From contig NZ_JAVSMM010000015.1 of the NCBI RefSeq assembly GCF_032027225.1, positions 20,093-84,092 on the forward strand: 64,000 nt of DNA. Reading direction: 5' to 3'. Origin of the DNA: Aromatoleum sp. (GTDB lineage Bacteria > Pseudomonadota > Gammaproteobacteria > Burkholderiales > Rhodocyclaceae). The position numbers and the translations under genes were made by a program. Each line of letters opens with the position of its first letter. Within the stretch, counting starts at the first letter, position 1. The notes under the pieces were generated by a model. It was not told the DNA's origin, searched no databases, and saw only the letters and a program-made list of their open reading frames with translations. Shown one piece after another: positions 1 through 64,000 of this stretch.

Positions 1-182
1 TCGGCGACGATCCCGAACTGGAAGTGCCGATGGCGCACCGCGGGCGCGCATTGGCGATCGCGGTCAATACCGGGCTGGGCGATGCAAACTCGTTTTCACA
101 TTTGCCGCCGGCGCGATGGCCGCACTTGACGGTGCACGGCGTCGATGAGCTGCTGAGACTGCTGCAAGGCCAGACGCTCTAG
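1..182 (+). CDS. 3' end of a CDS that starts upstream of the window; product not identifiable
   Basis: Frame open from nt 3 to TAG at 180-182 (59 codons, ...VHGVDELLRLLQGQTL*). GC3-rich like its neighbours. Too short to assign a family. Confidence 0.3.
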   Translation, partial: GDDPELEVPMAHRGRALAIAVNTGLGDANSFSHLPPARWPHLTVHGVDELLRLLQGQTL

Positions 183-252
183 ACCCCGCCTTCCCTTTCC
201 CGGACAAACCGACATTCGGATCCAGCGATCCACGCAACGGAGGCGTAGTGCA

Positions 253-1788
253 ATGAAACCGACCGTAGAACAGGCACTGAAGGAGATCGAGCGCGTTGTC
301 GGCACGGAACATCTGCTGACCGACACCGCAACCCTTTCGCGATATTCCGTCAACATGCTCGCCACCGCCGACATCCTGCCTGCCGCCGTGGTGCGACCGG
401 CATCGACGGCAGAGCTTCAGCAGGTGCTGAAGATTGCCAACGCGTCCAAGACGCCGGTATGGACCTTGAGCGGCGGGCAGAACCGCGGCTACGGCATGGC
501 CTGTGCCGCCGCCCCGGGGACCCTGATCATCGACCTCAAAAGGATGAACCGGATCCTCGAGGTCAACGTTGAGCTCGCCTACGCCCTGGTCGAGCCCGGC
601 GTCACTTTCGCCCAGCTCTACCGCTACCTCAGGGACAACGACATTCCCTTGTGGATGGATGTGCCGAGCGGCAGCCCCGAAGGCTCGTGCCTGGGCAACA
701 TCACCGAGCGCGGCGCCGGATATACCCCCATGGGAGAGAAGTTCCTGTTCAGCTGCGGCATGGAAGTCGTCCTCGCCGACGGACAGGTGATCCGCACCGG
801 CACCGGAACGCTGCCGAACTCGCAGACCTGGCAGGTCTTCAAGTGGGGCTACGGACCGTCGCTCGACGGCCTGTTCACCCAGTCCAATTTCGGTATCGTC
901 ACCAAGGCCGGCTTCTGGTTGATGCCGCGCCCGCCGGCCTACGAACCGCTCGCGGTGACCATGGACGACCCGGAGGCGGTCTACAAGGCGGTCGAAATCC
1001 TGCGCCCGCTCAAGCTCAACATGGTCATCCCCAACGGCGCCTGCGTCACCCACGTGCGCAAGGCGCTGGGACTGACGGCGTGCTGGGGCGAGGGGAAAAA
1101 CATCCTGCCCCGGGTCGGCCGCCGCTTCGACTACCCGGCAGAAACCCTGAAGGCATTGAAAGAGACGTACGCGCTGGGTGAATGGAACTTCGCCGGCGCG
1201 CTCTACGGCCTGCCGGAAACCGTCCGGACCTATCGCGGAATCGTCGAAGACGCGCTCCGCTCGGCCCTTCCCGGCTGCCGCTTCCTGAGTGCGGAAGAAC
1301 AGGCGGCGAGCCCCTACTGGCGGGCACGGGAAAAGGCGATGCGCGGCGAGCCGCTGTGGGAATTCGACATGTCGGACTGGGAAGGCAAGGCGGGGGCGCT
1401 GTGGATCTCGCCGGTCGCTCCGGTCACCAACGAGGCCGTCGAACAGCAGATCCGGATCGCCGAAGAGACCTACGCGAAGTACGGCTTCCATTATGCCGCG
1501 GAGCTGATCCTGGGGACCGGCCGCGATCTGCACCATATCATCTGGCTGCTGTTCGATCGCAGCGATGCCGAAGAGCGCCGCCGCGCCGAGCTGTGCGAGC
1601 GGGAAATGTACGACCGCTACTGCGAGGTCGGCTACCTGCCCTACCGCACCGGACTGTCCACCGGCGACTACCTGATGCGCAAGCTCGGGCCGTTCCGGGA
1701 TCTGTGCCATGACCTGAAACAGCTCTTCGATCCGAACAACATCCTGTCGCCGGGCAAGTCGGGAATCGACCTGGCTCATCGCTCATGA
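253..1788 (+). CDS. FAD-linked oxidase, vanillyl-alcohol oxidase / p-cresol methylhydroxylase (VAO/PCMH) flavoprotein family
   Basis: 511-aa ORF with an FAD-binding PCMH-type N-terminal pattern (VVRPASTAELQQVLKIANASKTPVWTLSGGQNRGYG ... IIDLKRMNRILEVNVELAYALVEPGVTFAQLYRYL). Paralogous over its full length to the ORF at 6725-8371. No adjacent cytochrome c. Confidence 0.85.
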   Translation: MKPTVEQALKEIERVVGTEHLLTDTATLSRYSVNMLATADILPAAVVRPASTAELQQVLKIANASKTPVWTLSGGQNRGYGMACAAAPGTLIIDLKRMNRILEVNVELAYALVEPGVTFAQLYRYLRDNDIPLWMDVPSGSPEGSCLGNITERGAGYTPMGEKFLFSCGMEVVLADGQVIRTGTGTLPNSQTWQVFKWGYGPSLDGLFTQSNFGIVTKAGFWLMPRPPAYEPLAVTMDDPEAVYKAVEILRPLKLNMVIPNGACVTHVRKALGLTACWGEGKNILPRVGRRFDYPAETLKALKETYALGEWNFAGALYGLPETVRTYRGIVEDALRSALPGCRFLSAEEQAASPYWRAREKAMRGEPLWEFDMSDWEGKAGALWISPVAPVTNEAVEQQIRIAEETYAKYGFHYAAELILGTGRDLHHIIWLLFDRSDAEERRRAELCEREMYDRYCEVGYLPYRTGLSTGDYLMRKLGPFRDLCHDLKQLFDPNNILSPGKSGIDLAHRS

Positions 1789-1810
1789 CCGGGCAGCGGA
1801 GGTGCATTGC

Positions 1811-3402
<1,592 letters not shown>

Positions 3403-3439
3403 CCGTCATCGCCCCTTAAAATCAATCAAAGGAATATCA

Positions 3440-4624
3440 ATGTCCGAGCAGGTTCAGGTAATTGGGGTGGGCATGGTCAAGTTCGTCAAGCCCGGCACCC
3501 AGGAGCCCTACGAAATCATGGCGTCGAAAGCCATTCGCGCCGCCCTCGCCGATGCCGACGTGCCCTACGACAAGATCCAGCAGGCCTACGCGAGCTACGT
3601 ATTCGGCGACAGCGCCTGCGGCCAGGCCGCCCTGTACCGGGTCGGCATGACCGGCATCCCGCTGTTCAACGTCAACAACAACTGCTCGTCGGGCTCGTCC
3701 GCTTTGTTCCTCGCCCGTCAGGCCGTGCTCTCCGGCAGCGTCGACTGTGCTTTGGCGTTCGGTTTCGAGGAAATGCGCCCCGGCGCGCTGGGCGCAGTCT
3801 GGAACGACCGCACTTCGCCGCTGCTCGAGATGGAAGATCAGCTCGAAAAGATCGTGCCGGGCGTCCCGCCGGCATCCAACGCCCATCGCCTGTTCGGCTC
3901 CGCCGCGCTGGCCTACATCGAAAAGACCGGCGCCAACCCCGACATCTTTGCAAAAGTGGCGGTGAAGACCCGCAAGCACGCGATGAACAACCCCCTGGCG
4001 ATGTTCAACCAGCCCCTCACCGTCGACGAGGTCATGCAGTCGCCGGTGATTTTCGCCCCTTACCTGACCCGTCTCGAAGCCTGCCCGCCTTCCTGCGGCG
4101 CGGCCGCGGCCGTGGTGTGCAGCGAGGCGTTCGCGCGTCGACACGGCCTCACCCGCGGCATCCCGATCCTCGCCCAGGCGATGACGACCGACCGTCCGGC
4201 CCGCAACGACAATTCGATCGATCTCGCCGGCGCCGACATGACCCGCAACGCCGCCGCGCAGGTGTACGCGCAGGCGGGGATCGGCCCGCAGGACGTCGAC
4301 GTCGTCGAGCTGCATGACTGCTTCACCTCGAACGAGGTCATCACTTACGAAGGGCTGGGACTCTGCGGCGAGGGCGAGGCCGAAGGCTTCATCGCGCGCG
4401 GCGACAACACATACGGCGGCAAATACGTCATCAATCCGTCCGGCGGGCTGATGTCCAAAGGGCATCCGCTGGGTGCGACCGGCCTCGCTCAATGTACGGA
4501 ACTGGTGTCGCAATTGCGCGGGGAAGCCGGCGCGCGGCAGGTGGATCGCGCGCGCCTTGCGCTTCAGCATAATCTGGGGCTGGGCGGCGCCTGTGTCGTG
4601 ACCCTGTACGGGAAAAACGCCTGA
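3440..4624 (+). CDS. thiolase-like protein, SCP-x / nonspecific lipid-transfer-protein type
   Basis: 394 aa. VIGVGMVKF...NVNNNCSSGSSALFLARQAV (active-site Cys region) and a C-terminal GGLMSKGHPLGATGLAQ ... HNLGLGGA thiolase signature. Confidence 0.75.
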   Translation: MSEQVQVIGVGMVKFVKPGTQEPYEIMASKAIRAALADADVPYDKIQQAYASYVFGDSACGQAALYRVGMTGIPLFNVNNNCSSGSSALFLARQAVLSGSVDCALAFGFEEMRPGALGAVWNDRTSPLLEMEDQLEKIVPGVPPASNAHRLFGSAALAYIEKTGANPDIFAKVAVKTRKHAMNNPLAMFNQPLTVDEVMQSPVIFAPYLTRLEACPPSCGAAAAVVCSEAFARRHGLTRGIPILAQAMTTDRPARNDNSIDLAGADMTRNAAAQVYAQAGIGPQDVDVVELHDCFTSNEVITYEGLGLCGEGEAEGFIARGDNTYGGKYVINPSGGLMSKGHPLGATGLAQCTELVSQLRGEAGARQVDRARLALQHNLGLGGACVVTLYGKNA

Positions 4625-4663
4625 TCGGGGTCGCATTCACTTTATTCGAGCGAGGGTGGGATC

Positions 4664-4981
4664 GTGATCACGACAATTGTCGAATACAAACTTCCTTCCG
4701 CCCTGGGCAGGGAAAGAATCCTTGAAAAATTCCAAGCTGCCCGGGAAAAATTCATCAACACCGAAGGCTTGGTGAAAAAATATTTCTGCTACGACTCGTC
4801 CGACGGCACGGGGACGAGCGTTTACATCTGGAAAAACTTGTCGTGCGCGGAAGCTTTCTTCACGCCAGAAATGCTTCATGCGTTCGAAAAGACTTTTGGA
4901 TGCCGCCCCACGCTCAGGCATGTCGATACGCTCATGACCCTCGACAACATGACCGGCGAAGTCGCTGTTTTCAGCAGCTGA
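4664..4981 (+). CDS. small YdhR/ABM-like putative monooxygenase-fold protein (hypothetical)
   Basis: 105-aa ORF with a GTG start. It fills the gap between the thiolase-like and MDR genes. Lower GC than its neighbours but a consistent frame. The family call is by weak resemblance only. Confidence 0.4.
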   Translation: MITTIVEYKLPSALGRERILEKFQAAREKFINTEGLVKKYFCYDSSDGTGTSVYIWKNLSCAEAFFTPEMLHAFEKTFGCRPTLRHVDTLMTLDNMTGEVAVFSS

Positions 4982-5025
4982 GCGGGCAGCAAATACCGCA
5001 GCGCTTTTCACAAAAGGTAAATTGC

Positions 5026-6033
5026 ATGAGAGCGATCAGATTACGTAACCCCGCGGGCCTCGACCGCCTTGAGCTGGTCGAGCTTCCCGATCCTGGCCAG
5101 CCCGGACCGGGCGAGATCAGAGTGAGGATTCACGCCAGTTCCCTCAATTTCCACGACCTTGGGGTCGTCATCGGCGCCATGCCCGCGGCCGACGGGCGCA
5201 TCCCGATGTCCGATGGCGCCGGAGTGGTCGAGGCAATCGGTGAAGGAGTCGATGAATTCGCCGTGGGCGATGCCGTGGTCTCGACTTTCTTTCCGCAGTG
5301 GCTGGAGGGCGAGCCCCGCATCGCTGACTTCTCGACCACTCCTGGCGACGGCGCCGATGGCTATGCATGCGAGTTCGCCGTTCGGCCAGCGACTGCCTTC
5401 ACGCGCGCACCGCGTCACTACAGCCACGCGCAAGCCGCCACGCTGACCACGGCCGGACTCACCGCATGGCGTGCGCTGATCTGCAACGGCGGCCTGAAAG
5501 CCGGCGACAGCGTACTCGTGCTGGGTACGGGCGGCGTTTCGATCTTTGCGCTCCAGTTCGCCAAGGCGATGGGCGCGACCGTGATCGCGACCTCTTCCTC
5601 GGACGAAAAACTCGAGCGTGTCAAAGCTCTCGGCGCCAACCACGTCATCAATTACCGCCGTGAAACGGATTGGGCTTCGCGCGTGCTCGATTTCACCGGC
5701 GGCCGCGGCGTCGATCACATTGTCGAAGTCGGAGGACCCGGCACCTTGGCTCAATCGATCCAGGCCTGCCGGATAGGGGGTCACATCGCATTGATCGGCG
5801 TGCTCACAGGGGGAGCAGGGCCCGTGCCTACGGCGGCGCTGATGAAGCGCCAGCAGCGCCTGCAAGGGCTGATTGTCGGCAATCGGCAACATCAGAACGA
5901 ACTGGTCCGTGCCATCGAAGCGACTGGGATTACACCAGTCATCGACCGCTCATTCGCGCTCAAAAACATCGCCGATGCGTTCCGTCTGCAACAGGCGGGA
6001 GGGCACTTCGGGAAAATATGCCTGGAATTTTGA
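5026..6033 (+). CDS. MDR-family NAD(P)H quinone oxidoreductase / zinc-type alcohol dehydrogenase-like protein
   Basis: MRAIRLRNPAGLDRLELVELPDPGQPGPGEIRVRIHASSLNFHD and a Rossmann VLVLGTGGVSIFALQFAK. The ORF track starts at 4843, but that N-terminus overlaps the previous gene. ATG 5026 is the family-typical start. Confidence 0.8.
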   Translation: MRAIRLRNPAGLDRLELVELPDPGQPGPGEIRVRIHASSLNFHDLGVVIGAMPAADGRIPMSDGAGVVEAIGEGVDEFAVGDAVVSTFFPQWLEGEPRIADFSTTPGDGADGYACEFAVRPATAFTRAPRHYSHAQAATLTTAGLTAWRALICNGGLKAGDSVLVLGTGGVSIFALQFAKAMGATVIATSSSDEKLERVKALGANHVINYRRETDWASRVLDFTGGRGVDHIVEVGGPGTLAQSIQACRIGGHIALIGVLTGGAGPVPTAALMKRQQRLQGLIVGNRQHQNELVRAIEATGITPVIDRSFALKNIADAFRLQQAGGHFGKICLEF

Positions 6034-6065
6034 CCGCATCCCAATAGCCTTCCTGGAGACTCGCA

Positions 6066-6725
6066 GTGATCTCAAGAAGAGTTTTTCTACAAGGGTCGAT
6101 GGCAATGGGAGGTTTGGCACTTGCCGGGGTTTCGCTCCCCGCCCTCTCTTCCGCTCCAGCCCCTAGGCAGGACAAGACCTCCTTGTCCCTTTTTTCTGCA
6201 ATCTACGACAGCGGTTTTCCCGCCAGCGCAGCTTTTGGCGCTGCAGCGCGGCAGCAGGGCCACTCGATCCATGACATCGAAGGAGACGTCACCGGATTCT
6301 GGATGGATCATCTTGCCGAACAGTGGCAGCACGCGCCCGTGGCGATTGCCGGCCTGACCCACGCCAGCGCCCTGTTCGTGCTCGAACGCCTGGGCTGGGA
6401 TCATGGTTTGCGCGTCATTTTTCGCGCTCGCCATGACGTCCACGCCGACGGGCATCTCGACCATCGGTTGTCCGGCCCGGCTCCCATGCTGAACGCGTTC
6501 GAAACCGCCATTTCGCAGCATGTCAGCCTTGGCGCTTGCGTGGCGGGAATATTGTCCCATTGCCATGTGGAACACGCTTCATCGGCAATGTCGATCATGG
6601 CGCGGTCCCGCCCCGGCGCAGACGGCGATCACGATGATATCCCGCTGGTTTCGTGGGTCATTGCCTCACCGTCTTCCTTTGCTTCCGCATGCAATGATTT
6701 TGATACTGTCGAGAGGATCGTCTAA
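6066..6725 (+). CDS. Tat-signal (twin-arginine) exported protein of unknown function
   Basis: N-terminus MISRRVFLQGSMAMGGLALAGVSLPALSSAPA fits S/T-R-R-x-F-L plus an h-region and AxA. The stop overlaps the next start (TAATG at 6723-6727). Confidence 0.55.
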   Translation: MISRRVFLQGSMAMGGLALAGVSLPALSSAPAPRQDKTSLSLFSAIYDSGFPASAAFGAAARQQGHSIHDIEGDVTGFWMDHLAEQWQHAPVAIAGLTHASALFVLERLGWDHGLRVIFRARHDVHADGHLDHRLSGPAPMLNAFETAISQHVSLGACVAGILSHCHVEHASSAMSIMARSRPGADGDHDDIPLVSWVIASPSSFASACNDFDTVERIV

Positions 6726-8371
6726 TGAAACTTCCAAAAGGCGTCAAGGCTGAAGACTTTAACGCCGCACTAGAAGAGTTTCGTCGTGTCGTGGGTGAGA
6801 AATGGCTTTTCACGAGCGATGAGGACATGCATCTTTACCGGGATGCCTATTCCCTGCAGTGGGGAGAGCCCAATGAACTGGTCGCCTCTGCGGCGGTCGC
6901 TCCGGAAAATGTCGAGCAGGTCCAGGACGTCGTACGTATCGCCAATAAATACGGGATCCCGATGTTCGCCATCTCCACCGGCAAGAACCTGGGCTACGGC
7001 GGCTCCGCTCCGAACATGGCGGGCAACGTCATCGTCGATCTCAAACGCATGAACAAAGTCATCGAAGTCGATGACAAGAGGAATTTCTGCATCGTCGAGC
7101 CGGGCGTCTCCTACTTCGATTTGTACAAGTACATCCACGAGCGCGGCTTCAAGGTCATGATGGACGTGCCCGATCCCGGCTGGGGCAGTCCGTTGGGCAA
7201 TGCGGTCGACCATGGCCTGGGTTACACGTGGATGAATTATCGCGACCACTTCGGCTCTCACTGCGGCATGGAAGTGGTGCTCCCCGATGGCGAGATCATG
7301 CGCACTGGCATGGCAGCGATACCCGGTTCCAAGACCTGGGCGGAAAACAAATACGGCTACGGCGCCTATGTCGACGGTCTGTTTGCCCAGGCCAATTTCG
7401 GCATCGTCACCAAGATGGGCTTCTGGATGCAGCCGCAGCCGGACCACTTCCTGAGTTGCGTGGTGAAGGTCCCGAAATACCGCGACCTAATCCCGCTGAT
7501 CGACGGCGTCAACAAGATGGAAGATCAGGGCCTGATCGGTCATCCGCGCTACAGTTGCCCGATGGACCCGCTTTGCATGCAGATGGAGCCGGAGATATAC
7601 AAACCCACGCCCGAATTGATGGCGCTCAACAGCCGTCCGGGTGGCTCCACGGTCGAGGAATACCAGGCCTACGCCGAAAAACAGGGCCATGAATTCTGGA
7701 ACGTCGTGCTGAATTTCTACGGCCCGAAGGAAACCGTCTTCGCCAACTGGGAATACGCGAAAAACACGGTTTTCGCCCCCATTCCCGGCGTCCGCTTTGA
7801 AGAAATCGAAAACTACGCGTTCCCCCTCGAAAACCCGGAAGCCATCAAGAAGGTCCGCAACAAGGTCGCGCTGGGCATCCCAAACATGTCGATCTTTTCG
7901 ATCGGCGCGCGCTCCGCGGCAATGCCCGAGCCTGGAGACGGCCATGCGTGGTTTTCACCGATCGTCCCGCGCAATGGTGAGGAATTCATTTACGCACACG
8001 GGGTCTTCACCAAGGCCGCGCGCGAAATGAACATCACCTCGGCCCCGATCAGCGTCACGAACGTGCCCATGTCATGGCAGTACCGCACCTACCTTTACCT
8101 GTTCCCGGTTTTCGTTTCCCGTTCGGACAAGGAGCGCAACAGGAAATCCATTGACGACTTCAACAAGCTGATCAAACTGGCCGCGGAAAACGGCTGGTCC
8201 GAATATCGCACTGCCCCCATATTCCAGGACGCGGTCGCAGCAACTTACTCCTTCAACAACAACATCCTGCTGAAATTCCAGGAGCAGCTCAAGGACGCCA
8301 TCGACCCTCGCGGCATCCTGGCGCCAGGGCGTGGCGGGATCTGGCCCAAACGCTACCGGGAGAATTCATGA
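6725..8371 (+). CDS. pchF: p-cresol methylhydroxylase-type flavoprotein subunit (VAO/PCMH family; the substrate could be another 4-alkylphenol)
   Basis: 548 aa with an FAD-binding PCMH domain (AAVAPENVEQVQDVVRIANKYGIPMFAISTGKNLGYGG ... VDLKRMNKVIEVDDKRNFCIVEPGVSYFDLYKY). Its stop overlaps the start of a PchC-like cytochrome c gene. Confidence 0.8.
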   Translation: MKLPKGVKAEDFNAALEEFRRVVGEKWLFTSDEDMHLYRDAYSLQWGEPNELVASAAVAPENVEQVQDVVRIANKYGIPMFAISTGKNLGYGGSAPNMAGNVIVDLKRMNKVIEVDDKRNFCIVEPGVSYFDLYKYIHERGFKVMMDVPDPGWGSPLGNAVDHGLGYTWMNYRDHFGSHCGMEVVLPDGEIMRTGMAAIPGSKTWAENKYGYGAYVDGLFAQANFGIVTKMGFWMQPQPDHFLSCVVKVPKYRDLIPLIDGVNKMEDQGLIGHPRYSCPMDPLCMQMEPEIYKPTPELMALNSRPGGSTVEEYQAYAEKQGHEFWNVVLNFYGPKETVFANWEYAKNTVFAPIPGVRFEEIENYAFPLENPEAIKKVRNKVALGIPNMSIFSIGARSAAMPEPGDGHAWFSPIVPRNGEEFIYAHGVFTKAAREMNITSAPISVTNVPMSWQYRTYLYLFPVFVSRSDKERNRKSIDDFNKLIKLAAENGWSEYRTAPIFQDAVAATYSFNNNILLKFQEQLKDAIDPRGILAPGRGGIWPKRYRENS

Positions 8372-8718
8372 TGAAAAATTTACTTGGCGCGTGCGCAGCC
8401 ATGTTGATAATGATTGCATCCTGCCCGGTAGGAGCCAGCGGACAGACAGGTGCCGAGCGCGGCCAGGCAGTATTCCAGGAATGGTGTGTTTCCTGCCACG
8501 GCACCGGCCCCGGTCATCCGGGAACGCAGGCCCTTGATCTTCGCTATCAGGGCTCGCTGCCGGGGGCGCTGGAACAGCGCCTCGACCTGACCCCCGAGAC
8601 CGTCGAGGCATTCGTGCGGAACGGCATTTCGGTCATGCCGTTTTTCCGCAAGACGGAGATCAGCGATGCCGAACTCGATGCTCTGGGAGCCTACCTGTCG
8701 CGCAATAACCCACACTAG
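8368..8718 (+). CDS. pchC: c-type cytochrome, PCMH cytochrome subunit-like
   Basis: 116 aa with a signal peptide, a single haem motif CVSCHG, and GHPGTQALDLRY...VMPFFRKTEISDAELDALGAYLSR. ATGATG overlaps the pchF-like stop. Confidence 0.8.
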   Translation: MMKNLLGACAAMLIMIASCPVGASGQTGAERGQAVFQEWCVSCHGTGPGHPGTQALDLRYQGSLPGALEQRLDLTPETVEAFVRNGISVMPFFRKTEISDAELDALGAYLSRNNPH

Positions 8719-8768
8719 TACTACAGCGGGAGTTGGGAACGTCGTTTGCAGATCGGTAAGAGCCAGAA

Positions 8769-9400
8769 ATGGGAGGCTCAGAGATACAAACGAAACTGTT
8801 AAGAGCGTGGCAGTCGGAGTTCGAGCGCGTCAACGAGCGGATCGCCGACTGTTTTGCGCGCAGCGAACCGCGTGATCGAGGGCGGGGGTATCGGCACGTT
8901 CTGCTCGAACCGTTGGAGCGTAAGAACGGTTGGCAGTTGGCTGAGGCTGCGGGCGACCGCAGTCCCGATGGCGAGATCAATTGCGGACCTATGTGATTGA
9001 GCACTTGGGCGATCCGGATGGGGTGCTGGTGCTCGATGAGACCGGATTCGTCAAGAAGGGCGAGCACAGCGTCGGGGTCCAACGCCAGTACTCGGGCACG
9101 GCCGGTCGCATCGAGAACTGCCAGATCGGCGTGTTCATGGCCTATGCAAGCCGACAGGGCTATGCATTCATCGACCGCGAACTGTACCTGCCCAAAGCGT
9201 GGCGCGAAGCGCACGTGCCCATGAAGTTGCCTTCCATACCAAACCGCAGATTGGCCAGGCCCTGCTCGAGCGCGCCATCGAGACGGCGGTGCCCTTTGCC
9301 TGGGTGACCGCCGACAGCGTCTATGGCAGCACGTGGTCGCTGCGGCAGACGATTGTCCGAGCCGGGCGCGGCTAGGTCCTGGCCCTGAGGTATCCCCATG
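8769..9400 (+). pseudogene. IS701-family DDE transposase, multiply disrupted
   Basis: Three frames are needed. Frame 8769-8996 reads ...[20 protein letters not shown]. Frame 8981-9307 reads [41 protein letters not shown]. Frame 9232-9372 reads [32 protein letters not shown]. An in-frame TAG at 9373-9375 sits where the family has Tyr (G-Y-VLA). The 3' part is missing. Confidence 0.7.
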
Positions 9401-9510
9401 AAAAGGGCTGTAAAAGCAGGTGGATATCGTGATTCTGTAGGCTGGAAATGGGCATGCATGGCCCTGTTGCTTGTCTCAATCGTGGCGACCAAACCGCGAA
9501 GGAGACGGCC

Positions 9511-9990
9511 ATGCATGCTTTGAAGATGTTACACCGCAAGCTCAGGGAAACCACCGGAATGCACGAGACGCGACTGCGGGCGCTGGTCGCGGCCGTGGGC
9601 GCGCTGATCGAAGGCCGCCGGGCCCACGGTCAGTGGGCTGGGACGCCATAGTGGCGGTTCGCAATACGTCCGCCACCGGATCAAACGCATGGACCGGCTG
9701 TTGAGCAACCCGCACGTGCATGCGGCCACCGAGGCGATCTACCGCAGCCTGGTTCAGTGGGTGGTCGAGCCGGGCGCAGAGGTGGTCCTCGTCGTGGACT
9801 GGTCGGACCTGACGCGTGATCAAAGTTGGCAGGTGTTGCGCGCCGGCCTGCCGGTACGAGGACGCACCCTCACCGTGCTCGAGGAGGTTCATCCGCAAAG
9901 GAACTACGGCAAGGCACGGGTGCATCGGGCGTTCCTCGCGCGCCTGGCGCGCATTGTGCCGGCGGGCGTGCGCCCCATCATCGTTCGTAG
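9511..9990 (+). pseudogene. IS4-family transposase, N-terminal fragment with a frameshift
   Basis: MHALKMLHRKLRETTGMHETRLRALVAAVGALIEGRR, then a frame change near 9625 into TVSGLGRHSGGSQYVRHRIKRMDRLLSNPHV...VVDWSDLTRDQSWQVLRA...PIIV. It ends abruptly near 9990, before the DDE core. Confidence 0.65.
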
Positions 9991-10185
9991 TTCACGTTGA
10001 ATCCGACCCTTGCGTAGTCAAAGTGATCGCAGCATGGATGCTCGATCCTGCCGCGTGTTCAGCCATGAAACTGGGTGAGCCGAGAGTCACCGTGGCGGCG
10101 TTGTGCGATCTGCATCAACTGCTTGTCGACCGACGTTTGCGAGGAAACTCGCCCGACGATTCCAACACCGTCCGGGAGAAGCGCA

Positions 10186-10389
10186 ATGGAGAAGCGGCCA
10201 AACGTCGTTCCAGCAGGTCTGCCGCCGCGGCGGTCGGTGCCTCGACAAATGAACATGACGTTCAACCCCGTCGAACTTCAGGGGATGAGTTCGGCCCAGC
10301 GCACAAGGGCAATTACTCATCTTGCGAACCTGCTGATGCAGGCCGCCGGCGTCGGCACCGCGAAGGAGCATGACGATAACGAACGTTGA
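10186..10389 (+). CDS. small ORF preceding and overlapping the serine recombinase gene (hypothetical accessory protein)
   Basis: 67 aa (MEKRPNVVPAGL...LANLLMQAAGVGTAKEHDDNER). The stop overlaps the recombinase start. I have seen similar small ORFs in front of this recombinase type, but I cannot name a family. Confidence 0.3.
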   Translation: MEKRPNVVPAGLPPRRSVPRQMNMTFNPVELQGMSSAQRTRAITHLANLLMQAAGVGTAKEHDDNER

Positions 10390-11184
10390 TCGTTTGCCTG
10401 CGCCTTTGCTCAATCGCAAGGCGGTAGTCTACGTCCGGCAGTCGTCCCAGACGCAGGTTCAGATGAATCTCGAAAGCCAGCGCCGCCAATACGAACTGGT
10501 GGAAGAAGCAAAGCGTCGTGGATTCCGCGACATCGAGGTTATCGACGATGATCTGGGTCGATCGGCGAGCGGAATGGTCGCGCGGCCCGGGTTCGAGCGC
10601 CTTGTGGCATTGCTCTGTGCGGGCGAAGTTGGAGCGGTCCTTTGCCTGGACGCATCACGTCTCGCGCGCAACGGGCGCGACTGGCACCATCTGCTCGAAC
10701 TTTGCGGCCTCGTGGAGGCGCGGGTAATCGACCTGGATGGCTTGTACGATCCGTGTCGTCCAAACGACCGGCTGCTGCTCGGCATGAAGGGCAGCATCAG
10801 TGAATTCGAGCTCAACGTTCTTCGCACGCGCATGCTCGATGCCGCACGCGGCAAGGCTCACCGTGGCGAATTGCGGATCAGCGTACCGGTGGGCTACATC
10901 TGGCATCGAGAAGTTGGATCGGTCTCGATCCGAACCTGCGATTGCAGGAAGTCATACGTCTGGTCTTTGCCCGTTTCCGCGAACTGGGCAGCGCACGGCA
11001 AGTGCTGCTGTCGCTGCGAGCCGAACAGGTTCACTTCCCGCGCCCCTCCGACGGCCGGACACTGACGCACTTCGACTGGACGCCGATACGCTATCGTAAT
11101 GTGATCTCGGTGCTCAAGAATCCGTTCTACGCCGGGGCCTACGCATACGGCAAAAGCGGGAAGCAGACGGCAATCGTAGATTGA
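10370..11184 (+). pseudogene. large serine recombinase (resolvase/invertase N-terminal domain), frameshifted and 3'-truncated by the IS3 insertion
   Basis: KAVVYVRQSSQTQV (catalytic Ser region), LDASRLARNGRDWHHLLELC, MKGSISEFELNVLRTRM. The frame changes near 10915 into ...LDPNLRLQEVIRLVFARFRELGSARQVLLSLRAEQVHFPRP...YAYGKSGKQTAIVD. The reading frame stops at the IS3 left inverted repeat (11182). Confidence 0.75.
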
Positions 11185-11199
11185 ATCGCCCCCGGTTTC

Positions 11200-12102
11200 C
11201 TAGACGGTTCCGTTCTTCAAGAAATACTGCCGCTCGAACTCTACCGGCGAGAGCTGGTTGGTGAAACCGTGGCGTCGTCGCGGGTTGTAGAAGAGCTCGA
11301 TGTAATCGAACACATCCGAGCGAGCCTGAGCCCGATCGGCATAGATTTTTCGCTTGATCCGTTCCCGCTTCAGAAGCTGAAAGAAGCTTTCCGCGACCGC
11401 ATTGTCATGGCAGTTGCCGCGCCGACTCATGCTCGGTACCAAACGGTGCGCCTTCAGGAAGTCTTGTCAGTCGTGGCTGCTGAACTGACTGCCCTGATCC
11501 GAATGCACCACCACCTCCTCGGTGGGTTTGCGACGCCACACTGCCATCAGCAAGGCGTTCAACGCCAGCTCCTTGGTCATCCGCTCACCCATCGACCAAC
11601 CGACAACCTGACGGGAGAACAGATCGAGCACCGCGCACAGGTACAGCCAGCCCTCATGGGTCCGGATGTAAGTGATGTCGGTCACCCAGCTCTTGTTCGG
11701 AGCTGTCGGGGCAAACTGACGCTCGAGCAGATTCGGCGCGACCATCGCCGGCCGGCCACCGTAGCGACCAGGGCGGCGTCCATAGCCGGTGTGTGAGCGC
11801 AACCCTGCCAAGCGCATCAGCCGCGCCACGCGATGCTTGCCACACGGTTCGCCCATGTCGTGCAGATCGTTGCGGATCTTGCGATAGCCATAGATGCGCC
11901 CGCTGGCTTCCCAGCATTGAGTAATCAACGCTTCGACGCGCTTGTCATTAGCCGAGCGCTCGGAGACGGGTTGCTGCTTCCACGCGTAGTAACCGCTCGG
12001 ATGGACCGCCATCGTTGAACACAGGCGACGCACGGGATACAGCGCCGCGTGGGCGTCGATGAAGGCGTACTTCACCCGGACTGCTTGGCAAAGTACGCGG
12101 CG
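11200..12102 (-). pseudogene. IS3-family OrfB (rve integrase-core transposase), with a premature in-frame stop
   Basis: KYAFIDAHAALYPVRRLC...WVTDITYIRTHEGWLYLCAVLDLFSRQVVGWS...VVVHSDQGSQFSSHD, then TGA at 11467-11469 where the family has Trp. It continues in frame with QDFLKAHRLVPSMSRRGNCHDNAVAESFF...YNPRRRH. Confidence 0.75.
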
Positions 12103-12719
12103 CTCGGGACGAAAGCTCGCTCGCAGGAGCCCACATGCGTGTAGCCGCTGCAACCACTGAGCATCGTTGACGTCGCTCTTGCGCCCAGGCACCGCGCGTG
12201 CTTCGCGGGCGTTGGCGACCACCACCTCGATTCCCCGATCCTGAAGCACCTCGAATACGGGTACCCAGTAGACACCGGTCGACTCCATCGCCACGGTCTC
12301 GATCCCGATTGAAACCAGCCATTCAGCCAGCTTCTCGATCTCGCCCGTGAAGGCCTGGAAGGTTCGAACCGGCTCACCACACAGGTCGGGTGGAACCGCA
12401 ACAACGTGAAAGCGTGCGCCGATATCGATGGCGGCCGCCCGCCCATGTATGACGGGAAGTCCGACGGCGTTGTGACTTTGATCTCTCATGATCCCTCCTG
12501 CGGATAACGCACGCCGGATGGAGCAACGGATCAGATCACCTTCCTAAACGGGGTCATGCAACATGCCACCACGGTTGGGTCCGCTTGTGCCCCAGGGGCC
12601 AAGTTTTTTGACGGGGTCGGATACCTCCAAGAAGCTGACGGCCTCGGTCCGGGTGCCCCTTCAGTGTAGGCGCCGGCCGTTTCTATGCAAATGGGGCACG
12701 GCAATGCCGTGAGGGCGTT
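12103..12719 (-). mobile_element. IS110-family element fragment (5' non-coding end plus about 130 N-terminal codons of the DEDD transposase) inserted in the IS3 orfA/orfB junction
   Basis: ATG at 12489 opens MRDQSHNAVGLPVIHGRAAAIDIGARFHVVAV...IETVAMESTGVYWVPVFEVLQDRGIEVVVANA...VNDAQWLQRLHACGLLRASF, the IS110 N-terminal domain. IS3 orfA sequence resumes on both sides (..DILK | insert | AAYFAKQSG). Confidence 0.6.
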
Positions 12720-12986
12720 TTTTAGGATGTCGCGCTCCTCGGTCACGCGCCGCAACTCGGCCTTCAGCCGCCGGATCTCGTCGGCTTGGCTGTCGTGCTC
12801 GGCGCGCTGCTCCGCGGGAACCGAATAGCGCTTGATCCAGGTGTAAAGGCTGTAAGCGCTCACGCCAAGCCTCACGGACACCTCGGCAACCGGATGCCCC
12901 CGTTCGGTCACCTGCTTGACCGCTTCGATCTTGAACTCTTCGGTGAAGCGCCGTTGCGCCTTCTTCGTTTCCATCAACACCTCCAT
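12720..12986 (-). pseudogene. IS3-family OrfA (HTH transposase subunit), interrupted at its 3' end
   Basis: METKKAQRRFTEEFKIEAVKQVTERGHPVAEVSVRLGVSAYSLYTWIKRY...LKAELRRVTEERDILK, then it runs into the IS110 fragment. Confidence 0.7.
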
Positions 12987-13224
12987 GACGCCTCATTGTG
13001 AGGCAAAAGGGTGTCTAGGAAACCTGGGGCGATTCAAGGCCGGACTGGTTCCGCGTGCGGACACACGGGCAGTGGCGTACTTTCTGAGCGCGCTCCACTG
13101 AGTCGTGAACTGGTACAAGCCAGGTGGCGCCCTGTCGCCCGAGCAGATCGCCGACGACCTGGTCGACTGGCTTACTGGCTTCCCGGAGCGCTCCGACAAG
13201 ATTCGTTGAGCCGTCGATTCCCGT

Positions 13225-14019
13225 TCATCCTGGCTTACCCAGCGACAACAAGGTCGCGTCGTAGCTCGCAGGCAACAAGCCATCGACTCTCCGGTGCCTT
13301 TCGTAGTGACCGACAAGGGTGCGCCAGACACCCTTCCCGAATAGCCCATGCCGACGCGTCGGGCCCACCTGGTGGGCGCCGATGGCTTTGATGTCTCTCA
13401 GAAGCCCGCCCAGGTCGGGAGCGAGGGCGAAGACTGTGTCGACTTCATGCCCGGCGACCTCCAGCCCGGCACTAGCCGCGCGAGCTGTAAGCTGTTCCGG
13501 CGACTCGAAGTCGATCACATGCTGCGCATCGTCGATATCGGAAAAGGCCTCCCTCAATTCCCACAAGGTACGCGGCCCCAAGGTGGCAATCCACGCGCGC
13601 CCTCCCGGCCGCAATACCCGGGCAATCTCCGTCAAGCTGCGCTGCGAGTCACACCATTGCAGCATGAGACTTGACCAGAGCACATCGACTGACTCGCTGG
13701 CCAGCGGGAGCTGCTCGATGTCCGCACATAGCCGAATGCAGCCATATCCATCCCTTACCGGCATACGAAGCAGCATCCCAGGCGCAAAATCCATCGCGAT
13801 GATTTCGGCATCCAGGAATCGAGCGTGCAGGAGCCCCAACGCATAGCCCGTACCGCAGCCGGCATCGACGACTCGCCGGGCACTGCGGGTCACAGGATGG
13901 CGGTCGCTAAAGTCCAACAGGCGTCCACACACCTCCCGCTGAACCACGGCGGCTGCGTCATATGTTTCGGCCGCGCGCTCGAACGCCGCCCGGACGCTCT
14001 GTTTGTCAGGTTTCGACAC
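13225..14019 (-). CDS. bioC: malonyl-ACP O-methyltransferase BioC
   Basis: KQSVRAAFERAAETYDAAAVVQREV...VVDAGCGTGY (SAM motif I)...LRPGGRAWIATLG. It lies immediately downstream of bioB. The start is uncertain: GTG 14019 has AGGAG 8 nt upstream, and the ORF track uses TTG 14046. Confidence 0.75.
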   Translation of the reverse strand: MSKPDKQSVRAAFERAAETYDAAAVVQREVCGRLLDFSDRHPVTRSARRVVDAGCGTGYALGLLHARFLDAEIIAMDFAPGMLLRMPVRDGYGCIRLCADIEQLPLASESVDVLWSSLMLQWCDSQRSLTEIARVLRPGGRAWIATLGPRTLWELREAFSDIDDAQHVIDFESPEQLTARAASAGLEVAGHEVDTVFALAPDLGGLLRDIKAIGAHQVGPTRRHGLFGKGVWRTLVGHYERHRRVDGLLPASYDATLLSLGKPG

Positions 14020-14085
14020 CTCCGTCGCTCCTCTCCACGAACGCAACTCCGTTCACTGTTTGCTAACCTTTCCGCGCAGTCCCGC

Positions 14086-15099
14086 TCAAACGTCCGCAGC
14101 TGCCTCAGCCCTGAGTCCCAGGCGCTGGAAGAACTGCCGATCCTCGTCGAAGTCCGGATTACCCGTCGTAAGCAACTTGTCGCCGTAGAAGATGGAATTC
14201 GCGCCGGCCAGGAAACAAAGGGCCTGAGCCGCCTCCCCCAGCTCGCGGCGGCCAGCCGACAAACGTATCCGGGATTTGGGCATCGTGATCCGCGCCACTG
14301 CGACGACTCGCACGAATTCGATCGGATCCAGAGGCGGCGCATTCTCCATCGGCGTGCCGGGGATGGCCACCAGGTTGTTGATGGGAACGGACTCGGGATA
14401 CGGCTCCAGACTGGCCAGCTCGGCGATGAGGCCGGCACGGTGCGCACGGCTTTCGCCCATGCCGAGGATACCGCCGCTGCACACCTTGAGGCCGGCCTCG
14501 CGCACCGTCGCAAGGGTGTCGAGACGGTCCTGATAGCTGCGGGTGGTGACGACCTGGCCGTAGTAGCCCGGATCGGTATCCAGGTTGTGATTGTAGTAAT
14601 CGAGCCCCGCGTCCTTGAGGACCTGTGCCTGGTGAGGCTTGAGCATGCCCGCCGTGAGGCAGCTTTCCATGCCGAGGCCTACGACCGTCTCAACCAGGCG
14701 GCCGAGCGCGGGAAGATCCCGGTCGCGCACCTGGCGCCAAGCGGCCCCCATGCAAAAACGGGTCGCCCCGGCCTCCTTGGCGGCGACGGCGGCAGCCCGC
14801 ACGGCCGCCTCGTCGAGCATCGGCTCGGCCGGCACTCGCCCGTCGTGGTGGGCCGACTGGGAGCAATAGCCGCAGTTCTCGGCGCACCCGCCGGTCTTGA
14901 TCGAAAGCAGCGTGGAAAGCTGGATCTCAGTGGGGTCGAAGTGTTGCCGGTGAACCTCCTGGGCACGGAACAGGAGATCCGGTAGAGGCAGATCCAGTAG
15001 AGCGGCCACATCCGTCACCGACCAGCGGGCGGTATGGCAATCGCGCATTTGAGCTGCGGGTTCGCCGCGGCGATGCATAGTGATGGGTTCGGCTTGCAT
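14086..15099 (-). CDS. bioB: biotin synthase BioB (radical SAM)
   Basis: [19 protein letters not shown] (CxxxCxxC), [22 protein letters not shown] 15099 has AGGAG 10 nt upstream. The longer track ORF starts at 15135. Confidence 0.9.
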
Positions 15100-15559
15100 T
15101 TGATTGTGTCTCCTCTTGCCTTCGACTTCACGCAACTACTACTGAGGCAAGAATAGGCAGCACTGAGCAATCACGTGCGCCAATGAGGTTGCAAATACTG
15201 CCACCAATATCCAAAACACTGCACGGGCGCCCGCACATAACTCCTCCATCTTCACCCCCATTCGGGGGATAGCAATTTCCGTATCTGAGTCTCCTTGATC
15301 AGTGACAAAGGATGCCTGCTGCCGCAATCTGACGAGCGTAGCCCGCGGCATTAAGGTTGCAGATATTGCCACCATCACGCTTTTCAGACTCCTGAGCTAG
15401 ACGCTTCTTCGCATCGCCGACCGGCGCCTGCCCCGGCAAGTGCCCCTTCCCCCCATTCAGGGGATGGGCGGACTCCCGCACACGCTCGATGATTGCGACA
15501 AGCAGCGTCCGCCCCTACGGGCGGCGCGTCTCATGCCCATCATTCAGAAAGGAGATGTG

Positions 15560-17935
15560 ATGAACTCCAACTTCCGTCGCATAGCGGTGCTCGGGGCCGG
15601 GGTCATGGGTGCGCAGATTGCTGCGCACCTCGCGAACGCCGACGTTCCAGTGCTTCTGTTCGATCTCCCGGCCCCCGAAGGCAATCCGAACGGGATCGTC
15701 CTCAAAGCACTGCAGCGCCTGCAGAAGATGGAACCGGCACCGTTCGTCACCCGCGAACGGCTGAACTACATTGATGCAGCCAACTACGACCAGCATCTCG
15801 ACCAGCTTCGAGAGTGCGACCTGATCATCGAGGCCATTGCCGAGAAACTGGAACTCAAGGAACGCCTTTACCAGCGGATCGCCCCCTTCATATCACCAGA
15901 CGCAATCTTCGCCACCAACACTTCCGGCTTGCCGCTCGCACAGTTGTCCGCAGTGCTTCCGGAAAACCTTCGGAACCGGTTCTGCGGCGTGCACTTCTTC
16001 AATCCGCCACGCTACATGCCGCTGGTCGAGTTCATTCCCGGTCCGCAGACGGATGCGGACGTACTCGACCGCCTCGAGCCGTGGCTGGTATCGCGCCTCG
16101 GCAAAGGGGTCGTCAGGGCCAAGGACACACCGAATTTCATCGCCAACCGCATTGGCGTGATGTGGATGCTGAGCGTCATCCACCACACTGAACGCTTAGG
16201 CCTGGATTTCGACGAAGTGGATGCCCTCACGGGGCCGAAGATCGGCCTGCCGAAAAGCGCCACTTATCGCCTGCTGGACGTCGTCGGCCTCGACACCATC
16301 GCCAACGTCATTGAGGGAATGGGCCGCAATTTGCCCGACGATCCCTGGGCTCCCCATTTCAGCGTACCGGCCTGGGCTGCCGCGCTGATCGGCCGGAGGC
16401 AGCTCGGACAGAAGACCAGCGGCGGCATCTACCGGAGAGAGGGGCGCGACACCAGGGTTCTCGATCACGCCACAGGCGACTTCCGCCTCGCAGGCGGCAA
16501 GATCGCCCAGGAAGTCGACGACATCCTGAAGATCGGCGACGCTGCGGCGCGGCTGACCGCCTTGCGCAGCAGCGATCACCGGCAGGCCAAGCTCCTGTGG
16601 TCCTGCCTGCGCGACATCTTCCATTACTGCGCCGTGACTTTGGCCGAAATCGCCGACTGTGCGCGAGACGTCGACTACGCGATGCGCTGGGGCTACGGAT
16701 GGAAGCAAGGGCCGTTCGAAATGTGGCAGGCGGCCGGGTGGCAGACGGTGGCGGAAATGATCCGGGAAGACATCGAGGCGGGCAAGACCATGGCCGCTAC
16801 GCCGCTGCCGGCATGGGTAGCAACTTGCAACGGGGTCCATGCGGCAGAAGGATCATGGTCGGCGACCGCCGGACGGCTCGTGCCGCGCTCCTCGCTGCCG
16901 GTCTATCGTCGGCAGATCTTCCCCACCCAGCTGTTGGGCGAGTCAAGGAACCATGGCGACACGGTATGGGAGAACGAAGCAGTGCGGCTGTGGACGCTGC
17001 CCGCGATTGATCCGCGCATCCTGATCGCGAGTCTGCAAACGAAGTCGCATGCGGTGAGCAAGGCGGCTCTTGCGGGCCTCAGCGAGGCCGTGACGCTGGC
17101 CGAACGTGACTACGACGGGCTGGTGCTCTGGAATGAACCGCCCTTCGCCGTGGGCGCGAATCTCGTCGAGGTGCTCGCATTGATCGATGAGGGCAATTTC
17201 GACGGCCTGGAGCGTTTTGTTGCCGACTTCCAGCGGACCGCGGGATTGCTGCGTTACAGCCAAGTACCGACAGTCGCAGCGGTGCAGGGGACGGCCCTCG
17301 GCGGCGGATGCGAGTTCCAGATGCAATGCGCGCATCGGGTGGTTGCCCTCGAGTCACGCATCGGGCTTGTCGAAGCGGCCGTCGGGCTCATCCCGTCCGG
17401 CGGAGGATGCAAGGAGCTCGCCCTGCGCGCCGCCTTCCTGGCCGGACAACAACAGTACGGCGAACCGAACCCGGCCGTGTATGCGGCCTTCCAGCACGTC
17501 TCCACCGGCAAGGCGGCGAAGAATGCGCTGGAGGCCCAAGGCATGGGACTTGTGTCGCCGACCGACACCATCCTGTTCAACCCGAACGAAGTCCTCTACG
17601 TCGCCATTCGCAAGGCACGAGCACTGAGCGAGTGCGGCTACCGCCCTCCCCTGCGCCCGCGCAGCGTCAAGGTCGCCGGACGAGGCGGCATCGCCACACT
17701 CGACCACGGGCTGGTGAACATGCGCGACGGGGGTTTCATCTCTCCCCACGATTATCGCGTCGCTCACGCCATCGCCGTCGCCTTGTGCGGAGGCGAAGTC
17801 GAAACGGGCTCGCTGGTGGACGAGCAATGGTTGCTCGACGTCGAACGTCAGCAATTCATGACCCTTGCCCGAACACCCGAATCACGGGCGCGAATCGAAC
17901 ATATGCTCAATAACGGCAAGCCTTTGCGCAACTGA
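15560..17935 (+). CDS. fused 3-hydroxyacyl-CoA dehydrogenase / enoyl-CoA hydratase (HAD N-terminal, crotonase C-terminal)
   Basis: MNSNFRRIAVLGAGVMGAQIAAHLA Rossmann motif. The C-terminal crotonase region reads TVAAVQGTALGGGCEFQMQC. GGAG lies 5 nt upstream of ATG 15560. The track ORF begins at 15440, inside the intergenic region. Confidence 0.85.
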   Translation: MNSNFRRIAVLGAGVMGAQIAAHLANADVPVLLFDLPAPEGNPNGIVLKALQRLQKMEPAPFVTRERLNYIDAANYDQHLDQLRECDLIIEAIAEKLELKERLYQRIAPFISPDAIFATNTSGLPLAQLSAVLPENLRNRFCGVHFFNPPRYMPLVEFIPGPQTDADVLDRLEPWLVSRLGKGVVRAKDTPNFIANRIGVMWMLSVIHHTERLGLDFDEVDALTGPKIGLPKSATYRLLDVVGLDTIANVIEGMGRNLPDDPWAPHFSVPAWAAALIGRRQLGQKTSGGIYRREGRDTRVLDHATGDFRLAGGKIAQEVDDILKIGDAAARLTALRSSDHRQAKLLWSCLRDIFHYCAVTLAEIADCARDVDYAMRWGYGWKQGPFEMWQAAGWQTVAEMIREDIEAGKTMAATPLPAWVATCNGVHAAEGSWSATAGRLVPRSSLPVYRRQIFPTQLLGESRNHGDTVWENEAVRLWTLPAIDPRILIASLQTKSHAVSKAALAGLSEAVTLAERDYDGLVLWNEPPFAVGANLVEVLALIDEGNFDGLERFVADFQRTAGLLRYSQVPTVAAVQGTALGGGCEFQMQCAHRVVALESRIGLVEAAVGLIPSGGGCKELALRAAFLAGQQQYGEPNPAVYAAFQHVSTGKAAKNALEAQGMGLVSPTDTILFNPNEVLYVAIRKARALSECGYRPPLRPRSVKVAGRGGIATLDHGLVNMRDGGFISPHDYRVAHAIAVALCGGEVETGSLVDEQWLLDVERQQFMTLARTPESRARIEHMLNNGKPLRN

Positions 17936-17951
17936 TCAGGAGACTCCTTTC

Positions 17952-19145
17952 ATGAATACTCGATATCAGGATGCCTATCTCGTTGCCGTCGCCCGTACCC
18001 CGGTTGCAAAGCGCAACGGCATGTTCCGTCACGTCCGCCCGGACGACATGCTGGCCCACGTGCTCAAACATGCAGTCGCCCGGGTTCCCCAACTCGATCC
18101 CCGGGAGATCGCCGACGTCTACGTCGGCTGCGCAATGCCAGAAGGCGAACAAGGCATGAACGTCGGCCGCGTCGGAGTCCTGCTGGCCGGCCTGCCGGAC
18201 AGCGTACCGGCAGTCACGATCAATCGCTTCTGCTCGTCGGGCCTCAACGCGGTCGCCATGGCGGCCGACCGCATCCGCCTCGGCGAAGCCGACGTGACGA
18301 TCGGCGCCGGCGCCGAGTCCATGTCCGTCATGCCCCAAATGTTCGGCAAGGGACTCTACGCCAACCCCAGATGGATGCTCGACGAAAACATCGGCATCGC
18401 TTACGGCATGGGACTCACTGCAGAGCGAGTGGCCGAGCGCTGGAACATTTCCCGCGACGACCAGGATGCGTTCGGTGCGTCGAGTCACGAGAAGGCCCTG
18501 GCAGCCATCTCCGGGGGCAGGTTTGAAGCCGAGATCGCGCCATACACGGTCACGGCCCAGCTGATCGGTACGTGCGGCGCCCCCAAAACGGTGGAGACGA
18601 TCTGCAGCACCGATGAAGGCCCGCGCGCCGGCACGACCAGAGAGAGCCTCGCCAAGCTCAGGCCGGTGTTTGCCGCAAAAGGTTCGGTGCCGGCGGGCAA
18701 CGCCTCGCAGATGTCCGACGGCGCCGGTGCCGTCGTACTGATGAGCGAGGCTGCCCTCAAGCGATACAACGTCGAACCGCTGGCGCGCTTCGTCAGCTTC
18801 GCCGTCGCCGGTGTGCCGCCCGAAGTGATGGGCATCGGCCCCATCGAAGCAATTCCCCGGGCCTTGAAGGCAGCGGGGTTGAAGCAGTCCGACATCGACT
18901 GGTTCGAACTCAACGAAGCCTTCGCTTCCCAGGCACTTGCGGTCATGCGCACGCTCGACATCGACCCTTCCAAGGTTAACCCGCAAGGCGGCGCCATTGC
19001 GCTCGGTCACCCACTGGGCGCAACCGGCGCAATCCGCGTGGCGACCCTGGTCAATGGCATGCGCCGGGAGAAGAAGAAGTACGGAATGGTCACCATGTGC
19101 ATCGGAACCGGGATGGGTGCCGCAGGCATCTTCGAGGCGTTTTGA
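17952..19145 (+). CDS. acetyl-CoA C-acyltransferase (3-ketoacyl-CoA thiolase, FadA type)
   Basis: AYLVAVARTPVAKRNG, INRFCSSGLNAVAMAA (active Cys), NEAFASQ, GGAIALGHPLGATG, MCIGTGMGAAGIFE. Confidence 0.9.
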   Translation: MNTRYQDAYLVAVARTPVAKRNGMFRHVRPDDMLAHVLKHAVARVPQLDPREIADVYVGCAMPEGEQGMNVGRVGVLLAGLPDSVPAVTINRFCSSGLNAVAMAADRIRLGEADVTIGAGAESMSVMPQMFGKGLYANPRWMLDENIGIAYGMGLTAERVAERWNISRDDQDAFGASSHEKALAAISGGRFEAEIAPYTVTAQLIGTCGAPKTVETICSTDEGPRAGTTRESLAKLRPVFAAKGSVPAGNASQMSDGAGAVVLMSEAALKRYNVEPLARFVSFAVAGVPPEVMGIGPIEAIPRALKAAGLKQSDIDWFELNEAFASQALAVMRTLDIDPSKVNPQGGAIALGHPLGATGAIRVATLVNGMRREKKKYGMVTMCIGTGMGAAGIFEAF

Positions 19146-19291
19146 CGAATGCTGAACCGAAACCGACACCAGGAGTCACGATGAGTCATTATGCTGCGCC
19201 GATCCAGGCAATGCGCTTCATCATTCAAGACGTCGTCGGCATCGACGGGATCGCCACCCTGCCGGGCTACTAAGATGCAAGCCTGGATGTT

Positions 19292-20962
19292 ATGGCGGCG
19301 ATCCTCGACGAAGCCGACAAGTTCGCCAGCGAGGTGCTCGCCCCGCTGAACCGGGTGGGCGACATCCAGGGATGCCGCCTGGAGGACGGGAATGTCGCGA
19401 CGCCCGCGGGCTGGCAGGAAGCCTATCGGACATTCCGCGCCGGCGGCTGGCCCACGATCGCCGCACCCCATGAATATGGCGGGCAAGGCATGCCCAAGCT
19501 GGTAGCCGCTGCGGTCATGGAGATGTGGCAGGCGTCGAACCTCGCTTTCTCTCTGATGCCGCTACTGTCCACCGGCGCCGCGGAAGCCCTGCAAATCGCC
19601 GCATCCGAACCGATCAAGCAGAAATACCTGCCGAAACTGGTTTCCGGGCAATGGGGCGGCACCATGAACCTCACGGAACCACAGGCGGGCTCCGACCTCG
19701 CCGCCCTGCGTGCTCGCGCCGAACCGGCGGCCGACGGCAGCTACCGCATCTTCGGGCAGAAGATCTTCATTACCTACGGCGAACACCAGCTCACCGACAA
19801 CATCCTCCACCTCGTTCTCGCGCGCCTGCCCGATGCACCGCCCGGCGTGAAGGGCATCTCGCTCTTTCTCGTTCCGAAGTACCTCGTCAACGACGATGGG
19901 GCGCTCGGAGACCGCAACGACGTGCGCTGCGTTTCCGTCGAGCACAAGCTCGGCATCCACGCCAGTCCCACATGCGTCATGGCGTACGGTGACAACAGTG
20001 GTGCGATTGGCTATCTCGTCGGAGAGCCCAGTCACGGACTGGAGTACATGTTCGTGATGATGAACGAGGCCCGTTTTGGCGTCGGCCTGCAAGGCATCGC
20101 GATCGCCGAGCGCGCGTACCAGCAGGCGCTCGCCTACGCGCACGAGCGCATCCAGGGGCGCGACGCCCTCACCGGCGAGGGCAGCGTGCCGATCGCCGCC
20201 CACCCCGACGTGCGCCGCATGCTGATGTTGATGCAGTCGCGCACGCAGGCCGCGCGCATGCTCGCCTACTGGGTCGTAGGCCAGTTCGACGTCGCCCATG
20301 CCCACACCGATGCGTATGAACGCGAGCGGGCGCACCAGCTCGTCGATTTCCTGATCCCGATCGTGAAGGGCTGGAGCACCGAGGTCGGCAACGACTCCGC
20401 CTACCTCGGGGTGCAGATCCACGGCGGTATGGGCTTCGTCGAGGAGACTGGGGCCGCCCAGCATATGCGCGACGCACGCATCCTGACGATTTACGAAGGC
20501 ACCACCGGCATCCAGGCCAATGACCTGCTAACGCGGAAATTGCTGCGCGACAATGGCTCAAGCCTGAAACAGCTTCTGGCATGCATGCGTGCAGATCTCG
20601 ATAGCCTCAGGTCCATAGACGATCAACGCATCAAGGGCCTTGTTCCTCCTATGGAAGCGAGCCTCGTGCACTTCGAATCGGCTGCACTATCCCTGATCGA
20701 ACGTGGCAAGACGAACCTCGGCGCCGTAATGTTCGTTGCGGTTCCGTTCCTCATGCTTGCCGGAACCGTTTGCGGCGCCTGGCAATGGGGGAAGGCGGTA
20801 TTGGCTGCAAGCCGGCGGCTCGGCGATGGCACGGGGGATGCACGTTTCCATCGCGAGCAAATCGAACTCGCCCACTTTTACATGGCTCATGTGGCGACTG
20901 GCGCTTCGGCGCTCGCCGAAACAGTCGCTCATGGAGCACATGAATGGGGTATGGGTGCCTGA
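19292..20962 (+). CDS. long (about 590-aa class) acyl-CoA dehydrogenase; the annotated part is the frame downstream of an in-frame stop (possible pseudogene, see findings)
   Basis: GQGMPKLVAAAVMEMW, GGTMNLTEPQAGSDL, IFITYGEH, IHGGMGFVEETGAAQHMRDARILTIYEGTTGIQ. The family-typical N-terminus MSHYAAPIQAMRFIIQDVVGIDGIATLPGY is encoded in the same frame from ATG 19181, but is separated by TAA at 19271-19273. Confidence 0.8.
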   Translation: MAAILDEADKFASEVLAPLNRVGDIQGCRLEDGNVATPAGWQEAYRTFRAGGWPTIAAPHEYGGQGMPKLVAAAVMEMWQASNLAFSLMPLLSTGAAEALQIAASEPIKQKYLPKLVSGQWGGTMNLTEPQAGSDLAALRARAEPAADGSYRIFGQKIFITYGEHQLTDNILHLVLARLPDAPPGVKGISLFLVPKYLVNDDGALGDRNDVRCVSVEHKLGIHASPTCVMAYGDNSGAIGYLVGEPSHGLEYMFVMMNEARFGVGLQGIAIAERAYQQALAYAHERIQGRDALTGEGSVPIAAHPDVRRMLMLMQSRTQAARMLAYWVVGQFDVAHAHTDAYERERAHQLVDFLIPIVKGWSTEVGNDSAYLGVQIHGGMGFVEETGAAQHMRDARILTIYEGTTGIQANDLLTRKLLRDNGSSLKQLLACMRADLDSLRSIDDQRIKGLVPPMEASLVHFESAALSLIERGKTNLGAVMFVAVPFLMLAGTVCGAWQWGKAVLAASRRLGDGTGDARFHREQIELAHFYMAHVATGASALAETVAHGAHEWGMGA

Positions 20963-21039
20963 ACCTCACCGGTTCCGTGATCGAACAACGGCAGCGGGCA
21001 TGACGCGTTCTCTCCCCCTCCCTTTCCAAGGAGGATTTG

Positions 21040-21068
21040 GTCCGGACCTCAGCGTCCGGACTTTTTTT
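21040..21068 (+). terminator. Rho-independent terminator after the acyl-CoA dehydrogenase gene
   Basis: GTCCGGAC (21040-21047), loop CTCAGC, GTCCGGAC (21054-21061), then TTTTTTT (21062-21068). Confidence 0.7.
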
Positions 21069-21623
21069 GCAGTGTGGGTCTTGAGACTATCTGACCCTGT
21101 CATCTTCCAGTATCGGTCCGCAATGGATAAACCCGTGTTGCGTTGAACCGAGAATGCACTATCAACGCAGTGCGTTGACTTGGAAGTGATGTAACGGGCA
21201 GGGCGTCCATGATGATCGCGGTACTTGACATTACCGCGCAAATGAGAGAAATCGCGCGCTCCACCGTGCAGCGTCGCGTTGGAGTCAGGTAGTACCGGTA
21301 CGGCCGCCAACACCCGCGGTTGTCGCCTATGAGCATCCGGTCCAAACCAATGCAAAAGATTCGATCGGGAAATGTGACCTCCATTCTTCAGGAAGTGAGC
21401 GCTTCCCGATTGGGTCGGTAGAATACGCTTGGGCCGGACCTCAAACAGGGTTCGGAGCCTGCCGGACTGGAACACCCAGCTCGGCGTGGTCGACGGCGAG
21501 CTCCAGACCTTCTTCATCTTTGCGTGCGTTTAAGCGCGTCGTCCTCAGGCTTCGCCCCTTCTCCCAAGCGCCAAAGAAACGAGCACTGGCTGGCGATTCA
21601 GTCCCAGCGGAACAATATCGGCG

Positions 21624-21669
21624 TTATCCACAGCCAATCCACAGCGCTCCCCACACCAATTGTGGACAA
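21624..21669 (+). promoter_or_regulatory. cluster of DnaA-box-like 9-mers in the non-coding region at the ICE edge
   Basis: TTATCCACA (21624-21632, perfect consensus), CAATCCACA (21635-21643), CTCCCCACA (21647-21655), and inverted TGTGGACAA (21661-21669, one mismatch to TGTGGATAA). Confidence 0.4.
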
Positions 21670-22030
21670 TCTGCGCGCAGATCAAGATGGCGGACGGCGG
21701 AACAGATTCGCACGGCCACGCCTGCTTCTTGTGTAGGATCTACCCCTCGATGGTCTCGATCTGGAAGCCTCGCAGGCGGATTACGTGTCGGGTCACCGTG
21801 AACAGCGTGACGTGAGGCGACGGTTGCAACCGAGGAACTGGTGGGTTGCCGGGTGACGGGGAAACGGGACGAAGGTCCAATTCCCATCCTTGGTGCAACC
21901 TGACATCCGAAGGGGGTACACCGAACGCGGACACCACTGGTGCCGACGAGATGGGGCACGACTGCGCTGGTGTGCTGCCGGTTGTGACTGGCCGACCTAA
22001 GCGCGAATGGGATGAGACGGCGGGAATGGT

Positions 22031-22447
22031 CTAGGTGCCGTTGGCAGCCGCCTCGCTGGGTGATCCCGCGAGCTCGCGCTTGGGCTTGTACTCGACGCCC
22101 GCGACCCGGCCTAGGCACAGGGTGACGTCGTCGGCAGTGACCTGGAAGCTCGGCACCTTGTCCGAGGCGCCGTCGGGCGAGTACATGAACTGCTTGAGCA
22201 CGCCTTCGACCTGGACGCGCGCGCCTCGTCGCAGCAAGCGCGCTGCGTCCTCGCCGCGCTGGCCCCACAGCGACACGCTCATCCAGAATCCGCCGACCTG
22301 CTGATACGCGTCATTGGCCTGGTCGTAGGCATAGTCGTCAAAAAACACTCGCATCTCGGCGACGACCTCGTCCGCGCCCTTGACGGGCACGTGCTTGAGG
22401 ATGGGTGTATCGCCGAGATTGCCTTTCCCGCGAAATACATTCGGCAT
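22031..22447 (-). CDS. ssb: single-stranded DNA-binding protein (ICE-type SSB)
   Basis: 138 aa OB-fold pattern: NVFRGKGNLGDTPILKHV...FWMSVSLWGQRGEDAARLLRRGARVQVEGVLKQ. Position is typical of this ICE family. Confidence 0.8.
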   Translation of the reverse strand: MPNVFRGKGNLGDTPILKHVPVKGADEVVAEMRVFFDDYAYDQANDAYQQVGGFWMSVSLWGQRGEDAARLLRRGARVQVEGVLKQFMYSPDGASDKVPSFQVTADDVTLCLGRVAGVEYKPKRELAGSPSEAAANGT

Positions 22448-22516
22448 GATGCTCTCCTTGGGCGTCAGGGAAGAACACGGCGGCGGCCGACGCCGGTGGC
22501 GCGACCGCGTGAAACT

Positions 22517-22975
22517 CTATGGATTGCGCTCGCGGGCATGCCGCAGGGCGAGCCGCGCCTCGATCTCGCGCCGATTGAGCTCGATCGCACACCGGTGGAT
22601 GCGCTCGTACCACTCGCGCAGCGCCCCGGGAAGCTGGACGAAGCGGGCGTGGATCACGCCCCACGCGATGTGACCCGCGCGGGCCCCGGCGCCTGCCGCC
22701 CGCCAGCGCAGGTGGACCTGGCCGGTGTCCTTGCGCCGATGCACCGCAAGATAGAAGGTTCGCCCCCGCACCTGGCGTGTCAGCCGCGACAACTCCTCCT
22801 GTTGGCGGTGAATGCTTGCAACACGGACCTGCGCCTGTCGCACATCCGCCGGAGTCCCTCCCCTACCCGTAAAGGCCTTTGTGTCAGCATCCTGTTGACA
22901 AGGCGGACTGCCGCAGCGCCGGTCGATGACGTCGGCAGCCCCCGGCGGATCGGGTTGTGCCAGGTTGTTCACCAA
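22517..22975 (-). CDS. ICE conserved hypothetical protein (DUF3158-like by position)
   Basis: ORF between the PFL_4669-like gene and ssb, as in related ICEs. Only GTG/TTG starts are available, so the 5' end is uncertain. Confidence 0.45.
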   Translation of the reverse strand: MVNNLAQPDPPGAADVIDRRCGSPPCQQDADTKAFTGRGGTPADVRQAQVRVASIHRQQEELSRLTRQVRGRTFYLAVHRRKDTGQVHLRWRAAGAGARAGHIAWGVIHARFVQLPGALREWYERIHRCAIELNRREIEARLALRHARERNP

Positions 22976-22981
22976 CGCACC

Positions 22982-24127
22982 TCAGTCGACCAGCCCATCA
23001 TCGGTTGCCTCATCGCCTGCTGCACCGCGTTCCGAATCGATGGCCGCGATGTCGGCAGCCACGCGCTCGAGCATGGCCTTCTCGGTCTCCGAAATCGCGA
23101 TCCGACGCTGAGAGTGGCGCGAGATCGGGTGACCTGCATAGATGCCGGCTGGCACAGCACCGAAGATGCCGGTGACGGCTGCGACACGTTTCTGCGCAGT
23201 GGCGTCCGCCCCAGGCAGGAAGTCGGCGCGGCTGAGTGCCAGCAGGTCCGGCTTGGTGAGCCAGCTCTCGAACCGGATGAATTCCTCGAATGCCGCGCGC
23301 ATCGGCCGGGTGAATTGCCGGATCGCGTCATGCGCCTCCTTGTCGGAGAACAAGGCCTTGCGGCCGAGCGTTTTGACCACCCGGACGTAGTAGTCGAACT
23401 CCACGATCAGTTCGGCGATGACGTACCCGTAGGGGCTGCGAAAGCCGAGTTCCAGGACCTTCGGCTCGCGCGACTTGAGGATGCCGAAACCGAGTCCCTT
23501 GTCGGCGCGCTTCTTGAGTTCGGCGCTGAACAGCTGTGACTGGCGCTCAAGCGCGCGCCTGAGCTCCGGGATCCGGTGATCGGCGCGAAGAAGCGCCCAG
23601 TCCGCGTACGGGTTGTTGTTGCGCGTGAGCGCCCACAATGCTTTCAGGCTCGAGGCCACCCGCTTGCCGCCAGGAATGGCGTTGTAGTGCCCGGCCGGGT
23701 CGCGTCGCCGGCCCATGAACATCCGGAAGCCCTCTTTCGTATGGAGAGTCATGGTGTCGACGCCATCGTCGACCAGCGAGCCGAGATCGCGCAGCTGGGT
23801 CGCGACCGCGGGTTCGACCGTGGCGTCGGCGCCGGCCGTGACGCGGTATTCCGCCTCCATTTGCTGAAGTGTGTCGCAGCGCTGAAGGTAAAGCTCGTAG
23901 CGCGCCCAGCGCGGATCGTGGGGATCGGGGTCGTCGGCGTCGATGAGATCGGCCAGCTTCTCGCGCTCCCTGGCGATGCTATAGCGATCGGGAAACGGGG
24001 AGCGATCGTCAGTCTCGAAGAGGATTGGGGTGCCACCCGGGAAGACGGGATCAAGGAGTCCGGGCTGATCGTCGGCGGGAGCCGGGGAGGATCGAGGAAG
24101 CGGTGAGGCGATCGGATCGGAGGGCAT
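22982..24127 (-). CDS. ICE protein, PFL_4669 family-like (TIGR03761-type)
   Basis: 381 aa. The conserved core TMTLHTKEGFRMFMGRRRDPAG...LKALWALTRNNNPYADWALL plus synteny (downstream of parAB/DUF2857, upstream of ssb). Confidence 0.55.
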   Translation of the reverse strand: MPSDPIASPLPRSSPAPADDQPGLLDPVFPGGTPILFETDDRSPFPDRYSIAREREKLADLIDADDPDPHDPRWARYELYLQRCDTLQQMEAEYRVTAGADATVEPAVATQLRDLGSLVDDGVDTMTLHTKEGFRMFMGRRRDPAGHYNAIPGGKRVASSLKALWALTRNNNPYADWALLRADHRIPELRRALERQSQLFSAELKKRADKGLGFGILKSREPKVLELGFRSPYGYVIAELIVEFDYYVRVVKTLGRKALFSDKEAHDAIRQFTRPMRAAFEEFIRFESWLTKPDLLALSRADFLPGADATAQKRVAAVTGIFGAVPAGIYAGHPISRHSQRRIAISETEKAMLERVAADIAAIDSERGAAGDEATDDGLVD

Positions 24128-24136
24128 GGTCTTCCT

Positions 24137-24535
24137 CTAGGTGGCGTGGGAGAGGTCGCCCGCGGGCGGCTCAACGTGTTGCAGTTGGGCCAGCGCCGGG
24201 ATGGGTGTGAAGCCGGGCAGGAAGTCGCATTCGGGAAGCGGGCGGCGCAAGAGCTGACGCAGTGCCACCACATCGACGGTGTACGCGCCGGTGGCGCGGC
24301 TGAGCTTGCGACTGCCGATCAGGCCGCGCTCTTCGAGGCGCAGCAAGGCGCGCTGGACGACCTGATGTCCCAGCAGCGTGTAACCGGCCAGTGTGCGGCT
24401 GGAGATGCGTACGGGAGCGCGCTCTGCCCCCCGCCACAGCAGGGCGAAGAGGACCGCCGTGGCAGCGTAGTCGCCGTTCAGGCGAACGAGCACCTCGAGG
24501 GTGATCTGCGGCGCGGAAGAGAGGTTTCCGGACAT
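24137..24535 (-). CDS. small winged-helix DNA-binding protein (ICE regulator candidate)
   Basis: 132 aa from ATG 24535. ...RISSRTLAGYTLLGHQVVQRALLRLEERGLIGSRK resembles MarR/wHTH recognition helices. The iteron array lies immediately upstream. Confidence 0.5.
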   Translation of the reverse strand: MSGNLSSAPQITLEVLVRLNGDYAATAVLFALLWRGAERAPVRISSRTLAGYTLLGHQVVQRALLRLEERGLIGSRKLSRATGAYTVDVVALRQLLRRPLPECDFLPGFTPIPALAQLQHVEPPAGDLSHAT

Positions 24536-24583
24536 CGGTGAAGCGCGGCTGATTGAGGGAGTCCCCGCAAGAAGCGCATTGCA

Positions 24584-24676
24584 CTGGGTCGAACGAATCC
24601 AGCGGCAATGGCATGCGTGCTGGGTCGGATGAATCCAGCGCTTACGGTGTTGACGCTGGGTTGGAAGAATCCAGAT
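24584..24676. repeat. three 21-bp direct repeats (iteron-like), exactly 36-bp period
   Basis: CTGGGTCGAACGAATCCAGCG (24584-24604), CTGGGTCGGATGAATCCAGCG (24620-24640), CTGGGTTGGAAGAATCCAGAT (24656-24676). Each has an internal dyad CTGGGT..ATCCAG. Confidence 0.85.
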
Positions 24677-25235
24677 GCTCGATGCCCTCGGCGTCCGCAT
24701 CGAACTCGTGCACCACGTGCCACAGAGTGGCGATGGAATGGTCGGGGAAAGCGCGATGCAGCTCCACGAACTGACGCTGCGGCGGACACATGCATCGAAT
24801 GCTGGACCAGGCGTTGTGGACTGCCTCGCGTACACTCGGATCGGGAAGCGCCGGTCGTCCGCGCGGCGGCGGATCGGGGCACAGCAGCGCGCGTTGCTGC
24901 TGAATCTCGGCCAGCGTCATTTTGAAGAGGTGAACCAGCAGCGGGGGCTGGGCGCCGTGCATGACGTGATATTCCATCAGCTGCCGCATCTCTGCGATCG
25001 CGCAGTGCCGTCGATACGCAGCCTCGAGCGTTGCGGGATCAAAATGAATGCGGACATCGAGCTGTGGCATGCCGGCGATGGATGCGAGGTCGCGGGCGGA
25101 CGCGGCACGCAGGGTGTCGAGGATGTCGGGGCTGAGCCCGGCCTCGAGCAGCGTCTGCAGCTCGCCGGTGTCGAGCAGGTGAATGAGATGCGACAGCAGG
25201 GCGTACCGCAGTTGCTCGCTTCTTATCGGAATCAT
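24642..25235 (-). CDS. ICE conserved protein (DUF2857-like by position and size)
   Basis: 197 aa from ATG 25235 (GGAGGA RBS, 10 nt after the parB stop): MIPIRSEQLRYALLSHLIHLLDTGELQTLLEAGLSPDILDTLR. The track ORF extends to 25724, but that part is Arg-rich and overlaps parB. Confidence 0.55.
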   Translation of the reverse strand: MIPIRSEQLRYALLSHLIHLLDTGELQTLLEAGLSPDILDTLRAASARDLASIAGMPQLDVRIHFDPATLEAAYRRHCAIAEMRQLMEYHVMHGAQPPLLVHLFKMTLAEIQQQRALLCPDPPPRGRPALPDPSVREAVHNAWSSIRCMCPPQRQFVELHRAFPDHSIATLWHVVHEFDADAEGIEHLDSSNPASTP

Positions 25236-25245
25236 CTCGCTCCTC

Positions 25246-26706
25246 CTACTCCTCCTCGACGCTGGGCGGCTTCTCCGCACATGCGCGGTGGTACGCGTCG
25301 AGGAGCGATCGTGTTGCCGCCCAGGAGGATGGATCACGCAGCAAGGCCACGATGGGGTCGGCCTCCGTCTCGCACCCGCCGGCGCGGATCGACAGCTGCG
25401 CCAGGAGCCGGTGAGCGGCCACGCGCCCAAGCTGCCCCGTCTCTTCCGGGTCGCCGTGCGCCGTGGGCAAGGGCTCGACACAGAATCCTTGCGGCTGAGC
25501 GGGGTCCACGCGGATGCAGTCGGACAGCCGGAACACACGGGCGAAGTCCGCGATCCGCTTCGAAAGGCGTATCCCTGTCCGCGTGTGCCAGCCCTTTCGC
25601 GTCGGCAGCGGGGCTGCTGCCGCCCCGCGCTCCGCCGCGTCTGTCGCATCCGACACCGTGTCGTATGGCGGCAACTCGCACAGGAGACGGCGGATCTCCG
25701 AATCCGGCAATTGCCTATCGGCACCGGCGAGCTGCAGCGCGGCGCGCTCCGCAGCGGCCGGCGTGCATTGTGCGAGCGTCGCGAACAGCGAGGTCATGCG
25801 GGAGAGGATCGTCTCCACCTCGTCCTTGCACAGTCGCGGCGGATCGTCCATCTCCCGGCCCGCGTTGATCTCCGTGGCAAGGTCGGCCACGAGCTCCTCG
25901 AATGCAGTCTGGCGCACCAGGGGATCCAGATTGAGTGCGTTTGCGAGCTTGTCGAGGCAGCCGAAGCGGGAGCGAATGGCGGCGGTGCTCTCGTGCGTGA
26001 GGTGCAAGCCGATCGGGGCCAGGTAATCGATGGCGAAGAGGTAGTTGGAGGCGGTCACGCTGTGGAGCTTCAGGCCGCAGCGTTGGGCGTGCTCGGACAA
26101 TTCGCGCAGGCTCAGCGCTCGCTTAAGCTCGGATTCGAGCTCGCTCTTGAGCAGTGCGGTGCCGCGGGCCTTCTCCCAGAACAGGGTTTCGGCGCGATTC
26201 TCGTTCTCGGCCAAGTGGGCCGCGATGACATCGGCCTCGCTCAGCCACCGATGCACGACGACGCGAATCCACTCGTAGCGGGCATCGTGCGTTTCGAGCC
26301 ATAGCTCCTGGACGATCTGCAGGCGCGTATTGCCGCCGAAATAGCACATGTAGCGGCTGGCGCCCGGCCTGCGCGTCACGCTCAGCGCATCCTTCAGGCC
26401 ACCCCGGGCTTCGATGGAGGCGCGGATATCGGCATACCGCTTGTTGGTTCGCACACGCGGGTTACGGTCGTAGCAATCGATATCCATGCATCGCAGGAGC
26501 ATCCAGCCGTCGACATCCTCGCCGGGCTGGAGGTCGGCCGCGGCGTTGGCCGCTTCCTTCAGGGCCAGGCTGTGTTGAACGAGCAGCGCGCGACGCTCGC
26601 CGGTTGTGGCATTCGAGGCAGGCGCCTGCAGCTTTCCGCGCTTTTCCATGTGCTGGGCCAGTTCCTTGACGGAAATGGAGTCAGGCAATCGCGTTCTGGA
26701 CGTCAT
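25246..26706 (-). CDS. parB: ParB-family protein, ICE PFGI-1 class
   Basis: ParB N-terminal domain pattern: DIDCYDRNPRVRTNKRYADIRASIEARGGLKDALSVTRRPGASRYMCYFGGNTRLQIVQEL ... AAHLAENENRAETLFWEKA. The start is either ATG 26706 (overlaps the parA end) or ATG 26649. Confidence 0.8.
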   Translation of the reverse strand: MTSRTRLPDSISVKELAQHMEKRGKLQAPASNATTGERRALLVQHSLALKEAANAAADLQPGEDVDGWMLLRCMDIDCYDRNPRVRTNKRYADIRASIEARGGLKDALSVTRRPGASRYMCYFGGNTRLQIVQELWLETHDARYEWIRVVVHRWLSEADVIAAHLAENENRAETLFWEKARGTALLKSELESELKRALSLRELSEHAQRCGLKLHSVTASNYLFAIDYLAPIGLHLTHESTAAIRSRFGCLDKLANALNLDPLVRQTAFEELVADLATEINAGREMDDPPRLCKDEVETILSRMTSLFATLAQCTPAAAERAALQLAGADRQLPDSEIRRLLCELPPYDTVSDATDAAERGAAAAPLPTRKGWHTRTGIRLSKRIADFARVFRLSDCIRVDPAQPQGFCVEPLPTAHGDPEETGQLGRVAAHRLLAQLSIRAGGCETEADPIVALLRDPSSWAATRSLLDAYHRACAEKPPSVEEE

Positions 26707-27586
26707 GGCCGTCGACGACCTCGCTGAGAGCTTCGGGCGGCACACCGGCGCGGGTGCCGTCGAGGCTCGGAATGAGCTCCCACAGGAGCGCATGCATTGC
26801 AGGACTCGCCTTGACCGGGTCGATCCAGTGCACCGGGACCTGGGCGGTGGCGGCATTGCGGTACGCAACGGCGTGCGGTATGACCGTTTTCAGGAGCAGA
26901 ACCTTGCACTTGAGCTGCTGATAGCTCTCGCGAATCGCCAAGCCGATCTCGCGTGCATCGCGGGTGTGTTCGTGGCGGTAGATGATCGCCAGCATTTGCG
27001 GCACGGAGATGCCGAATGCAGCCGCCGTTTCAACGCGGTTCAGCAGTTCCTGGGTGCCCGACAGGAACTCGCGCGCCGAGAGGATATCGGGCGAGATCGG
27101 CGAAAGGAGCACATCGGCTGCCAGCACTGCGGCATCCTGAAGGTGGCCTACCGCGCCCTGGGTATCGATGAGCACGACATCGTAATGCTCCTGCAGCAGC
27201 GGACTGCGCAAGGCGAGTTTGATGCGCAGCGCGCTGTCCATGCGTGGCGCGAGCCAGTCTTGGAGCGTCCCCTGTGGCGCATCGGAGATGACGATGTCCA
27301 AGTAACCGTTCGGGTTGAGCTGCGGCTGGCGCCGCAATGGCACGGGCGCGAGCGCGAAATCAATGGTCGAAATGCAGTCGTCGGTGAGCGCACCTTGCTT
27401 GATCATTTGCGTCAGTCCATGCCGCGCCCGCTTGGCAATGGGGTAATAGCGACTCAGGCTCGGCTGCACATCGGCATCGATGAGCAGGACACGCATGCCG
27501 ATGTCGGCGAGCAGCGCGCCGAGATTGGCGGTCAGGGTGGACTTCCCGACACCACCTTTGGTCGATACGGTGGCGTAGACGATCAT
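26681..27586 (-). CDS. parA: ParA/Soj partition ATPase
   Basis: MIVYATVSTKGGVGKSTLTANLGALLADIGMRVLLIDADVQPS (deviant Walker A) and VVLIDTQG. Confidence 0.9.
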   Translation of the reverse strand: MIVYATVSTKGGVGKSTLTANLGALLADIGMRVLLIDADVQPSLSRYYPIAKRARHGLTQMIKQGALTDDCISTIDFALAPVPLRRQPQLNPNGYLDIVISDAPQGTLQDWLAPRMDSALRIKLALRSPLLQEHYDVVLIDTQGAVGHLQDAAVLAADVLLSPISPDILSAREFLSGTQELLNRVETAAAFGISVPQMLAIIYRHEHTRDAREIGLAIRESYQQLKCKVLLLKTVIPHAVAYRNAATAQVPVHWIDPVKASPAMHALLWELIPSLDGTRAGVPPEALSEVVDGHDVQNAIA

Positions 27587-27832
27587 GCGATCACCTCCGG
27601 TGAATCAACGGCGAGCAGGGGACGAAAGCGAGGGAAGAGCTTGAGTGTCGGCGTGGTGAAGCTGCGACACAGGCGCATGAAGCGACGAGGGCGTCCCGGA
27701 TGGAATGGAGCTTGTCGTATCCAGAATCGAACATCATTCGCAGCTTGTCAACGCGGAAACATACTGAAACACGCAAGTTGCATGGGGACTTGATCCCCGG
27801 TTGAGTCGGTCTCGCGACCGCGGGCGGGTGGA

Positions 27833-29980
27833 TCACGAGGACGCTCCAGACGGTTCGGACGACTTAGGATCGAGGAACGGGACCACGCTCGGATTCGACG
27901 GCGGAACAGGATTGAACCAGCGCTCGGGGTGCTGGATCACGACCGCGGCAAGTTTTCCTACGCGCTTGCCGCCGCGGCCGATTACGCCGAAGTGATGAAC
28001 GTTCGAGTTTCCGGGGCCGACCAGGTGCCAGTGCGCCTTGATGACCTGGCGCTGGATGCCGATACCCTGTTTGTCGGATGGGCTTGTGCCGGGGTCCAAC
28101 CCATTTCCGTCATCGCCGTAGAGCACTGCGAACTCGCGGAAAGTCCGCGGGGAGACCAGCGCCATCCCTTCGGGTACGAAATGGACGGGCGCGCCCGCTT
28201 CGTTGTAGGGGATGGAACCGTCTGCGATGCCCTGTTGCACCCAGGCCATGAAGCGGCAGGCTGCATCGCCGGGCTCCTCGTGACCCGACTTGCCGCCGTC
28301 GGCATCCGTCTTCGGCACGGACACGAACGGGGTGACGGGCCGGGTCGCCGGTGGCAGGCGGCCGTGTTTTCTGGGTGCGGCAGCGGCGGCCGTCGCCGAT
28401 TCGTCATTCGAGAGGAATTCGTCGTTTCGACTGGGCGCTGTGGCAGTGCCCGGCACCTCACATTCCTTGGTTTCGCTTTTGATCCCCTCGCTCGTCGGCT
28501 GTTCATGACCAGGGGATCGCTTGACGGCTGCACGGGTGGGCTTCGGGGGCGGAACGGGAGATGGCGGAGGCAGGAAACCCGAGGCGCGTTGCCGCTCGGG
28601 GTGCGCATCTCCCGTCTTTGGTGCGCCGCTCAAGCGGTCGCCCGGCGGCTCGTCGGGTCGCGTGCTCCGTGTCTTGCCCCGTGGTATGACGACGAAATCG
28701 CCGTCGAACTCGGACGGGTAGTCGTCCGCCGAGTCAAAAAGCTTCGCCAAGGGGAACTTCAGCATCGCGAACTCGTGCGTATACCCCTCGCCGCGGACCT
28801 CCACGTACCAGATCGCCTGACCGGTATCGGGGTTGCACTCGAGCAGGCCGTAGTCCTGCCAGCTGTCGAACAACCGGTCGTTCTTGGCCGGACCCGGGAT
28901 GCTCGCGCCGTCGTCCGGATGGGCGCGCGCGATCTCTTCCCGTACGGTGTCCGCGAGCCGCTTCGCCACGAACCAGGCTGCGCCAGCGCCGATCCAGCCT
29001 GCCGCACCATCGCGGTTAAGCGGCAATGCACCTTGGCGCAGCAGCCGGCGCATGGCGTCCATCAGCTGGTCGACCAGCGGGACGGCTGTCGCAGTCGTAA
29101 ACTGGTTGCGTGGCCCCTGCTGCAGGTTGCTCGCGGCCGATTGGCGATCCGCTTGGCGCACGATCTCGGCCAGCACCCCGGTCGCATCATCCCCCGACCA
29201 GGCAGCCTCGAGCTCGCGCATGACTGACGGTTCGCGCGCCACAAAGGCCAGGGCTGTTGCAGGGACGATCCTTGGCGCCAGCACCAGCGGCAGGCGACGG
29301 TGCGCACCGTAGTTGCGTTCGGACTTCGGCGCGAATCGCACCTCATATTCGACCGCGGCGGCGCTCGGCATGTCGCCGCATACCGGCAGCCAGGGTCGTC
29401 CCGGGCCGTCTGGCCGTTCGGCGATGCTGATCCGCAGGTCGGTGATCGTTTTGCCGACGTCGTGGAGCAGCGCGGCGAGGATCACGGAGTAAGTCCAATG
29501 ATCGCGCTGCGCGTCGATCACCTCGGCGGCGCCACCTTTGGGCAGCAGGTATCCACTGCGCAAGGTGACCGCCGCACGGATAACTTCAATTGTGTGGGCG
29601 GCCAGCCCGCCAACGTGGGCGTGGTGATGCGCCTCGCTCGCCGGCAGAAGCTGGACGAACTGCAGGTAGCGGAGGATCGCCGGCGCAATGTCGCGATCCC
29701 ACGCGGTTTGGCTCAGCTTCGATTCGCGATGGATTTGTTGCAATGCGTTCGAAAGCTTGCACACCTGGACCAGCACCGGCGCGTCGAGCACCCTGAGCCA
29801 GCCCGTTCGGTTTGCCGCCAATCCAGGGGCGGCACCGGTGGCCGGCGTCCCCGCGCTCGCCTGCTTGGCGTCGATATCGGCCCGACGTTGCCACAACCCC
29901 CGTTCGCGGCGGATAAACCAGCCTAGCCAGCCGCTCAGTGCTGCCGCAGCCAGGAAACATGCGCCAGCCAGCTCGATCAT
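27833..29980 (-). CDS. traI: MOBH-type conjugative relaxase TraI (HD-domain, PFGI-1 class)
   Basis: HD-domain motifs HHHAHVGGLAAHTIEV and AALLHDVGK. The C-terminal TraI_2_C-like region reads FMAWVQQGIADGSIPYNEAGAPVHFVPEGMALVSPRTFREF...IQRQVIKAHW. ATG 29980 follows the upstream gene's stop (29986). Confidence 0.75.
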   Translation of the reverse strand: MIELAGACFLAAAALSGWLGWFIRRERGLWQRRADIDAKQASAGTPATGAAPGLAANRTGWLRVLDAPVLVQVCKLSNALQQIHRESKLSQTAWDRDIAPAILRYLQFVQLLPASEAHHHAHVGGLAAHTIEVIRAAVTLRSGYLLPKGGAAEVIDAQRDHWTYSVILAALLHDVGKTITDLRISIAERPDGPGRPWLPVCGDMPSAAAVEYEVRFAPKSERNYGAHRRLPLVLAPRIVPATALAFVAREPSVMRELEAAWSGDDATGVLAEIVRQADRQSAASNLQQGPRNQFTTATAVPLVDQLMDAMRRLLRQGALPLNRDGAAGWIGAGAAWFVAKRLADTVREEIARAHPDDGASIPGPAKNDRLFDSWQDYGLLECNPDTGQAIWYVEVRGEGYTHEFAMLKFPLAKLFDSADDYPSEFDGDFVVIPRGKTRSTRPDEPPGDRLSGAPKTGDAHPERQRASGFLPPPSPVPPPKPTRAAVKRSPGHEQPTSEGIKSETKECEVPGTATAPSRNDEFLSNDESATAAAAAPRKHGRLPPATRPVTPFVSVPKTDADGGKSGHEEPGDAACRFMAWVQQGIADGSIPYNEAGAPVHFVPEGMALVSPRTFREFAVLYGDDGNGLDPGTSPSDKQGIGIQRQVIKAHWHLVGPGNSNVHHFGVIGRGGKRVGKLAAVVIQHPERWFNPVPPSNPSVVPFLDPKSSEPSGASS

Positions 29981-29985
29981 GTGGA

Positions 29986-30444
29986 TCAGCCCCGGCGATT
30001 GCGAATCTGGGCTGCACAGAACTGCGCCAGCAGCCAGTTTTGCAGCACTTGCGGCGGCGGCGCTGGCCACTCGGACTCCCATACTTCGACGGTTGTACCT
30101 CTGCAGAACGAGGAGAAGGTCTCCGCCAGCGGCCTCCACTTCTCATCGCCACGTTGCGCGCGGTACCGACAGAACGGCAGCGCAGCCAGATCCGTGGCCA
30201 GCCGGACCGGATCGGCCGGCCGCAGCGCCTCCACGTAGCGCGCCAGCAGATCCCGGACCGTCAGCACCGGATCATCCTCCGGGTAGAGGTACACCTCCAG
30301 GCCGTCGTATCGTCCGAGCCAGCCCAACAGCACGCTGCGCCATCCCGGCTCGCCGAGGCCCTCGAGGAAATGACCGATGGTCACAATGGCCTGGGTGCGG
30401 ACCTCCTGCTGGAGCGGGGAAATCGGCGGGGGTAGATCGTTCAT
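29986..30444 (-). CDS. hypothetical protein, first gene of the relaxase operon
   Basis: 152 aa from ATG 30444 (GGAGGTG 9 nt upstream). Tight spacing to traI. Confidence 0.5.
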   Translation of the reverse strand: MNDLPPPISPLQQEVRTQAIVTIGHFLEGLGEPGWRSVLLGWLGRYDGLEVYLYPEDDPVLTVRDLLARYVEALRPADPVRLATDLAALPFCRYRAQRGDEKWRPLAETFSSFCRGTTVEVWESEWPAPPPQVLQNWLLAQFCAAQIRNRRG

Positions 30445-31062
30445 CACAAAAACACCTCCGGAAAGGTGCGAGTTGTTCTTCTTCACGTCGTGGCCGGCGC
30501 CTTAAACGGCCGCCCGGCCGCGCATGGCCACCATTACTTTCGGCATAGGACAGAGGACTTGGTGAGGACTCGATGGCACCCACGATTGCCGCATCGCGAC
30601 GAGAGCGTGCCGCATTTCGCCCTTTACGTCCGCCCCAAAATCGCGCCAGGTTTTTCGACTTTCCGCTTGACATGCCGCAGCGGTTACGCCGGCCCTTTTG
30701 CGCATTTGCCGACAGGTCGCTCCAGGCGGCCTGGAGGCCCCGTCCCCCGTCGGCCTTTGCCGCAAGGCGCCCCGTACCAGTAAATCCTTCGCCCAGCGGA
30801 ATTTGAGCTGGGCGCCCTTTCGGGTTGGGCCCGTAGCCCGCTAGAAGGCGGACCGCCGCGGGCCGCCCGCCCTTTAATCCTTTCGCCCGGCATTTTCTTC
30901 ATCTCGATGCAAGGCGAAACTCAAAAAATCTTTTTCGAATTTCGGGCTGCAAGGCGGCGACGCGCTCGCCACACTGCGCCCCGTGACTGGCCGCTGACCC
31001 CAGCAGCCCGGCGTCCTCACCGGCTCCCGATGGGGACGCCTTCCATCACGGAGCAGACCGCC

Positions 31063-31548
31063 ATGCCTCGCCTTCTTGCGCTTGCGCTACTGCTGGTTGT
31101 CACCGGTGCGTCGGCGACCCCGCCCGACCACGTCCGCCTTGCCCGTTACACGGACGCCGAGCCAGTCCCCGCTGCAGCCGTCGTCGATCCGCTCACCGTC
31201 TTCGCGACCGTCCACTTCCCGCGTGAGCAGGTGCGAACCGTAGGCGATGCGGTCAACTATCTCCTCCTGCGGACCGGCTACCGCGTGGCGTCCTCCGACC
31301 CCGCTGCCGCAACGCTCCTGGCCTTGCCCTTGCCCGAATCGCATCGCGTCCTGGGGCCCTACCCGGCGCGCGCCATTCTTCAGGTTCTCCTCGGAGACGC
31401 CTACGACGTGAAGGCGTCGCTCGTCGATCGCACTCTGGCGATCGCCTTGCGGGATCCCGGCTCCGCGCGCCCCGGCACGCTGGCGATGGTTGAAGAGGCC
31501 GTCATCCGTCCCGTCACCCCCGCCACGCAGCTGGAGGCGATCCAATGA
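31063..31548 (+). CDS. PilL-like conjugative transfer region lipoprotein/secreted protein (TIGR03748-type)
   Basis: Signal peptide MPRLLALALLLVVTGASA, then RLARYTDAEPVP...VGDAVNYLLLRTGYRV...LPLPESHRVLGP. First gene of the T4SS operon, as in related ICEs. Confidence 0.6.
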   Translation: MPRLLALALLLVVTGASATPPDHVRLARYTDAEPVPAAAVVDPLTVFATVHFPREQVRTVGDAVNYLLLRTGYRVASSDPAAATLLALPLPESHRVLGPYPARAILQVLLGDAYDVKASLVDRTLAIALRDPGSARPGTLAMVEEAVIRPVTPATQLEAIQ

Positions 31549-32204
31549 ACGCGCCGCAAACCCCGCCCGTCGGCGCATCCTCCCGCCCCGCTCCAAGATT
31601 TTCGCTGCGCTCGCCGGGTTACCGCACGCTCGTGCTGTACCTGATCACTGCCCTGCTCGTCACCGGCACGGTCTTGTTTCTCCTCGGCTCACGATCGTCG
31701 GAACCGGTTCCGGAACCGGAGCGTACCGAGCCGGTGCGGCAGCCGCTCCCGCCGATAGCGGCGCCCGAGCCCCCGCCGGCACCTCCTGAGTCGCCGCATA
31801 TTGACCGGCTTGACGAGCGCATCATCGAACTCTCCCGGTCCTTCGAGGCTCTCGAAGCCCGGTACTCAGCCATCGAGGCCCACCTTGTCGCGTCGGACGA
31901 GCACAACAACGACCTCCGTGCGCAACTGGAAGGGCTCGCCAATCCGCCCCGGCCCGCGCCGGCACCAGCACGCCGGCCCGTAGCCACCAAACCGGCCAAA
32001 CCGCGAATGCCCACGGTCCTGTCGATCGACACCTGGGGCAGTGAGCCCTCGGTCGCGATTCGCGGCCTGCAAGGCGGGATGGCGTTCTATCGCGAGGGCG
32101 ATGTCGTAGGTGTTGCACGCATCGAGCGCATCGACCCGCAGGCCCGTCGAGTCCACCTCCGGTCGCCCGATGGCACCCTGACTGCCATCGGCGTGCAGCA
32201 CTAA
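31545..32204 (+). CDS. membrane-anchored Pro-rich/coiled-coil protein (hypothetical T4SS component)
   Basis: ATGA overlap with the previous gene. One TM (LVLYLITALLVTGTVLFLL), a Pro-rich spacer and a coiled-coil segment. Confidence 0.55.
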   Translation: MNAPQTPPVGASSRPAPRFSLRSPGYRTLVLYLITALLVTGTVLFLLGSRSSEPVPEPERTEPVRQPLPPIAAPEPPPAPPESPHIDRLDERIIELSRSFEALEARYSAIEAHLVASDEHNNDLRAQLEGLANPPRPAPAPARRPVATKPAKPRMPTVLSIDTWGSEPSVAIRGLQGGMAFYREGDVVGVARIERIDPQARRVHLRSPDGTLTAIGVQH

Positions 32205-32214
32205 GGGGCTGCGC

Positions 32215-32700
32215 ATGCGCAAGACTGTCCTCTTCCTCCTCGTCACCGCGCTGCACCCGGCCGCTGCAGTCGAAACCGGCCACACGCGGCTACGCGGCGT
32301 TCAACCGGGCACCACCGCCACGGCCCCCTCGGCGGCCGAGGCCACCGAAGTTGCCGCCGTCGATCGCGTCGAGGCTGGCTACTGGGCCATCACCGTCGAG
32401 GAGCTGCAACGCGCGCGACACCTGATGCGCGGCCCACGCGGCGCCTTCAGCGTCTCCAACATCAGCCCGGTCGAGGTGCTTGGCATCCACGCCCGCTCCG
32501 ACGCGGAGCGGGACCGCTATGCGGAGCTCTTCACCAAGCTGTTGCACGACGATGCTCAGCGTGTTCTCGCATGGCAGCGAGCCGGTGATGCCGCGATGCG
32601 GCGTCTCTTCCCGCAAGACAAGGCGATCGACTTTGGACGCGCCCCGAACACTCCCGCCCTCCCCAACTGGTATTTCGCGCCGGGAGGGGCGGCGCCATGA
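32215..32700 (+). CDS. ICE protein, PFL_4693 family-like (TIGR03759-type)
   Basis: Signal peptide, then ISPVEVLGIHARSDAERDRYAELF. Position is before the transglycosylase gene. Confidence 0.5.
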   Translation: MRKTVLFLLVTALHPAAAVETGHTRLRGVQPGTTATAPSAAEATEVAAVDRVEAGYWAITVEELQRARHLMRGPRGAFSVSNISPVEVLGIHARSDAERDRYAELFTKLLHDDAQRVLAWQRAGDAAMRRLFPQDKAIDFGRAPNTPALPNWYFAPGGAAP

Positions 32701-33272
32701 GCTTGTCCGGCGCACGTCGCGCCTTCCTCGCCCGCCTCTGCCAGGGCGGGGTGCTCGCGGCAGTGCCGGCGCTCGCCTTCGGCAGCGAGCGCAGCCGGTC
32801 GGTCTATCCGCCCGTCCCGCCCGCCTACCTCAGCGTGGCCCGGTCGCTCACGCTTCCACCCAAGCTCCTTTTTGCGATCGCGATCCAGGAATCCGTCATG
32901 CAGTGGGGTGCGCTGGCGCTGCCCTGGCCATGGACGCTCAACGTCCGCCGTAGCCCCCGTCGCTACCAACGTAATCCGGAAGCCGTCACCGAGCTCAAGC
33001 GCGTGCTCGCGCAGGGGGTACGCAATGTGGATTGCGGCCCTATGCAGGTGAACTGGCACTACCACGCCGACAAATTGCGTACCCCCGAGCTCGCGCTCGA
33101 CCCTTGGCACAACCTGCGGGTGGCCGGCGCGATCCTCCTCGACCGCCGCCGCTCCGCATCCAATTGGTTCGACGCCACCGGCGCCTATCACAACCCCGCC
33201 GACCTCGCGCGAGCCAACCGTTACGCGCATTCCGTCTTCGCCCGATTGGAGAGGATTCCCGATCATGCCTGA
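32697..33272 (+). CDS. lytic transglycosylase (SLT domain)
   Basis: LLFAIAIQESVMQWG (catalytic Glu-Ser), VDCGPMQVNWHYH, AGAILL...YH. ATGA overlap with the upstream gene. Confidence 0.75.
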   Translation: MSLSGARRAFLARLCQGGVLAAVPALAFGSERSRSVYPPVPPAYLSVARSLTLPPKLLFAIAIQESVMQWGALALPWPWTLNVRRSPRRYQRNPEAVTELKRVLAQGVRNVDCGPMQVNWHYHADKLRTPELALDPWHNLRVAGAILLDRRRSASNWFDATGAYHNPADLARANRYAHSVFARLERIPDHA

Positions 33273-33542
33273 GCTGCTGCATCGGACGCTTCTCGCTGCC
33301 TCCCCCGTCGGAGCCGACTGCGCGCGACCCGCCGCTGCGTTTTCCACTGCGCTTGCCGGAGGTGATCGCGTTGGGACGACTCGGGCGCCCTATCCCATTC
33401 GCTTCGCCCTGTCTCCCTCCCGCCGCAATTCTTGCGGCTCCTCCACCGCCGCAACGGCGGTTTCAGCACAGCCATGGTCCGCTTCAATGGCCTCCTCTCG
33501 GGCTATGGATCATGGTTGTGCGCTCTTCTTGCAGAATCGCAC

Positions 33543-35672
33543 ATGAGCCAGGGCACCATCGAGGCGTGGCTGCGTCCCACGATCGAGATCTGGAGCGCTC
33601 TGACCGCGGCGAGTTGCGGGCTCGTCGCACTCGTCGCCCCGTGGGCGCTGATGATGCCGCCTGACCTCGGCCGTGGCACCGCGGCCCTCGCCTTCGGCTT
33701 CGCCGGCCTGCGCGCCCGCCAGGCATGGCGCGTATGCCGTTATCAGTACGGGCTCACCCGCTACAAGGTGACGACCATCGCGCCGCACAAGCTGCCGCGC
33801 GTTCCGGGAAAGCTGTATCTGGGCGAAGGCTTCGCGTGGAGCCAACAACACACCCAGCGCCGCATCGACGCCACGCGGCCACAGGCCCACCCGTATCTGG
33901 TCGAGGGCGCAAGCCTTCGCGCAATGCGCGCGCTACTCCGCGCGATGGGCCCGACCCCGCTCAAGCCGCTTGCCGCAGCGCTCCTCCTCCCGCGTTGGTG
34001 GAACCCGCTCTCCGAACCTCCCGATCTCGGCGGGACGCCGGTCCTGCATGGCGTCGAGCCCGACGAGGTCCACGTCGCGCTCGGGCAGAAGCACCGTCCC
34101 GGTCACCTGGCCGTCCTCGGCACGACCCGCGTCGGCAAGACCCGTGCAATGGAGCTCTTCGTCACCCAAGACATCCGCGACGGGAAGATCGTCATCGTCA
34201 TCGACCCGAAGGGCGACGCGGACCTCATGCTGCGCGTCCATGCCGAGGCTGCGCGCACCGGGCGCCTAGACCAGCTCTACCTCTTCCACCTGGGCTACCC
34301 CGATATCTCCGCCCGTTACAACGGCATCGGCAACTTCGCCCGCATCACCGAGGTCGCGAACCGCACGACGAATCCGCTGCCTTCCAGCGGCAACTCCGCG
34401 GCGTTCAAGGAATTCGCGTGGCGCTTCACGAATCTCGTCGCCCAGGCCCAGGTCGCCCTCGGGCAGGTACCCACCTACGGCCTGCTGCTTCGCGACATCA
34501 CCGACATCGAGCCCCTCTTCCTCCGCTACGCGACCCACGTGTTGCGCACGGAGGGGCCCGAAAACTGGGAGACCCTGGTCGAGGAAGTGCAGACCCGCAT
34601 CGAGAAGCGCCAGATCACCGTCCCGCGCGCCCTGCAGGATCGCAGCGACCGCCTGATCGCCCTCGTGCACGTGCTGAAAGATCTGCAGCTGCCCGATGCG
34701 GTGCTGCAGGGGCTCGCCACCGCAGTGCGCTACGAACGGAGTTTCTTCGAGAAGATCGTGGCCTCGCTCGGTCCCTTCCTGGAAAAGCTCACTACCGGCC
34801 CCGTCGGCAAGCTCATCTCGCCCGACTACTTCGATCCGGTCGATACGCGGCCGATCTTTGACTGGATGCAGGTCATCCGCCAGGACGGCATCGTCTATGT
34901 GGGCCTCGACGCGCTCTCCGATGCCACAGTCGCGGCGGCCGTCGGCAACTCGATGCTCGCCGATCTCGTGAGCGTCGGCGGCAAGCTCTACAAGACCGGC
35001 CTCGATCCTCACCACCCCGAGGGCAAGATCATCCTGCCCGACGTGGCCTGCCACTTCGACGAGGTCAACGAGATTGCGGGCCCCGAGTTCGTGCCGATGG
35101 TGAATAAGCTCGGCGGCTCGGGTTTCAGCATCACCGCGTACACCCAGACCATTCCCGACATCGAGGCGAAGCTTGGCGATGCCGCCAAGGCCCGCCAAGT
35201 GCTGGGCAACTTCAACAACCTCATCATGCTGCGGGTGAAGGACCCGGGCACCGCGGAGTTCTTCTGCAACCAGTTGCCCGAGGTCGACGTCCAGCACCTG
35301 ATGGTGGTGACCGGCGTGAGCGACACGGACGGGGCGACCGAGACGGACTTTACCTCGCGCAACGAGGACCGCCTCACCACCCAACGGATGCCGATGATCT
35401 CCCCCGCCGACATCATGGCCCTGCCGCAAGGCCAGGCCTTCGCGCTGCTGGAGGGCAACCGCCTCTTCAAACTGCGCTTTCCGTTGCCCGATGCCACGAA
35501 CGATCGCTTCCTTCCCGCGTCGCTCCGCGACGTGGCGATCCGGATGCGGGCCAAGTATCGAACGGCCGAGGACTGGGCCGCGCAGACCGATTGGCTGAAG
35601 AACATGCCGGTCGGGCTCGTCGCACCACTGAGTTTCGATACGTCGGGCGATGACACCGCGGAGGCATCATGA
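33543..35672 (+). CDS. traD: type IV coupling protein TraD (SXT/TOL-ICE subfamily)
   Basis: Two N-terminal TM segments, Walker A LGTTRVGKT, IVIVIDPKGD, and HLGYPDISARYNGIG. The family-typical start is MSQGTIEAWLRP at 33543. Confidence 0.9.
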   Translation: MSQGTIEAWLRPTIEIWSALTAASCGLVALVAPWALMMPPDLGRGTAALAFGFAGLRARQAWRVCRYQYGLTRYKVTTIAPHKLPRVPGKLYLGEGFAWSQQHTQRRIDATRPQAHPYLVEGASLRAMRALLRAMGPTPLKPLAAALLLPRWWNPLSEPPDLGGTPVLHGVEPDEVHVALGQKHRPGHLAVLGTTRVGKTRAMELFVTQDIRDGKIVIVIDPKGDADLMLRVHAEAARTGRLDQLYLFHLGYPDISARYNGIGNFARITEVANRTTNPLPSSGNSAAFKEFAWRFTNLVAQAQVALGQVPTYGLLLRDITDIEPLFLRYATHVLRTEGPENWETLVEEVQTRIEKRQITVPRALQDRSDRLIALVHVLKDLQLPDAVLQGLATAVRYERSFFEKIVASLGPFLEKLTTGPVGKLISPDYFDPVDTRPIFDWMQVIRQDGIVYVGLDALSDATVAAAVGNSMLADLVSVGGKLYKTGLDPHHPEGKIILPDVACHFDEVNEIAGPEFVPMVNKLGGSGFSITAYTQTIPDIEAKLGDAAKARQVLGNFNNLIMLRVKDPGTAEFFCNQLPEVDVQHLMVVTGVSDTDGATETDFTSRNEDRLTTQRMPMISPADIMALPQGQAFALLEGNRLFKLRFPLPDATNDRFLPASLRDVAIRMRAKYRTAEDWAAQTDWLKNMPVGLVAPLSFDTSGDDTAEAS

Positions 35673-36439
35673 GTACGACCGCTTCGACCTCGCCCCCCGC
35701 CCACCACCCGGCACCCCACGCATCGACCGCAGCGGCGGGCCGGTCCCGCGGGCCCATTGCCGCCCTGGTGAGCGTTGTAGTCGGCCTCGCCTTCTCCACC
35801 CTCAGCTCATGGATCTTCGGGACGGCGCTCACCGTCCTTGGGGATCACACGTTCTGGAAGGGCCGCGGCGTCGAGCGCGCCCTGGCCGCCGTGGAGGAGG
35901 ACTTCGGTTACCTCCAAGGCTATCCCCGATCGCTGATGGTCGACGACACGGTCGCCCTTGCGCGCGACTTCGCCGATCTCGTCGCCCGTACATTCCATTG
36001 GGTGGGCGCCCCCGCCTTCATCGCCCGTACGGCAGGCATCGAGCCCGACGTGGTGGCGAATCCCCATGCGCGCGCCGTTCGCCGCATCGTCAAGGAAGCC
36101 GGGCGCGTCGTCGAGACCGCCATCTACGTCGCCCAGGACACCGCCATTCGCCTAGCGATCGCCTTCTTTGCGCTGCCAGCTTTCGCGATGGCCATCCTCA
36201 TCGGCCTGATCGATGGCCTGGTCCGCCGCGACCTGCGCAAGTGGACCGGTGGTCGGGAGTCCTCCTACGTCTACCACCACTCGAAGCGCTTCGCCTGGTG
36301 GTTCCTCACTTCCGGCTTCACCGCCTATCTCGCGTGGCCTTTTGACGGATTCAATCCGGCATATCTCGTCCTGATCTTCGCAACCCTGGTGGCCGCCGCC
36401 GTCTCGACCACCGCCAGCACGTTCAAGAAGTACCTGTAG
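35669..36439 (+). CDS. ICE membrane protein, PFL_4697 family-like (TIGR03747-type)
   Basis: ATGA overlap with traD. A multi-TM protein in the canonical position after TraD. Confidence 0.6.
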   Translation: MSTTASTSPPAHHPAPHASTAAAGRSRGPIAALVSVVVGLAFSTLSSWIFGTALTVLGDHTFWKGRGVERALAAVEEDFGYLQGYPRSLMVDDTVALARDFADLVARTFHWVGAPAFIARTAGIEPDVVANPHARAVRRIVKEAGRVVETAIYVAQDTAIRLAIAFFALPAFAMAILIGLIDGLVRRDLRKWTGGRESSYVYHHSKRFAWWFLTSGFTAYLAWPFDGFNPAYLVLIFATLVAAAVSTTASTFKKYL

Positions 36440-36456
36440 CAACCGAGGAGTCCGTC

Positions 36457-36753
36457 ATGTCATTGCCGCTCCGCTCCACCATCGCCGCCCTTGTCGCCGC
36501 TGCCGCCTTGCCGGTGGCGGCCGACGCCGACCGCGAGCGCGAAAACCTCGCGCGCCTCGAGCACGAGCTCGCGCTGCTCGCCTCCGAGGTTCGCGCAGCA
36601 AAGGCGGACGCGCCCTCCATCGCCCGCATCCGTTTTCAGTACGACAACCTCGCCCGCGACCTCGATCTCATCCGCGCCGGTATTGCGGATCACCTCGACG
36701 CGCCGCGTCATCCCCGTCCGATCGAACCGCTGAAGGGCGATTACCGGCGTTGA
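36457..36753 (+). CDS. RAQPRD-family ICE protein (TIGR01690-type)
   Basis: Signal peptide, ERENLARLEHELALL, and a C-terminal DAPRHPRPIEPLKGDY variant of the RAQPRD signature. Confidence 0.6.
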   Translation: MSLPLRSTIAALVAAAALPVAADADRERENLARLEHELALLASEVRAAKADAPSIARIRFQYDNLARDLDLIRAGIADHLDAPRHPRPIEPLKGDYRR

Positions 36754-36768
36754 GTACGAGGCACTGAC

Positions 36769-36999
36769 ATGTCGCCCCAACAGTCCGCCGCCTTCGCTGC
36801 CGCCGCCGGCTACCAGCCCGGCTACATCGCGCTGTTTTTCGCCCTGCTCGTCGGCGCTCTGGTCGTCCTCTGGGCCGCCGACATGGTGCGCAGACTCGGG
36901 ATCGAAGGCCTCGACGACCCGCGCCGCCTACCGATGCTCCTGTTCTACAAGCTGCGCGTGCTGATCATCGTCCTGCTGCTTATCTATGTGCTCACCTAG
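36769..36999 (+). CDS. small ICE membrane protein, PFL_4701 family-like (TIGR03758-type)
   Basis: 76 aa with two TM segments, in the canonical order. Confidence 0.5.
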   Translation: MSPQQSAAFAAAAGYQPGYIALFFALLVGALVVLWAADMVRRLGIEGLDDPRRLPMLLFYKLRVLIIVLLLIYVLT

Positions 37000-37080
37000 C
37001 TCGCGGCCACCCTGGCAGGCCGGGCCGCACGCCTGTCGGCGTTCCACGAAACGGCGCCTTACCACCACACGGAGGAAACC

Positions 37081-37518
37081 ATGAAGCTCCTCATCCAACC
37101 TTCGAGCGCAGCAAACGCCGCGGATGGTCACATGATACAAGCACCGGCGCCTTGTCTGGAGCACCGGCCCAATCATGCCGCCCGCACTATCTTGCTGGGC
37201 TTCGCCGTCCTCGCCTCGGCCTTCATCGTCGAGCCAGCCCTGGCCGAGCTACCGACGGCCGTCGCCGCAGAAGGTGCCGCTTCCGGGGACTACATCGCGA
37301 TCGGCAAGGAGTACTTCAAGAACGGCCTGATCGTCCTCGGGCTCATCATCGCCACGCTCGGCTTCATCGCGGTCGCCGCGGGCGGCATCGCGAAGTTCAA
37401 TGAATACCGCATCGGTCGCGCGGAGCTCGGCGACTTGGGCGTGCTGGCCGTCGTCGGTGCCGTCGTGTTGGTGCTCATGGTCTACCTCCTCAACGAGGCG
37501 GCCGTCATCATCACCTAG
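37081..37518 (+). CDS. ICE membrane protein, PFL_4702 family-like (TIGR03745-type; pilin-like candidate)
   Basis: Hydrophobic segments GLIVLGLIIATLGFIAVAAGGIAKF and VLAVVGAVVLVLMVYLL. The start may be an internal Met. Confidence 0.55.
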   Translation: MKLLIQPSSAANAADGHMIQAPAPCLEHRPNHAARTILLGFAVLASAFIVEPALAELPTAVAAEGAASGDYIAIGKEYFKNGLIVLGLIIATLGFIAVAAGGIAKFNEYRIGRAELGDLGVLAVVGAVVLVLMVYLLNEAAVIIT

Positions 37519-37520
37519 GG

Positions 37521-37961
37521 ATGGTCATGGACTCCTCCAACGTCCCGGCGCCGCAGCCGGAGATCTCCGTCGGATCAGGCCAAACGCCGCTGCCGAATCG
37601 TGTGAACGCTGAGCCCGCGATCATCAAAGGGCTCTCGTACACCGAATCGAAGTGGACCATCGGACTGGCCTTCCTGCTGTGGCTCCCGGTGGGCAGTGTA
37701 GTAGGCCTCGCCCTGCAGCACTTCCCGGTGGCTGTCCTCATCATCGCCACCGGTCCCATCGCCACGGTCTGGCTGGCAGCCGGGTACCTGGCCACGATGA
37801 AGCGCAATCGCCCCGATCACTATTACGTGCAGTTGTTCATGCGTCGCGGGGCGCGCCTCCATCTCATCCGCTCCCATTTCGTCACGCATGAGGGCGCTTG
37901 GGAGCTCGGCCGCACACTCGAGCGCTCTCGGGTGGCGAAACGCCGGAAGCCGTTGTGCTGA
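37521..37961 (+). CDS. conjugative transfer region membrane protein (TIGR03750-type)
   Basis: 146 aa with two TM segments, in the canonical position between the PFL_4702- and PFL_4703-like genes. Confidence 0.5.
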   Translation: MVMDSSNVPAPQPEISVGSGQTPLPNRVNAEPAIIKGLSYTESKWTIGLAFLLWLPVGSVVGLALQHFPVAVLIIATGPIATVWLAAGYLATMKRNRPDHYYVQLFMRRGARLHLIRSHFVTHEGAWELGRTLERSRVAKRRKPLC

Positions 37962-37976
37962 CTCCGGAGCATTGCC

Positions 37977-38750
37977 ATGCCCGCCTACACCGACAATCTT
38001 GCAAACGCCCGCGCAACGATTCGCCTCCAATCTTGGGCCATCCTCGTTGCGCTCGTCATCGTGCTGATCGCGGTGGCCGACCGGTTTGTGAGGCAGACGA
38101 CCTTCACCGTGCATGTTCCGCCGGACCTCTCGCACGGAGCCACCATTCAGACGGGTCGAACGCCGGCGGTTCCGCCTCCGAACGTCTATGCCTTCGGGTA
38201 TCTCATCTGGCAGCAGGTCAACCGCTGGGCCAAGGATGGCTCCAAGGACTACGTCGCGCAGATCTACGCGCTACAGAACTACCTGACGCCCTCCTGCCGG
38301 GAGCAGCTCCTCAAGGACGTCAGCACCAAGGCCGGCGATGCCGAGCTGATCCAGCGCACTCGCGCCCTCCTGGAGATTCCCGGCTACGGCTATACCGCGA
38401 ACCGGGTGACGGCGCACGGCAACGGGGGATGGACCGTGCTCCTCGATGCCCAGATTCTCGAGACCTCCAGAGGAATGCCCGTGAAGGACACCTTCATCCG
38501 CTATCCCCTGCACGTCGTGCGCTACGACGTGGACCGTGAGCGCAACCCCTGGGGTCTCGCCCTCAATTGCTTTGCCGGCCGTTATCCCGAACGGATCGAC
38601 CCGCAGGCGCTAGAGGCGCCAATCGCCCCCCAGCCGGCGCCGACCACGCCGCTACCCCCGTCCGCCGCGCGGTCCGCCGTCGATCCAGGTTCGGATCTGC
38701 CGCGAGCCGTGCCGCTGCCGGTCCCGGACACCAAGGAGGAGTCGCCATGA
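37977..38750 (+). CDS. ICE protein, PFL_4703 family-like (TIGR03746-type)
   Basis: N-terminal TM (WAILVALVIVLIAV), then VYAFGYLIWQQVNRW...YPLHVVRYDVDRERNPWGLAL. Confidence 0.6.
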   Translation: MPAYTDNLANARATIRLQSWAILVALVIVLIAVADRFVRQTTFTVHVPPDLSHGATIQTGRTPAVPPPNVYAFGYLIWQQVNRWAKDGSKDYVAQIYALQNYLTPSCREQLLKDVSTKAGDAELIQRTRALLEIPGYGYTANRVTAHGNGGWTVLLDAQILETSRGMPVKDTFIRYPLHVVRYDVDRERNPWGLALNCFAGRYPERIDPQALEAPIAPQPAPTTPLPPSAARSAVDPGSDLPRAVPLPVPDTKEESP

Positions 38751-39802
38751 TCGCCACTCGCATCGCCGCCGCGCTCATGTGCCTCGGCGTTCTTGCCTCC
38801 GCCTCAGCGCAGCAGCCCGAATCCAAGGCACCATCACCGGCCAGTCTTTCGCCGGATGCTGCGGGACCGACGGCGGCACCAAGCTGGCATCCCGCTGCCA
38901 CGACGACCATGGATCTCGGCGCTCTCCCCCCGCAACCGGTCCCCTCGCCCGCTCCGGTCTTCTCGCCCCCGTCCAGCGGCCCAGCCGCCGGGAAGTCCGC
39001 TCATCCTCCATCGCCCCCCAACACGCAGGCGGCATCCCCCCCCCCCGCCCGCCCCGACGATCGCCAGGCCGATGGCGGCCGTACGCAACATGTGCTCTTC
39101 GAGCGCCTCCCCGTCCACTTGCTCCTGAGCCCGGGGCGGGAGCGCCTGGTGCAGTTCCCGTTCGTCGCCTTGATGGATGTGCCAGCCGCCCTGCAGGGCT
39201 TGCTCGAGGTCCAGATCATCGAGGACACGACGTATCTGACGGCGAACGCACCCTTCCCACGCACCCGCCTGTATGCCCAGGCAGTCGACGGCAGCACGAC
39301 GGTTCCGCTCGATATCGAGTCGCACGAAGCTGTCCGGGTGCCGCCGATGCTGCGCGTCCATCTGCCGGGCGATGCTGCCGCAGAAGACGACGAGCGCGCC
39401 GAAAATCGGCGGAACGACGAGCCGGCGGTCGACATGATCCAGCTCACGCGCTATGCCGCCCAGATGCTGTATGCGCCGGCCCGCTTGCTCCCCACCCTGC
39501 CGGGCGTGCACCAGGACCCGGTCGATCAGTCGCCCGTGGTCGGCCTCTACCGGGGTGGAGAGATCGAGACTGCGCCTCTGGGGGCCTGGTCGAGCGGCTC
39601 TCTGCACGTGACGGCGGTACGCCTCACGAACCGGACCGCGCGCGCCGTTGACCTCAAGCTGGACATGCGGTGGCTACGCGGGCAGTGGATCGCGGCGACG
39701 GCCCAGCATTGGCGTCTCTCGCCCCATGGCTCCGAGGCCGACACGACCGCCGTGTACCTCGTCTCCGATCGGCCCTTCGCGGCCGTGCCGCTGTGGCGCT
39801 AG
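38747..39802 (+). CDS. ICE protein, PFL_4704 family-like (TIGR03749-type)
   Basis: ATGA overlap. Signal peptide MIATRIAAALMCLGVLASASA, a Pro-rich linker and a conserved C-terminal half. Contains an 11-nt poly-C tract (39036-39046). Confidence 0.6.
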   Translation: MIATRIAAALMCLGVLASASAQQPESKAPSPASLSPDAAGPTAAPSWHPAATTTMDLGALPPQPVPSPAPVFSPPSSGPAAGKSAHPPSPPNTQAASPPPARPDDRQADGGRTQHVLFERLPVHLLLSPGRERLVQFPFVALMDVPAALQGLLEVQIIEDTTYLTANAPFPRTRLYAQAVDGSTTVPLDIESHEAVRVPPMLRVHLPGDAAAEDDERAENRRNDEPAVDMIQLTRYAAQMLYAPARLLPTLPGVHQDPVDQSPVVGLYRGGEIETAPLGAWSSGSLHVTAVRLTNRTARAVDLKLDMRWLRGQWIAATAQHWRLSPHGSEADTTAVYLVSDRPFAAVPLWR

Positions 39803-39810
39803 GAGGCCCC

Positions 39811-41265
39811 ATGCAGATCGCCCAGAACAGGCTCGTCCCCGTCCTCGCCGTGATTGCCCTCACCGTGACGGGCTACATCCTCTACAAGCAGAGCGAGACA
39901 CCGGGCGTCCAGCCAGGACCGTCGCTGACCAAGGTGCCAGAAGCCCCCTTGCCGCCCACTGCCAAGGGAGCCGACGCCGACACGCCGCAGGAAACTCTCA
40001 AGACCGTGGTCGCGGGCTACACCGAGCTGAACGACCAGATGCGGTCCCTAATCGGCGAGAACCGCCGCCTGCAGGAGCAGAACGATCGCCACCAGCTCAG
40101 CGAGGACCGCATCCGCGAGCAGCTTCGCCGCGAGCTGCGCACCGAGATGGCAGCCGAGATGGACGCTCTCAAGCAGCAGCGGGCCGCCGCGGCCGACCCG
40201 CAGTCGTCGGGCGGTCTGATCGGATCAGCAATCGGCGCGGCGAACCTCCCTGCGGGCTTTGGCTTCGATAAGGCGAAACCGGATGCGCCAGTGATGGAGG
40301 GCACCACCGCGCCAACCCGCGTCCTGCCGCTGGGCTACGAGATGGGTAAGGGCACGGACGGAAGGCAAGGCGTCGTGCGCAAAGTCATCCTCGCCGAAGC
40401 GGCGCCGCCCGCCAGCCGGACGACGCGGGCCGAGGCTCGAACGGTGTCCCCTGCCGCCACGCCGTTCTACACGATCCCGGAGAACGCGACCCTGACAGGT
40501 GTCGCCAACATGACCGCGATCATCGGCCGGGTACCGGTAGACGGCAAGGTGACCGACCCGATGCAGTTCAAGCTTCTGCTGGGACCCGAGAACTTGGCCG
40601 CCAACGGTCATTACCTTCCCCGCAACCTCGCCGGTATCGTGGTGTCGGGCATCGCCATCGGGGACATGACGCTCGCGTGCGCCGAGGGCCTTATCCAGTC
40701 CATGACCTTCGTCTTCAACGACGGAAGCATCCAGACGGTCAGCCGACGCCGCGACGGGACGACCCCGCTATACGGCGCGACCGGCGGGTCGGCCGGCGGC
40801 AAACCTTCGCTCGCCGCGGCGCCGAAGCTCGGCTGGATCTCCGACCGCCACGGCAACCCTTGCGTCCCCGGGCAGTTCGTCACCAACGCCCCGGCCGTCC
40901 TCGCAGACACCATCGGCCTGCGGAGCCTCTCCATCGCCGGCCAGGCAGCGGCCGCAGCCCAGACGACCACCACGGAGAACGTCTTCGGGACAAGCTCCAG
41001 CCGGGTCACGGGGAGCAAGGGCACCTACATCCTCGGGCAGATGGCGAGCGCCGGCACCGACGAGGTGACGAACTGGCTGATGCGCCGGCTCGCCGACAGT
41101 TTCGATGCGGTCGTCGTACGTGCTGGGGGCGAGGTGGACGTGCACATCGACGCCGAGATCCAGATTGACAAGGCGCCCGACGCGCGGCGCATCGACTACG
41201 GGCGACTCGACGCGCCGGCAACCACGACTTCCCATCTGCGAGGCAGCTACCATGGACTGGACTGA
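39811..41265 (+). CDS. ICE protein, PFL_4705 family-like (TIGR03752-type, TraB-like)
   Basis: AGGAGG RBS. N-terminal TM, a coiled coil (NDQMRSLIGENRRLQEQNDRHQ), and a C-terminal beta-rich domain. Confidence 0.6.
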   Translation: MQIAQNRLVPVLAVIALTVTGYILYKQSETPGVQPGPSLTKVPEAPLPPTAKGADADTPQETLKTVVAGYTELNDQMRSLIGENRRLQEQNDRHQLSEDRIREQLRRELRTEMAAEMDALKQQRAAAADPQSSGGLIGSAIGAANLPAGFGFDKAKPDAPVMEGTTAPTRVLPLGYEMGKGTDGRQGVVRKVILAEAAPPASRTTRAEARTVSPAATPFYTIPENATLTGVANMTAIIGRVPVDGKVTDPMQFKLLLGPENLAANGHYLPRNLAGIVVSGIAIGDMTLACAEGLIQSMTFVFNDGSIQTVSRRRDGTTPLYGATGGSAGGKPSLAAAPKLGWISDRHGNPCVPGQFVTNAPAVLADTIGLRSLSIAGQAAAAAQTTTTENVFGTSSSRVTGSKGTYILGQMASAGTDEVTNWLMRRLADSFDAVVVRAGGEVDVHIDAEIQIDKAPDARRIDYGRLDAPATTTSHLRGSYHGLD

Positions 41266-41749
41266 TTCTTCCCGAATCGCGCGACTCCTTGCGGCCGCCA
41301 CGGTGGCGGTCGTCGCGCTCGGCGCCTGCAGCGTTGCCGGGCCCCGCAAGTCGCCCTTGCCGGACGATGGGCCGACCGTCGAGGAGATCTACCGCAAGCG
41401 GACCTCCGAGAACCAGGGCATGCGTGCCCGCGAAGCCCTCCCGCTGCGGCCCGCCACCGAAGTCCTGCCCGGCCCCGTCCTGGAGCCGGCGATGCTCCAG
41501 CTCGAGCGCCGCTTCGCCCGGCTCCCCAACCCGGATCTCATCATGATCGTATTTCCCCACCTGTCCCGCGGGAAGTACCCGGCGCCCGGCTACGTGACGG
41601 CGTTTCCGATGTACGAGCGGGTCGAGTACCTGCTCCCCGGCGAGGCGGGCGCGCTGCGGCCGGACCACCGATCCACTCCCGCGTCCACGCCCACCGCTAG
41701 CGTCCCCCCGGCGCGCAATCCCGCCGCCAGCCGGGTTGCCCAACCCTGA
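41252..41749 (+). CDS. conjugative transfer region lipoprotein (TIGR03751-type, TraV-like)
   Basis: Lipobox VVALGAC at the N-terminus, then PNPDLIMIVFPHL. Overlaps the previous gene's end. Confidence 0.65.
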   Translation: MDWTDSSRIARLLAAATVAVVALGACSVAGPRKSPLPDDGPTVEEIYRKRTSENQGMRAREALPLRPATEVLPGPVLEPAMLQLERRFARLPNPDLIMIVFPHLSRGKYPAPGYVTAFPMYERVEYLLPGEAGALRPDHRSTPASTPTASVPPARNPAASRVAQP

Positions 41750-41762
41750 CGGAGCGATCGCC

Positions 41763-44612
41763 ATGCTCGGATTCATTCGCATGTTGGGACTCGCGTCAAA
41801 CGCCGGGGCCGCCCCTGATCACGCCGAGGCCTCGCGCCGCGAGTCGGCCGTGCGGAGGAAACCACTCCCGGTCCGGGAGCGCCGGCGGCTCGCCTCCCGC
41901 CCACCCAGCATCACCGACCTGCTGCCCTGGCGGGACTTCGACGAGAAGACCGGCACCTTCCTCCTCGAGGACGGCGCCTCGCGCGGCCTGCTCTACGAAC
42001 TCGATCCGATGCCGAGCGAGGCTTGCGCCGATCAGTACCTCAAGGCACGCTGCGCCGAGATTCAGGCGGCGCTTCAGGCCCTGCCCGAGTATGACGAGGC
42101 GCCGTGGGTGATCCAGTTCTTCTGCAACGACGACACGGATCTCTCGTGGCAGATCGAGCGCATACGCGACTACATCATCGCGGTGCATGCCAAGGCCCCG
42201 GAGCGGGCGCGGGAGATTCTCGCGAGCGAGTTCACGCGCCACTTCCTCGCCGAGATGGCTGAGCATCTGTCGCTCGTGGCCCGGTCCGAGGGCCTCTTCT
42301 TCGATGAGGGGGTGTCGGGCAACCGATGGCGCGGCCAGATCCGTCGCGTGCGTTGCGCCATCTACCGTCGTTTCCCGCCGGGCTTTGATTTCTCCCGGGA
42401 CCTCCTCGACCCCGCAGAGACGCTGCAGCAGGCGGCGCGCGGGCTCGTGGCCGGCCTGGCGCAGACCGGCATCCACGCCCGGCCGATGAAGGCCGCGGAC
42501 TTCTACGCATGGCTGCTGCCGTTCTTCAATCCGATGCCCGACTTCGCCGAAACCGTGGGCGAGCTCCTCCGGCTGTGTCCGTACCCCCGACCCGACGAGG
42601 CGCCGGACTACCTCGATCTTGGCGAACTGCTCTTCCTCGCCGCGCCCAAGTCGGATCCCGAAGCCGGTCTGTGGTTTTTTGACGGCCGGCCCGTACGGGC
42701 GCTGGCGCTGCAGTCGATGCGCAAGCTCCCCGAGATCGGCCACTTCACCGCCGAGCGCGACCACGCCGGCAAGCTCTTCGCGCGCTTCGACCGCTTTCCC
42801 GACGGCACGATGCTCTCGGCGACCATCGTGATCTGCCCGCAGGACACGATGACGGGTCACGTCGAAGCCATCAAGAGCGCTTCGCGCGCAAACACCCTCG
42901 AAGCCGCCCACACCTATGACGAAGCGGTGGCCGTCCTCGACAACATGCGCACCGACAAGCTTTACCCCATGTACCTCACCCTGTTCGTGCGGGGCGAGGA
43001 CACTTCACAGCTGGGGCGCACGGTGGCGGATCTCACCGCCGCGCTGCACACGTCGGGGCTCAGGTTCATCCAGCCGGTGGATGAGCTGCAGGGCTGCGAC
43101 GTGTTCCTGCGCGCGCTGCCGATGTGCTTCGATCCCCGCTTCGACGCCCGCCACCTGCGCCGCTCGCGCCTCACCTTCGCCTCCCAGATCGCGGCCCTGC
43201 TTCCCCTCTATGGGCGCGCCCGCGGCACGGGTAACCCCGGCTTCTGGCTGTGGAACCGCGGCGGAGAGCCCCTCCTGTTCGACCCCTTGAATCCCCGCGA
43301 TCGCAACAAGAACGCCCACCTCCTGACCCTCGGCCCGACCGGCGCCGGCAAGTCCGCCACGCTGTGCTATCTCGCAATGCAGATGATGGCGATCTATCGA
43401 CCTCGCTTCTTCATCATCGACGCGGGGAAGTCCTTCGGCCTTTTGGGCGAGCACATGCGCCGCCATGGACTCACCGTCAATCAGGTCGAGCTCACCCCCG
43501 ATACGGAGGTCAGCCTGCCGCCCTTCGCCATGGCCCCGCGTCTCTTCGATCAGGACGGCATCCAGGCCTTCGACGAGACCTTCGGGACGCCGGATGAAGA
43601 CGAGCTCCCGGAATCGGAGGCAGCTGAAGTCCCCACGGCACCAGACGACGATGACGAATCTGCCGACCCTGGCAAGCGCGACATCCTGGGCGAGATGGTG
43701 ATCGCCGCCACGCTGATGATTACCGGCGGAGAGGAACGCGAGATGCGCAGGATGAGCCGCGCGGACCGCTACCTGATCGCTCGCGGAATCCTGGCCGCCG
43801 CGCGCGAGGGCCGCGACCGCGGCCAGCCGCATCCGCGCGTGCAGGACGTCGCCCACGCCCTCATGGCCATGCGTAGCGACGAGGAGCTGGGCCCCGCGCG
43901 GCGCGACCGGGCCGAGGAGATGGGCCAGGCGATGATGGTGTTCTGCGAAGGCCTGCGCGGACGGCTCTTCGACCGGTACGGCGCGACCTGGCCGGATGCG
44001 GACGTCACGATCGTCGAGATGGGCACGCTGGCGCAGGAGGGCTACGAGGATGCTCTCGCGGTCGCCTATACGTCCCTGATCACCCACGTCCAGGCGCTAG
44101 CCGAGGCGACCCAGTATGACCATCGCCCCATCATCAACCTCACTGACGAGGGGCACATTATCACCGCCAACGACCTGCTGAACGTCTACTCGGTCAAGAT
44201 CACCAAGATGTGGCGGAAGCTCGGGGCATGGTACTGGCTCGGCACCCAGAACATGCAGGACTTCCCGGCCTCGGCCTCTCGCATCCTGAACATGTGCGAG
44301 CACTGGGTGCTGCTCACCATGGATCGGGACGAGATCGAACAGGTCGCCCGCTTCCGCACCTTGACTCCCGAGCAGCGCGCACTGATGGAGTCCGCCCGCA
44401 AGGAGCCGCCGAAGTACACGGAGGGCGTGATCCTCAATCCGCAGATGCAGGCCCTGTTCAGGAACGTGCCTCCGCCGCTCGCCATCGCGCTCGCGATGAC
44501 GGAGAAGCATGAGAAGGCCTGGCGCCTTGACATCATGAAGACCACCGGCTGCACGGAGCTCGAGGCGGCCTATGCGATTTCCCGCGAGATCGCGACGAAG
44601 AGGGCCGCGTGA
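41763..44612 (+). CDS. traC: conjugative transfer ATPase TraC/VirB4-like (PFL_4706 family)
   Basis: About 950 aa. Walker A LGPTGAGKSA, Walker B region FFIIDAGKS, INLTDEGHIIT. GGAG lies upstream of ATG 41763. Confidence 0.9.
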   Translation: MLGFIRMLGLASNAGAAPDHAEASRRESAVRRKPLPVRERRRLASRPPSITDLLPWRDFDEKTGTFLLEDGASRGLLYELDPMPSEACADQYLKARCAEIQAALQALPEYDEAPWVIQFFCNDDTDLSWQIERIRDYIIAVHAKAPERAREILASEFTRHFLAEMAEHLSLVARSEGLFFDEGVSGNRWRGQIRRVRCAIYRRFPPGFDFSRDLLDPAETLQQAARGLVAGLAQTGIHARPMKAADFYAWLLPFFNPMPDFAETVGELLRLCPYPRPDEAPDYLDLGELLFLAAPKSDPEAGLWFFDGRPVRALALQSMRKLPEIGHFTAERDHAGKLFARFDRFPDGTMLSATIVICPQDTMTGHVEAIKSASRANTLEAAHTYDEAVAVLDNMRTDKLYPMYLTLFVRGEDTSQLGRTVADLTAALHTSGLRFIQPVDELQGCDVFLRALPMCFDPRFDARHLRRSRLTFASQIAALLPLYGRARGTGNPGFWLWNRGGEPLLFDPLNPRDRNKNAHLLTLGPTGAGKSATLCYLAMQMMAIYRPRFFIIDAGKSFGLLGEHMRRHGLTVNQVELTPDTEVSLPPFAMAPRLFDQDGIQAFDETFGTPDEDELPESEAAEVPTAPDDDDESADPGKRDILGEMVIAATLMITGGEEREMRRMSRADRYLIARGILAAAREGRDRGQPHPRVQDVAHALMAMRSDEELGPARRDRAEEMGQAMMVFCEGLRGRLFDRYGATWPDADVTIVEMGTLAQEGYEDALAVAYTSLITHVQALAEATQYDHRPIINLTDEGHIITANDLLNVYSVKITKMWRKLGAWYWLGTQNMQDFPASASRILNMCEHWVLLTMDRDEIEQVARFRTLTPEQRALMESARKEPPKYTEGVILNPQMQALFRNVPPPLAIALAMTEKHEKAWRLDIMKTTGCTELEAAYAISREIATKRAA

Positions 44613-45148
44613 TGGACGCCCCGGATCCTCGCGTACCCCTTGCCGGCGACCTCGCCCTGAGCGCGCAGCTCGACCGCATCACAGCCGAAGCCCGCGGGCA
44701 TCACCGGCTGCTCTTCCTGGAGTACCTGCCCGACGACGCGTTTGCCCTGTGGGCCCGCGCCAAGGCGATCACGGAGCCGGACGACGTGGCCTACATCCAC
44801 CTCCTGGCAAGCGGCCGAGGGGTCGTTTCCGGCGTCATCGTCGGCCTCGAGGTGGGCGGCGACGACCTCGACGACGACCTCAGCACCGTGCTCTTCGGGC
44901 GGCCTCTGGTCCTCGTGGCCGGCCTCGACAAGGCCCGCCAGCATCTGGGCGGGCGCCTGTTCCAGTGGCTGGCCTGGGCCGCCGCCACGCTACCGCTCAT
45001 GGTCGCCAGCACCGCGGACGCTACGCCGTTCGTGCGTCATCTGGGACGCCACCCCGTCGACGTCGACCAGATCCTCAACGGCCAATGCTCGGGCACGGCC
45101 GCCGAACTCGCGGGCCGCGCCATCAAGTCCTCGCGGGAAAACCCATGA
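44612..45148 (+). CDS. hypothetical protein between traC and the PFL_4711-like gene
   Basis: 178 aa. TGATG overlap with the traC stop and ATGA overlap with the next gene. No motif recognised. Confidence 0.45.
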   Translation: MDAPDPRVPLAGDLALSAQLDRITAEARGHHRLLFLEYLPDDAFALWARAKAITEPDDVAYIHLLASGRGVVSGVIVGLEVGGDDLDDDLSTVLFGRPLVLVAGLDKARQHLGGRLFQWLAWAAATLPLMVASTADATPFVRHLGRHPVDVDQILNGQCSGTAAELAGRAIKSSRENP

Positions 45149-46464
45149 AGACGATGCGCAACATCACCGCCGCCGTCCTCCTTGGCCTCACCGCGACGGT
45201 CCTCCCGGCCGCCGACATCCCCAGCACCGGCTCCAGCCTCTATTACCGGCTGGGAGGCGGCGATCCCGCCTCGCGTGCAGCAAACCCCCGCGGCGTGCCC
45301 TACAAGCTCGCCCTGTCGGGGGTGGCACGCCTTCACTACTCATGCGGGGCCTACGACTTCGGGTTGTCCTTTCAGACCTTGATGAACCAGTTCGCGGCGC
45401 TTGGGACCCAAGTCACCAATGGCGTCAAGGCAGGCATCACGGCGCTTCCCCTGTACTTGTTCCAGCGTGCATCGCCCGGGCTGTATGAGCTCTTTCAGAC
45501 CTACGCCAAGAAGGCCGAGGTGGCGATCCAGATCGCCACCAAGAGCTGCGAGGAGATGGAGGCCCAGATCAAAGCCGGCGAGGATCCCTACGAGGATTTC
45601 ATACGCATGGCCAGGGGCGAGGCCTGGAAGCAGCAGGCGACCGTCACCAGGGATGTGGTAGCGGCGAAGGACAGTGTGGGCGTCAGTGCAGGGAATGACG
45701 GCATCACTTGGGTGGGAGGAGGAAAGGCCGGGGGAGTCGACCAGGAACCGGTCCGGATCGTATATGACACGGTATTCGGAGGTTTCAACGTCACAATGGG
45801 CCAGGCGCCCAAGACATCGTCCGCCACCTATCCCGCTGTCAAATTGACCGGCACCTTCCCCTCTCCGGGAAGCGCCGCCACGTACGGAACGGACGTACTT
45901 GGCGATGTCGAGGTCACTACCTGCAAGGAGAATGGCTGTCCGGTCCCGCAGTCGAAAACCGGCCTTGGCCTGATACAGAAATTCGAGCTTGAAATCCCGG
46001 TTGTGCAAGGGCAAATCGACGCCGTATTTGCCAACGTCGTGCCACGCGGGACGGATCTGGCGGCGGCCTCCGCCCCTGGGGTCGTCGTAACCCGTAAGCT
46101 CGTCGACGCCATTCGCGAGCTCCCTGCCATCGAGCAAGGCATTGCGCGCCAGCGCCTCGTCCAGGACTTAGCGCTGGCGAGGACCGTCGACAAGGCACTG
46201 ATCATCCGGAACCTGCTCCTGACGGGACGAATGATCCCGGAGGTGTACAAGACTGCGAATACTCAGATCGAATCCAAGCTCGCGGAGCTGAACCGCCACA
46301 TCGACGATGTGCTCTACGAGGCCAACGTTCGAAAGCGCGTCATCTCCGAGACGGCGACGGTCCTTTTGGACAGTTATCAGGCGGCGCGCGCTGCTTCGGC
46401 CGGAAACGCCGTGCAGCAGCCGGTCGACCAGCAACCCATGATCGGCGGGCGGGTGAAGAAATGA
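45145..46464 (+). CDS. ICE protein, PFL_4711 family-like (TIGR03755-type)
   Basis: Signal peptide, then SSLYYRLGGGDP...SCGAYDF...LYLFQRASPGLYELFQ, as I recall for this family. Adjacent to the TraG-N gene. The long track ORF from 44572 has an Arg/Pro-rich N-terminus, which I reject. Confidence 0.55.
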   Translation: MKTMRNITAAVLLGLTATVLPAADIPSTGSSLYYRLGGGDPASRAANPRGVPYKLALSGVARLHYSCGAYDFGLSFQTLMNQFAALGTQVTNGVKAGITALPLYLFQRASPGLYELFQTYAKKAEVAIQIATKSCEEMEAQIKAGEDPYEDFIRMARGEAWKQQATVTRDVVAAKDSVGVSAGNDGITWVGGGKAGGVDQEPVRIVYDTVFGGFNVTMGQAPKTSSATYPAVKLTGTFPSPGSAATYGTDVLGDVEVTTCKENGCPVPQSKTGLGLIQKFELEIPVVQGQIDAVFANVVPRGTDLAAASAPGVVVTRKLVDAIRELPAIEQGIARQRLVQDLALARTVDKALIIRNLLLTGRMIPEVYKTANTQIESKLAELNRHIDDVLYEANVRKRVISETATVLLDSYQAARAASAGNAVQQPVDQQPMIGGRVKK

Positions 46465-46835
46465 CCGTTCACCCGTTTCAGTCAGGACGTCGGCGCCTCA
46501 TCACCCGGCCGCTCGCCCGCTCCGCCCTGGCCACCGTCCTTGCGATCATCGCGCTCGCCGCCTTCGTCGTGGTAGCGATGGTCGCACTCGGATTCCGCGA
46601 CGATCTGGACGTCCTGCACCAGGTCGTGGGGCGGATCAAGCCGTATCTGGTCGGCGTGCACCTTCTCGCGATCGGCGCCCTGTGGCTCGCTTGGCCGTGG
46701 CTCGGCCACCACTTGCCGGCCCGATGGCCCGACGAGGCTCGCCGGGCGTTCCTCGGCGCGCGCCATCGGGTCTGCATCGGTCTGCTCTTCATCGAGCTCT
46801 TCGTGGTGCTCGGCATTCCGTTCGGTCGCATGTAG
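46461..46835 (+). CDS. small integral membrane protein (hypothetical)
   Basis: 124 aa with three predicted TM segments. ATGA overlap with the upstream gene. Confidence 0.5.
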   Translation: MTVHPFQSGRRRLITRPLARSALATVLAIIALAAFVVVAMVALGFRDDLDVLHQVVGRIKPYLVGVHLLAIGALWLAWPWLGHHLPARWPDEARRAFLGARHRVCIGLLFIELFVVLGIPFGRM

Positions 46836-46847
46836 GAGGAACCCGCC

Positions 46848-48440
46848 GTGAGCGTCGACAGTTACCTGGAGCTCTTCACCACCATGTACGGCTGGGCGTT
46901 CGCGGGTGTCTTTCGCGACATCCTCGTGGACACCGGCATCATCTTCCTCCCCTTCCTCTTCATCATCATCGGCACCTGGTTGCGCGCTCACGAAATGAAC
47001 GCGGTCGAGGGCGCCGATGCGGCCTGGATGGTCCGGAAGATGGAGGTCGAGTTCTGGACCGCCATCTTCGTCATGGCCTTCTGCTTCACGCCGGTCGGCA
47101 CCAGCCTCGAGAACGTCAAGCTCCACCACACCCCGGCAACAACCGCACTCAATCCGACCCCCGCCACTGCAACCGGAACGAATTCGGACAGCACCTACGA
47201 CGATGCCTTCAGCTCGGTGCCGCAACACCTCGAGCTGCCGCCCTGGTGGTTTGCCGTCATGAGCCTGTCAGGCGGGTTCAACGATGCGGTGCGTGGCGGC
47301 ATCTCCGGCGGTTTGAGCGGGCTCCGGGAGGTAGAGGAGTTCGCCCGTTCCGCCGCAGTGGAAGATCCGACCCTTCGCGCGGAGGTGCAGCGCTTCTACA
47401 ACGAATGCTACCTGCCGGCACGGTCCCGTTACCTCGAAGCTCCACCGTCCCCGTCCGCAGCAGCCGCACTGGAGGCCTACGGCGACGGCGATCCCGACTG
47501 GATGGGAAGCCACGCCTTTCAGACCGACCCGAACCTCTACCCGGCCCTGCATGCGCGGTCCGGCGTGCCGGGCTTCGCCCTGGACGTGGCCCGCCAGGAT
47601 GCCGACATGGACGCCAACTCCGCCGTCCCGGACTATGGACGCCCCACCTGTCACGAATGGTGGGCAGACCCCGCGCTCGGGGTGCGCGCCAAGCTGATCA
47701 AAGGTATCGGCAATCTCGCGGCGGCACCCACGTCGCTGACCGAGAAGGTGGCACTGGTTTTCAGCTCGGTGGCCGGCGAGAAGCGCGAAGATGGTTTGGC
47801 AAGGCTCGCCATGGGACGGTCGAACCCTGCGATTGCACCCGAAACGATGCTCCCCGACGACAACCGCAGTTGGTACCACGCCCTCCTCGGAGCCGGACCC
47901 GACGTCGCCGGAATGGCCGGAATGGTGAACAAGGCGCTTCACGCCCAGGCGTCCCGCTTTCCGATCATCCAGTTCGCGACCCTGGCCCAGCCCCTGATCC
48001 TCATGGGCATCTACATGTTCATGCCCCTGATCCTGGTCTTCGGGCGCTACAGCGTTCAGATCATGTTCCTGGGTGCGCTCGCCATCTTCACCGTCAAGCT
48101 GTGGCCGGTCCTCTGGTACATCGCGATGTGGATCGACGAACACCTGTGGGTCGCAATGTACCCGGACGCCGGGCATCTGCTGTTCAACGTCCTGCACCTT
48201 GAGTTCGACACGGCGCTTAAGCGCAGCACCTTAAATACGCTCCTGATCGGCCTTTACCTCGGGCTACCCCTGATCTGGAGCGGGATGATGGGGTGGGCGA
48301 GCCTGCACGTGGTCCACGGCATCGACGCCATGAAACACAGTGCAATCACAGCGGGCATGGCCGCTGGGCAATCCGGGACCAATATCGCCACTCGTTTCGT
48401 CGGTGGCGTCGGGAACACACTCCGGCGAGGTCGAGGATGA
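46848..48440 (+). CDS. conjugal transfer protein with a TraG N-terminal domain (polytopic membrane protein)
   Basis: 530 aa. MSVDSYLELFTTMYGWAFAGVFRDILVDTGIIFLPFLFIIIG and multiple further TM segments. Position is typical. Confidence 0.75.
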   Translation: MSVDSYLELFTTMYGWAFAGVFRDILVDTGIIFLPFLFIIIGTWLRAHEMNAVEGADAAWMVRKMEVEFWTAIFVMAFCFTPVGTSLENVKLHHTPATTALNPTPATATGTNSDSTYDDAFSSVPQHLELPPWWFAVMSLSGGFNDAVRGGISGGLSGLREVEEFARSAAVEDPTLRAEVQRFYNECYLPARSRYLEAPPSPSAAAALEAYGDGDPDWMGSHAFQTDPNLYPALHARSGVPGFALDVARQDADMDANSAVPDYGRPTCHEWWADPALGVRAKLIKGIGNLAAAPTSLTEKVALVFSSVAGEKREDGLARLAMGRSNPAIAPETMLPDDNRSWYHALLGAGPDVAGMAGMVNKALHAQASRFPIIQFATLAQPLILMGIYMFMPLILVFGRYSVQIMFLGALAIFTVKLWPVLWYIAMWIDEHLWVAMYPDAGHLLFNVLHLEFDTALKRSTLNTLLIGLYLGLPLIWSGMMGWASLHVVHGIDAMKHSAITAGMAAGQSGTNIATRFVGGVGNTLRRGRG

Positions 48441-48451
48441 TGGCGCCAAGA

Positions 48452-48760
48452 TCAGAAATGGACGATCGGGTCGCCGGAGAATGCGCCGACTCTCTCCCCG
48501 TTCCGACCGACAGAAATCGGTTCGCGACCATGCACCGTATAACCCGTGTAACCCCCCTCGGCGATGTCCAGGCCACCAAGAGGTCCGTAATCGAACGGTG
48601 CGATGGCGTTACGTCCGAACGCGTCAGCGCCACGTTCATGGTTCTCCACATCGTCGTCACGCCCAGTCGTCAGGAAGAAAGCCAACAGTTTCGCCGTCCC
48701 TGCCAAGAGAGCAAACGCGCCAACGAACGTCGCGCGGATTAGGTTCGCAATCGGCTTCAT
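48452..48760 (-). CDS. small membrane-anchored hypothetical protein, opposite orientation to the T4SS operon
   Basis: 102 aa. AGGAGG lies 6 nt upstream of the ATG (reverse complement of 48761-48775). N-terminal TM FVGAFALLAGTAKLLAFFL. Fills an otherwise empty 350-bp gap. Confidence 0.5.
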   Translation of the reverse strand: MKPIANLIRATFVGAFALLAGTAKLLAFFLTTGRDDDVENHERGADAFGRNAIAPFDYGPLGGLDIAEGGYTGYTVHGREPISVGRNGERVGAFSGDPIVHF

Positions 48761-48792
48761 ACGTGCCTCCTACGCCCGTGAGGAAAGTACCA

Positions 48793-49611
48793 ATGCCAAT
48801 AACCCATATTGAAAAATACGCCGTACGACCCGGTAGGTACACCTCGACGGTGTACCGCGCTGTAAGGCAGGTGGTGGCAAGCATCTGCATCCTGCCGTTC
48901 TCCGTCGGCATCGCCACGGCCGATTCGTCGAAGGCAGCCGACGACATCAAGGACGCCATCATGCATAACACTGCCAGGCAGGTCCGGCCCGTCTCGGTGG
49001 CTTCCACGCCGGTTTCCGGCATCTACGAGGTCGTCAACGGGATGGACGTGTTCTATGTGGACGCGACTGGTCGCTATGCCTTTGTGGAAGGTCGCCTGGT
49101 GGACATGGTTGAGCGCCGCGACCTCACTCAGGCGAGGCTCGAGGCGCTCACTGCGATCCCCTTCGCCGAACTGCCGATCGACATGGCGATCAAGACCGTG
49201 CGCGGGAACGGCTCGAGGCGGCTCGCTGTGTTCGAGGATCCGGCTTGCCCCGCGTGCCGGTCGCTGCAGTCGTCGCTCACCGCTCTCGACGACGTCACGA
49301 TCTACACGTTCACCTACCCTGTCGTCTCCTCCGACTCGATTCCCGCGGCCGTGGGCACCTGGTGCGGCAGCGATCACCCGGCCGATCAATGGCGGGCCTA
49401 CATGGAAGGTGCCCCTGTGCCACGGCAAATCGAGCCTCACTGCGAGCCCGCCATGGACCATGTCCGGCGGATCGTCGAGTTCGGACGTAGCCATGGAATA
49501 CGCAATACACCTACCCTCGTACTGGACGACGGGCGCCGGGTAGTCGGAGCGATCTCCGGCCCCGAGCTCGAAGAAGCCCTGACGCGCGCTGCCGAGGAAG
49601 CAGGCAGATGA
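48793..49611 (+). CDS. DsbC-family thiol:disulfide interchange protein
   Basis: Thioredoxin-fold active site FEDPACPACRS and a C-terminal GIRNTPTLVLDDGRRVVGA. Confidence 0.8.
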   Translation: MPITHIEKYAVRPGRYTSTVYRAVRQVVASICILPFSVGIATADSSKAADDIKDAIMHNTARQVRPVSVASTPVSGIYEVVNGMDVFYVDATGRYAFVEGRLVDMVERRDLTQARLEALTAIPFAELPIDMAIKTVRGNGSRRLAVFEDPACPACRSLQSSLTALDDVTIYTFTYPVVSSDSIPAAVGTWCGSDHPADQWRAYMEGAPVPRQIEPHCEPAMDHVRRIVEFGRSHGIRNTPTLVLDDGRRVVGAISGPELEEALTRAAEEAGR

Positions 49612-50027
49612 ACGCGACAATACGCCGGTTGGCCGCCTCTCTGACCTGCGCCACCGCCCTTCCGTCCGTCCTGGCCCAGGAGCGGGTCGAAGTCTTCCAG
49701 CTCAGCACGCAACTGCTTCGCGGAACGGGGACGGCAACGGTGTATCACGTGGATGGCATGGAGCGAATGACTACCGCCCTGTCCGCCGGGCTGCCCTCCG
49801 ACCCAATCCAGGCCGAAGCGGTCGCGAGGCGCCGCTTCGAGGCGCTCACCGACACCGACCGCCAGGCGCTCGGGGCCAGCGCACAGGGCCTGACCGCGGC
49901 CATGCAGTACCGGCTTACCAAGAGCCCGGCAATCGTATTCGACGGAGCGGCCATCGTTTATGGCGTCGAGAACGTGGATCAGGCCCGCGCCATCTACCGG
50001 ACGTGGCGTGCCCGGGGCGGCCGGTAG
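49608..50027 (+). CDS. ICE protein, PFL_4709 family-like (TIGR03757-type)
   Basis: ATGA overlap, signal peptide, LTKSPAIVFDGAAIVYGVENVDQA. Precedes the TraU-like gene. Confidence 0.6.
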   Translation: MNATIRRLAASLTCATALPSVLAQERVEVFQLSTQLLRGTGTATVYHVDGMERMTTALSAGLPSDPIQAEAVARRRFEALTDTDRQALGASAQGLTAAMQYRLTKSPAIVFDGAAIVYGVENVDQARAIYRTWRARGGR

Positions 50028-50038
50028 GGGAAGGCGGC

Positions 50039-51067
50039 ATGCGCGCGTGTTCCGGCACCCGGTCAGCCAAGGCGCCGCGTCTGCGCGCGCTCGTGGCCGC
50101 CTGCGTCGTCAGCTGCAACCCCATAGCCGAGGCGGTGGAGTCCACCACCACCGCTGCCCTCCTCGCCCAGGCTGTCGCGAGCTACCCGGCCTGCAGCGCA
50201 TGGCATGTTTCGGGGATCTGCTTCTGGCTGCGGTGCACACCGGTCGGATGCTCCATCCGCACATCCACCCGCGTCAGCCATTTCGCCCCCGATCTGGTGG
50301 TGAGCACCTATCACGATGTGCCCACCCACCCGTGGCCGGAAATCGGCATCCCGATCTCGGCGGCAAGCCGAGGGCTCCTCGAGACACTGCTCGGCGTCGA
50401 CCTGGCCGACAGCGCCGGCACGCACTCGCAGGCCGATCGCACCGACAAGCAGCGGCGCTTCCGCGACGCCGATGCCATCGGCCATCCCGCGGCCGGGCTG
50501 CCCGACCTCGCGACCTGCCCCTCGGCCGTCATTCCCTTCGTCCCCTACTACCAGTCGAAACTCGACGCGGCCGTGTGGCGTTCCTACCTACCGGCGGAGC
50601 TCCTCCTACCGGCCTCCTGGGTGCCGGGAATGCGCGAGGTCGGCACCCCGCCGCTCAATACCTGGGGCAACGTCTATCCGCGTAACGGTGAGGTCGTCCA
50701 GCAACACGAGGTCAAGGCCGCCGCGGTCCTGTCGCAGCGCATCGCCGATTTCATCACCCGGCCGACGCAACCGCACGTCTACGCCTACGTCACCTCGGGC
50801 GGCATTCGGCGGCGGCGGGGTCAGCTCGTATGGGATCCACCGCCGGCGCACGAAAACGATCCCATGGGCGGCCTGTGGCAGATGAACGTCGCGGTCCCCA
50901 CTCCCTGCCACATCTTCGGACTCAATGACACCGCGAGGCCGGCCTCCTACGGCGACGCCATGACCACCCATTCCGGCAGCTATGCCTACACACTCTGGCG
51001 TCCCTACGCCTGCTGCCGGGTGCGTGGCCAGATCTTCCTCGGCAACATCCAGTTCGGCTTGTGGTGA
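50039..51067 (+). CDS. ICE protein, PFL_4710 family-like (TIGR03756-type, TraU-like)
   Basis: Cys-rich N-terminus ...YPACSAWHVSGICFWLRCTPVGCSIRTSTRVSHFAPDLVVSTY... is typical of TraU-like proteins. Confidence 0.65.
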   Translation: MRACSGTRSAKAPRLRALVAACVVSCNPIAEAVESTTTAALLAQAVASYPACSAWHVSGICFWLRCTPVGCSIRTSTRVSHFAPDLVVSTYHDVPTHPWPEIGIPISAASRGLLETLLGVDLADSAGTHSQADRTDKQRRFRDADAIGHPAAGLPDLATCPSAVIPFVPYYQSKLDAAVWRSYLPAELLLPASWVPGMREVGTPPLNTWGNVYPRNGEVVQQHEVKAAAVLSQRIADFITRPTQPHVYAYVTSGGIRRRRGQLVWDPPPAHENDPMGGLWQMNVAVPTPCHIFGLNDTARPASYGDAMTTHSGSYAYTLWRPYACCRVRGQIFLGNIQFGLW

Positions 51068-51072
51068 ATGCG

Positions 51073-51612
51073 ATGAGTCCTGTCCGTTTCGTGCCCCTGC
51101 TGGCCGTCTTCATCGTTGCACCGTCCTGGTCGGCGCCCCCCCTTGCCAGCCGGCCGCCCACCGTCATCCACGACGCCGGTGGCGTACCACTTGCGCCTTA
51201 CTTCGAGCCGTTCGCCGACGACACCGACGAGGGGGCCCCCGAGCCGGTCCGCCAGCCACCAGCGCAACCACTGCCTCCGCAGCTCTTCCCGGTCGTCTCA
51301 GCCCGCGGGGGGCCCGGCCGCCTTCTGCAGAACCCGATGCCAAGCAAGTTGCCGGGCGGGCCGGGACAACCCATCTTCATCGTCGGCGACGATGCGGCCT
51401 CCGTCGACTGGCTGCAACGCAACGCGGACGCATTGCATCGAATGGGCGCCCAGGGAATCGCCGCGTCGGTGCGCAGCCCGGAGGACTTTTTGCGTCTGCG
51501 GGGCCTGGTCGACCTGCACATGACGCCCATGTCGCCCGATGCGCTCCTCGAAGCGGCCGGAATCCACGTTTGGCCCGTCCTCATCGGCGCCGATGGGACG
51601 ATTTCCCAGTAG
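51073..51612 (+). CDS. ICE protein, PFL_4695 family-like (DUF2859/TIGR03765-type)
   Basis: Signal peptide, then a C-terminal PIFIVGDDAASVDWLQRNADALHRMGAQGIAASV...GIHVWPVLIGADG pattern. Unusually placed at the end of the T4SS operon instead of before traD. Confidence 0.55.
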   Translation: MSPVRFVPLLAVFIVAPSWSAPPLASRPPTVIHDAGGVPLAPYFEPFADDTDEGAPEPVRQPPAQPLPPQLFPVVSARGGPGRLLQNPMPSKLPGGPGQPIFIVGDDAASVDWLQRNADALHRMGAQGIAASVRSPEDFLRLRGLVDLHMTPMSPDALLEAAGIHVWPVLIGADGTISQ

Positions 51613-51622
51613 GAGGCACGTG

Positions 51623-52183
51623 ATGAGCCAGAGAAGCATCCGCGCCCATCGGCTTGCGATCGCACTTGCCCTCGCCTACTCGGGCGCATCGCCCGCCACG
51701 GATCCGTCGCATGGCGATCTCGGAGCCCTCGCAGCCGCGCTCTTCGCCACCGTGCCGCCTGGCGAATTGTCTCAAACGGACCGGCGCGAGATCGCCGCCC
51801 TCACGCCTCTCGCCCTACGCGACGGCATCGTCGAGAGCAGCCTTCCGGGCTGCGAAACGGCGACGCACCCCGAGGTGAAACTTGAAGACCTGAACGGCGA
51901 CGGCGTCTCGGAGGTCTTCGTTGTCGCCGGCAATTCCTGCACGTCGGGGATGACGGGCTGCAGCATCTGGCTGTTCGCCAGGCGCATCGACGGGCGCTGG
52001 AGCCGGCGCCTCGACGTCGCGGCGGCCGCCTACCGCGTGCTACCAACAACGTCCCTCGGGTGGCGCAACCTGAGCGTAGGCGGCCGTGGGTTGTGCCAAG
52101 GGGTATGGCGCGTCGCCGCGAACGGTGAGTACCGGTACGCGCGCTCCATCAGGCCCGACGGGACTCCGTGCCCAAGCCAATAG
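51623..52183 (+). CDS. secreted hypothetical protein
   Basis: Signal peptide (LAIALALAYSGASPA) and a DLNGDGVSEVFVV (FG-GAP/VCBS-like) segment. Confidence 0.5.
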   Translation: MSQRSIRAHRLAIALALAYSGASPATDPSHGDLGALAAALFATVPPGELSQTDRREIAALTPLALRDGIVESSLPGCETATHPEVKLEDLNGDGVSEVFVVAGNSCTSGMTGCSIWLFARRIDGRWSRRLDVAAAAYRVLPTTSLGWRNLSVGGRGLCQGVWRVAANGEYRYARSIRPDGTPCPSQ

Positions 52184-52193
52184 GAGGTCTGGC

Positions 52194-53105
52194 ATGAGCG
52201 CCCGTCTCGCTTTCGTCCTGTTTCTGCTGACCGGCCTCGTCTGGGCCGGCGTGACATACACCGATTTCCTCAAGGCCGTGGGGCAGCGGGAGAGCACGAT
52301 GAACCCGCGGGTCACCAACCAGTTCGGTCACGTCGGCCTCTTCCAGTTCAGCGAGGCCGCTCTGCAGGACGTGGGCCTCTACTCGGGCGACGGCACACCG
52401 AAGACCAACGACTGGACAGGCGCCTTCACCGGCAAGTACGGCGTCAGCTCGCTGGCTGACCTCCTCGCGAATCCCGACGCTCAGGTCCAAGCGGTGACCG
52501 CTTACCATCGCCAGACATGGAACACCCTCACGAAGGTCTATGGTGCTGAAAGCTACCTTGGGACAACGATCACCGGCATCCCGATCACCGCGTCGGGTCT
52601 CGTCGCCGCGGCACACCTCGTAGGCGCCGGCACCGTCGGGGAATGGCTGAAATCCGGAGGAACGACGGATCCGGCCGACGGCAACGGCACCACGCTCGTC
52701 TCCTACCTGGAGCAGTTTGCAGGCTATACGCTGAACTTCGCGCCCCCGAGCTACGCCGAGGTCCTCGCAGGCACCCCTTCGGGGGTTTCGTCCGGCGGCT
52801 ATGTCCCTACCCCTGCCCCCTTAAGGACGTCCGTCGCGACAGGCTCTGCCACCCTGCTCAAGGACAGCAGCTTCGGCCGCACCTCTGCCGCCCAGGGCTT
52901 CTTCGGCGCCACCGGCTACCACATGGGCCAGGTTCGGCAGCTGCTGGTCGGAATCGCGGCAATGGCCCTCGTTACCTGGATCGCATGGGTCGTTGTCGCC
53001 AAGTGGCGCGGCCTGTCGGAGGGACTTGATACAAGACGCGATCTTGCAGTCGACATCGGTCGCGCTATTGTTCTGACATGGATCGTGCTGCTCATCATGA
53101 TGTAG
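52194..53105 (+). CDS. SLT-domain lytic transglycosylase-like protein with a C-terminal membrane anchor
   Basis: AGGAGG RBS. AVGQRESTMNPRVTNQFGHVGLFQFSEAAL (Glu-Ser ... NP ... GLFQF). Two C-terminal TM segments. Confidence 0.6.
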   Translation: MSARLAFVLFLLTGLVWAGVTYTDFLKAVGQRESTMNPRVTNQFGHVGLFQFSEAALQDVGLYSGDGTPKTNDWTGAFTGKYGVSSLADLLANPDAQVQAVTAYHRQTWNTLTKVYGAESYLGTTITGIPITASGLVAAAHLVGAGTVGEWLKSGGTTDPADGNGTTLVSYLEQFAGYTLNFAPPSYAEVLAGTPSGVSSGGYVPTPAPLRTSVATGSATLLKDSSFGRTSAAQGFFGATGYHMGQVRQLLVGIAAMALVTWIAWVVVAKWRGLSEGLDTRRDLAVDIGRAIVLTWIVLLIMM

Positions 53106-53128
53106 ATCTGACGACTTCCATGGAGGCG

Positions 53129-53764
53129 ATGATGAAACGGACGCCATATTTGGTCGCCCTCCTTCTGGCGGCATCCCTGCAGCCCGCCCGCGCGGACGTG
53201 CTCGACGGCCTGATCTTCGGCGCCAAGTGCATGGGCGCGGCCGATCGCAAGGCCTGCGAGGAGCAAGCCAAACGCGATGCCGACGAGACGCGGGCGCGGA
53301 TGCGCCAGCAGCCCAACCAGAGCGCACCGACCCTGACGAATCTCGACTCGCCCGACGATACGCTCGGCAAGAAGATCTATCGGAACTGGCGCAAGAACGT
53401 GGAATGCCATCCATTTTCTAAACGCTCCGTACGCGACGTCGATTCAACTTATGCGCAAGTAATGAACCGGTATAGCTTCGTTACCCCGAACCAAGCCAAG
53501 CTTCAATCAGGTACCGGCGAGGCGGGACTTTACATCGCGGGTTATCTTCATGAGTCCGCACCCGGCGCCCTCTACCGCCTCGAACAGGTGGTGTATTCGC
53601 CCGACGTGGCCAACGGCCGGCGCCAGTACAAGCTGCGGCTCGACCTCGCCCGCGACGGATCCGGCACCCGTGTCACCGGCCAGTACTGTGTGACCACCGA
53701 CGATCCGACCGGCTGGCGCGATTTGCCGGACCAGGTGCTCAAAAGCCTCAACAACACCTTCTAG
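53129..53764 (+). CDS. secreted hypothetical protein
   Basis: Signal peptide MMKRTPYLVALLLAASLQPARA. GGAGG before ATGATG. Confidence 0.5.
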   Translation: MMKRTPYLVALLLAASLQPARADVLDGLIFGAKCMGAADRKACEEQAKRDADETRARMRQQPNQSAPTLTNLDSPDDTLGKKIYRNWRKNVECHPFSKRSVRDVDSTYAQVMNRYSFVTPNQAKLQSGTGEAGLYIAGYLHESAPGALYRLEQVVYSPDVANGRRQYKLRLDLARDGSGTRVTGQYCVTTDDPTGWRDLPDQVLKSLNNTF

Positions 53765-53779
53765 CCCCCTGGAACGCCG

Positions 53780-53989
53780 ATGCTCGGCGACGAACGTCCT
53801 TGCCCACATTGCCGCGGCGCCCGCGAAGTTCGCGCCCAGGTCGAACGCCCTTGCCGCAGCTGCGGCGGCAGTGGCCGTGAACGCCGCGCGTACGACGACG
53901 AGCCTTGCCGCGCCTGCGGCGGCCGACGCATGGAATCCATATCCGAGTTCCAGCTTTGCACGGGATGTAACGGGCGGGGATACGTTTGA
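53780..53989 (+). CDS. 69-aa DnaJ-type zinc-finger miniprotein (four CxxC motifs)
   Basis: CPHCRGA, CRSCGGSG, CRACGGR, CTGCNGRG, evenly spaced about 17 aa apart. Confidence 0.55.
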   Translation: MLGDERPCPHCRGAREVRAQVERPCRSCGGSGRERRAYDDEPCRACGGRRMESISEFQLCTGCNGRGYV

Positions 53990-54133
53990 GACGCGTTCGA
54001 AACCAGGCTCGCCTCACGGCCCCCTCGCATCCATAATCGATCGGGTTGCGAGCATCGAATCGGGCGATTGCGAGCATGACCAACTGCGCCTAGGATAAGT
54101 GCAGCTGCAGGGCCGTTCGCGGCTCTATTGAAT

Positions 54134-54178
54134 CCGGTTAGCCCCTGACACCGGAACGGCTTTCGAGCCCGGGGTTCT
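54134..54178 (+). ncRNA. conserved 5'-leader element upstream of radC (candidate radC-type RNA motif or ssDNA promoter), copy 1
   Basis: CCGGT-tAGCCCCTGAc-ACCGG hairpin followed by ACGGC..CG.GCCCGGGGTTCT. A second copy lies at 57117-57159 and carries a compensatory stem change. Confidence 0.35.
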
Positions 54179-54250
54179 GTTCAGTTTCATTTTTTCCCGT
54201 GGGGAGTCCTTCCCCCACGCGGACACGGCTCTCCATGTCTGTCCAAGGAG

Positions 54251-54836
54251 ATGCCGATGTTCCACTTCCATTCGACTACATTGTCTGACGCAGCACTGTT
54301 GGAGCGCTTCTTCGGCCAAGAGGCCGAAGACGTGTGGGAGCGTTGCGGCTCCTGGGCCAAGGTTCTCGAGATCGCGCGGGACCCGCGCACGGAGCCCTGG
54401 CACGCCCTCGCGAATGCACTGGAGATCCTGCAGCGAGGCTTGAGCGAAGACTTGGCGGAGCGCGATGCGCTCGATGCCCCCGAGACCGTGCGCGCGTTTC
54501 TCCGCACCTTCTTCATGGGTCGCCCCTATGAGATCTTCGTCGTGTTGTACCTGGACGCCCGCAATCGCCTCCTCCACGCGGAGGAAGCCTTCCGTGGCAC
54601 CTTGACGCAGACCAGCGTCTATCCGCGCGAAATCGTGCGCCGAGCGCTCGAGCTTCGTGCGGCCGCAGTGATCTTCTCGCACCAACACCCGTCGGGCCCG
54701 TGTGAGCCTTCGATCGCCGACGAGTGCTTGACCCGGCAACTGAAGGAAACTCGCCATGGTCGACGTGAAGGTGCTCGACCACTTCGTCATCGCCGGCGCT
54801 GTGGACGTATCCTTTGCCCAGCGGGGACTCCTGTAG
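54251..54836 (+). pseudogene. radC: RadC-like JAB-domain protein, frameshifted near 54757
   Basis: ...EIFVVLYLDARNRLLHAEEAFRGTLTQTSVYPREIVRRALELRAAAVIFSHQHPSGPCEPSIADECLTRQLKE, then the family C-terminus LAMVDVKVLDHFVIAGAVDVSFAQRGLL* is in the +1 frame (stop 54834-54836). Confidence 0.75.
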
Positions 54837-55248
54837 TACTGCGGTCTTGCCAAACCGCGATTTGGCCGCTATTTTTGTTTTGTCTCGACGGCACCCTGCC
54901 GTCTCTCGAGACCAGGCGGGGACGCCCTCGCTCTCTCGCTTCGCGCGACACTCGCTCAATCCCTTGCTCGTCAACCGGCGCTTCTCGCCGCTCTGACCTC
55001 GACTCGTCCCGATTCCCCGCCCCGCGGCTGATGCAACTGCCATCAGCCGCGGCATGGCATGCATTGATCATCCGGACCACGAACGCCAGCGAGGAAGCAC
55101 ATGAATGAATTTCGGGCAGCATGTCCCCGGCGCCGAATCGACGACTTGATCGGCGTCGGTCAGAACTCGCATGACAAAGAAATTCCCCTGCCACATGAAC
55201 AAAGAGGTGCCGCCATGCGCCTCGACCTACCCGTGAGGTAGCGTCGTC

Positions 55249-56229
55249 ATGAGCATCAAGGTCATGTCGCTCGTATGGGAAGGATTTCCTGCGTCCGGAA
55301 GCGAGATGCTGGCAATGCTCGCTCTCGCGGACTGGTGCAACGACGAGGGCGGAAGTCTCCACCCGTCGATGAAGGCTGTTGCGGAAAAGATCCGCGTTTC
55401 GGAAAAGCAGGCTCGTCGGATCATCCACGCCTTTGAAGAAACCGGATACCTCAAGGTAGTCGGGAATGCCAATGGTGGCGCGCCCGGCACCACAAAGCAG
55501 TACCAGCTCAACGTCGTGAAACTTAAGACGCTTGCGGACGAAGCCGCAGCCCGAAAGACGGCTCCCGTCGATGTCACCCCTCCCACCGACGTCACCCCTC
55601 CCGTCGATGTCACCCCTCCCACCGACGTCACCCCTCCCGCCGATGTCACCCCTCCCACCCATGGGAGGGTACGGCTCCCACCCATGGGAGGAGAGGGCTC
55701 CCATGGGTGTCCCGAGACGCCTCCCACCGGTGGGAGCCAAACCACCAGTGAACCACCAGTGAACCACCAGTTAACCGTCAGGGGGACGGCGGCGCCTGCA
55801 GAGCCGGAACTCCCCCTTGCTGTCGCCAAGGCGCCAGCCCCCCACCAGGCCCAGGCCCCTCCCGGCGAGACGGCGCTGCAGGCCGCCTGCCGGGCGACCT
55901 GGGCAGCCTACCGCCAAGCCTATGCAAACCGTTACGGTGCCGCCCCGGTGCGTAACCAGAAAGTCAGCTCGCAGGTGAAGCAGTTCGTGCAGCGCATCGG
56001 CTACGAGGAATCGCCCCTGGTTGCCGCGTGGTTCGTGCAGCACCCCGGGAGCTACTACGTCGGGCGCATGCACGACTTGGGCTGCCTGCTGAGCGACGCC
56101 GAGAAGCTGCACACCGAGTGGGTGACGGGAAGGGTCATGACCGCCGGCAAGGCCCGCCAGTCCGACAGAACCGGCACTACCATGGCCGCACTCGCCGAGG
56201 TGCTGGCCGAGAGAGGAGAGTCGCTGTGA
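55249..56229 (+). CDS. helix-turn-helix protein, phage/plasmid replication-initiator-like, with a highly repetitive central linker
   Basis: The N-terminus MSLVWEGFPASGSEMLAMLALADWCNDEGGSLHPSMKAVAEKIRVSEKQARRIIHAFEETGYLKVV is a wHTH of the DnaD/Rep-like type. The central linker contains (V/T/A)DVTPP x5. Confidence 0.6.
   Translation: MSIKVMSLVWEGFPASGSEMLAMLALADWCNDEGGSLHPSMKAVAEKIRVSEKQARRIIHAFEETGYLKVVGNANGGAPGTTKQYQLNVVKLKTLADEAAARKTAPVDVTPPTDVTPPVDVTPPTDVTPPADVTPPTHGRVRLPPMGGEGSHGCPETPPTGGSQTTSEPPVNHQLTVRGTAAPAEPELPLAVAKAPAPHQAQAPPGETALQAACRATWAAYRQAYANRYGAAPVRNQKVSSQVKQFVQRIGYEESPLVAAWFVQHPGSYYVGRMHDLGCLLSDAEKLHTEWVTGRVMTAGKARQSDRTGTTMAALAEVLAERGESL
55567..55656 (+). repeat. tandem 18-bp repeat x5 inside the HTH gene
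   Basis: GTCGATGTCACCCCTCCC / ACCGACGTCACCCCTCCC alternating. Units at 55567, 55585, 55603, 55621, 55639. Confidence 0.9.
55740..55772 (+). repeat. tandem 11-bp repeat x3 inside the HTH gene
   Basis: AACCACCAGTG, AACCACCAGTG, AACCACCAGTT. Confidence 0.85.
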
Positions 56230-57050
56230 GCGCGAACACGCTGAAGGCCATCGCCGTGACGGCCGAACTGACCGGGGTCGAGCTTTCGACAGTGGCGCTG
56301 AAGGCCATGGATGCGGACCTGTCCGCCTACCCGGAGGCCGACGTGCTGCACGCCTTGGACCGCTGCCGCAAGGAGCTGAAGGGCCGCCTGACGCTATCGG
56401 CCGTGCTCGAGCGCGTCGCGGAGCTCGATAGCCGCCCTGGCGCGGAGGAGGCGTGGGCGACCGGGCTTTCCGCGGACGACGAAGCGGCGACCGTGGTGTG
56501 GACCGACGAGATCGTCCAGGCACTGGCGGTGGCCAAACCGCTCCTCGATGCTCGCGACAAGGTGGCGGCACGCATGGCGTTCTGCCAGACCTACGAGCGT
56601 CTGGTGCGTAAGGCGCGCGAGGCTAAGGAGCCGTGCCGGTGGTGGGCGTCGCTTGGCCGCGACCCGCGGCAGCGCGCGGCGGCCCTCGCGGCAGCAGTCG
56701 AGGCAGGCCGGCTCACACACGCGGCCATCCAGCCCCTGCTGCCCGCGCCAGCGGAGAGCGATGCGGTGGTCGCGGCGCTCATCGGCGGCGACGACGCGAA
56801 GCTGCTCGCCCACGTTCCCAAGGATGGCCGCGAGACCGCGATCCACAACCTCCAGTGCCTCCGCGCCCACCTCGCCGAACGGGAAACCCGGGCAGCGGCG
56901 CGTGAGGCGCAGCGCGCGACCGATGAGCGAGGGCGGCAGGCGGTGGTGGAGGCGCGCAAGGCCAGCATGTTCCGCGCAGTGCAAGAGCGCATGAACGGCA
57001 CGGCTTCGACGGACGACCGCCCTCCCCCAAAGACCTTGCTTGTTCCTTGA
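56226..57050 (+). CDS. hypothetical protein translationally coupled to the HTH gene
   Basis: GTG 56226 overlaps TGA 56227-56229. 274 aa, Ala/Arg-rich helical. No motif recognised. Confidence 0.5.
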   Translation: MSANTLKAIAVTAELTGVELSTVALKAMDADLSAYPEADVLHALDRCRKELKGRLTLSAVLERVAELDSRPGAEEAWATGLSADDEAATVVWTDEIVQALAVAKPLLDARDKVAARMAFCQTYERLVRKAREAKEPCRWWASLGRDPRQRAAALAAAVEAGRLTHAAIQPLLPAPAESDAVVAALIGGDDAKLLAHVPKDGRETAIHNLQCLRAHLAERETRAAAREAQRATDERGRQAVVEARKASMFRAVQERMNGTASTDDRPPPKTLLVP

Positions 57051-57116
57051 ATGCCAACCTGGCGTGAACCAGAATACAAAAACACTCTAAAGCGGCGGCT
57101 CATCGCGGCCGCGCAA

Positions 57117-57159
57117 CCTGTCAGCCCCTGAAACAGGTACGGCATCCGCCCGGGGTTCT
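57117..57159 (+). ncRNA. conserved 5'-leader element, copy 2 (upstream of the 77-aa ORF)
   Basis: CCTGT-cAGCCCCTGAa-ACAGG hairpin followed by TACGGCATCCGCCCGGGGTTCT. Paralogue of 54134-54178. Confidence 0.35.
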
Positions 57160-57261
57160 TCTTCCAAGTTGCATTCAATTTCTCCGTCCGGGATAACCCA
57201 CGTCCCGGTTCGCGGATCGCGCGTTCTCCCGTCCAGCACTTACCCACGAGGAGATCGCCCT

Positions 57262-57495
57262 ATGTGGCACGACGAACCCGCCGACAGGCCGGGACAGGAT
57301 CCCCAAGCCTACCTTCCATTCGCCCAATGGGAGGACCGTTTTCGCGAACGCATCGCGCATTACCAGGAGCTGCTGCTCGTCTTTCCTGGCTCCGCTTACC
57401 TCGCAAACGAGCTCGCCAACTACCAGCGTTGGTTCCGCGAGCATCTCTTGCTACGCACCACCGCAGCTATCACCGATGACGAGCCACCGTTCTGA
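57262..57495 (+). CDS. hypothetical 77-aa protein
   Basis: GAGGAG RBS 8 nt upstream of ATG 57262. Preceded by leader-element copy 2. Confidence 0.4.
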   Translation: MWHDEPADRPGQDPQAYLPFAQWEDRFRERIAHYQELLLVFPGSAYLANELANYQRWFREHLLLRTTAAITDDEPPF

Positions 57496-57925
57496 AAGGA
57501 AAGCAGCGTTCCGGGCGAGTGAGCTCGGAACGCTCGACACCACCCGCGCAACCGACACGCTGTGACAATGCCTTGCGAATACTCGACCGACGCACTATCG
57601 TAAATCCGTCCCCTCGACAATTTCTGCGCTCGATCCCCTCGCTCAGCGACGCTCCTTCGATCACCGTTCGAAGCAGCGCCGCGCCTTGCCTTCCCTACGC
57701 TGTTGTCTGAGCGACCCGCCCATGCGGGTTGCCTCGTCTCGTCAGATCCCTCGCAGCCGGCACATGCCGGCGCAGTGTCCAGGCGTTGCGCGCCTAGCCT
57801 CGCTCCGCTTACGCGATCGGTGTCCCCAGCCTCCGCGCCCCGCGCCCGGCTGTGACACGTCGAAAAGCCGAAAACCACGGCCGAGACACTCTGGGCCACC
57901 GGCAACCGAGACACGGAGAGAAACC

Positions 57926-58825
57926 ATGCACACGACACACAATCCCCCGGAATCCTCGCATCGGTGGAATCGACGACGCAGCGCCCGGCGCGGGCGTGGG
58001 GTCCATCAGGCCACCGACGCTACGATTCGCTCGCACCTTTACATCGGGCGAGACCTCAGACGCGCCCTCGAGCATCAGGAGTTCGTCCTTCACTACCAAC
58101 CCGAGATCGACACAGGCACCGGTCACACGGTGGCGGCCGAGGCACTGATCCGCTGGCGGCACCCGCAGCGTGGCATGATCGGCCCCGACACCTTCATACC
58201 CGCAGCGGAACACGTGGGACTGATCGGCCGCATTGGGCAATGGGCGCTCGAGACTGCTTGTGCGCAGCTTCACGCGTGGCGCGCCGCCGGCCATGATCTG
58301 CGGGTCGCGGTCAACTTCTCGGTCGAGCAACTACGCCGACACGACATCGCCGACACCGTTGCCCACACGCTCAAACGATTCGACCTCCGGCCGGATGACC
58401 TGGTCGTCGAGATCACCGAAAGCATCTGCATGCACGCCCATGACCGGGCGCGGGAGAGTCTCGCCCGCCTCGCTCGGCTCGGTGTACGGCTGGCAATTGA
58501 CGACTTCGGCACCGGCTACTCGTCGCTCAGCTACCTCAAACGCATGCCGATCCGCATCCTGAAGATCGACCGAAGCTTCGTCGTCGACCTCGCCGACGCC
58601 GCCAATGCGACCATCGTGCGAAACATCATTTCGCTCGCGCATGAGCTGGATCTGACCGTCATTGTGGAAGGCGTCGAGACGGAAGCTCAACACGAACTCC
58701 TGCGCGTCATGGGGTGCGACGTGGTTCAGGGCTACCTGGTTGGTAAAGGTCTGCCACCGGCCCTGTTTCACGACGCGTTTCTCGCGCCCCGACAGCACGC
58801 GATCGTTGGGCAGGAGCGGGTCTGA
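57926..58825 (+). CDS. stand-alone EAL-domain protein (putative c-di-GMP phosphodiesterase)
   Basis: YQPEID...AAEALIRWRHP, VNFS, VVEITES, IDDFGTGYSSLSYLKRMPIRILKIDRSF, IVEGVETE and VQGY are all present. Confidence 0.85.
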   Translation: MHTTHNPPESSHRWNRRRSARRGRGVHQATDATIRSHLYIGRDLRRALEHQEFVLHYQPEIDTGTGHTVAAEALIRWRHPQRGMIGPDTFIPAAEHVGLIGRIGQWALETACAQLHAWRAAGHDLRVAVNFSVEQLRRHDIADTVAHTLKRFDLRPDDLVVEITESICMHAHDRARESLARLARLGVRLAIDDFGTGYSSLSYLKRMPIRILKIDRSFVVDLADAANATIVRNIISLAHELDLTVIVEGVETEAQHELLRVMGCDVVQGYLVGKGLPPALFHDAFLAPRQHAIVGQERV

Positions 58826-59016
58826 ATGGACATGTCGACCGACAAGCTGGCGCTGCGCGCCGTCATTCCCACGCGGCCTCGCAATGCCGGAGGAGATGAC
58901 ATGCGCGGTCATCGACGCAGCCATCTGCTCCAAGTCGGTCTCGAACTAGCCGGGCATGCCCTTTGGTCGCTATACAATGCGATCGACTGCCAATAAACGG
59001 AAATCAGCCGACAAGC

Positions 59017-59460
59017 ATGACCGACCTCTCCGTCTACACCCTCCCCCAGCTCAAACAACTCACCGCCCTGATCGAGAAGGAGATCGCCAAGCGCGAGTCC
59101 GTGACCAAATCCGATCTTCTGAAAAAGCTGACGAAGCTCGCGAAGGAAAGCGGCCTGTCCCTTGACGACGTGCTCGGAAACGCCACTCCGGCTCCGGCGA
59201 AAGCTCGGAAGGTTTCCCCCAAGGGGACAGTTACGCGCAAAGAGCCTTTGCCAATCAAATATCAGCACCCAAGCAACCGCGATCTCGCTTGGTCCGGACG
59301 CGGACGCCGGCCGCAGTGGGTCGAAGCTTGGTTGGCGCAGGGGGGTGCATTGAGCGCGCTGGAGATCGCAGCGCAAAAGATGGCAAAGCGGAGCATGAAG
59401 AAGGCGACGGAAGCGCAGCCGGTAGTGCAGGAACCGGCGGCAGAGGTAGCGGCTAGCTGA
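59017..59460 (+). CDS. H-NS family nucleoid-associated protein (xenogeneic-silencer type)
   Basis: N-terminal coiled coil (LSVYTLPQLKQLTALIEKEIAKRE) and a C-terminal DNA-binding motif KYQHPSNRDLAWSGRGRRPQWV. Confidence 0.8.
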   Translation: MTDLSVYTLPQLKQLTALIEKEIAKRESVTKSDLLKKLTKLAKESGLSLDDVLGNATPAPAKARKVSPKGTVTRKEPLPIKYQHPSNRDLAWSGRGRRPQWVEAWLAQGGALSALEIAAQKMAKRSMKKATEAQPVVQEPAAEVAAS

Positions 59461-59879
59461 GCCGCTTGGGGGTGTCGGGGAGCGTCCGCACATTCCGCAC
59501 CCCAATCGGCCCGGCGCACCAGGTCATCACTGACCGCCGCCCGAAGCCGCTTCGTCGTATAACGAGTGGCAGGTTCCCGCGCTGAGCACGCATCCAGAGC
59601 GGAGCCTGAACGAGGCTTGCTCGGCCGGAGTTGTCGGCCAGACTGTGCGATTGAGCGGCGGCGGTAATGCCGATCGCCGCCGCACGACACTCAGCGCCAG
59701 TGAACGGCAAGTCTCCGATTCCTCAAACTTGCGGTATCCGCTGAGTCCGTGTGAATACCGCTCGATCAGGGGTTCATACTGCCAGTCCACAGTCATGTGC
59801 CTTGGTAAAGGTACTAAGGGTTGTCGGACGAAGTGGGCCGCTATAGGGAAGGCAGCTGACAGCTAGGCCGGTCCAGAAT

Positions 59880-61040
59880 CTAAGCTCCGACAGGAGTACT
59901 GTCTTGCGCCTCCTCCCGCTCAGAAATCGCCAAGTTGAGTTTCTGCTCGATTAGCGACCGAAGAGCATGCTGAACCTCGGAAGAGACAATTTTCTTTGCG
60001 TCGGCATTTGGAGAGCTCTTGTGCACCCATCGCATAACCTCAAATACTAACTCTGAACTAGGACTAACCGACCTCGATCCACTAAACGAGAAGGAAACTC
60101 GGCATTCGCCTTCGTTCGGTCCGACTACGAATGGAAACGTCACATCCATTCGGAGAATATAGTAATGCTTATAGTATTTCTCGTCGTTGATTAGAAAGAT
60201 GTCATTCAGCCTATCGCCATCCACATTAAATCGCCGGACAGTTTGTTTCATCCAAGCGATTTGAGGGTCATCGGGCAAGGCGGGGCCGTTGGTGTCCAGG
60301 CAAATGTCTATATCATTTACACTGCCGGCCTGTACGCAAGCCCCATACCCTGCAGTCAGTCGCTTGAAGTACCTAATACGCTCTTCATTGTTCAAGAATC
60401 CAAAGGTCACCGAAATCGGTTCATCACCCTTGACGAGATTCTCACCGTAAAGCACCTTTGCAATACGCGATGTGATCTTTTTATTGACAACTTCAGTTTC
60501 CTTCGATGAATGAGTTGAAGTAAACTCAAGCTTCAACTCACCCCCTTGACGCTCAATCGTCACTTGCGCATCGAAGCTAAGTTCTCGCTGAATCCAGTCC
60601 TTGCTGAAATCTTGGCGTTGAATCTGATATGGAATTGTGACTTTATCTGCATCGACAACAACCAGGGTTGGGCTTGTAACGAAATCCACACCCGAAGCCT
60701 CGCCTAGCATATCAAATGGTTCAGCAAAGAGACTCTTCTTCAGCGGAGTAATCCAATCCACCCCTTTTGCCACCAAATCCAAGCCAGCTACCTTAATCTT
60801 TGGCTGCGATTCGCGACTGACACTGCTTTCAATCAACCTTGTAAAATTATCTGGAGTTAAAAGCGTTGCAGAAAGAAGTGGAACAGTTATTGCCTTATCG
60901 GAGTTTCCAACAAATACCCCCTTTTCTTTGAGTGCCCCATATATTTCTCCGTAGCTAAGGTGATCGCTTCCCAAGAGAATTCGGAGGTCTGAGCCCGACA
61001 CAATGCTGGACTTGAGATCAATGGCGTGAGCTTTAGTCAT
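59880..61040 (-). CDS. unknown 386-aa protein, third gene of the AT-rich operon
   Basis: Long ORF in a region of about 45% GC, where random ORFs are short. The start ATG 61040 lies 2 nt after the upstream stop. No motif recognised and no Walker A. Confidence 0.75.
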   Translation of the reverse strand: MTKAHAIDLKSSIVSGSDLRILLGSDHLSYGEIYGALKEKGVFVGNSDKAITVPLLSATLLTPDNFTRLIESSVSRESQPKIKVAGLDLVAKGVDWITPLKKSLFAEPFDMLGEASGVDFVTSPTLVVVDADKVTIPYQIQRQDFSKDWIQRELSFDAQVTIERQGGELKLEFTSTHSSKETEVVNKKITSRIAKVLYGENLVKGDEPISVTFGFLNNEERIRYFKRLTAGYGACVQAGSVNDIDICLDTNGPALPDDPQIAWMKQTVRRFNVDGDRLNDIFLINDEKYYKHYYILRMDVTFPFVVGPNEGECRVSFSFSGSRSVSPSSELVFEVMRWVHKSSPNADAKKIVSSEVQHALRSLIEQKLNLAISEREEAQDSTPVGA

Positions 61041-61042
61041 GA

Positions 61043-61978
61043 CTAAGCCTCATTCAGAAGGGCCAAGATAGAGCGATTGAAAGAGAAAGGCTCAATCGTT
61101 TCATTACGGTCTGAAAAGGCCAATCTCGCCAGATCTGCAGCCGCCTTATCGGTCGCGGGATTATAATCCGGCATACCGATTCTTATGGTTGCAACCAGAC
61201 CTGTACAAAATCTCAGTCCATAGGCTATCAATTTTGTGTACGCATCCGTACTGAATGCCTGATTTGCATAAATGATCATTTCGGTCTTCTCGCCCTCGTA
61301 CATAACAATGGGCAGAACGTCCGAAGCAATTATCTCAAGAGGCAGAAATGCGCCAGTTCTTGCCTCGTCCACAGTAGTGACCGTGCCAATGACTGGGAAG
61401 AAGAACGCCCAATCTTTCTGGCGGCGCTCGATGTCGTCCATGACCTTCATGACGAAGCCCGCACGCCCGCTGTCGATCAAATAAACGGGGACGTCCGATT
61501 CTTGTTCCAAACGGATTTTCGACAAGATCGGCTTAATGTCTCGCTCGATATCTTCTGCATCGTTGTGCACCCAAATCAGGAGCCCGGAGTGAGAGACCTT
61601 TTTGCGCGCCTTGAACGACTTGGTCGCTTGAGAAACTTCTTCGCTATAACGGGCACACTCGATCACCTCGTGAAGCTCGGCTAGATGCTCTTTGAATTCC
61701 CGCTTTAATGCAGACTCAGATGCAGGATAGGAGCCAATCTTGTTCTTGACCGAGACATGTACCACATCCGTTCTTACGTCATGAAAGGGATTGTTGTACA
61801 GAAATATCTGATCCTCGCCGTGACTAGTCCTTTGATTTCCCTTTTCATTCCTATGAGTCGGTGTGTTGCATTTTATGGGAACGTTCTTTAAGCTTTTTTT
61901 CCACCCGATTCGATCCAAAAGCCCTGCAGCGATACTCTCTCCGATTTCACCGGAGCTTTTTGATTTCTCCCCTGCCAT
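61043..61978 (-). CDS. 311-aa protein with a putative PD-(D/E)xK (Mrr-cat/DUF4365-like) N-terminal nuclease core, second gene of the AT-rich operon
   Basis: GEIGESIAAGLLDRIGW ... SHGEDQIFLY ... TDVVHVSVKNK resembles the helix / D / (E,Q,S)xK layout of restriction-endonuclease-fold proteins. The C-terminal 200 aa are unknown. ATG 61978 lies 2 nt after the upstream stop. Confidence 0.7.
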   Translation of the reverse strand: MAGEKSKSSGEIGESIAAGLLDRIGWKKSLKNVPIKCNTPTHRNEKGNQRTSHGEDQIFLYNNPFHDVRTDVVHVSVKNKIGSYPASESALKREFKEHLAELHEVIECARYSEEVSQATKSFKARKKVSHSGLLIWVHNDAEDIERDIKPILSKIRLEQESDVPVYLIDSGRAGFVMKVMDDIERRQKDWAFFFPVIGTVTTVDEARTGAFLPLEIIASDVLPIVMYEGEKTEMIIYANQAFSTDAYTKLIAYGLRFCTGLVATIRIGMPDYNPATDKAAADLARLAFSDRNETIEPFSFNRSILALLNEA

Positions 61979-61980
61979 TC

Positions 61981-62988
61981 CTATTCTCCAAGCTCGATAT
62001 CAATAATGGCCCGATATCCATTCTTCGTCTTACTTATTGAGCAGTTTTCCAAGCGAGCCTTGGGATTGGCGACAGTTAAGCCAATTCCATCGCCTAGGGG
62101 GTATTGGCGGAGCACGTTTCTGGTTCGACGAGTGAGAAGCGCTGAATCGAGTGTGCTTCCTGATAATGCCGAAAAGCCCGAATGATCCTCAAGTTGCTGC
62201 GTCAATCTACTCACTTCATCGCGATCTAGATATCGCTCAGAAACCTCTTCCACATCTCGATAATTGACCGTTGTACTGGCGGAAAAAATGTCAACTAAAT
62301 CTCGACGCAAGGACATTCCGGCCTCTACATCAATCCTTGAACAGACTTGCTTAACAAATTCTGCGGCCAATTTGGAAGTTGATTTTCTGGTTTGTCTTGG
62401 CCTCGCTTTCAGAAAAAGCTCTGCCCAGTACTTTGTTTGCTGACTGCCTGATTCTTTGACGAAGACGCCAACGTCGTCTCCGACAATCAGAGCACCTTTT
62501 TGAATACTGGTCACTGGAATTCCATTGAGTTCTATGAGATTTATCGAATCGTCTGATTTTTCTATATCAAAGAATTTCTCACGTTGCTCAATCTTATAGA
62601 GCCCCAGTGCCGCATGTGGTATGCCGTCAATTCGCACATCCTGAAAGAGAATTACGATGAACTCACCCTCCGCAATGCTGGGATGCATCGAAGCCGAGTA
62701 AAGGTGTTTCGCAATATTCTGGCTGACGTTCACAAAATTTTCTTCGTTAGCCAGTATTCGCGCGGAGAAATGCTTTGCGGCATTCAGGCTGATATCAGAC
62801 TCGTGATAGAACTCAAAGTCTTCGCCTGATTTTGCAAGTGGTGTGAGATAGTGTCGAAGAAGCGTGCCGCGCAATTCCGCAGTCCCGCGCACTTCCTGCT
62901 GTGAGAATTCACACCCTTCTTCCCGCAGACGATTTCCTACTCGATGGACCACGCAGTGCGTGACCTTTGCTGAACTGACATCTAGCAT
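61981..62988 (-). CDS. NdpA/YejK (NA37)-like nucleoid-associated DNA-binding protein, first gene of the AT-rich operon
   Basis: 335 aa from ATG 62988 (GGGGGA RBS), the same length as E. coli YejK. Colinear resemblance: [11 protein letters not shown] vs [24 protein letters not shown] vs [38 protein letters not shown] vs [34 protein letters not shown] vs GGLTINFDAML. Confidence 0.7.
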   Translation of the reverse strand: [335 protein letters not shown]

Positions 62989-63529
62989 TGATTCCCCCTG
63001 GGCAGACTTGTGGTAGCCACCTAATGCTGTGGTCCTAAATGTAACATCATGTTCAGCCAACTTCACTGTGAAAAGCCTGCACGGGAGTCCCGTTGTGCGC
63101 ATTCACTGTGTGCCATGCAAGTCAGTGCCGGACTGACCGCTGCCGTTGAACGGCCGTTGAGCAATCCGTTGCCGCCTGACTGTCGACAGCAAGCCAACGA
63201 CGGCAATGGCCGAGCTGCCGAACTAGGTCATCCGGCAGGTATGAGCGCCGAACGGCTCTTTCGCTGTTCGTCCTGAAGAGGGGGAGTCCCCTTGTCGCCG
63301 AGAGCATCCCTCTTGTGCCGCGCCGCAATACGGTCGCTCGACGGCTTTCGAACCGAGCAGGAGCGCCATGAGCCGCGCCACCGCGTAAGACGCCCCCATC
63401 TACCACGTCTAAAGGCCCGGTCTGGCGAGCATCTCCGCCCAACGCCGGCAGAGCAGTTCGCACCGGGCGCAAAATGCACCTGCCATTCCATATAGACTGC
63501 CATCTTCAAGACAACGTCGGGAACGCAAC

Positions 63530-64000
63530 GTGGCACAGTACGACGAGAGAGTGATCCAATCCTATGCGGATGCGTTATACGATCGGGCCGCCGTGATCGT
63601 GTTCCAGTACACGGCCGGAGCGGGCGTACTCGGAGCCTTGGGAGCGCATTTCAGCGTCGGCGACCAAACTGCGATCACGGCGAGTTTTGGCATCGGCGCT
63701 CTGATCGGATTCGTACTCGGACGAGGCAAATCATTTCGACTGCGTCTTGAGGCACAGACGGCCCTCTGTCAGATGCAGATCGAGCGCAATACACGGCCCT
63801 CGTCGCGCGCGCCATCATTGGTCTTGGACGAGCCCGCGACGCAGTGCATAGCCGAGGGCAAGGCCACCCCTGCGCCGAGCGAGCAGTCCGAGGCCATGGC
63901 TCGTGCGATCTTCTCGAACAACGGCGAAGCGGTGAGCCGACTCATTGCTGGCGGAGCTGACGTCAATTTGCCGAACGAGAATGGCGTCACACCGCTGCAG
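63530..64000 (+). CDS. partial CDS: membrane protein with a C-terminal ankyrin repeat, running off the window
   Basis: Frame open from 63413 to the window end. Contains a TM-like VIVFQYTAGAGVLGALGAHF...ASFGIGALIGFVLG and the ankyrin signature LIAGGADVNLPNENGVTPLQ. The only plausible start is GTG 63530 (weak RBS). Confidence 0.4.
   Translation, partial: MAQYDERVIQSYADALYDRAAVIVFQYTAGAGVLGALGAHFSVGDQTAITASFGIGALIGFVLGRGKSFRLRLEAQTALCQMQIERNTRPSSRAPSLVLDEPATQCIAEGKATPAPSEQSEAMARAIFSNNGEAVSRLIAGGADVNLPNENGVTPLQ

Follow-up and report, generated by a model that had tools for sequence, protein, structure and literature searches.

A YejK-like nucleoid-associated protein gene in operon with the GAPS4 nuclease pair in the ICE cargo of an Aromatoleum genome

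Do three AT-rich genes in the cargo of an ICE make up a defense system of a new kind, and what is a nucleoid-associated protein (NAP) doing among them? The genes lie towards one end of a stretch of 64,000 nucleotides from Aromatoleum sp. (contig NZ_JAVSMM010000015.1, positions 20,093 to 84,092 of the forward strand), referred to here as the window. No new category of system is present, as each part and the general logic have already been published. The physical combination of GAPS4 with a YejK-like NAP in a widespread three-gene operon is unreported in the literature searched.

The operon and its setting

The ORF list of the window holds three consecutive ORFs on the minus strand (Table 1). 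Direct reading gives the gene 1/gene 2 junction as GGAGAA-TAG-GA-ATG and the gene 2/gene 3 junction as GAGGCT-TAG-TC-ATG, each with a 2-nt gap, and at both a purine-rich ribosome-binding site lies inside the preceding gene. Gene 1 is probably co-transcribed with the nuclease pair and translationally coupled to it. In the mechanical ORF list, gene 1 runs to 63102 (373 aa). The start at 62988 (335 aa) is better supported, because GGGGGA is found 4 nt upstream of it and the lengths and starts of homologs agree. Nearly all of 74 homologs are approximately 335-337 aa long, and those aligned (alignment A2) begin M-[LI]-D-[VI]-S-S. Across the leader the GC content climbs from about 0.5 to above 0.6. 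The operon promoter was not located, as a sigma-70 consensus scan of the leader returned no convincing match.

Table 1. Coordinates of the operon genes and of features within them, in positions of the window.
Feature	Coordinates	Strand	Basis
Gene 1, YejK/NA37-fold NAP, 335 aa, first gene	61981..62988	-	Pfam NA37 and Foldseek
NAP basic patch K194-R196-R198-R201-K202-K206, candidate DNA-contact surface	62371..62409	-	Conservation in NAP alignment
5′ leader and presumed promoter region	62989..63100	-	Sequence read; ribosome-binding site GGGGGA at 62993-62998
Gene 2, GAPS4a, 311 aa, predicted PD-(D/E)xK-type DNase subunit	61043..61978	-	NCBIfam NF047933 (antiphage_GapS4a)
H53-G54-E55-D56 codons, HGxD half of the GAPS4a active-site motif	61811..61822	-	Conservation
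S76-V77-K78 codons, SxK half of the GAPS4a active-site motif	61745..61753	-	Conservation
Gene 3, GAPS4b, 386 aa, predicted non-catalytic ring-forming partner in A2B2	59880..61040	-	NCBIfam NF047934 (antiphage_GapS4b)

The GC content of the operon is 0.473, compared with a mean of 0.647 for 568 other 3.1-kb windows (sd 0.025, minimum 0.583), which places it about 7 sd low. It is the sole stretch of the window below 0.55, with a value of 0.65 outside it. In contigs that are 99.9-100% identical to the end of the window, the flanking genes on either side have a GC content of 0.60-0.665; the low-GC block therefore consists of exactly the three genes. The surrounding genes encode a TraD/TraG coupling protein, TraC, TraG_N, DsbC, SLT, RadC, EAL and H-NS proteins. 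In the same near-identical contigs, McrB/McrC and type I restriction-modification (R-M) genes are found 1-6 kb upstream of gene 1, so the operon sits in a defense island. A sequence-only reading had described the stop-2nt-start packing, an AT-rich cassette acquired separately and a location in ICE cargo, and all three descriptions hold. The operon is thus real, and it came into the defense-gene cargo of the ICE by horizontal transfer as a single cassette.

Families of the three proteins

Gene 2 scores 303.5 bits against the NCBIfam GapS4a model (cut-off 270) and gene 3 scores 342.2 bits against the GapS4b model (cut-off 300). A protein 100% identical to the gene 2 product (P0075) is named “GapS4a family protein” and carries Pfam PF26115 (PDDEXK_GAPS4), and orthologs of gene 3 carry PF26110 (GAPS4b_N). 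Identity to the tested E. coli proteins is 25% for GAPS4a (WP_028132563.1, E 2e-31) and 23% for GAPS4b (WP_028132564.1, E 3e-20), the lengths being 311/386 aa here and 308/385 aa in E. coli. The gene arrangement is likewise that of GAPS4, with a before b on the same strand and adjacent to it (TAG-TC-ATG). Elsewhere in the family there are fused GAPS4a-b forms of about 700 aa.

GAPS4 is a GMT-island anti-phage system of Vibrio parahaemolyticus MAVP-R, with a homolog in E. coli RiKo 2299/09, and has been experimentally validated as a two-gene system (Mahata et al., bioRxiv 10.1101/2023.03.28.534373; 10.1101/2025.09.07.674715). It forms an A2B2 DNase with an HGxD-SxK site that is triggered by DNA breaks (bioRxiv 10.1101/2025.09.07.674715). 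Once breaks appear, the published systems degrade phage and host DNA non-selectively, which constitutes abortive infection. The homologous Asp is needed for defense in both the Vibrio and the E. coli system (10.1101/2025.09.07.674715).

The same non-canonical PD-(D/E)xK motif, HGxD-SxK, is present near the N-terminus of gene 2. Among 111 family members D56 and K78 are invariant, and H53, G54 and S76 are at least 90% conserved. The AF2 model (pLDDT 85.9) has an N-terminal alpha-beta-beta-beta-alpha core, in which D56 falls in predicted strand beta2 (residues 52-62) and S76-V77-K78 in predicted strand beta3 (residues 69-80). A whole-chain Foldseek search with this model gave no match below E 1e-3, and the weak local structure matches were confined to RPB5 N-domains, a phage restriction endonuclease and SPARDA.

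Gene 1 matches Pfam NA37 with 50.4 bits (E 2.8e-13, cut-off 24.6). The sole significant PDB fold match of its AF2 model (pLDDT 87.7, pTM 0.80) in Foldseek is 9be2, the YejK protein of E. coli (E 2.9e-8, probability 1.0, 325 aligned columns, TM 0.46). YejK, also known as NdpA, is a housekeeping NAP that has its full-length fold, Pfam family and size in common with gene 1, but the identity is only 11%. A sequence profile of the gene 1 clade did not retrieve YejK when run against the PDB. Unlike YejK, gene 1 resides in a mobile, AT-rich cassette, and its linkage to GAPS4 is constant. Its product is a putative DNA-bound sensor or regulator.

The family membership of all three proteins and the conservation of the catalytic motif are thus established at the level of sequence. 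The earlier reading was right to place gene 1 with NdpA/YejK and to propose a PD-(D/E)xK-type nuclease for gene 2, with the D of HGED and the K of SVK as predicted catalytic residues. The likeness of gene 2 to Mrr-cat or DUF4365 that it suggested found no support, as Pfam gave nothing. Nor is the system undescribed, as both downstream genes exceed the curated GapS4a/GapS4b cut-offs; gene 3, for which no family had been recognized, is GAPS4b, the presumed ring-forming partner of the nuclease. The profile search that had been proposed as a check for an already named system identifies genes 2 and 3 as GAPS4 and leaves gene 1 outside it.

Conservation of the trio and the possible role of the NAP

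A GAPS4a profile was used to draw 23 loci from contigs of one genome per species. In every one of them (23/23) a NAP ORF of the gene 1 type lies directly upstream of GAPS4a, and GAPS4b is present wherever the contig reaches past GAPS4a. At the NAP/GAPS4a junctions the two genes either overlap slightly, by a few to about 50 nt according to automatic start calls, or are separated by up to 5 nt. The loci span Beta-, Gamma- and Alphaproteobacteria together with Bilophila, with GAPS4a 38-80% identical to gene 2, and look-ups seeded with the NAP return the same arrangement. The NAP also precedes GAPS4a/b, among unrelated flanks, in five of six more distant lineages, namely Acinetobacter, Bacillus cereus, another Bacillus and two metagenome lineages; GAPS4a identity is 24-31% here and the NAPs match the gene 1 clade HMM at E 1e-54 to 1e-100. 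A NAP gene is missing from the E. coli RiKo locus, which lies in a P2-like prophage, at a defense hotspot between tail genes.

Pairwise identities of the NAP correlate with those of GAPS4a (r = 0.87) and of GAPS4b (r = 0.89), and none of 2000 Mantel permutations reached the correlation observed. By these sequence comparisons the trio is conserved across phyla and its three proteins co-diverge, which bears out the proposal that they act as one functional unit. The deepest split in the GAPS4a+b tree has the three-gene form on either side, with examples from Pseudomonadota as well as Bacillota. The Klebsiella trio occupies an integrase island at the tmRNA site with MobA/TraD, that of B. pseudomallei an integrase island adjoining a T6SS cluster, and that of locus L050 lies next to IS21-like genes. 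At locus L039, a related NAP stands beside different neighbors.

A role for the NAP is suggested by PANGU, in which YejK-like NAPs respond to phage-induced breakdown of the genome by switching on their partner effectors (Li et al., April 2026 preprint, bioRxiv 10.64898/2026.04.06.716658). The PANGU NAP is released when the genome is degraded and then activates the effector; defense by types I and II depends on the NAP, and neither gene is toxic by itself. The DNA-contact residues of PANGU Pag1A are K200/R203/K204 (same preprint). The basic patch of gene 1 may correspond to them, since residues 194-206 lie at about the same ordinal position, a correspondence by position and not by alignment. 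In an alignment of 38 NAPs, four residues of this stretch (K194, P197, T200 and K206) reach a conservation of 90% or more.

The anti-phage module in ICE cargo that had been predicted from the letters fits the GapS4a/GapS4b membership and the defense neighbors. The account considered probable, if with some reserve, is that of a three-gene anti-phage operon, NAP plus GAPS4a/b, in which the NAP acts as a PANGU-like trigger of the DNase. By analogy with PANGU, the NAP would be held on long intact chromosomal DNA in the uninfected cell. Fragmentation of the nucleoid by phage nucleases would free it, and the freed NAP would engage GAPS4a/b and license or boost the DNase. Nuclease firing would then be coupled to the loss of nucleoid integrity and not to sporadic breaks. 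Two-gene GAPS4 systems, among them that of E. coli RiKo, defend without an operon-encoded NAP; therefore the nuclease pair can sense breaks by itself and the NAP is not universally required.

A bolder form of the trigger account is held only tentatively. Here the YejK-like NAP would be an integral third subunit that gates GAPS4 by nucleoid integrity, the three-gene form would be ancestral and the commonest, and two-gene systems would have arisen by loss of the NAP. YejK is abundant in E. coli. As both studied two-gene GAPS4 systems were assayed in that species (GAPS4 papers), they may borrow the host YejK in trans.

It is also conceivable, although rather unlikely, that the identity of the operon is the same and the NAP serves as a brake. 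It would coat DNA or mask ends, or sequester GAPS4 on the nucleoid, and so raise the firing threshold, limiting the autoimmunity and DNA-damage hypersensitivity of GAPS4 as an antitoxin-like safety subunit. Several observations reported in the GAPS4 preprint speak for a brake: an autoimmunity trade-off that depends on expression, sensitization to nalidixic acid and a T6SS DNase, and attenuation by catalytically dead DNA-binding homing endonucleases. The attenuation by DNA-binding proteins fits a partner that coats DNA and brakes GAPS4 no less well than one that activates it. Sensing does not need the NAP, given that the E. coli pair works without it, and a first, translationally coupled gene is common for protective partners. 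However, PANGU types I and II, with their required and activating NAP and their harmless single genes, are the only NAP-effector systems to have been studied. Easy loss or variation would also be expected of a brake, yet here the NAP persists in all loci, over a sequence divergence of about 75%.

That the trio is not primarily anti-phage, and instead serves its carrier element as an addiction, stabilization or anti-plasmid module killing cells with broken or lost DNA, is improbable. The trio is always found on mobile or island DNA (the ICE here, the Klebsiella and B. pseudomallei islands, the IS21-like genes at L050), and GAPS4 responds to any source of DNA breaks and not to phage alone. Against this, with two GAPS4 homologs many phages plate 2-6 orders of magnitude less efficiently (GAPS4 papers), the neighbors here are classical restriction systems, and the E. 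coli two-gene form occupies a P2 prophage defense hotspot. Least credible, and strongly disfavored, is a gene 1 that serves the ICE or host as a nucleoid protein and lies upstream by chance: H-NS in the same cargo region and the related NAP with other neighbors at L039 would suit it, but the 2-nt junction, the adjacency in 23/23 GAPS4a-seeded loci and 5/6 distant lineages with unrelated flanks, the co-divergence (r = 0.87-0.89) and a compositional boundary enclosing exactly three genes all contradict it.

Significance and comparison with known systems

The operon fuses two recent discoveries, GAPS4 as a DNase firing on DNA breaks and PANGU; the PANGU paper does not mention GAPS4, nor the GAPS4 paper PANGU. 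Should the NAP gate the nuclease, the autoimmunity trade-off of GAPS4 and its attenuation by DNA-binding proteins would need reinterpretation, and work on GAPS4 would have left out a core component of most natural loci. If, in addition, the three-gene form is ancestral, GAPS4 and PANGU would represent a single principle of sensing seen from two sides. For annotation, an NA37 gene of this type directly upstream of gapS4a/gapS4b is to be treated as part of a defense system and not as a housekeeping nucleoid protein.

Compared with GAPS4, the gene order, adjacency, lengths and HGxD-SxK motif are alike. GAPS4 as published has two genes, and neither GAPS4 paper mentions a nucleoid protein, whereas here a third gene lies upstream; in most sampled lineages the pair follows a YejK-like NAP gene that co-evolves with it. 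The locus is a variant of GAPS4, because this conserved, co-evolving NAP gene belongs to the operon.

The resemblance to PANGU lies in a YejK-like NAP whose gene is closely packed in one operon with that of a toxic effector, near known defense genes. A PANGU locus encodes a YejK-like NAP (here by Pfam NA37 and Foldseek 9be2) in operon with a non-NAP partner at gaps below 40 bp, within 10 kb of known defense genes; the gaps here are 2 nt, and McrB/McrC and the type I R-M genes lie within that distance. PANGU is strictly bicistronic, so that three genes fit only the wider “PANGU-like” description of its “Cluster3”, a NAP with two downstream conserved hypothetical proteins found across phyla and untested in that study (bioRxiv 10.64898/2026.04.06.716658). 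Cluster3 is probably the NAP-GAPS4 trio, as matched by published description and not by accessions; its gene arrangement fits, and so does its occurrence in Pseudomonadota and Bacillota. The text of the PANGU paper does not contain the word GAPS4 and does not recognize Cluster3 as such. If the two are the same, the effector of Cluster3 would be a nuclease, one whose catalytic motif is known and for which assays already exist. Of the validated PANGU systems, type I uses a GRel alarmone synthetase as its effector and type II a membrane protein, with no nuclease among them. The effector of the trio is itself a DNA-damage sensor, so that DNA integrity would be read twice, by the sensor and by the effector. 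The logic of a DNA-binding sensor plus an effector, which the earlier reading had proposed, is already in print for YejK-like proteins as PANGU.

DS-1, from DefensePredictor (Science 2026, PMC13092281), is another validated defense operon with an NA37/YejK domain, consisting in E. coli of a YejK-domain protein and a 404-aa partner. DS-1 differs in having only two genes, in its partner protein and in the N-terminal zinc ribbon of DS-1A. BLAST detected no similarity between gene 1 and DS-1A, the sole validated defense NAP compared by sequence. Hachiman (HamAB) and Shedu, a comparison drawn in both source papers, likewise rely on a non-selective PD-(D/E)xK nuclease that fires when DNA integrity is lost, being activated by DNA damage or DNA ends. 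The trio differs in having no helicase partner and no homology to them, and its sensing would use the GAPS4b ring and/or the NAP.

Family assignment of the three genes

Genes 2 and 3 of the minus-strand operon are, by their sequences, the two genes of GAPS4, a published anti-phage nuclease. The sequence-only reading had put the operon forward as an undescribed system. This does not hold, as the two proteins exceed the NCBIfam cut-offs for GapS4a and GapS4b (see table) and the idea of a nucleoid-associated protein (NAP) as sensor is that of the published PANGU defence. Public databases list a protein with 100% identity to gene 2 under the name "GapS4a family protein", with Pfam PF26115 (PDDEXK_GAPS4). 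PF26115 and PF26110 are newer Pfam models, present in precomputed annotations only, and no model in the Pfam copy searched matches gene 2 or gene 3. None of the PADLOC-DB 2023 models matches any of the three proteins; the sole line, a Type I specificity subunit on gene 1 (E 0.003, 14.5 bits), is noise. Matches in PHROGs are limited to families of unknown function.

The active-site motif of gene 2 consists of H53-G54-E55-D56 and S76-V77-K78. D56 and K78 do not vary among 111 family members, and H53, G54 and S76 are conserved in at least 90%. The AF2 model (pLDDT 85.9) has an N-terminal alpha-beta-beta-beta-alpha core, with the motif on strands beta2 and beta3. GAPS4a has been reported to use a non-canonical HGxD-SxK PD-(D/E)xK site in which the Asp is essential (10.1101/2025.09.07.674715). 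Identity to the tested E. coli pair, GAPS4-RiKo, is 25% for gene 2 (E 2e-31) and 23% for gene 3 (E 3e-20). The best whole-chain Foldseek matches of the gene 2 model (PDB, BFVD) are too weak to interpret, being eukaryotic Argonautes and bacterial SPARDA (DREN-APAZ) at E ~1e-3 to 1e-2 and TM ~0.2. A C-terminal part of ~200 aa is without an assigned fold.

Gene 1 matches Pfam NA37 (E 2.8e-13). The single significant PDB fold match of its AF2 model (pLDDT 87.7, pTM 0.80) is E. coli YejK (9be2), at E 2.9e-8 over 325 aligned columns in Foldseek. YejK was missed by PDB sequence searches, both with gene 1 alone and with a 38-sequence profile, and was found only by fold comparison. The roles first guessed for genes 1 and 2, a NA37/YejK protein and a PD-(D/E)xK-type nuclease, were correct. 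A catalytic site in the NAP itself, formed by the invariant-looking H15, H62-E63-S64-D65 and H102, is rejected because HESD is not conserved in Bacillus orthologues and a NAP unlinked to GAPS4 shares the remaining motifs. This unlinked NAP, from locus L039, is 27% identical to gene 1 and has nearly all motifs common to the GAPS4-linked NAPs. Upstream of it are a DUF6731-like 315-aa ORF and a 165-aa ORF overlapping the NAP start, and downstream is a DUF6088-like ORF. This locus may represent another NAP-operon type, since "Cluster4", an operon group in the PANGU paper, places two genes ahead of the NAP.

Features of the window and of the comparison loci with their coordinates
Feature	Sequence	Position (strand)	Details
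Gene 1 (NAP)	window	61981-62988 (-)	335 aa
Gene 2 (GAPS4a)	window	61043-61978 (-)	NF047933 antiphage_GapS4a (NCBIfam June 2026), 303.5 bits, cut-off 270
Gene 3 (GAPS4b)	window	59880-61040 (-)	NF047934 antiphage_GapS4b (NCBIfam June 2026), 342.2 bits, cut-off 300
H-NS-family gene	window	58963-59460 (+)	Histone_HNS C-terminal domain
ORF with weak HTH_36 match	window	55249-56229 (+)	
Proline-rich tandem repeat in this ORF	window	55562-55663	PVDVTPPTDVTPP...
Ankyrin-like ORF, divergent	window	~63530-64000 (3' part)	178 aa
Defence island beyond the right end of the window	L051	1-6449	L051 5979 = window 64000; GC 0.60-0.665 throughout, unlike the trio
Type I R-M	L051		hsdM, DUF1016/YhcG PD-(D/E)xK protein, hsdS
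NAP locus without GAPS4 genes	L039 (IMG/VR UViG_3300008514_000107)	2567-5819	
310-aa ORF beside GAPS4a/b	L048 (metagenome scaffold)	80-1012	

Operon layout and genomic setting

ORF calling places the three genes on the minus strand, and the stop-2nt-start arrangement first noticed in the sequence is real, both junctions having been read directly. The junction of genes 1 and 2 is GGAGAA-TAG-GA-ATG and that of genes 2 and 3 is GAGGCT-TAG-TC-ATG, each with a 2-nt gap and a purine-rich ribosome-binding site within the preceding gene. This pattern is typical of translational coupling. The start of gene 1 is most likely at 62988 rather than at the earliest possible start, 63102, because GGGGGA lies 4 nt upstream and because of the lengths and N-termini of its homologues: nearly all of the 74 have ~335-337 residues, and the aligned ones open with M-[LI]-D-[VI]-S-S.

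The description of the operon as an AT-rich cassette is borne out by a GC content of 0.473, against a mean of 0.647 (sd 0.025, minimum 0.583) in 568 other 3.1-kb windows. The trio is the sole part of the window with GC below 0.55. In contigs that match the window end at 99.9-100% identity, the 0.47-0.48 stretch coincides exactly with the three genes, with 0.60-0.665 on both sides. Consensus scans for promoters and terminators gave fewer sites than shuffled controls did, and none of the sites lies at the operon ends.

The trio is surrounded by genes of an integrative and conjugative element (ICE), namely a TraD/TraG-type coupling protein, TraC, TraG_N, DsbC, SLT, RadC, EAL and H-NS, in agreement with the cargo location first proposed. 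The near-identical contigs run 6 kb beyond position 64000. Beyond gene 1, the ankyrin-like ORF is followed first by McrB-McrC and next by type I R-M genes, which include a DUF1016/YhcG nuclease. With McrBC and type I R-M beside it, the trio is therefore part of a defence island, itself a section of the ICE cargo.

The H-NS-family gene lies ~400 bp downstream of the trio and is convergent with it. As a candidate role, this ICE-borne H-NS could act as a xenogeneic silencer that keeps the AT-rich nuclease operon repressed. Further away, BLAST against two of the near-identical contigs (L051/L052) breaks up at the proline-rich repeat, giving two segments that overlap. This suggests a difference in repeat copy number between elements otherwise 99.9% identical.

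Conservation of the trio and the two-gene form

The trio is, across the homologous loci compared, a conserved and co-diverging unit, as had been supposed from its layout. Look-ups seeded with the NAP return homologues 66% (B. pseudomallei), 41% (Methylobacter) and 35% (Klebsiella) identical to gene 1. Each has GAPS4a directly next, followed by GAPS4b where the contig is long enough, and the flanks are unrelated. A scan seeded with GAPS4a, taking one genome per species, gives 23 loci (38-80% identical to gene 2) in Beta-, Gamma- and Alphaproteobacteria, Bilophila and Cardiobacterium. A NAP ORF of the gene 1 type is immediately upstream of GAPS4a in 23/23. The two ORFs are at most 5 nt apart or overlap slightly, by a few to ~50 nt according to automatic start calls. 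GAPS4b is present wherever the contig runs past GAPS4a. Across 27 trios, pairwise identities correlate at r = 0.87 for NAP and GAPS4a, 0.89 for NAP and GAPS4b and 0.97 for GAPS4a and GAPS4b; in a Mantel test of NAP against GAPS4a, 0/2000 permutations reach the observed value.

The adjacency extends to most of the more distant lineages. A protein search with a profile built from intermediate GAPS4a sequences gave only 10 proteins. The trio layout recurs around GAPS4a relatives of 24-31% identity in Acinetobacter, Bacillus cereus, another Bacillus and two metagenome lineages, and their NAPs match the HMM of the gene 1 clade at E 1e-54 to 1e-100. In the exception, L048, a divergent GAPS4a/b pair is preceded, 80 nt upstream, by a 310-aa ORF that is not a NAP. 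This ORF has no match to the gene 1-clade HMM at E up to 10 and none in Pfam, and could encode an alternative third partner or have no connection with the pair.

Carriers of the trio and of GAPS4 vary by host. The B. pseudomallei trio has an integrase/HTH island on one side and a T6SS VgrG-PAAR-TsiV cluster on the other, and that of Klebsiella belongs to an integrase island at the tmRNA/smpB site, together with ParA, TraD and MobA. The E. coli two-gene form occupies the P2 prophage hotspot: the GAPS4-RiKo proteins (WP_028132563.1/WP_028132564.1) are encoded in a P2-like prophage between tail-fibre assembly and tail-sheath genes, with no NAP. Plasmids of Ewingella and Pantoea, a further E. coli strain and IMG/VR prophages carry two-gene relatives as well. 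A blastn search of complete E. coli genomes with an Enterobacter trio gave no match. A search of the supplements of the GMT-island paper for a NAP gene beside the Vibrio prototype (WP_055466293.1, V. parahaemolyticus MAVP-R) found a housekeeping yejK at an insertion site and nothing else. Fused forms of ~700 aa occur among the 465 family representatives (50% identity, E up to 1e-3). In a rough neighbour-joining tree of GAPS4a and GAPS4b, which is not a robust phylogeny, the three-gene form occurs on either side of the deepest split and the RiKo-like two-gene clade is one branch; this hints that the two-gene form arose by loss of the NAP.

Proposed mechanism and relation to published systems

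GAPS4 was discovered in Vibrio GMT islands and protects E. coli from phages (10.1101/2023.03.28.534373). It needs both genes, the proteins of which form an A2B2 heterotetramer that degrades host and phage DNA upon DNA breaks caused by phage, nalidixic acid or a T6SS DNase (10.1101/2025.09.07.674715). PANGU, described in an April 2026 preprint, combines a YejK-like NAP with an effector (10.64898/2026.04.06.716658). The NAP clamps long dsDNA, is freed when phage nucleases degrade the chromosome, and then binds and activates the effector; mutations in DNA binding render the system toxic (10.64898/2026.04.06.716658).

The three family identities, the catalytic motif, operon coupling, the conservation and co-divergence of the trio and its defence-island setting are established; the mechanism is proposed. 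The NAP would be held on intact nucleoid DNA and freed by phage-induced fragmentation. Freed NAP would then license the GAPS4a2b2 DNase, leading to abortive infection. This trigger model, the identity of the trio included, is regarded as fairly probable. In the main rival model the NAP would act as a brake, by masking DNA or by sequestering the nuclease, which would fit the reported autoimmunity cost of GAPS4 and its reported attenuation by DNA-binding proteins, such as nuclease-dead homing endonucleases (10.1101/2025.09.07.674715); this role is considered unlikely. Trigger and brake make opposite predictions for a deletion of gene 1 and for a DNA-binding mutant.

The GAPS4 pair and, through PANGU, the NAP-sensor idea are already known. 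Neither GAPS4 paper mentions a nucleoid protein (10.1101/2023.03.28.534373, 10.1101/2025.09.07.674715), and GAPS4 is never mentioned in the PANGU text (10.64898/2026.04.06.716658). The "Cluster3" operons of that preprint, untested there, comprise a NAP with two conserved hypothetical proteins encoded downstream of it and occur across phyla (10.64898/2026.04.06.716658); going by this description, they are probably the NAP-GAPS4 trio. DefensePredictor validated DS-1 (PMC13092281), another YejK-domain operon, which is unrelated in sequence to the trio. The trio has two genes in common with published GAPS4 and differs from it in the upstream NAP gene. The novelty lies in the three-gene combination, documented here as widespread and co-evolving, through which GAPS4 and PANGU are linked.
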